Source: Reclinomonas americana ATCC 50394 (taxonomy: Eukaryota). Taken from it: DNA of 35,022 nt. Below the pieces are notes generated by a model that was not told the DNA's origin, searched no databases, and saw nothing but the letters and a program-made list of their open reading frames with translations. A program made the position numbers and the translations under genes. The DNA is taken from NCBI GenBank assembly GCA_048213135.1, contig PS015209.1, positions 1-35,022 on the forward strand, in the 5' to 3' direction. Numbering within the stretch: the first letter of the stretch is position 1; each line of letters starts with the position of its first letter. Below, piece by piece: positions 1 through 35,022 of the stretch.

Positions 1-825
1 GTCATGCGGTCAGGGTACCTGCGTCGCAGTGCCATCAGTCATTCCCGCGTCTCTCACTCGCCGCTGCAACATCCTCCCTGACTCACCGAGCCTTCAGCAG
101 CAGCAGCAACGTCATGGTCTCCACGCTGTTGCGCCCTCGATCGACAAAATCGCCCTGCACATGAAATGCAACACACCAACTCAGCAATCCACACACTGTA
201 TCTGCATCTGAGAGAAAGTCGCACCATGAAGACATAGCTGGTGTGCGGCACATCGCCGCCCGTGCGGAACAGTTCGAGCAAATCGTGGAACTGACCATGA
301 ATGTCACCGCACACTGTGACTGGCGAGCACACTGGCTGCACATTCGACTCCTCCATCATAATCTCCTTGACCTGCGCGCACAAGCAAGGCACAAGCGCGT
401 GTGTGTGTGTGAGCGAGTGTCGGTTCTTCTCTTGGTGTCCTTGTGTGAGGATTGCAAATATCACTCATGGACTCGAGTCAGAGATGAGTGTGTGTGCGTG
501 CGCGTGTGTGTGCAGGGGAGGAGAAGTGCGTGTGCGTGTATGAGTGCGTGCTTGCTTGAGCGTGCGCGTGTCTGTGTGTGCGTGTGTGTGATGGGCGAAA
601 TGTGCACGTTACGCACCCTCTCACACAGCTTCTTGAGCTCATTCTCCGCCAGTGTCTCACACCGCTTGACCTTCTCGATCCATCTGTGAGTGTTGCGTCG
701 AAGAGCACAGAGAGACAGGAGCATACACAGAGACAAACAGAGAACACGCGCGCGCCAAAGTGAGTGAGACAAGACAACACACACAAACACAGGCGACGAC
801 AAGTGCGTGACCGATCCAAGTCCAT
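1..825 (-). CDS. PPP6C: Ser/Thr protein phosphatase PP2A-family catalytic subunit, most like PP6/Sit4. 5' part only; continues beyond window start. 4 GT-AG introns visible.
   Basis: Spliced translation [104 protein letters not shown] has the PPP motifs GDIHG and [15 protein letters not shown] and LFRTGG favour PP6 over PP4/PP2A. Confidence 0.85.
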
Positions 826-963
826 TGCAGCTGGTTGTGTGTCAGAGAGGCGAGAAGCGCTGAGGAATGAGTGGAAAGTGTGTGGGCCAAAGTGACTGAC
901 TTGGGTTACTTTGGTCACCGCATGCATTTCCGCGGAGCGAGGGTTACCAATCCCAACAAAATC
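826..963. promoter_or_regulatory. Putative bidirectional promoter (PP6 / FG-GAP-RING gene)
   Basis: 138 nt between divergent ATGs. Contains an imperfect inverted repeat CCAAAGTGAC..GTTACTTTGG and two GGGTTAC copies. Confidence 0.55.
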
Positions 964-3611
964 ATGCGATTAAAAGCGCGACTGTCGCTCATTCTCGCGC
1001 TGCATTTCTTTGCGCTTGTGTGCATCCTGCCCGTTCTCATCACACATGCCAAAGTGCAAGGTGCGGCGACTGTTTTTCGCCAATGTGCGCGCATATTGTT
1101 TTTTGACTCACTCTTCTTCTCTCGCTCGCTCGCTCTTGTGCACAGGCGATGTTACATGGTTTCCTGGAACGTTGCGCACATCTCACCCTCACTGTGTGTG
1201 TTTCGCCCACGCGCTCACTTCTCGCGTTTTTTGTGTTTTGTAAGTGAGGGCGTGAAAGAGTATGCACATGAGCTGGCCTACTCGGGCTCTCTGGTGGTTC
1301 TCGGCAACTCGGCGGGCGGCTTTGCCTCGATGAATCCCGACGACTTTTCGCTGGGAAAACTCGGCCCCTTTGTCGTCGATCATCAAATTCGTGAGTCCGT
1401 TCGCGCAGAGACAGAGACGGTGTTGCTCACCTCCATTGTGTGTGCGTGTGTGAGCAGCTGGGACGTATTCTAGAGTATCGGCCTTCAATCAGACCGCGGC
1501 ATTTGCGTACAACAACACGGTGTGGACGATGGATGCGATGAATGGCGAGTGGAACACGCGATCGTCGGTGGTGCAGACCGATTGGATTAGTTGCGCTTCT
1601 CCCTCTCTCTCTCTCTGGTGTTGCATATCGCAGCGTGGATGCTGATGTGTACCCGAGGAACAGTTGATCGCGTGTTCATCTTCCGCGCGGTTGACGATCC
1701 ACCACTGGCCATGAACATGTTTATCGCCGGCGTGCAGCAGAGCACGGTGATGGTGTACACGTCGATGAGTCCGCAGTCGCCGTGGGTCCTCAATCAGACG
1801 CTGACGGTGCCCGATGCCGGTGCGCTGCTGTCTCTCGTTGTTGAGATGATGAGTTCTCCTTGTGCGCAAGCTAAAGGTGGGCACCGCAGGACCGTCGTTT
1901 GGCACGGCCATGGCCGGCTATCACTCGTATGTGGCGATCTCGGAGCCGTCGAACGGAGCCGGCCTGGTGCACATGTTCAACCAGCAGCCAGGCAAGCACA
2001 CTGCTCTTGGTGCGCAGACTGTTGGCCCTGCTCACTGCTCTCCCCCGTGCAGGAACGCGTGTATGGACGTACTTTTCCACGATTGATGGGTTGGAGGATG
2101 TGCGTGCCGGCAGCCAGTTTGGCTCGTCGCTTTCGTGGAACAAGTGGTTCTTTATTGTGGGCTCGCGGTATGCGGGTACCCTGCGGCAAGGTGCCGCTGT
2201 GTTGTATCTACCCACGCAACCAGTTTCCCTGGTTTGTGTTTGCGTGCTGCTTCTCAGCATCCGCCTCTCGTACCTCACGCTCTCTGTGCCCCCCGACAGG
2301 GTCTCAATCTCACTCGCGGATGGGTCTTTGATGGCGAACCGAGTTCTGGATTCGGTGCCTCGCTCGGCATGGTGCGCGAGTCAAGCTCGGGCGATTCACA
2401 CGCGCACACACTGACACTTGATTTTCTTCTTCTTCTTCTTCTTCTTCTGCGCAGGATGCCAATGACAACTCTGACGGCACAGCCGACATTAACGTCGTGG
2501 TTGGTGCACCAGCGATTGGTCAGGCGTTCTTGTACAAGTGCATCACCACACAATATGTGAATGCTACGGTTGCGTAAACAATTCCTCTCTCCTTTCCTCG
2601 AGCTGTGCTTTTGTTCACCGCGTGCCTCGGCGCGCAGTGCGAGCGCGCTGATGTGCTGATTGGTCGATACACGAGCGACGGCGTTGGTCTCAGTGTGGCG
2701 TTTCCACCGCAGCGCATCCTCCTTGGTGCTCCATGTTGCGTTTTTTTCATTCTCATTTCTTTGCACGAGCTCCGTGTACGATTGCTGAAACGGGACGCTT
2801 TGCGCAGTTGGCCCGAATCGCACCAAGGACTCGCAGGGATTGCTGTACTCGTTTGGCTACTGCTACGATCGGTACGCACGAGTCAAGCAATCCGAGATTC
2901 TGGTGTGCCGTCGCTGCCAACCCGACTGTGGAGAGACTGGTGGATTCGCCGAGGGCTGCTGCGGCAGCTTTTTCACATACCGCATCACCTACTTCTTGTT
3001 CTTGGTGTCGCTGGTCGGCTTGTGCATGCTCACGTGTTGCTGCAAGACTCTTCCGCGAGCGGTTTTCGAGGGCTGCCTACGCGGCTGTGCCTATTTGTTG
3101 TGTCGGTGCGTGTACATCTTATGCGGCGCACGTGCATGGCATGTCACGCGCTCACTCTGTTCTCCTACGCACGAGCAGACGCGCAGTTGTACAGTACCGA
3201 AACACGGGCGAGCTACCGGCCGGACCGTGGCGTCGTCTCCAAATGTTCCTGCTCGGCCGACGGGATCCACCCATTTTCCTCGACGACTCGTTTGCGCTGG
3301 CCCCTGTACGCCGCCAGGTTGAAGTGATGGACTCGCAAGTCCAAAGTTCAACTCACCTGGTCGACGTGGACAAGGCCGACCGAGCCTACCTCATGTGCCG
3401 CCAGTGCCACCAACGCGAGATCAACGTGTTGCTCGTCCCCTGTGGTCACGAGGTCCAGTCCGTGTGGTTGTTGTTTGTCTGTTCACCATGCGGTGATGCT
3501 GACTCTATACTCTTGGCGCAGGCGTACTGTCTCGAGTGTGCCGAGGACTTCTTGAGGTGCCCACTGTGCCAGCAGCCTGTCGAAAGATGGGTTCGTATCT
3601 ATCCCATCTAA
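964..3611 (+). CDS. Predicted type I membrane protein (~586 aa, 13 exons): signal peptide, FG-GAP/integrin-alpha-like repeats, Cys-rich stalk, TM helix, C-terminal C3HC4 RING
   Basis: Exons 964-1060, 1146-1170, 1245-1390, 1458-1589, 1664-1819, 1890-1991, 2053-2222, 2300-2371, 2455-2556, 2638-2734, 2808-3105, 3179-3452, 3522-3611 sum to 1761 nt in one open frame. Hydrophobic N-terminus MRLKARLSLILALHFFALVCILPVLITHA. Repeats FGTAMA..VAISEP, FGSSLS..FIVGSR, FGASLG..VVVGAP, VGLSVA..ILLGAP. TM ITYFLFLVSLVGLCMLTCCC. RING CRQC..VPCGH..CLEC..CPLC. Confidence 0.8.
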
Positions 3612-3729
3612 GTGTAAAAATGTCGTTGCCTTGCGTGTACTTGGGAAGATTGTTTGCTTTTTTCGTTTCATTTGACTGCGAGGGCTTTGTTTGCACACAC
3701 GCACGCGCACACGCACACATGCAGACACA

Positions 3730-6700
3730 CTATTTCATCCACCGTATGCCAGCCACCGCCATGCCGACCTCGGCCACGTCGCACACGGTGCACACGTGAC
3801 CCTGATACGACGGCGAGAAGGAGGCGAAGCAGTACGGGCACTTGATCGAGGCGTTGCCTGCATGCATGGCGATAAGCAGACTGCCGAATAACAAACAAAA
3901 AGACACATGGACTGATGCAACGCACCACGGAAGATTGGAGTTAACGTGCCGGCGCACACGACAAACGGATTGCGGTCGTCGTAGTTGATGCCAGTCTCCT
4001 GCACTGTCACCTTGGCCGCCGTGCTGGCCGCCATCTCAATGACCTTGCGCGCCTGTGCTGTCACCTCCGGCTTGGGGTTGAGATCCACCAGACGCTTGGC
4101 GAATGACGAAGCCACCGGCAAGTTGTTCTGCTTGTACGCAATCGTCATGCCAGAACTGCGCGAAGACGATGATCAGCAGCAGTAGGGACGACTTCGATCC
4201 CACCAAGGCATACGCACCGGAGTGCCAGCACGAGATGTGTTGGTGCCAGCTGGCAGTGCGTAAAGTAGGCGGCCAGCTCGAGACCGCGAACCGGGTTCGA
4301 CGTGGTCTCCTTGCGTGTGGCCTCCAGGTTCAACGCAATCACGTACTCGCGCGACTCGTTCACCAACTCACGCAGCTGTCGCCAGGCACGGTGAGCACAA
4401 GAACCGAAACATCTCCCTTCTCCTAATCGCTCGTCACGCACCTTGCCCGTCTCCTCGCGACTCTCCACGCAGATGCAGAGGCAGCCGTGCAACACCGACT
4501 TGAACAGCAACTGAGCCTCGCCGAAGCGACCGGCAGTGAATGCTGCATGACCTGCTGCTTGCCGCTCGGCGAGCGCAGCAACGGACAGTGGCGACGCCGG
4601 CTGGCTGCGCGACTGGTCCGCGATCGTGTCGGCGTTGCGCTGCGCAGAATAGAAAGAGACGGGTGAGCGCGTGTGCGTGAACACGAAAGCACACAGTGGA
4701 AATGCGCACCGCCAACGTGTGCATGAGTGGTGGCAAGCCAGGGAAGGTGGAGCCGACAGCGTGTGCCGACATGTACAGCGACATGAACAACTGGCGGAGT
4801 GGTGCAAAGTTGACCACACCGGCAGTGCGATTGAGAATCTGCGTGCGCGGAAGCGAGTGAGTAAGGATGACTCTTTCTCTCTCTCTCCAGTTCATGATTA
4901 CCTGCATGGCCGACTGGAAGGAGCCTGCAGCAATGTGATCGGCAGCCACCTGCGACCCGTCGCACCAGCGCTGCTCGACGGCTGGTCCAGGGGGCGGTGG
5001 GATGGAAAAGTCCNNNNNNNNNNNNNNNNNNNNNNNNNNNNNNNNNNNNNNNNNNNNNNNNNNNNNNNNNNNNNNNNNNNNNNNNNNNNNNNNNNNNNNN
5101 NNNNNNNNNNNNNNNNNNNNNNNNNNNNNNNNNNNNNNNNNNNNNNNNNNNNNNNNNNNNNNNNNNNNNNNNNNNNNNNNNNNNNNNNNNNNNNNNNNNN
5201 NNNNNNNNNNNNNNNNNNNNNNNNNNNNNNNNNNNNNNNNNNNNNNNNNNNNNNNNNNNNNNNNNNNNNNNNNNNNNNNNNNNNNNNNNNNNNNNNNNNN
5301 NNNNNNNNNNNNNNNNNNNNNNNNNNNNNNNNNNNNNNNNNNNNNNNNNNNNNNNNNNNNNNNNNNNNNNNNNNNNNNNNNNNNNNNNNNNNNNNNNNNN
5401 NNNNNNNNNNNNNNNNNNNNNNNNNNNNNNNNNNNNNNNNNNNNNNNNNNNNNNNNNNNNNNNNNNNNNNNNNNNNNNNNNNNNNNNNNNNNNNNNNNNN
5501 NNNNNNNNNNNNNNNNNNNNNNNNNNNNNNNNNNNNNNTTGCCGCCAGCAGCCGACGACGAGCCACCCGGCATTGTCAACTTGCTGCCACCGGCCGGTGC
5601 ACCAACCAAATCGCCCAAATCCAACTCACCCCAGCCGTCCTCGCCGTCCTCGTCGCCACCGCCAATGCCACTGCCACCCGCCGCCGGCAGTCCGGGCACA
5701 ACTGCATGTAACCGGGCTTTCAATACACCTGTTGTCGCCAGCAAGTAGACAGGGACTGAGCAAGACGCAACAGCCCGGCTCATCAAAGCGCAGATCGGTG
5801 TCCCAGCCGCCAGCATCGGCGGCCACCACTGGAATCTCCGACTCGGGAATGTCACGCAGACGACCATCCTCCGTGAACACATTTTCGAAGAAGCTCTTGG
5901 TGATCTGTGCGTCGACCACCACGTCAGCGACTGTCGCTTGATCACTGGTCAACAAAACGCAACGTTCAAGAACGGCCAGTCTTGCTCCTCGGCAGCGTAA
6001 ATCGGCGTCGGAGGGAACAGCAGCTCCGCATCGGGTGCCGGCTCCGGCAGACCCAAGTCAATCTCTCCCGCCTCCTCCTCTGCATCGCGTTGTCATCAGC
6101 AACAAGCCTTCCTGAGAAGATTCACACGCAGCAGTCGCACGCACCGCTCACGCCCAGTTGCGCCAGCTTTTCCCGCTTGATACGATCGCGCAGCGCCTGT
6201 GCAATTTCGTCCAGTCCGTGCGTGGCCGCCGTCAGGTACGCCAGCCGCACTACAGCAAGCAATGTGAGCACCGGATGGAAGAGAGACACGTGCGCGGTGC
6301 ACAGGGTAATCGCACCTTGTCCGACACGCAGCAGCACCTTGATGCGCTCCTCGGCGTCGCCAAGGTACAACGCAGTGTGGAACTGTGCCATGCGGTCATC
6401 ACGACCCTCGGCCAGCGCACTGAGCTGGCGCAACTTCTCCACGTTGCCAGTCATCATGTACAGGAATGACAGGCGATCGTAGTCCTCATTGCGGTGATAC
6501 GCAAGTGCCATGGACTGGTGAGAGGTGAACGATGAGACGAAGGTAGATGAGAGAGAGAGAGAGAGAGAGAGCGCGCGTGTGACGGAAACGCACCCGCAGG
6601 TTGCCGTGCTGCAACGCCTCCTCGGCCAGCTTCTCGTACGACTCCTTGTCCTTCAGGGTCTTGGCGAGTTCTGCGCGACAAGGACTCTCGTGGTGAGACC

Positions 6701-9224
6701 GATTCTCTTTGTCACACTTCGTACCACGAAGAAAGAACAGACCAGTGGCTCGCTGCAAGTCGCCGCACTCGAGCGCCAGGTTGAAGCGCGTCTTGGGATC
6801 TTGTGCGAAATTCATGGCAATCTGCATTCGCTAGCGGTGAGCGCTCACGACGATGAGAACAAGAGCGTGCACGGCAGACGTGACCTCGGGGAAGCCCTTC
6901 TTCTGCAAGAAGCCAATGATCGACTGGCCGTGCAGCTTGGCGTGGCTGAGAATGCGGAAGATCTCGTCGTTGCGTCGCTCGAGGAGAGCGCGCTTGAAGT
7001 TGTACTCGGTGGTGTCGACGTAGGTGAGGCCGACCTGACCGTTGCGGTCGAGGTAGTGCACGGCCTTGTCGCGCACACGCACAACGTAGACCGCCTGCTT
7101 CAGAGTCTGCACAATGCCATTGTCGCTGATGACACACAATTCGTCAGTTAACTCTGGCGACCAGTGCCAACAAGCGACAAGCGCCGTCACTCACCCCGAC
7201 GGCAACAGGTACTTGAGGTGGTTCAGCGTAGAGTAGATGAAGACACCAGTGTCGTCAAACACGCCGCTCTTGATGCGCACGGCCTCGTAGACGGTGCACA
7301 GGAACTCCAGCTTCTGGGTGGCCAGAGTCACATCTGTATGGAACATAAGCACGAGGACGCAGAAGAGATCATCTGTCCGCAAGCAGACACGCAACTCTGC
7401 TTGCTCATCAGAGCGACCACTTGATAATCCGACGACCACGCCACCATGCGCAGACCGGCGGCGACAATGCTGCCGAGAATGCGACCCTGTATGATGCACG
7501 ACGACGATTGAGTTCTTCTCTCATCCCTGCCCTCCGTCGATCACAATGACACGACGCAACATTGGCCTCCATCAGCACAACGCGGTCCTCGAGACGCAGC
7601 AGCATCTGGCGAGGCGGGCCCGGGAAAATGGCCTCCACCACCGAGTTGGCCACCGGCACAATCTTGCTCTCCGGGTTGTCGAGGTAGCGCAGGTTGACGC
7701 GCTTTTCACGATCGAGCACCACAATGCGATTGCGGCCGGAGAAGAAGGCTTGCTTGCCGGCGGCATACTGCAAATCACACTGCATGAGCAAAAGGGGGCG
7801 CGAGTGACGGGCAGAGGAGTAGGGGAGAACGCACTCTGACTTCCGAGGAGCNNNNNNNNNNNNNNNNNNNNTGCAACGAGCCGTCCGAGGGCGTGGCGCC
7901 CTTTTGGCGCAGCGCTACGAGGATAACACAAAGAAGCGGTGAACAACAACAACAACAGCGACGATGGAGAAGGCAGAGAGACGCAACCGCCAATGTCCCA
8001 CACGCGAATGGTCTGGTCCAGCGACGCCGAGACCAGCAGGTATTCCTTCGGGTGGAAGAACGCCGACATGACGTAGTGATTGTGGCCCGTCAGCACCGCC
8101 ACCGACGTGCTACGCGATTCTCCTCGTTAAGAAAGCACAAGGCGGGGGAATGCAGGAAGAGGATGAACACACCGATTCTGGAAATTCCAGATGCGCACAG
8201 TCTGATCGTCGGATGCCGACACGATCCACGGCTGCTCCCAGTGGAACTGCACCGTGCGCACAAAGTCCAGATGGCCACGCAGTGTGAACAGGCACTTGCG
8301 CTGCTTGTAGTTCCACACTGCACCGCAAACAATCTCGATCAGAGACAACTCTCTCCACAGCCAGCGCATTCCCTTGTGATCTCTCACCTTTCACCAGCCA
8401 GTCATCGCCACCACTGCAGAACTGCGGCAGCGAGTGGTGGAAATCAACACCACGCACGGGTCCTGCACGACGCGTGTGAGTGTTATGAGTGTGCAGGCGA
8501 CATGGCGCGAACTCGACACGTGTGTGAAAAAGTGCGTGCACCGTGTCACAGATGGCCGAGTGCAGAACAAGGCATGGATAAGCACACATGAAAGAGAGAC
8601 AGGCTCATTCTCATCCACCGCGTGGAGAGAGCGCGCGCGCCATGTCCACCCTCTTCTTCTTCCTCCTTCCTCCTCTCTCGTCTTCATCTCTTTGTCTATG
8701 GTGGTGCGTGTGAGCTCTCTCACCATCATGATCCTCGAACTTGTCGATGAGCGTGAGCATCTGGTAGTCTGCAGAGACGGGTGTGAGCGCACACACAAGA
8801 TAAAAGAAACATGATACTTCTCCCTCAGCGACTCACCCCACAGCTGGATGCAACTGTGTGCGCAAACATAGGCGACGTGAGCGAAGAGGAGGATGTGCAC
8901 CGAGCGTGACACACACGCAGACAAGAGAGAAGGAGGGAAGGAGAGAAGGAGTGCGCGCGTGCAATGACCAACAACAACGAGGCACTCACCCTGTGTGCAG
9001 CGACACGAGGATCCATGGTCGATCGGGGTGGAAGCTGTGTATACGCGTCAGCCACGTGAGCAAGCAGCACGCCAGTGAGATGAGTGCGGTGATGAACGAA
9101 TTTGCTCTCCCATCAACCCAGGTGACATGTGTGTGCATTTTGTGTGCGCGCGTGTGTGCGCGTGTGTGCATACGTGCCTCAGGCCCTTGACGCGGGCGCT
9201 CTTGGTTTCGAACTTGAGAAGCAT
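3730..9224 (-). CDS. COPA: Coatomer subunit alpha (alpha-COP), multi-exon, interrupted by two assembly gaps
   Basis: Starts [33 protein letters not shown]40 segments [31 protein letters not shown] and [13 protein letters not shown]. Core motifs [20 protein letters not shown] and [12 protein letters not shown]-terminus [18 protein letters not shown], stop at 3730. Confidence 0.97.
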
Positions 9225-9322
9225 CTCGCAAGGACGAGCAATGAGCTGAGCTGTACATGCTCGAATTTTCGCGCCCCCATGCGTTTCATTCATCGGAAAC
9301 TGAACTGCTCTCTCACATCGCA
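9225..9322. promoter_or_regulatory. Putative bidirectional promoter (COPA / CFAP157-like)
   Basis: 98 nt between divergent ATGs. Confidence 0.55.
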
Positions 9323-11770
9323 ATGTCGGAGAAGAAGAAGAAGAAGAAGGGCAAGAAGGGTGGCGACAAGAAGGGCTCTGCCGGCGCCGACGATGACACA
9401 CCGCAGCTGAGCGAGTTGGAGTGTTGCGTGCCCCGCCCACGTGTGTGTCTGTGGATTCATGAAAGAGATGATTCATGTGTCCGATCGCAGTGGCCACGGC
9501 CAAGGCTCTCGAGCTGGAGCGCACTGTGCAGGCCATGGAGGAGAACCAACACAATCTGTTGCGTCCATGCGCCCGTGCTCACCCTCGACTTCAGCCGCCC
9601 ACTCATCTCCTCAACACACAGGGAGGTGACCAATGAGCGTCTGTCATTCCGCTGCCGTAAGCTGGAGCAAGCGGTGGCCGATGCCAAGGCGGAGAAGGTT
9701 GGGTGCAAGAGTGTGTGCTTTGCACACCAGGCCTGCCTCTCACCGTCCCCGTCGCTGCGCGCAGTCGGATCTGTATCAGTACATGAGCGCCGAGATGAAG
9801 CGCGTGGACCGGGAGCGGCAGGGTGAAATCGCCGAGTTGCAGCGCGAGCTGAGCCAGCGCCTCCTGGAGAACTCCACCCTCGGTACGATATGCTGTCTTG
9901 CTGTGGTCAGGGTCAACACACTTGTATGCTCACTGGCTGCGGCGCAGAGGTTGCGGTGGTGTCCAAGACGGACGAGCTGCGCGTCAGCCGGATCATGACG
10001 GCCGAGGAGGTGGCGCTGGCCACGCAAAGGAAAGATGTACTGCAGCGCTACACGCTGGAAAGAGTGCGTCATTCGTCCTCCTCGCCACGTGCGAAGCTGG
10101 AGTTCACCCGTTCATGTGCGCACAGAGTCAACTCGAGTACTCGGTCAACACGCTAAAGGACGAGCTGCACATGTTCAAGTACGAGCGGTACAAGATGGAG
10201 GCCGAAGTCGAGAAGCACTTTATGCGAGTTGCGTGGGCGGCAGGCGAACGCACTTCAATTCACGCCGTGCTCACGCATGGAATGTGCATACAGGAGATTC
10301 AAAAGCTGCGCAACGAGAACAAGAACCTGCGGCAAGAGGTGGCTGACTGCAAGGAGCGTGAGCGTGCACGCAACAGCTTTGCACAACTGGTTCGCGAAAC
10401 CATTCACCATGCATCCCACGCTGTGCTTCCGTTTCCTCACTCCTCTCTATAGCAAGCCGACGGCATTCTTGACGAGAACACGCGAATGACTGCGGAGATC
10501 GCCACCAACGAGCATCACATTGCCGAGCTGATGGCAGAGATCCAGCAACTGAAGCAAGACGTGGAAAAGCAGCGACAGGAGAACGATCTGCAGGTGGAGG
10601 CCAACAAGCTGCTGACGCTGCGCAACCAGCAGCAGGCAGCGATTGTCCGCAAGCTGACCAAGTCGCTGGAGGCACTGCAAAAGGCCGTGGTTGCACGGGA
10701 GTCCGATCACGCGCGGCGTGACGAGGAGAGTCGACAGAACGAGCAACGCACCATGGCGTCGATGGCCGACGAGATTGACGATCTGAAGCGAGAGATCTTT
10801 GTGTTGGATCAGGTTTGTTTGCAGGGGTCGGGAGAAGGTGATGTGCTTGAGCTCATCTCGTTGGTGCTGTCACAGGAGCTGCAACGACTGGAGCAAGCAC
10901 GTGAAGATGTCGTGCAGCAGGCCAGGCAGCGCAAGGATCTCGAGGACGACGTGTACCAGTTCCTGCTGGATGCCATGGATGAAGTGCGCAGCGTGCTGCA
11001 ATCTCGGTGAGCCAGGCACTTCTTCTTTCTGAGAAGACATGTGCTCTCTCTCACACCGACACATCGTCAGCGAACAACTACGCTCGCCGGACTCGACAGG
11101 CTCCCGACCCGACACGGTCAGTGTGCCATGCATGCGTTTCCGCCCGTTTCCCATTTTTCTCACTCTCCTTACAGGTTTCGCCATCGAGTTCCCCACCGCC
11201 GTCGCGCAAGCGACTCCCAGCAGCACAAACCCGCACGCCGAGCCGAGTGCGCGATTCGCCACCGATCCAAGGGCACGTGGCGAGATCGCTCTCACGATCC
11301 AGACCGATTTCAGTGGAATCCGTCGACAGCGACAGCACGGCCACACAACGACGGACCGCAACACCCGACCTCGTGCGCTCGTCTACCGCGCAATCCGGCG
11401 ACTCGCTGTTATCGCTCTCCGGCAGCACATTGTCACTGGTACTTGTCTGCTCCCACTTTTATCTGTGTTCTTCGAAAACTCCCCTCAAAAGTACATCTCG
11501 CAGTCGCGTGGTCCACTGGCCTCGTGCACATCGCAGGAGCGCGACGTCATTCTCGACTTTTTGTTCACCAAGGTCAAGCAGACGCGTTTCTTGCAGCAAG
11601 CCACCGCCGCCGGTAATCGGAAGCCGGCACACCGCGGATCGCTGCCATGTTGCGTGCACTCCCTTGTCGTGCAGTGCCGGGATGTTGCCCTTCTCACTCG
11701 TCTCTTGCTGCACACAGCCATCCATTCTCCGTCAAACTCTGCAGTGGCGCACAATGCCAGCACACCATGA
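9323..11770 (+). CDS. Cilia/basal-body coiled-coil protein, CFAP157-like (BBOF1 also possible); 3' end approximate
   Basis: Lys-rich start MSEKKKKKKGKKGG, then a long spliced heptad-rich coil (LQRYTLERSQLEYSVNTLKDEL..EVEKHFMREIQKLR; ILDENTRMTAEI..RNQQQAAIVRKLTKSL). This resembles CFAP157 from memory. Late motif LASCTSQERDVILDFLFTKV. GT-AG introns keep the frame. Confidence 0.65.
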
Positions 11771-11902
11771 AGCGGGGCAGTGAAAGAGACTTTGTTGCTA
11801 TAGTACGACATTCGATTCACTCTTTTCTTTCCTCTCTCCCTCCCGCCTCCCGCTGTCCTTCGCTCATTCCGCCCCTCACCGCGCTCCCATTCACCACGTC
11901 GC

Positions 11903-23666: not shown

Positions 23667-23969
23667 GCCGACGAAGACGACCCCGCGCAAGACGAGGAAG
23701 AGGAGCTGATGGAGGATGAAGAAGAAGAAGAGCAGGCGCAAGGATTCAACGCAGAAGATGATGAGGATGAAGACGAGGATGAGGATGATGATGATGATGC
23801 GGCGTGGGCCAACTGGAACAATGAGACGCTGTGTGCGCGCTGTCACAAGGCCGGCTTGCTGTTGTGCTGTGATTTGTGTCCGTCGAGCTTTCATCCGGTG
23901 AGGGAAGGAGCGGGGGAAGAGCGGCAAGCAGGGGGAATGCTAGAGGGGTGGAAGCCGAGAGTTTTGAAC

Positions 23970-24035
<66 letters not shown>

Positions 24036-24074
24036 GAGACGAGAGAGAGAGAGAGGAGGGAGGGGAGGGGGAGG

Positions 24075-24121
<47 letters not shown>

Positions 24122-24161
24122 NNNNNNNNNNNNNNNNNNNNNNNNNNNNNNNNNNNNNNAG

Positions 24162-24205
<44 letters not shown>

Positions 24206-27200
24206 ACGCAGAGAGAGTAAAGACTGAGTAAGAGAGATGGAGAGAGTGTGAGAGAGGAGGGCGACACCAGATTGAACTGTGTCGGTGCAATGCTGCTTCG
24301 TGCTGCTGCACTGTCGGAGGAACACTCCCTGAGATGTGGTGTGATATGCAGTTGGTCAGGAACACACCGCAAGTGAGGAAGTCTGTCTGTGCAAATATTT
24401 GTGTCGCTCCTTGCTTCTCTTTCTTTCTCTCTCTCACAGGCGCTCGTAAGCTGGGTTCGGAAATGTTGTACAGCAGCCTTCTCTTTCCTTCATGTTCTCG
24501 CTCTCTCTCATTCTCGCTCTGTCGCGGGATGCCGCAGCTGTCGCTTTCCGTCATGCTCTCTCCCCCCTTCTTTATCCATCTATCTCTCTCTCCCTCTCAC
24601 TCTCAATCCCTGTGTCCTCTTTCCTCACCATGATCTGTGTGCACCGCAGGAATGCATCGGGATGACCATGGCAGATGTGCCGGATGGCGAATGGTACTGC
24701 CCCTTCTGCAAGGTATCGTCACCCCCTATTTTGGTGCACCCTTCCACCCGCCTCTTCCTCACCACGAGTCTGTCTCGCCACAGGATCCGCAACTGGCCAA
24801 GCGCATGGCACGCAAGCGCTTCCTCAAGGTTCCCATCTTCATCATCATCATCTTCTTCTTCTTCATTGTTGTCGCACTCGCCTGAAGCCCGCCGCAGGAC
24901 GCCGACGAGATTGTGATGAAGCGCAGACGGATGCGTGGCGTGCCGATTGAGCAGCAGGCGCGAGAAAAGGAGCATGGCTTTGGCAGGGCACGCAAGTTTG
25001 AGATTAGCAACTTTCTGCAGTTTCGGCGCTACTGGATCACCTTGCACGACAACGACCGGCGGAAGCGAGAGGCTTTCTTTGCGCACTTTTCCGATGTTGC
25101 GTCTTGCCATTCACCTTGCACTTCACCGCCACCGCTAATCATCCGCACCACCACTGTGCAGAGTGCCGACATTCTCGAGGGTACCGAAGGCCGCGACACG
25201 CCGCCGACACTTGCACTGGCAATGCTCGCCGCCGCCGGCGCGGGACCGAGTGGCACCAGCAGCACGACAACGACGACAACAACAACAACAACGATGAGTT
25301 CCATTGGTGGCACGGGTGGTGGCATTGGTGGCGGCCTCGGCGGTAGCGGCAGTGGTGTCTCTGGTGGTGTGGGTGGAATCGGCGCGGCTGCTGCCGCAGG
25401 TGGTGGTGGTGGTGGCAGCAGCAGTGGTGGTGGTTCGGTCGTTGGTGGCAGTGGCGCGAGTGCATTCCATCACGCGGCCGGGATGAGTGGAGGAGGCCTT
25501 GATGTTGACGGGCGACCGCGTCGTGTGAGCAAGCGCACCGTCACCTTCAACTACGATGATGTGGATGCGATGAGCGGTGGCGGTGGTGGTGTCTTGGCAC
25601 CCGAATCGCCACTGTTGCGAGCTGCGGCGGCTGGTAAGTGTGAAGCACAGTGCCTCCTCCTCCTGCACACTCGCTCACGTTTCGTGTATTAGGTGGTGGT
25701 CCCGGCGGCGCCTCTGCCGACAAGGACTCGGGTGCAGAGGACCGCGCACATGCGCCTTATCCCCTGACACCCGTGGCCAACGTGCTGCCGTCGCAACAGG
25801 CACCCACACTGGCGGCGGCCGCCGATGCCTCGTCTCTCACGGAGAACTGTCCGTACGCGCGACGGAGTTGCGTGGACACACACTCGTGCATGATGATTGT
25901 TGAGTGACCCGCACTGACAAGCCACGGTGCCTCGCAGTCCTGTCGCCCGCCGAGACCGACATGATCAAGCAGATTGGCGCAGAGGTCGGTTCCGTGTGGG
26001 AGTGCTACTTCCAGCGAGTGGCTCCACTGGTGCCGGAGATGGTGGCTCTGCGCGAGATGGACGAACTGCTGGGCGAGCAGCGTGAGCGAGCCAAGCTGAA
26101 GGAGAACTTTTTGCTGCAGTTCATGCCCGCGGCGAAGAAGGTGGTGCAGGAGGCGAGTGAGGGTCGTGCGAGGGAGTGGAACATGCGGCCGCTGGTGTTG
26201 CGGTGGCGGTACAACAAGGAGACGCCGGCGGACTGGCGGGTGATGTCGTCGGTGAGTGGGATGTGGGGAAGGGAGAAGGGAGAAGAGAGAGAGAGAGAAA
26301 GAAAGAAGGAGAAGGCTGAGGGGAGGACAGGGCGAGTACGAGAGAGATGACGAGAGAGAGGAACACGTGTGGAAGCGAGGGCGGAATGCGAGAAAGAGAC
26401 ACGGCTTGGGAAACGAAGGAGGCACTGTGTGAAAGAAGCAAGTTTGTCTGCGCTCTGCGTGTGTTAACAGAGGTTGTTTCGAGCGAATATGAGGATAAGT
26501 AAGAAAGATGTGCGACAACGAGGGATTTCAATCGATAGAGGATGTGCGATGGGAAGAAAGCCGTGTTGTGGGAGGGATAGAAGTCTGTCTGTGTGTTGAC
26601 CAAGGTTGTTGAAAGGGAAGAAACACGAAGTATGTCAGTGAGCAGGTTTGAGATTGATAGAAGTAGAGAGAGTGTGTGTGAGAGAGAGAGAGCAAAGAGA
26701 GAACACAGAGAGATGTGTGTTGTGTGAAGGAAAGAAGGTTGTCGGTCGCTTAGGTGCGAGAGAGAAAGTGAAGGGAAAGAATGTTGTCTGTCGCTTCGTT
26801 TGTGTTGGCAGAGGTTGCGAAAGTGATAAGAAAGAGACAAGAGGGGTGCGAGAGAGAAAGTGAAGGGAATAAGGTTGTCTGTTGCTTTGTTTGTGTCGAC
26901 AGTGGTTGTTGAGAATGAATAGGAAGAGAGAAGAGAGGTTTGTGTGAGAGAGAGTGAAGGGAAGAAGGTTGTCTGTCGCTTTGTGTCGAGAAAAGGAAAA
27001 GGAAGAGACAAGAAGTGCGAGAGAGAAAGTGAAGGGAATAAGGTTGTCTGTTGCAATGTTTGTGTCGACAGTGGTTGTTGAGAAGGAATAGAAAGAGACA
27101 AGAGAGGTGCGATAGAGAAAGTGAAGAGAAAGTAGGTTGTCTGTCGCTTTGTTTGTGTCGACATGGGTTTATGGAAGAGATAAGAAGAGAAATGAAGCAA

Positions 27201-27625
27201 GCAAGTGAGCAGGTGTGAGGCAGAGAAAGAGAGAGACGGGTGGAAGGATGAGCATGCCAGCTGCACAGCACTCGCGAGTGAGTTCTCTTGTGATCTCCCT
27301 CTCATCCCTTCACCACCCCACAGCTGATCGCGGTGGAGAACGAGGATACTGTGCGGAGTACAGACGTGGTGCACATGCTACGTGCGGATGGTGCCGAGTT
27401 CTCGGCGGACACACTGGTAGGTTCACTCCTACAGCTGTATTCTACGCTTTCCGACGCTCACTCTTTCGTTCTCTTGCCCAGCTGCAAGTGTTGGACGCGA
27501 AGACGGGCCCACTGTGGGAGTTCGAGGTCCGTGATGTGGTGCTCCTGCAGGCCGACAAGAGACCAAGCGGCCTGTCGTGGCCGCCGACCAAGTTGTTTGT
27601 CGACGTTGTGCTGTTCAATCCCTAA
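23667..27625 (+). CDS. PHD-finger protein with acidic N-terminal region and Gly/Thr-rich linker; first exon not visible
   Basis: NETLCARCHKAGLLLCCDLCPSSFHP-ECIGMTMADVPDGEWYCPFC is a C4HC3 PHD split by intron 23898-24649. Downstream exons splice in frame to TAA at 27623-27625. Confidence 0.8.
23972..24202. repeat. (GA)n microsatellite in the intron splitting the PHD finger
   Basis: Direct reading. Confidence 0.95.
26728..27162. repeat. Degenerate ~90-bp tandem repeat (about 5 units) in a PHD-gene intron
   Basis: GAGAGAAAGTGAAGGGAA..GGTTGTCTGT(C/T)GCTTTGTTTGTGTCGAC recurs near 26760, 26852, 26946, 27021 and 27113. Confidence 0.85.
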
Positions 27626-28550
27626 GTAGAAGACAATGTAGAAGCAGGCGCCTCTTTACATCTCTCAATCCCCAACAACAATATCTGTTTATCGCTTGTA
27701 CGAGCGACTGAACGAATCCCTCTCGCTCCACCTTCAATATCTGTTTGCTGGCGCCATGTTCGCTCTGTTTCTGTAGTAGAGAGCTTTGCCGATCTCTTTG
27801 TTTGGTAGTAGAATCCCCCTTTCCCTTCACCCCTTGNNNNNNNNNNNNNNNNNNNNNNNNNNNNNNNNNNNNNNNNNNNNNNNNNNNNNNNNNNNNNNNN
27901 NNNNNNNNNNNNNNNNNNNNNNNNNNNNNNNNNNNNNNNNNNNNNNNNNNNNNNNNNNNNNNNNNNNNNNNNNNNNNNNNNNNNNNNNNNNNNNNNNNNN
28001 NNNNNNNNNNNNNNNNNNNNNNNNNNNNNNNNNNNNNNNNNNNNNNNNNNNNNNNNNNNNNNNNNNNNNNNNNNNNNNNNNNNNNNNNNNNNNNNNNNNN
28101 NNNNNNNNNNNNNNNNNNNNNNNNNNNNNNNNNNNNNNNNNNNNNNNNNNNNNNNNNNNNNNNNNNNNNNNNNNNNNNNNNNNNNNNNNNNNNNNNNNNN
28201 NNNNNNNNNNNNNNNNNNNNNNNNNNNNNNNNNNNNNNNNNNNNNNNNNNNNNNNNNNNNNNNNNNNNNNNNNNNNNNNNNNNNNNNNNNNNNNNNNNNN
28301 NNNNNNNNNNNNNNNNNNNNNNNNNNNNNNNNNNNNNNNNNNNNNNNNNNNNNNNNNNNNNNNNNNNNNNNNNNNNNNNNNNNNNNNNNNNNNNNNNNNN
28401 NNNNNNNNNNNNNNNNNNNNNNNNNNNNNNNNNNNNNNNNNNNNNNNNNNNNNNNNNNNNNNNNNNNNNNNNNNNNNNNNNNNNNNNNNNNNNNNNNNNN
28501 NNNNNNNNNNNNNNNNNNNNNNNNNATTATCTAACAATCACTTTCTCCAT

Positions 28551-29879
28551 TTACTCGATAGCCAGGGTCGTCTTGACAATCATGCCCGCCACAATGTAGG
28601 GGTCGCTGTTGGAGGCCGGGCGGCGATCCTCAAAGTAGCCGCGCTGGTCGCGGTGAGTGAAGCGCGGGATGCGGATCGAGGCACCGCGGTTGGCGACGCC
28701 ATAGCTGAACTTGTTGAACGGCGCAGTCTCGTGCTTGCCCGTCAGGCGCTTCTCGTTGCCCTCGCCGTAGCCCTTCATGTGCTCCTCGTGCTTCTCACCG
28801 AGGCGCTCGACGGCCTGGATGATCTCGGCGTAGCCGCCCTCCTCGCGCATCTTCTTGGTCGAGTAGTTGGTGTGGCAGCCGGCACCGTTCCAGTCGCCGT
28901 GCTCCACCGGCTTGGGGTTGAACGAGACCTCGACAAACATGTCCTCGGCCACGCGCTGCAGCAGGTAGCGGGCCATCCACAAGTGGTCGCCAATCTCAAT
29001 GCCGTGGCAAATGCCGACCTGGAACTCCCACTGGCCGGGCATGACCTCGGCATTGGCGCCGGCAATCTTCACGCCAGCAAACAGGCAGGCGCGGTAGTGT
29101 GCCTCGACCACGTCGCGGCCAATGGCGTTGAGCGCGCCCACACCGCAGTAGTACGGACCCTGGGGGCGCGGGTAGCCAAACTCGGGGAAGCCGAGCGGGC
29201 GGCCAGTCATGGGGTCAATGAGCGTGTACTCCTGCTCAATGCCAAACCATGGCTCGTCGCCAGCAGCGCGCTCCATGACGCGGGCGCACTCGGCGCGGTG
29301 GTTGTTGGGCAGCGCCGAGCCGTCGGGGTAGTACGTGTCGCACATGACGAGGATGTTGTTGCCGCGGCGGAAGGGATCGCGGAAAATCGCGCGCGGCTTC
29401 ATGTACACCTCCGAATCGTGTCCGGGGGCCTGGTTGGTCGACGAGCCGTCGTAGTTCCACAGCGGCAGGTCCTCGGGGCCATTGACGGGGCCATGGACCG
29501 TCATCGTCTTGCCACGAATGTCGTTCTCAAAGCCAGCGCCCAGCCAAATGTACTCGGCAGTGATGACGCCCTCCGGCAGAGGGAGCTCCATGTAGTGCGC
29601 CTTGACCGCCTGTATTGGAGGNNNNNNNNNNNNNNNNNNNNCAAGGAAAATGGTGAGTAAATTGCACGTCTTTTTGGACAGACACACAGCAACTCCGGAT
29701 TGAGCACGGAAGCTTCCTTCTTCCTCAAACAAGAGCACGAAAGGAAAAAAACACGAGGGAGCGGCATGACTGATGCACGCGACAAATACAACAGCGCAGA
29801 CAGAGAGAAAAAAAGAGACACACAAAAACGATTTTGCACTCACCCGCGGGTCAATGCTCTGGGGCCTCAGGTGGTGCAT
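28551..29879 (-). CDS. GLUL: Glutamine synthetase type II, 2 coding exons
   Basis: [12 protein letters not shown]|intron|[106 protein letters not shown]. Confidence 0.97.
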
Positions 29880-32289
29880 GATTGAAGGTTGGTTAACTGG
29901 AGGAGTTGGGGGGTAACGGGGTAGGCTGGCGCGGCTGTCAAGCAGGCGACTGTTGCAGTAAACAAAAAATGGTGAGAATAATGCATACAAGAGAGAAGAG
30001 AGAGTGGATAGGAAGGAGGAGGAGCAGGGAGAAGAGGAGGGGAGAGTTGAGGGGGGGAGCAAACTGAAAGAGAGTCGCGTGTACGATGAGATGAGGGGGA
30101 GTCGAGGGAGAGTGTGGTCAAGACGGAGGAACGCGGTATCTCACAGAGGAGAGAAGAGGGAAGAACCATGAGGGAGAGGGCAAGGAAGAAAGCAAGAGAG
30201 GGAACAAAGAAAGGGAAAAGAGGGAAGACCGCCTCACCTTGGCTCTCGAGACGAGGAGAAAAAGAAGATGAACAGCGTCTAAAAGTGACAAGCTTTCCCA
30301 ATCGGGATGTCCGAAAGCAGCGCGTGTCTCACCACACTTTTTTTGCTTGCGTCACACACTCACTCGCATCCACGCGCAACGAGACGCAGGCACGATGCAC
30401 TGCGTGAGTGTGCACATGCAGATGAGACGCAAAGCGCGCGCGACAAAGTGTGTGGCGAGAAAATATGAACACACGCCAGATTCGGAGATTCGCGAGACAG
30501 GGGGAAGAAGCTCCCTGTCGTTAGTCGTGAGACGCACAAAGTGGGGGAGAGTCGCGGAAAGACAGTACGCAAATTGAGTGCACAATCACGGACGCGGTGG
30601 AAGGGAGATCGGGCAAGCGCGCGCGCGAATCTCGTTTGTCATGTGTCTTGCGCACATTTGAGAGGCGATTGGCGGCCCGTCTCCGCCACACAACACGGAC
30701 GTGTGTGTCACTGTGAGTGTGATTCATCAGTGTATGTGCGGATTGTAAACTCTTGTGCTGTTTCAGCGGCGCTGCATCAGTTTGATTTGCTCGTGAAGTG
30801 TCTCTGTTGTTTGTGCAAGAGCACGAGGTGGTGAAGTGCAGGATAGGAGGTGGCGCATGCATATGGATATTGCAGTTGGTGGTCGCGATTGTGAAACAGC
30901 ATGACGCTGCGCCTGTTTTTCGTGCTGGTGGTCATGCGGCCACTCATGACGCACGATGGCAGGAAGGGAGATACAGCATGCGCAACAGTCCTGTCGATCT
31001 GTGGCTGCAGCTGTGGCAGCTCATTCAAGATGAGAGTGCAGGCGATCCAGCAAGGCAAGCGATCGCGATCGAGTGAGCGCAAAGAAAGGAGAAGAGGAGA
31101 AGAGAAGGAGAAGAAGAATGACGGGAGGAGGGAGGGGAGGAAAGACATGCCGGGCAAGCAAGCACGTCAGCAAGCGATCGACAAGCCACGAAGAGCCACG
31201 TAGCAGGCTTTTCAGCAAGCGATCAAGCATCGCACTTGTCGACGGGCAAGAAAGAGAGACACACAGAGACATCCACAAATGCAAGAGGCTGCGGTCGACC
31301 GCTGTGCTGAGGGCGGTGATTCGGCAGACAAGTGGGAGAGCCGGGCAAGCAAGCAAGCAAACGATCGGGCTCCAGTACGCGCAACGAAAGCCATGCAGCA
31401 GATCCACGCGCGATCATCACAGAAGCTTATGGCTGAGATCCGATCGAGAGGGAGAGCCGGATAAGCAAGCAGGCGCCACGCAAAAAAACGCGATGCAGCA
31501 AGGCAGTTGCTGCACAGGCACCGACGACGATCGTACATGCCGTTTCGATGACGCAACGCCCCCCACGCACTGTTGGGGTGTTTTGCGCACAGCAGCAGCG
31601 ATCGCGAGGCAACCACGAGCCCAACTCACAACGCAATACAGAAACTCTTGCAGTCAGTCTCGCAGCTCAAAACAAAGCACGCCACAGAGAGACAGAAGAG
31701 TGCGAAGTGTGCAGGAAACGCATTGTGCAGAANNNNNNNNNNNNNNNNNNNNNNNNNNNNNNNNNNNNNNNNNNNNNNNNNNNNNNNNNNNNNNNNNNNN
31801 NNNNNNNNNNNNNNNNNNNNNNNNNNNNNNNNNNNNNNNNNNNNNNNNNNNNNNNNNNNNNNNNNNNNNNNNNNNNNNNNNNNNNNNNNNNNNNNNNNNN
31901 NNNNNNNNNNNNNNNNNNNNNNNNNNNNNNNNNNNNNNNNNNNNNNNNNNNNNNNNNNNNNNNNNNNNNNNNNNNNNNNNNNNNNNNNNNNNNNNNNNNN
32001 NNNNNNNNNNNNNNNNNNNNNNNNNNNNNNNNNNNNNNNNNNNNNNNNNNNNNNNNNNNNNNNNNNNNNNNNNNNNNNNNNNNNNNNNNNNNNNNNNNNN
32101 NNNNNNNNNNNNNNNNNNNNNNNNNNNNNNNNNNNNNNNNNNNNNNNNNNNNNNNNNNNNNNNNNNNNNNNNNNNNNNNNNNNNNNNNNNNNNNNNNNNN
32201 NNNNNNNNNNNNNNNNNNNNNNNNNNNNNNNNNNNNNNNNNNNNNNNNNNNNNNNNNNNNNNNNNNNNNNNNNNNNCGCGACTCACACT

Positions 32290-32330
32290 AGATGCATCTC
32301 TCTCTCTCACTCTCTCTCTCTCTCTCTCTC

Positions 32331-32373
<43 letters not shown>

Positions 32374-32509
32374 ACACCTCACTGTGCAGACCTCACTGTG
32401 CAGACCTCACTGTGCAGACCTCACTGTGCTTGTGCTGTGATCTCACTGTGCTTGTGCTGTGATCTCACTGCGCACACTCACATGATGCATTCTTTTCTCA
32501 CACTCTCAT

Positions 32510-32543
<34 letters not shown>

Positions 32544-32811
32544 CACCTCACTGCAGCGCTCACATGCTTGTGCACTCAACGCGTTGATGCATTCTTTGTC
32601 TTTGTCAGCGCTGACCTCGCTGCACATTCTCACGTTGATGCACTCCCTGTCGCTCACACTCACACGTTCACCAGCTCTGTCTCTGCCTCTCTCCGCGGCG
32701 CACACCTCGCTGTGTCGCACAGTCTCGCCTGCTCACTTGATGATTGATGCGTTCTCCTCTCTCTCGTTTCGCTGGTCGCACTGCACACTCAACACGTTGA
32801 TGCACTCTCTG

Positions 32812-32849
<38 letters not shown>

Positions 32850-33430
32850 CTCTCTGCACACACTTCGCTTTGTCGCATGCTGCCGCTTCTGCACTCAACA
32901 CGCGATGCATTCTGCCTCTGCCAACGCTGATCTCAGTCTCTCTCATGCACACCAATCTGTTCACAGTCTCTGTCTCTCTCCCTCACGGCGCCAATCTCGC
33001 TGCGTCGCACACGCACGCCTGTGCACTCAACGCATCGCTGCTCTCTCTCTCTCTCTGTGTCTGCCAACGTTGATCGCGCTACACGCAACGCGTTCATGCG
33101 TTCTTTGTCTCTGTCAGCGCACTCCTCGCTGTGTCGCGCAGGACTCGCCTGCATGCTCGTTTGTTGATGCATTCTGCTTCACACACACACACGCACTCTC
33201 ACTCTCTCCGCACACCATGTTGTGTCGCATGCTCACGCTTCTACACTTATCACGTGATGCATTCTCTGTGTCTGCCGACGCTGTTCTCGCTGTGCACACG
33301 CTTGCACACTCATGGTGATAAATTCTCTCTGTCGCTCCAACTCACACACATATACGTTCACCTGCTCCGTGTCAGTCTCTCTTCCCCAGCGCACACCTTG
33401 CTGTGTCGTACTGGTTGATGCACTCTCTCT
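32290..33430. repeat. Low-complexity intronic repeat region: (CT)n, (GT)n, 14-mer CTCACTGTGCAGAC tandem, recurring TGATGCA(T/C)TC units
   Basis: 14-mer tandem at about 32378-32428. TGATGCA(T/C)TC recurs repeatedly from about 32483 to 33425. Confidence 0.8.
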
Positions 33431-33498
33431 ATCCCTTCCCCTCCCTTCCCCTATCCCTCACCCCCCTCCCTCCTCCCTTCCCCTTCCCCTCCACCCAG

Positions 33499-33648
33499 CA
33501 CTGGACAGATCTCCGTCTGGCAGCACGATTCGGCCTCGGGCGACCGGAGCGCGCCGCAGCCGTGTTGAGATTGCAGCAGTACCGCGGCGACTTTGAAAAG
33601 GCGGTCGCCGAGCTGCCGTCAAAGCCCAAGAGCGCGGAGGCCGAGGCT
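33499..33648 (+). CDS. Internal exon of an unidentified gene, possibly a UBA-like helical motif
   Basis: Long pyrimidine tract and CAG acceptor at 33498. The only frame open up to the gap reads HWTDLRLAARFGLGRPERAAAVLRLQQYRGDFEKAVAELPSKPK. Confidence 0.4.
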
Positions 33649-34408
33649 NNNNNNNNNNNNNNNNNNNNNNNNNNNNNNNNNNNNNNNNNNNNNNNNNNNN
33701 NNNNNNNNNNNNNNNNNNNNNNNNNNNNNNNNNNNNNNNNNNNNNNNNNNNNNNNNNNNNNNNNNNNNNNNNNNNNNNNNNNNNNNNNNNNNNNNNNNNN
33801 NNNNNNNNNNNNNNNNNNNNNNNNNNNNNNNNNNNNNNNNNNNNNNNNNNNNNNNNNNNNNNNNNNNNNNNNNNNNNNNNNNNNNNNNNNNNNNNNNNNN
33901 NNNNNNNNNNNNNNNNNNNNNNNNNNNNNNNNNNNNNNNNNNNNNNNNNNNNNNNNNNNNNNNNNNNNNNNNNNNNNNNNNNNNNNNNNNNNNNNNNNNN
34001 NNNNNNNNNNNNNNNNNNNNNNNNNNNNNNNNNNNNNNNNNNNNNNNNNNNNNNNNNNNNNNNNNNNNNNNNNNNNNNNNNNNNNNNNNNNNNNNNNNNN
34101 NNNNNNNNNNNNNNNNNNNNNNNNNNNNNNNNNNNNNNNNNNNNNNNNNNNNNNNNNNNNNNNNNNNNNNNNNNNNNNNNNNNNNNNNNNNNNNNNNNNN
34201 NNNNNNNNNNNNNNNNNNNNNNNNNNNNNNNNNNNNNNNNNNNNNNNNNNNNNNNNNNNNNNNNNNNNNNNNNNNNNNNNNNNNNNNNNNNNNNNNNNNN
34301 NNNNNNNNNNNNNNNNNNNNNNNNNNNNNNNNNNNNNNNNNNNNNNNNNNNNNNNNNNNNNNNNNNNNNNNNNNNNNNNNNNNNNNNNNNNNNNNNNNNN
34401 NNNNNNNT

Positions 34409-35022
34409 TCCCCCCTTCTCACAACCGCCGATGACGACGCAACACATTCGACTGACGCGCCACAGCCGCCACCTCCTCCGCCGTCGCTGGCCTCAACACA
34501 CCCTCCTCCGCCACACTGACATGCGCCACCTCCGTCGCGTGTCCCGGCATCGCGCGACGTGTCGACAAAGATCAAGCGTTTCCGCGCGTGCGTCGGATTC
34601 AGCGAAGCAGGATCGGCGGCCGTCTTCACCGTCGCCACCGCACCCGCATACTTGGTCACCACGCTGGCGCGCCGACCCGCCGCCGCCGCCGCAATCACCT
34701 CGGTCGCCGCCGGCTTGCCCTCACCGCCACCAAACAACTCCCTCGCAATCGCCACATCCTCACGCTCCGAGTCGAATCGCGGCAACGACGAGCTGCCCAC
34801 CATCTGCTGCGCCGCCTGTTGCGCCGCCGCCAGCTGCTGCTCGGCACGTGCGAGTCCACTCGCGTCGCGCTCACCGACCATGGCCGGTGGCGAGTAGAAG
34901 CCAAACACACCGACCATACGCTCGTAAAACGACCGCCCATCCGCCGCCGCCGCCGCCTCCTTGCTGGTGGTGGTGCTCTTCTTCGCCTCACCGCCACCCT
35001 CCACAGCCTCGCCGCTCTCCAC
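34409..35022 (-). CDS. Partial unidentified Ala/Gly-rich protein
   Basis: Minus frame is open across the whole last contig (SFYERMVGVFGFYSPP..ARKRLIFVDTS..CQC) and has coding-like GC content. Confidence 0.5.

Follow-up and report, generated by a model that had tools for sequence, protein, structure and literature searches.

A candidate gene for a single-chain transmembrane RING ligase with FG-GAP_2-like ectodomain repeats in Reclinomonas americana

Gene model and genomic setting

The locus described here lies close to the start of a 35,022-nucleotide stretch of Reclinomonas americana DNA, called the window. Bases 964-3611 of the plus strand most likely constitute a single gene, in a eukaryotic genome that is compact and dense in introns. 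Its upstream neighbour is a divergent PP2A gene (54-464, minus strand), and its downstream neighbour is the convergent C-terminus of COPA (3735-4172, minus strand; COPI_C, 76.4 bits). PP2A and COPA box the gene in, leaving no space for another promoter. The interval 964-3611 contains no run of N, and no paralogue of the gene was found within the window.

Spliced, this interval gives a single reading frame of 599 aa. A sequence-only reading of the same DNA had proposed 13 exons, which we could reproduce, and a chain of 586 aa, which we could not; of its eight features this length was the only one that we did not recover at the positions given. Alternative in-frame junctions shift the length by about -10 to +6 aa per junction, and the exact protein length is therefore model-dependent. 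The 12 introns are 44-85 nt long, rich in T and poor in A; 11 of them have a GT donor and one a GC donor, while AG is found at all 12 acceptors. The donors of the gene (GTGCGx, GTGAGT, GTTGCG) and its ...GCAG acceptors agree with those of the neighbouring PP2A gene, whose introns, fixed by homology, measure 70 and 68 nt and carry the donors GTGCGA and GTGAGT. When scored by the codon usage learned from 709 codons of neighbouring genes, 12 of the 13 exons did best in the frame of the model, the exception being the 25-nt exon 2. The GC content by codon position in the model is 0.58/0.47/0.68.

All exons lie on the plus strand. Exon 1 (964-1060) starts with the ATG at 964, holds the signal peptide and is followed by the donor GTGCGG. 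The least certain part of the model is the micro-exon 2 (1146-1170). It is the only option with a donor (GTTGCG) that is used twice more in the same gene, and the alternative to it is a single intron of 177-207 nt, a length outlier compared to the other introns. Exons 3 (1245-1390), 4 (1458-1589) and 5 (1634-1819) encode the N-terminal ectodomain and have their top codon-usage score in the model frame. For exon 6 (1890-1991) two donors come into question, the GC at 1992 and a GT at 2010; with the latter the protein would be 6 aa longer. The junction of exons 12 and 13 is confirmed by homology, since the two RING halves join directly when aligned to cIAP2, cIAP1 and BIRC7; the residues that flank intron 12 align to adjacent IAP positions, for example chain residues 46 and 47. 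The remaining junctions are placed by sequence signals.

Topology, RING finger and ectodomain repeats

The encoded protein is most likely a type I, single-pass membrane protein of ~600 aa, with a predicted membrane location. Its parts are arranged in the order signal peptide, ~400-aa ectodomain, six-Cys stalk, one TM helix, 93-aa linker and C-terminal RING. The signal peptide described earlier was recovered with its basic n-region and hydrophobic core at ~aa 1-29 (964-1050), the cleavage site after T-H-A being placed by eye. A Kyte-Doolittle scan showed hydrophobic peaks in two places only, aa 3-15 and aa 434-444 (starts of the averaging segments), and all five N-x-S/T sequons fall in the ectodomain. 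Exon 11 (2808-3105) comprises the end of repeat 4, the stalk, the TM helix, KTLPR and the start of the cytosolic tail, and so ectodomain, TM helix and tail are joined within one unbroken exon. The Cys-rich stalk of the earlier description corresponds to six cysteines at aa 398-431 (2861-2962), and the TM helix (2984-3043) does end in CCC (3035-3043), with KTLPR following at 3044-3058. The juxtamembrane CCC is a possible candidate site for palmitoylation. The tail after the TM helix has 141 aa including the RING, and only two lysines. A Pfam scan of exon 11 matched no family.

The RING finger is encoded by the last two exons. Exon 12 (3179-3452) contributes the cytosolic linker and the first half of the RING (C-x2-C ... 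C-x-H, first Cys at 3396), and exon 13 (3522-3611) the second half, with its last Cys at 3567-3569 and a 13-aa tail. The two are divided by intron 12 (3453-3521), which has 69 nt, is in frame and free of stops. When 3180-3608 was read through this intron, that is with a 23-aa insert, Pfam zf-C3HC4_3 (PF13920) gave E 6.2e-7 and 29.6 bits, above its cut-off of 27. All eight zinc ligands fit the pattern C-x2-C ... C-x-H-x3-C-x2-C ... C-x2-C at aa 552-586. The best PDB matches of the RING were cIAP2 (2.2e-4), cIAP1, BIRC7, XIAP and MYLIP, and both halves align to cIAP2, cIAP1 and BIRC7. The terminal C3HC4 RING ending in VRIYPI that had been noticed before is present, with a family score above cut-off and the stop at 3609-3611, and by its sequence it belongs to zf-C3HC4_3 and is of the IAP type.

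The C-terminal half of the ectodomain contains the four FG..GAP-like repeats that had been claimed for it. They stand in tandem with FG or VG at aa 199, 252, 307 and 363, a spacing of 53-56 aa. Repeat 1 lies in exon 6 (core 1898-1972) and repeat 2 in exon 7 (2053-2231, core 2118-2207). Repeat 3 starts in exon 8 (2300-2371) with the FG at 2351 and continues in exon 9 (2455-2556). There, as reported before, NDNSDGTAD (2461-2487) stands just ahead of VVVGAP (2494-2511), two residues away. This repeat has a D/N-x-N-x-D-G-x-x-D loop between FG and VGAP, in canonical order, and the complete FG...loop...GAP pattern emerges only once exons 8 and 9 are joined. Repeat 4 occupies exon 10 (2638-2734), with VG at 2683 and LLGAP ending at 2733.

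Support for the FG-GAP likeness comes from several comparisons. We used as reference a bacterial FG-GAP_2/cadherin-like protein (P0005), which scores 555.7 bits for FG-GAP_2 and is not an orthologue. Aligned by hhalign to the FG-GAP_2 repeats of this protein, the four repeats matched in register with Prob 78.8, P 1.7e-5 and a score of 27.0; none of 200 column-shuffled controls reached this score (maximum 15.0). BLASTP of the model against P0005 aligned aa 190-395, with a score that 2 of 300 shuffles reached. In the Atlas search with exon 7, FG-GAP_2 was present in 28 of 30 matches (best 0.94). In a Pfam scan of unspliced exon-sized pieces the gathering cut-off of FG-GAP and FG-GAP_2 (PF01839 / PF14312) was not reached, eight of nine ectodomain exon pieces had no match, and the best FG-GAP_2 score, on exon 7, was 15 bits against a cut-off of 23 (E 0.028). 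The likeness to FG-GAP_2 was borne out by the profile-profile match. Searches of Pfam and PDB with exon 9 by itself were empty and the Atlas gave no usable match for it, exon 7 gave no match to PDB by sequence, and a profile of six ectodomain pieces hit in PDB only YjhT, a Kelch-type propeller, at E 0.72.

The model obtained just 2.7 bits from an HMM made of eight P0005 repeats, because this HMM is too narrow. No leave-one-out test among the four repeats attained significance, the real score being equalled or exceeded in 246, 148, 101 and 76 of 1000 shuffles. The N-terminal ectodomain (aa 41-195, ~160 aa) matched no Pfam family and gave no repeat signal; its likeness to the four repeats was not significant, since of 500 shuffles 343 gave a score at all and 45 of these came up to the real one. 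A regular expression of the FG...loop...GAP repeats was matched by none of 2000 shuffles, a result that is merely descriptive because the pattern was written after the repeats were seen. By profile and motif comparison the repeats resemble FG-GAP_2, and are nearer to it than to the integrin FG-GAP model, and NDNSDGTAD in repeat 3 looks like an integrin-type Ca2+-loop motif. Judged from its size (about 385-400 aa) and the period of ~55 aa per blade, the ectodomain probably forms a seven-bladed beta-propeller.

Relatives and related systems

No orthologue was found in any protein, profile or metagenome search, and hence there is no evidence from conservation for the fusion. A HMMER search with 3180-3608 against 1.84 billion representatives returned four matches at E <= 0.001, of which not one reached E <= 1e-10. 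Two word-index searches were negative: none of 27 candidates for exon 11 among longer proteins had E <= 0.01, and none of 352 for the tail plus RING had E <= 0.001. The profile of six ectodomain pieces found one protein, P0005 (E 0.038), among 5418 candidates. The four HMMER matches were rejected as orthologues: P0001 is a repetitive protein in which a 24-aa stretch is matched many times over, P0002 and P0003 are repeat proteins, and P0004 is an unrelated RING protein of 210 aa. The metagenome locus L001, found with exon 11 (103 pattern matches), shares only the 20 aa that contain the search pattern, a match by chance. A literature search for TM ligases that combine FG-GAP with RING or zf-C3HC4, covering titles, abstracts and some passages, yielded no such protein. 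Thus, within these literature and sequence searches the combination of FG-GAP ectodomain, TM helix and C-terminal RING was not found described or encoded elsewhere, and the earlier statement that the architecture is undescribed was not contradicted.

The comparison with RNF43 and ZNRF3 that had been drawn earlier is apt. Single-chain type I TM RING E3s are a known class, described in passages of PMC12458338 as clearing neighbouring surface receptors by ubiquitination. Like ZNRF3, RNF43 and GRAIL (RNF128), the protein combines in one chain a signal peptide, an ectodomain that would bind a ligand or substrate, one TM helix and a cytosolic RING. In the three known proteins the ectodomain is of the protease-associated (PA) type, and a RING-H2 lies away from the extreme C-terminus. 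In contrast, the present protein has FG-GAP_2-type repeats and a C-terminal IAP-type C3HC4, and there is no sequence relationship. None of the ectodomain pieces matched a PA domain in Pfam, and the RING is of the C3HC4 type, not RING-H2. By this comparison we would not count the protein as a member of the PA-TM-RING family (RNF43, ZNRF3, RNF128, RMR), though it may be alike in its proposed working.

A two-chain counterpart exists in the MMM complex, in which MEGF8 or Attractin plus MGRN1 make up a membrane-spanning E3, according to sections of PMC12458338; MGRN1 is a separate chain that is recruited through a cytosolic MASRPF motif, as stated in part of PMC8254101. The present protein is similar in that it, too, would link a large, repeat-rich type I TM ectodomain to a cytosolic RING E3. 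However, its RING belongs to the same chain, a fusion in cis, and its tail, read by eye, lacks MASRPF. The MGRN1 RING also belongs to Pfam zf-C3HC4_3, and the MEGF8 and Attractin ectodomains are of EGF, Kelch and CUB types, not FG-GAP. With the IAP RINGs the protein shares the ligand spacing, the C-terminal position of the RING and a short aromatic tail that aligns to the tail of BIRC7. Unlike the IAPs, which are soluble BIR-domain proteins, and unlike MYLIP and MUL1, it has a signal peptide and an ectodomain. MUL1 crosses the mitochondrial outer membrane twice.

The description as integrin-alpha-like was in part correct. At the level of the FG-GAP repeats it holds: like integrin alpha, ITFG1/TIP and plant DEX1, the protein would be a type I membrane protein with FG...GAP repeats ~55 aa apart, and the Ca2+-type loop of one repeat sits where the Ca2+ sites of integrin alpha do. 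Beyond this level it does not hold, since only four repeats are recognisable, thigh and calf (Integrin_alpha2) are missing and just ~40 aa separate the last repeat from the TM helix. Integrin alpha subunits have a conserved membrane-proximal GFFKR and a short, non-enzymatic tail, whereas here KTLPR stands in place of GFFKR and the tail of 141 aa bears a RING with predicted E3 activity. By its sequence features the protein is not an integrin alpha subunit.

A possible receptor-type ligase and its alternatives

Membrane-spanning RING E3s are of interest because through them extracellular events govern how receptors are ubiquitinated within the cell. According to passages of PMC12458338, little is known so far about how many there are, how they are built and how they work. 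If the gene is real, it would add a new ectodomain class to the receptor-type E3s, an FG-GAP repeat module with a Ca2+ loop, coupled to an IAP-type terminal RING instead of a RING-H2. The receptor-type E3 layout would then seem to have arisen more than once by domain shuffling, and the protein would offer a compact one-chain model for how engagement of an ectodomain controls a dimeric RING. If there are two genes, or if the ectodomain is no propeller, the finding shrinks to an ordinary RING protein beside an ordinary repeat protein.

We consider it reasonably probable that the whole gene encodes a single-chain receptor-type membrane RING E3. This reading starts from what is observed, namely the parts, their order, the RING family and the FG-GAP_2 likeness, and from there we infer the propeller fold, the membrane location, dimerisation, substrates and E3 activity. 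A glycosylated domain of ~400 aa would face the outside of the cell, or a lumen, with four FG-GAP_2-type repeats in its C-terminal half, one of them with an integrin-style Ca2+ loop, and the stalk next to them. On the inside, CCC, the 93-aa linker and the IAP-type C3HC4 RING at the extreme C-terminus would follow. The ectodomain might engage either a ligand or, through the latter's own ectodomain, an adjacent membrane protein, while the RING would recruit E2~ubiquitin and would probably be dimeric, using its C-terminal aromatic tail in the manner of IAP RINGs. Cytosolic lysines of the bound partner, or of the protein itself, would be ubiquitinated, and the targets might then undergo endocytosis and degradation. 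More tentatively, and with doubts outweighing confidence, it could be an independently evolved single-chain receptor-type ligase outside animals, in which a Ca2+-binding FG-GAP propeller, the module by which integrins bind ligands, one TM helix and a dimerisation-dependent IAP-type RING are combined and clustering of the ectodomain by ligand or contact activates ubiquitination of surface partners, a cis-fused counterpart of the two-chain MEGF8/Attractin-MGRN1 of animals.

The same protein might instead act as a sorting or quality-control E3 of the endomembranes (ER, Golgi, endosome or vacuole), its luminal repeats recognising cargo or glycans, with no role as a cell-surface receptor. PA-TM-RING proteins of the RMR/RNF13 type work in this way in endosomes, many TM RING E3s are endomembrane proteins, and no feature of the sequence fixes the plasma membrane as destination. 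The scarcity of tail lysines, common in E3s that avoid self-destruction, points the same way but is a weak point. However, no retention or sorting motif was recognised in the tail when read by eye, and the best-known examples of FG-GAP repeats with Ca2+ loops come from adhesion proteins outside the cell, so that we regard an endomembrane ligase as rather unlikely.

The two other alternatives concern the fold of the ectodomain and the number of products. That the FG-GAP likeness is superficial, the ectodomain having some other fold, for instance that of a different class of propeller or of a domain specific to the lineage, with a Ca2+-loop-like motif that is coincidental, would agree with the FG-GAP_2 score under the Pfam cut-off, the internal-repeat tests without significance, the lack of an Atlas match for exon 9 and a Kelch-type propeller, YjhT, as the sole weak PDB match (E 0.72). 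Yet a profile-profile P of 1.7e-5 whose score 0 of 200 controls attained, FG-GAP_2 in 28 of 30 Atlas matches, the regular period of 53-56 aa and the canonical FG...D/N-x-N-x-D-G-x-x-D...VGAP order in repeat 3 make this very unlikely. Highly improbable, too, are two products from the locus, a propeller-TM protein made through retention of intron 11 and a separate small RING protein or non-coding remnant at 3179-3611. The gene model is known from sequence alone, frame 902 stays open beyond the donor at 3105 up to the stop at 3320-3322, and in-frame ATGs are present downstream of 3179. However, exons 11 and 12 are only 73 nt apart, room for a promoter is lacking, and the intron between them has a donor (GTGCGT) and an acceptor (...GAGCAG) that are both in the local style. 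Exon 12 scores best in the model frame, and the absence of a start codon close to the beginning of the RING's own exon is what one would expect of an exon further down in one and the same gene.

A spliced gene model at 964-3611

The window is eukaryotic DNA of about 56% GC with many N gaps, and positions 964-3611 of the forward strand are free of them. Within this stretch coding-looking segments switch among the three forward frames, with short T-rich, A-poor stretches between them. No single frame is open across it, in agreement with the sequence-only reading, which had seen the architecture in no single ORF. Junctions were chosen after enumerating all frame-preserving donor/acceptor pairs at each position. 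The resulting chain runs from the ATG at 964 to a stop at 3609-3611 and comprises 13 exons and 12 introns of 44-85 nt (1800 nt, 599 aa), with 11 GT donors, one GC donor and AG at every acceptor. The same reading had arrived at 13 exons, a number that we reproduce, and at 586 aa, which is not matched exactly because several junctions have in-frame alternatives that shift the length by a few residues. The clearest of these is junction 6/7, where the choice lies between a GC donor (61-nt intron) and a GT donor (43-nt intron, +6 aa).

The candidate gene model at 964-3611 draws on sequence evidence of four types. Codon usage, scored with a table from 709 codons of conserved neighbouring genes, is best in the model frame for 12 of the 13 exons, the 25-nt exon 2 being the sole exception, and GC by codon position is 0.58/0.47/0.68. 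The introns of the upstream PP2A catalytic-subunit gene, whose exon ends are set by conserved motifs, served as a local splice-site standard (70 and 68 nt; donors GTGCGA and GTGAGT; acceptors ending in GCAG), and the splice signals of the RING gene match them in style. When 3180-3608 was searched unspliced, the flanks of intron 12 (3453-3521) aligned to adjacent residues in the RINGs of cIAP2, cIAP1 and BIRC7; this intron is confirmed by sequence homology. It is 69 nt long, in frame and stop-free, and its retention would place 23 extra residues between the RING histidine and the fourth cysteine without truncation. Since the ectodomain end, the TM helix and the first part of the tail all lie within exon 11 in a single unbroken frame, the link from outside to inside requires no splice. 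A splice is needed only farther on, where the tail joins the exon with the RING (73-nt intron, donor GTGCGT).

The gene is hemmed in on both sides. The PP2A-type Ser/Thr phosphatase exons (54-464, reverse strand; GDIHGQ motif; Metallophos 20.6 bits, a fragment just below the cut-off) lie about 500 nt upstream and are directed away. From the other side the C-terminus of coatomer alpha, COPA, converges on the gene (COPI_C at 3735-4172, reverse strand, 76.4 bits) and by our own reading ends about 120 nt beyond the stop. There is no space in 964-3611 for two transcription units. COPA itself is a multi-exon gene on the reverse strand, from 3735 to about 9000, with COPA/B TPR (6122-6652) and WD40 (7572-8126) regions; N gaps break it at 5014-5538 and 7852-7871.

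Protein layout, RING and ectodomain repeats

The protein begins with a predicted signal peptide (aa 1-29; basic n-region and hydrophobic core), followed by an ectodomain (aa 30 to about 437) that contains all five N-x-S/T sequons and has six cysteines at aa 398-431. The TM helix (aa 439-458), the only hydrophobic segment besides the N-terminal one, has CCC at its end, with KTLPR after it. Next come a linker of 93 aa that contains two lysines, a complete C3HC4 RING (aa 552-586) and a 13-aa tail. Thus the Cys-rich stalk, the TM helix ending CCC-KTLPR and the terminal RING described earlier are all in the spliced model. The order signal peptide, repeats, TM and RING is well supported at the level of sequence; expression, fold and function are predicted.

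The sequence-only reading had named zf-C3HC4_3 as a domain to look for, and the RING exceeds the Pfam cut-off for this family (29.6 versus 27 bits) despite 23 intron-coded residues in the query. The protein thus belongs to the zf-C3HC4_3 RING proteins. Its nearest solved structures in a PDB sequence search are cIAP2 (E 2.2e-4), cIAP1, BIRC7, XIAP and MYLIP. The C-terminal tail aligns with that of BIRC7, placing a tyrosine opposite a phenylalanine of the BIRC7 penultimate region; in IAPs the residue at this position aids the dimeric RING in activating E2~ubiquitin.

At least four FG..GAP-like repeats had been claimed for the ectodomain, and the model holds four units, with FG (or VG) at aa 199, 252, 307 and 363 and a period of 53-56 aa. 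All four share the order FG-x-S/A-hydrophobic, a hydrophobic run with G/S-A/E-P, and G-x-A-hydrophobic-hydrophobic-Y/H. The NDNSDGTAD loop noted before VVVGAP is indeed found two residues ahead of it in the third unit, which becomes a complete FG...loop...GAP only once exons 8 and 9 are spliced together. An FG-GAP_2 relationship is most strongly supported by hhalign, in which the four-repeat profile was compared with the repeat profile of P0005, a bacterial FG-GAP_2/cadherin-like reference protein (P 1.7e-5, score 27.0; none of 200 column-shuffled controls above 15.0). In BLASTP, aa 190-395 align with P0005 in register, at a score reached by 2 of 300 shuffles. Exon 7 (repeat 2) gives E 0.028 against Pfam FG-GAP_2, under the cut-off, and 28 of its 30 Atlas feature matches fall in FG-GAP_2 clusters (best 0.94). 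The Pfam scan gave no FG-GAP match for eight of nine ectodomain exon pieces, a narrow HMM from the P0005 repeats gave the model a score close to zero, and leave-one-out tests between the four repeats were not significant. The repeat signal was not found in the N-terminal 160 aa, and neither PDB sequence searches with ectodomain pieces nor an Atlas search with exon 9 gave a match. Taken at sequence level, the ectodomain resembles FG-GAP_2 repeat proteins, and its size fits a seven-bladed propeller, a fold that it may adopt. P0005 itself scores 555.7 bits to FG-GAP_2 over 11 stretches. Besides its 11 FG-GAP_2 repeats it has cadherin-like/Big_9 and fn3 domains and, at the C-terminus, an Apea-like HEPN domain (104.2 bits), an unusual combination of surface repeats with HEPN.

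Relation to known proteins and possible function

Type I membrane proteins with a RING in the same chain include ZNRF3, RNF43 and GRAIL, and an alternative in this class places the RING on a recruited partner, as in MEGF8-MGRN1, as far as described in PMC12458338. The RING gene product shares the same-chain layout with ZNRF3, RNF43 and GRAIL; however, it has neither their PA ectodomain nor their RING-H2, and we therefore reject its identity as a PA-TM-RING protein. The RING types of MGRN1 and the IAPs are nearer to it than this RING-H2. Identity as an integrin alpha is likewise rejected, since leg domains and a GFFKR-type motif are lacking and the tail is predicted to be enzymatic. Exon-sized queries found no orthologue in word-index protein searches or in a full HMMER search of 1.84 billion representatives. 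The four weak HMMER matches came from repeat artefacts or from a RING protein unrelated to this one, and the lone match to exon 11 in a metagenome scan (L001) was due to chance. No paralogue was found in the window. This absence of relatives is weak evidence, because the reach of exon-sized queries is limited. Our literature search found no paper on an FG-GAP and RING membrane protein; uncharacterised database entries with the FG-GAP, TM and RING layout may exist.

The layout would suit a RING E3 that spans the membrane as a single chain. In such a protein the ectodomain might bind a ligand or the ectodomain of a neighbouring membrane protein, and the cytosolic RING, probably dimeric, would pass ubiquitin from an E2 to cytosolic lysines of the partner or of the protein itself, which could lead to internalisation and degradation. 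The sequence fits action at the plasma membrane as well as at endomembranes.

Other features of the window

Both strands of 16000-27400 hold long CT/GA and CA/GT microsatellites and low-complexity sequence, with very long spurious ORFs arising from the repeats (SLSLSL, HTHTHT, PLPFP). In 1-kb windows at 16-17 kb, 22-24 kb and 26-27 kb, GC skew climbs to 0.3-0.54. ORFs near 23.8 kb and 24.7 kb show PHD-finger-like Cys/His patterns, and a Pfam scan of them at rough coordinates gave no match. A leucine-rich-repeat protein follows a poly-Q tract at 11903-12460 on the reverse strand (LRR_9/LRR_8, about 34 bits), and an RmlD-like dTDP-4-dehydrorhamnose reductase fragment at 13121-13396 on the forward strand (91.3 bits) is interrupted by the N gap 13399-13746. 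Type II glutamine synthetase occupies one long exon at 28551-29621 on the reverse strand (Gln-synt_C 65.7 bits, Gln-synt_N 31.3 bits), and the N gap 29622-29641 cuts off the 5' end.

What the first reader, a model, noticed from the sequence alone, without database searches (positions are those of the whole stretch)
1171..25872. Major second class of 5' splice site: H|GTTGCG, lacking both G-1 and G+5
Seen: 19 inferred donors read GTTGCG. First intron base: + 1171, 1590, 2735, 9423, 9558, 10228, 25096, 25867; - 5771, 5963, 7395, 7560, 7987, 12512, 16400, 17871, 18484, 20465, 21387. Eighteen have A, C or T as the last exon base (7987 is the exception). The GTGCG/GTGAG donors in the same genes mostly follow G. 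Several sites are fixed by conserved COPA or RalGAP sequence. Known: U1 and the U6 ACAGAG box favour G+5, sites lacking it normally compensate with G-1, and bulged U1 registers exist as a minority in mammals. Inference: GTTGCG is GTGCG with one extra T. This suggests routine bulged or shifted-register recognition, or a variant U1/U6 snRNA in this lineage.
Basis: partly seen in the sequence, partly recalled or inferred. Interest (0 to 1): 0.7.

Follow-up and report, generated by a model that had tools for sequence, protein, structure and literature searches.

The report
Second splice-donor class: GTTGCG introns
In this intron-dense protist DNA about three introns in ten start with GTTGCG instead of the usual G|GTGCG or G|GTGAG, as if the start signal were read one base out of step, which is rare in humans and still lacks RNA proof here.

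Summary
Observation confirmed. All 19 GTTGCG words are where stated, and each opens a short GT-AG intron in a gene model that translates without a break. Six are fixed by most foreign homologues in spliced alignments that knew only GT..AG. A gene finder with no donor motif chose GTTGCG for 12 of 111 donors against 1.4 expected.

In the homology-fixed set, 0 of 6 GTTGCG donors follow G, against 21 of 22 others (p=1.9e-5).

Two corrections:
- G is rare before any GTTG word here (14 of 117). The class does without G-1; avoidance of G-1 is not shown.
- Ordinary donors split evenly between GTGAG and GTGCG, but no GTTGAG donor exists. A standard U1 should prefer GUUGAGU.

Best reading: a one-base-shifted register, used where the protein forbids an exon-final G. 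All 6 such phase-0 cases follow Asn or Asp codons. I predict a U1 carrying G opposite intron +4, or a second U1.

No RNA runs, no snRNA gene and no whole genome were available. The scan has already noted this class on more than ten other pieces of the same genome. Verdict: new variant of a known kind.

The parts
1171..1244 (+). GTTGCG intron, gene A (aac|GTTGCGCA...TGTAAG), 74 nt. Weakest of the 19.
   Evidence: Fits only the full ORF model of gene A. It needs an AAG acceptor and follows the 25-nt exon 1146-1170. The gene-finder runs did not choose it.
1590..1663 (+). GTTGCG intron, gene A (tta|GTTGCGCT), 74 nt
   Evidence: Chosen by the donor-agnostic gene finder and fits the ORF model. An in-frame acceptor at 1633 (44 nt) is an alternative with the same donor.
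2735..2807 (+). GTTGCG intron, gene A (cat|GTTGCGTT), 73 nt
   Evidence: Chosen only once intron-side donor scoring was added. Fits the ORF model, with the exon ending ...LLGAP.
2569..2637 (+).
   Evidence: The in-phase rival donor 2557 (tat|GTGAATGC) cannot be excluded.
5702..5771 (-). GTTGCG intron, COPA (gct|GTTGCGTC), 70 nt
   Evidence: Chosen by the donor-agnostic gene finder. Only 4/14 homologue votes, in a poorly conserved linker. ORF.
5905..5963 (-). GTTGCG intron, COPA (aac|GTTGCGTT), 59 nt, phase 0 after Asn
   Evidence: 12/14 homologue votes, 10 gap-free within 8 residues either side.
7334..7395 (-). GTTGCG intron, COPA (aga|GTTGCGTG), 62 nt
   Evidence: 13/14 homologue votes, 12 gap-free.
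7487..7560 (-). GTTGCG intron, COPA (aat|GTTGCGTC), 74 nt, phase 0 after Asn
   Evidence: 14/14 homologue votes, none gap-free within 8 residues. Chosen by every gene-finder run from then on, not by the first.
7915..7987 (-). GTTGCG intron, COPA (gcg|GTTGCGTC...TCGTAG), 73 nt. The only one of the 19 with G at -1.
   Evidence: 3/14 homologue votes, because only 14 codons remain before the 20-N gap. Chosen by the gene-finder runs. ORF.
9423..9490 (+). GTTGCG intron, coiled-coil gene C (agt|GTTGCGTG), 68 nt
   Evidence: Chosen by the donor-agnostic gene finder. ORF.
9558..9621 (+). GTTGCG intron, gene C (tct|GTTGCGTC), 64 nt
   Evidence: Chosen by the donor-agnostic gene finder. ORF.
10228..10293 (+). 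GTTGCG intron, gene C (cga|GTTGCGTG), 66 nt, phase 0 after CGA
   Evidence: Chosen but not. Removing it restores an unbroken coiled-coil sequence, whereas keeping it inserts 22 unlike residues.
12443..12512 (-). GTTGCG intron, LRR gene (gac|GTTGCGTG), 70 nt, phase 0 after Asp
   Evidence: Chosen by the donor-agnostic gene finder. ORF.
16336..16400 (-). GTTGCG intron, RalGAP Rap_GAP domain (aac|GTTGCGCA), 65 nt, phase 0 after Asn
   Evidence: 9/10 and 26/36 homologue votes.
17811..17871 (-). GTTGCG intron, RalGAP (tga|GTTGCGTG), 61 nt
   Evidence: 10/10 votes, all gap-free, and 31/36 votes, all 31 gap-free.
18427..18484 (-). GTTGCG intron, RalGAP (ctc|GTTGCGTC), 58 nt
   Evidence: ORF model only. 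The motif-aided gene finder takes the same donor with acceptor 18361. No homologue majority.
20398..20465 (-). GTTGCG intron, RalGAP (gat|GTTGCGTC), 68 nt, phase 0 after Asp
   Evidence: Chosen by the donor-agnostic gene finder. 4/36 homologue votes. ORF. Read-through meets a stop after 69 nt.
21310..21387 (-). GTTGCG intron, RalGAP at the end of the RALGAPB_N domain (cga|GTTGCGTG), 78 nt
   Evidence: 3/10 and 21/36 homologue votes. Chosen by every gene-finder run. Many library homologues align up to residues 273-277 of the 278-residue upstream exon.
25096..25161 (+). GTTGCG intron, gene F (gat|GTTGCGTC), 66 nt, phase 0 after Asp
   Evidence: Chosen by the donor-agnostic gene finder. ORF.
25867..25937 (+). 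GTTGCG intron, gene F (gga|GTTGCGTG), 71 nt
   Evidence: Chosen only with intron-side donor scoring; the agnostic run took 25849 with the same acceptor. ORF.

Best explanation
GTTGCG(T) marks real 5' ends of ordinary short U2-type introns, 20 of 65 curated introns in six genes of this window.

Proposed mechanism, inferred and not shown: the U1 5' arm binds these sites one base out of step. Intron G+1 takes the slot that exon G-1 fills at ordinary donors. U+2 is the single mismatch. U+3 to U+7 (UGCGU) pair like +2 to +6 of G|GUGCGU. Cleavage still occurs before the GU and would be set later by U5 and U6.

The class is used where the exon cannot end in G, so the intron supplies the G itself.

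Ordinary donors use GAG and GCG equally, but the shifted class uses only GCG. I therefore predict that this organism's U1 has G opposite intron +4 (an arm like ACG[U/C]ACC). All three observed donor types would then have at most one mismatch, and the unseen GUUGAGU would have two.
For: Shown:
- The sites are real intron starts: homologue-fixed junctions, enrichment at donors with no motif supplied (p=2.3e-8; 15 of 70), and unbroken ORFs.
- Apart from the donor they look like other introns. Median length is 68.5 against 68 nt. CAG acceptors are 18/20 against 19/21, and interior similarity is no higher (mean local score 7.8 against 8.4); these three compare against a 21-intron subset. The last YTNAY branch A lies a median 18 nt from the 3' end in both classes, against all 45 others.
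- G-1 occurs in 0/6 GTTGCG donors against 21/22 others in the homology-fixed set (p=1.9e-5), and in 2/20 against 40/45 in the curated set (p=1e-9).
- GCG to GAG is 15:0 in the shifted class against 10:8 among ordinary donors in the motif-blind run (p=0.0036). In the homology-fixed set it is 6:0 against 7:7 (p=0.051). None of the 16 GTTGAG words starts an intron.
- All 6 phase-0 GTTGCG introns with a non-G exon end follow AAY or GAY codons, where a final G would change the residue. By contrast, 60% of H-ending codons have a synonymous G form (p=0.004; 1 of 7 and p=0.018 if 10228 with CGA is counted).

Inferred by hand-counting pairs against the standard U1 arm ACUUACC (recalled): the shifted register gives GUUGCGU 4 Watson-Crick pairs plus 1 wobble, against 2 plus 1 in the normal register.

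Precedent: the shifted register in human cells is summarised in PMC4856993 (passages read). A U1 arm ACGUAC paired with GUGCGC donors in Mastigamoeba is described in bioRxiv 10.1101/2022.06.08.495308 (section 15 read).
Against: - No RNA evidence: no RNA run was listed, so every junction is inferred.
- No U1, U5 or U6 gene was seen and no genome is held, so the pairing partner is assumed.
- With a standard U1 the shifted helix has two mismatches and should favour GUUGAGU, which is absent. The simplest form of the model therefore fails and needs the extra assumption about U1.
- Thecamonas and Mamiellales prefer C at +4 yet keep a standard U1 (same preprint, section 16 read), so a +4 C preference does not by itself imply a changed U1.
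- U6 would also need an unusual register, for which I have no evidence.
- The curated set and the PWM-aided run are motif-guided, so their counts are not independent of the motif.
I could not check it; if true, the GCG-only rule is not absolute.
- G-1 is at background level rather than depleted.
Confidence: 0.55

Rival explanations
1. A second, dedicated snRNA reads the class. This would be a variant U1 whose 5' arm is fully complementary to GUUGCGU (ACGCAAC) and pairs in the normal register, so two U1 species serve two donor classes.
For: The class is nearly one fixed word: 20 of 20 GTTGCG, with +7 T in 17 of 20. It has no GTTGAG members, as expected for a tight match to one RNA. Co-evolved U1 arms exist in Entamoeba and Mastigamoeba (bioRxiv 10.1101/2022.06.08.495308, abstract and section 15 read).
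Against: No such RNA has been seen: nothing in this window. A single U1 with G opposite +4, used in two registers, explains the same data with one RNA.
Confidence: 0.2
2. Bulged-U register. U1 pairs G+1 and U+2 normally, one U (+2 or +3) bulges out, and GCGU pairs as at ordinary donors.
For: It gives the same number of pairs as the shifted register (hand count). Bulge +2/+3 registers are validated in human cells (PMC4856993, passages read).
Against: In this register C9 of U1 stays free to pair with exon G-1, which ordinary donors here nearly always use (40 of 45). G-1 should therefore be enriched, but it is at background level: 2 of 20 against 14 of 117 before other GTTG words.
Confidence: 0.1
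3. Gene-model artefact. The true junctions lie at nearby ordinary donors, and GTTGCG is merely a frequent intronic or exonic word.
For: No RNA data. Thirteen of the 19 rest on my own models rather than on a homologue majority. Site 1171 needs an AAG acceptor.
Against: Six junctions are fixed by a homologue majority without any motif. The word is the most enriched at motif-blind donors. No in-phase GT with G-1 and G+5 lies within 18 nt of any of 20 sites. Within the six gene spans there are 28 sense against 11 antisense occurrences, and 20 of the 28 are intron starts.
Confidence: 0.05
4. Shared descent. The GTTGCG introns are copies of a mobile 'introner'-like element whose end carries the word.
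For: They share an identical 6-7 nt start and similar lengths (58-78 nt).
Against: Their interiors are no more alike than those of ordinary introns: mean local alignment score 7.8 against 8.4, maxima 17 against 22. Lengths and acceptors equal those of other introns.
Confidence: 0.03

Closest known systems
+1 shifted-register 5' splice sites of human genes (Roca and Krainer 2009, recalled; described in Tan et al. 2016, PMC4856993, passages read)
   Same: All 5'ss/U1 base pairs are moved by one position, while cleavage stays at the GU. GUUGCGU relates to G|GUGCGU in the way the human shifted sites relate to the consensus donor (the human site sequence is recalled, not read).
   Different: In humans this is a rarity: all validated noncanonical registers together are estimated at 1.5% of 5' splice sites (PMC4856993). 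Here it is 20 of 65 introns. The class is one almost fixed word, tied to the exon's last base and to coding constraint. Nothing has been tested with suppressor U1s.
Co-evolved U1 snRNA and atypical donors in Archamoebae (Roy and Bowser, bioRxiv 10.1101/2022.06.08.495308; abstract and sections 15-16 read)
   Same: A lineage-wide donor peculiarity (GUUUGU in Entamoeba, GUGCGC in Mastigamoeba) is matched by a changed U1 arm (AACAAAC, ACGUAC). My prediction of G opposite +4 equals the Mastigamoeba change.
   Different: Those lineages have one consensus read in the normal register. Here two classes coexist in the same genes, and the U1 is unknown.
Two major 5' splice-site classes, AG//GU versus //GURAG (PMC9803359, PMC11732430, PMC11842720; search listing and abstracts only)
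   Same: Donors fall into two classes, with exon-side and intron-side strength anticorrelated.
   Different: Both of those classes are read in the normal register, and each keeps one strong side. Read in the normal register, GTTGCG has neither G-1 nor G+5.
Bulge +2/+3 register 5' splice sites (PMC4856993, passages read)
   Same: One extra U lies between the GU and the pairing block.
   Different: It predicts a benefit from G-1, which is not seen here.

Membership tests
U2-type GT-AG spliceosomal introns | GT at the 5' end and AG at the 3' end | tested here: met
   20 of 20. The acceptor is CAG in 18, TAG in 1 and AAG in 1.
U2-type GT-AG spliceosomal introns | Branch-like YTNAY a short distance upstream of the 3' end | tested here: met
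   16 of 20, against 43 of 45 for other introns. Median distance is 18 nt in both classes.
U2-type GT-AG spliceosomal introns | Removal restores the reading frame and the alignment to homologues | tested here: met
   Unbroken ORFs in six genes. Six junctions are fixed by a homologue majority.
U2-type GT-AG spliceosomal introns | Spliced junction seen in RNA | not testable with these tools
   No RNA holder was listed, so read laying could not be used.
+1 shifted-register 5' splice sites | More base pairs to the U1 5' arm when slid by one base than in the normal register | tested here: met
   Hand count against the standard arm ACUUACC (recalled): 4 Watson-Crick pairs plus 1 wobble when shifted, 2 plus 1 in the normal register. 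This assumes a U1 that was not seen.
+1 shifted-register 5' splice sites | No dependence on exon G-1, because G+1 occupies its slot | tested here: met
   G-1 in 0/6 (homology-fixed) and 2/20 (curated), equal to background.
+1 shifted-register 5' splice sites | Variants should mirror ordinary donors (GUUGAGU as well as GUUGCGU) if a standard U1 is used | tested here: not met
   0 GTTGAG donors against 15-20 GTTGCG, while ordinary donors are roughly 1:1.
+1 shifted-register 5' splice sites | Proof by mutation and compensatory U1 | not testable with these tools
   This is a wet-lab test.
Bulge +2/+3 register 5' splice sites | Exon -1 still pairs with U1 C9, so G-1 is favoured as at ordinary donors | tested here: not met
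   2/20 against 40/45.
U12-type (minor spliceosome) introns | Donor [AG]TATCC and branch TCCTTAAC (motifs recalled) | tested here: not met
   The donor motif is found in 0 of 20. A branch with at most one mismatch is found in 1 of 20, the same order as in other introns, 1 of 45.
Co-evolved U1/donor systems (Entamoeba, Mastigamoeba) | U1 5' arm changed to match the atypical donor | not testable with these tools
   No U1 in the window (Rfam at gathering and at E<=1), and no genome is held.
Introner-like mobile introns | Sequence similarity along the intron between copies | tested here: not met
   Similarity within the GTTGCG class is no higher than among ordinary introns.

The most novel reading that the evidence does not exclude
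This lineage runs a routine two-register splice-donor code on one non-standard U1. The U1 arm carries G opposite intron +4 and tolerates exactly one mismatch. Introns after an exon-final G therefore use G|GUG(C/A)GU. Introns at positions where the protein forbids a final G carry their own G and are read one base out of step as |GUUGCGU. The donor class would then be predictable from the codon at the exon end, and U5/U6, not U1, would fix the cut site at about a third of all introns.
Probability: 0.35. Interest if true: 0.75.

Novelty: new variant of a known kind. Interest (0 to 1): 0.6.

Why it matters
If RNA confirms it, a mode of 5' splice-site recognition known only from rare human sites would be in everyday use at about a third of the introns of a free-living protist.

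- That would be a natural system for asking how far U1 binding and the choice of cleavage site are uncoupled, and how U6 copes with an extra base.
- It gives a concrete, checkable prediction about the U1 5' arm.
- It links donor type to the codon at the exon end.
- Practically, gene finders trained on ordinary donors would misplace or miss roughly three introns in ten in this genome.

Tried and rejected
- RNA evidence: the look-up of sequencing runs on 5539-13398 listed no RNA holder, so no reads could be laid.
- Whole genome: none is held, so there is no genome-wide logo and no snRNA search.
- Rfam on the window: 0 hits at gathering threshold. At E<=1 there were only sub-threshold miRNA and snoRNA-like hits, and no snRNA.
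- First gene finders: codon usage scored against other frames over-predicted, fused genes across strands and misplaced ordinary donors. I used them only for the enrichment test and replaced them with a coding-versus-intron score.
- Per-site ORF scoring discriminated poorly.
- Rows dropped from the first RalGAP alignment: 'introns' 17226-17548, 16898-17215 and 16626-16874. They proved to be pieces of one 893-nt intron once longer introns were allowed.
- The COPA junction 6080-6183 (atc|GTATCA, 12/14 votes) is kept in the homology-fixed count as the one non-G exception. I think the true donor is gcg|GTGCGTGC at 6144.
- Lineage: COPA, RalGAP and GSII searches found no relative closer than about 37%, 68% (over a short core) and 66% identity. 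The best RalGAP hits are Pharyngomonas and Andalucia, both Discoba.
- Diplonemids considered and rejected: their donors are (G)/GTATG (PMC12621601, section 5 read).
- Literature: searches found no description of a GTTGCG donor class or of jakobid splice signals. PMC8134430 (passages read) mentions only partial R. americana assemblies. Supplements were not opened.
- The relatives look-up in the scan's own notes found nothing.

Full report
**What the window is.** It is a gene-dense eukaryotic stretch of 35,022 bases at 44-58% GC over most of its length, falling to 38.5% in the 32-34 kb bin. It has 11 N runs totalling 3,299 bases. Introns are typically 58-79 nt and end in CAG.

Pfam on long open frames and my own models place these genes:

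| Gene | Strand | Coordinates |
|---|---|---|
| Metallophosphatase fragment | - | to about 720 |
| Gene A: signal peptide, FG-GAP-like repeats, TM segment, RING | + | 964-3613 |
| COPA | - | 3731-9040 |
| Gene C: coiled coil | + | from 9323 |
| LRR gene | - | 11904-12769 |
| Tim10 | + | ending at 15789 |
| RalGAP alpha-like | - | 15825 to about 23100 |
| Gene F | + | 24691-26434 |
| Glutamine synthetase II, intronless | - | 28552-29621 |

No whole genome is held. No RNA run was listed. No Rfam family reaches threshold, and no snRNA appears even at E<=1.

**Observation.** All 19 GTTGCG words are at the stated places. The window holds 52 on both strands against 27.5 +/- 5 in shuffles.

**Homology-fixed junctions.** To place junctions without using the motif, I wrote a protein-to-DNA spliced aligner that accepts any GT..AG intron and has no donor scoring.

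- With 14 full-length COPA homologues it placed 19 introns by majority. These include the GTTGCG donors 7560 (14/14), 7395 (13/14) and 5963 (12/14).
- With 36 RalGAP homologues and introns up to 1,100 nt it placed 9 introns by majority.
- Sites 5771 (4/14), 7987 (3/14, only 14 codons from a 20-N gap) and 20465 (4/36) lie in poorly conserved stretches.

**Motif-blind gene finding.** A dynamic-programming gene finder that knows only GT, YAG, a branch-like word, intron length and coding potential made GTTGCG the most enriched of all GTNNNN hexamers at its donors: 12 of 111 against 1.42 expected, p=2.3e-8.

After retraining the coding score against verified intron interiors, it chose GTTGCG for 15 of 70 donors.

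**Consistency of the models.**
- With all 19 introns removed, the six genes translate without a break.
- No site has an in-phase GT with G-1 and G+5 within 18 nt.
- Site 1171 is the weakest, because it needs an AAG acceptor after a 25-nt exon.
- I also found a further candidate at 2569 (acg|GTTGCGTA), with a rival donor at 2557.

**The exon's last base.** In the homology-fixed set of 28 introns, G-1 occurs at 0 of 6 GTTGCG donors and at 21 of 22 others (p=1.9e-5). The one exception is atc|GTATCA at 6183, which is probably a misplacement of gcg|GTGCGTGC at 6144.

In the curated set of 65 introns, which is partly motif-guided, the figures are 2 of 20 against 40 of 45 (p=1e-9).

One control changes the reading. 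G is rare before any GTTG word in this DNA: 14 of 117 for six other GTTGNN hexamers and 6 of 52 for all GTTGCG. The 1 of 19 therefore equals background (p=0.69). The class does not avoid G-1; it simply does not need it, while ordinary donors nearly always have it.

**What kind of introns these are.** In everything but the donor they match the others.

| Feature | GTTGCG introns | Other introns |
|---|---|---|
| Median length | 68.5 nt | 68 nt |
| CAG acceptor | 18/20 | 19/21 |
| Median distance of last YTNAY to the 3' end | 18 nt | 18 nt |
| Mean similarity of interiors (local score) | 7.8 | 8.4 |
| U12-type donor motif | 0/20 | 0/45 |
| U12-like branch, at most 1 mismatch | 1/20 | 1/45 |

The comparison sets differ: one search used a 21-intron subset of ordinary introns and all 45. 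There is no introner-like family.

Other GTT donors (G|GTTCGC at 10390 and 20065, aag|GTTGGGTG, aag|GTTCCCAT) all follow G, and the two GTTCGC donors and GTTGGG keep G+5. They are ordinary-register sites, so the special class is GTTGCG(T), not GTT in general.

**Register.** Aligned from the right, H|GUUGCGU and G|GUGCGU differ at one position, and +7 is T in 17 of 20. In a one-base-shifted register G+1 fills the slot of G-1, U+2 is the mismatch and UGCGU pairs as usual. In a bulged-U register the same pairs form, but exon -1 remains free to pair, so G-1 should be as favoured as at ordinary donors. It is not, and this favours the shift over the bulge.

**A new constraint.** Ordinary donors use GTGAG and GTGCG about equally: 7:7 homology-fixed, 8:10 motif-blind, 13:15 curated. 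The shifted class is GCG only (6:0, 15:0, 20:0), with p=0.051 and p=0.0036 for the first two sets. None of the 16 GTTGAG words in the window starts an intron, and four of them lie in a repeat array at 32.3-33.1 kb.

Counting pairs by hand against the standard U1 arm (recalled):

| U1 arm | G\|GUGCGU | G\|GUGAGU | \|GUUGCGU | \|GUUGAGU |
|---|---|---|---|---|
| Standard (ACUUACC) | 1 mismatch | 0 | 2 mismatches | 1 mismatch |
| G opposite +4 (as in the Mastigamoeba arm ACGUAC) | 0 | 1 mismatch | 1 mismatch | 2 mismatches |

- With the standard arm, shifted GUUGAGU should be the better site. The data show the opposite.
- With G opposite +4, the three observed types have at most one mismatch and the unseen type has two. 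The Mastigamoeba arm is from Roy and Bowser, section 15 (read).

This is a prediction, not a finding. The same preprint shows that Thecamonas and Mamiellales prefer +4 C with a standard U1 (section 16).

**Why two classes.** Of the phase-0 GTTGCG introns in the model, the six with a non-G exon end all follow AAT, AAC, GAC or GAT. For these codons a final G would change Asn or Asp to Lys or Glu. In contrast, 60% of H-ending codons in the models have a synonymous G form (p=0.004). Counting 10228 (CGA) gives 1 of 7 (p=0.018). In phases 1 and 2 a G at -1 would always change the residue. So the shifted form appears where the protein forbids an exon-final G.

**Comparison with what is known.** The closest system is the human +1 shifted register. 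Noncanonical registers together are put at 1.5% of human sites (PMC4856993, passages read). Here the class is 20 of 65 introns, and it is one fixed word.

The two-class models of PMC9803359, PMC11732430 and PMC11842720 (listing and abstracts only) concern normal-register sites.

My literature searches found no description of this class.

**Lineage.** It is unresolved. No close relative is in the protein collections. The best RalGAP matches are Discoba.

**Verdict.** The shifted register is the best-supported mechanism but needs a non-standard U1 or a second U1. RNA junctions and the U1 sequence are the missing pieces. The scan has already reported the class on more than ten other pieces of this genome. 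What this window adds is the background control, the GCG-only rule with its U1 prediction, and the codon-constraint test.

Noticed in passing
window 32277-33500 (minus strand is purine-rich): A degenerate dispersed repeat array with units of about 105-215 nt. Each unit carries a GAATGCATCAACG(T/C)GTTGAGTGC block, a GCGACACAGCGAGGTGTGCGC block and a (GA)n run. GC falls to 38.5% with strong skews. TRF detects only the simple-repeat parts.
   Followed up: partly
window 16626-17518 (-) and 21924-22802 (-): Two very long introns in RalGAP (893 and 879 nt, against a median of 68), both with ordinary donors after G. Homologue votes are 30/36 and 18/36. The first is built of alternating CT-rich and AG-rich blocks, folds somewhat better than shuffles (z -2.66) and draws sub-threshold MIR408/MIR2118 Rfam hits.
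   Followed up: partly
window 6822-6884 (-) and 6671-6742 (-): Two COPA introns with non-consensus donors after G, gag|GTCACGTC and ctg|GTCTGTTC, each placed by 14 of 14 homologues. GTCACGT puts CGT at +5 to +7 as GTTGCGT does, and might be a bulged site.
   Followed up: no
window 964-3613 (+): Gene A encodes a signal peptide, FG-GAP-like (integrin-alpha-type) repeats, one transmembrane segment and a C-terminal RING finger. It has 12 introns, including a 25-nt exon at 1146-1170. An extracellular propeller joined to a cytoplasmic E3 ligase domain is an unusual combination.
   Followed up: no
window 7852-7871, 23415-23434 and 29622-29641: The 20-N runs look like assembly gaps. At the first one COPA lacks the part matching homologue residues of about 170-400.
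   Followed up: partly
window 28552-29621 (-): A complete type II glutamine synthetase gene has no intron, although the neighbouring genes carry one roughly every 100-300 bases. The best database identity is 66%.
   Followed up: no
window 10064 (+) and 18117 (-): The two clearest ordinary donors lacking G-1 share the same eight bases: aga|GTGCGTCA and agc|GTGCGTCA.
   Followed up: no
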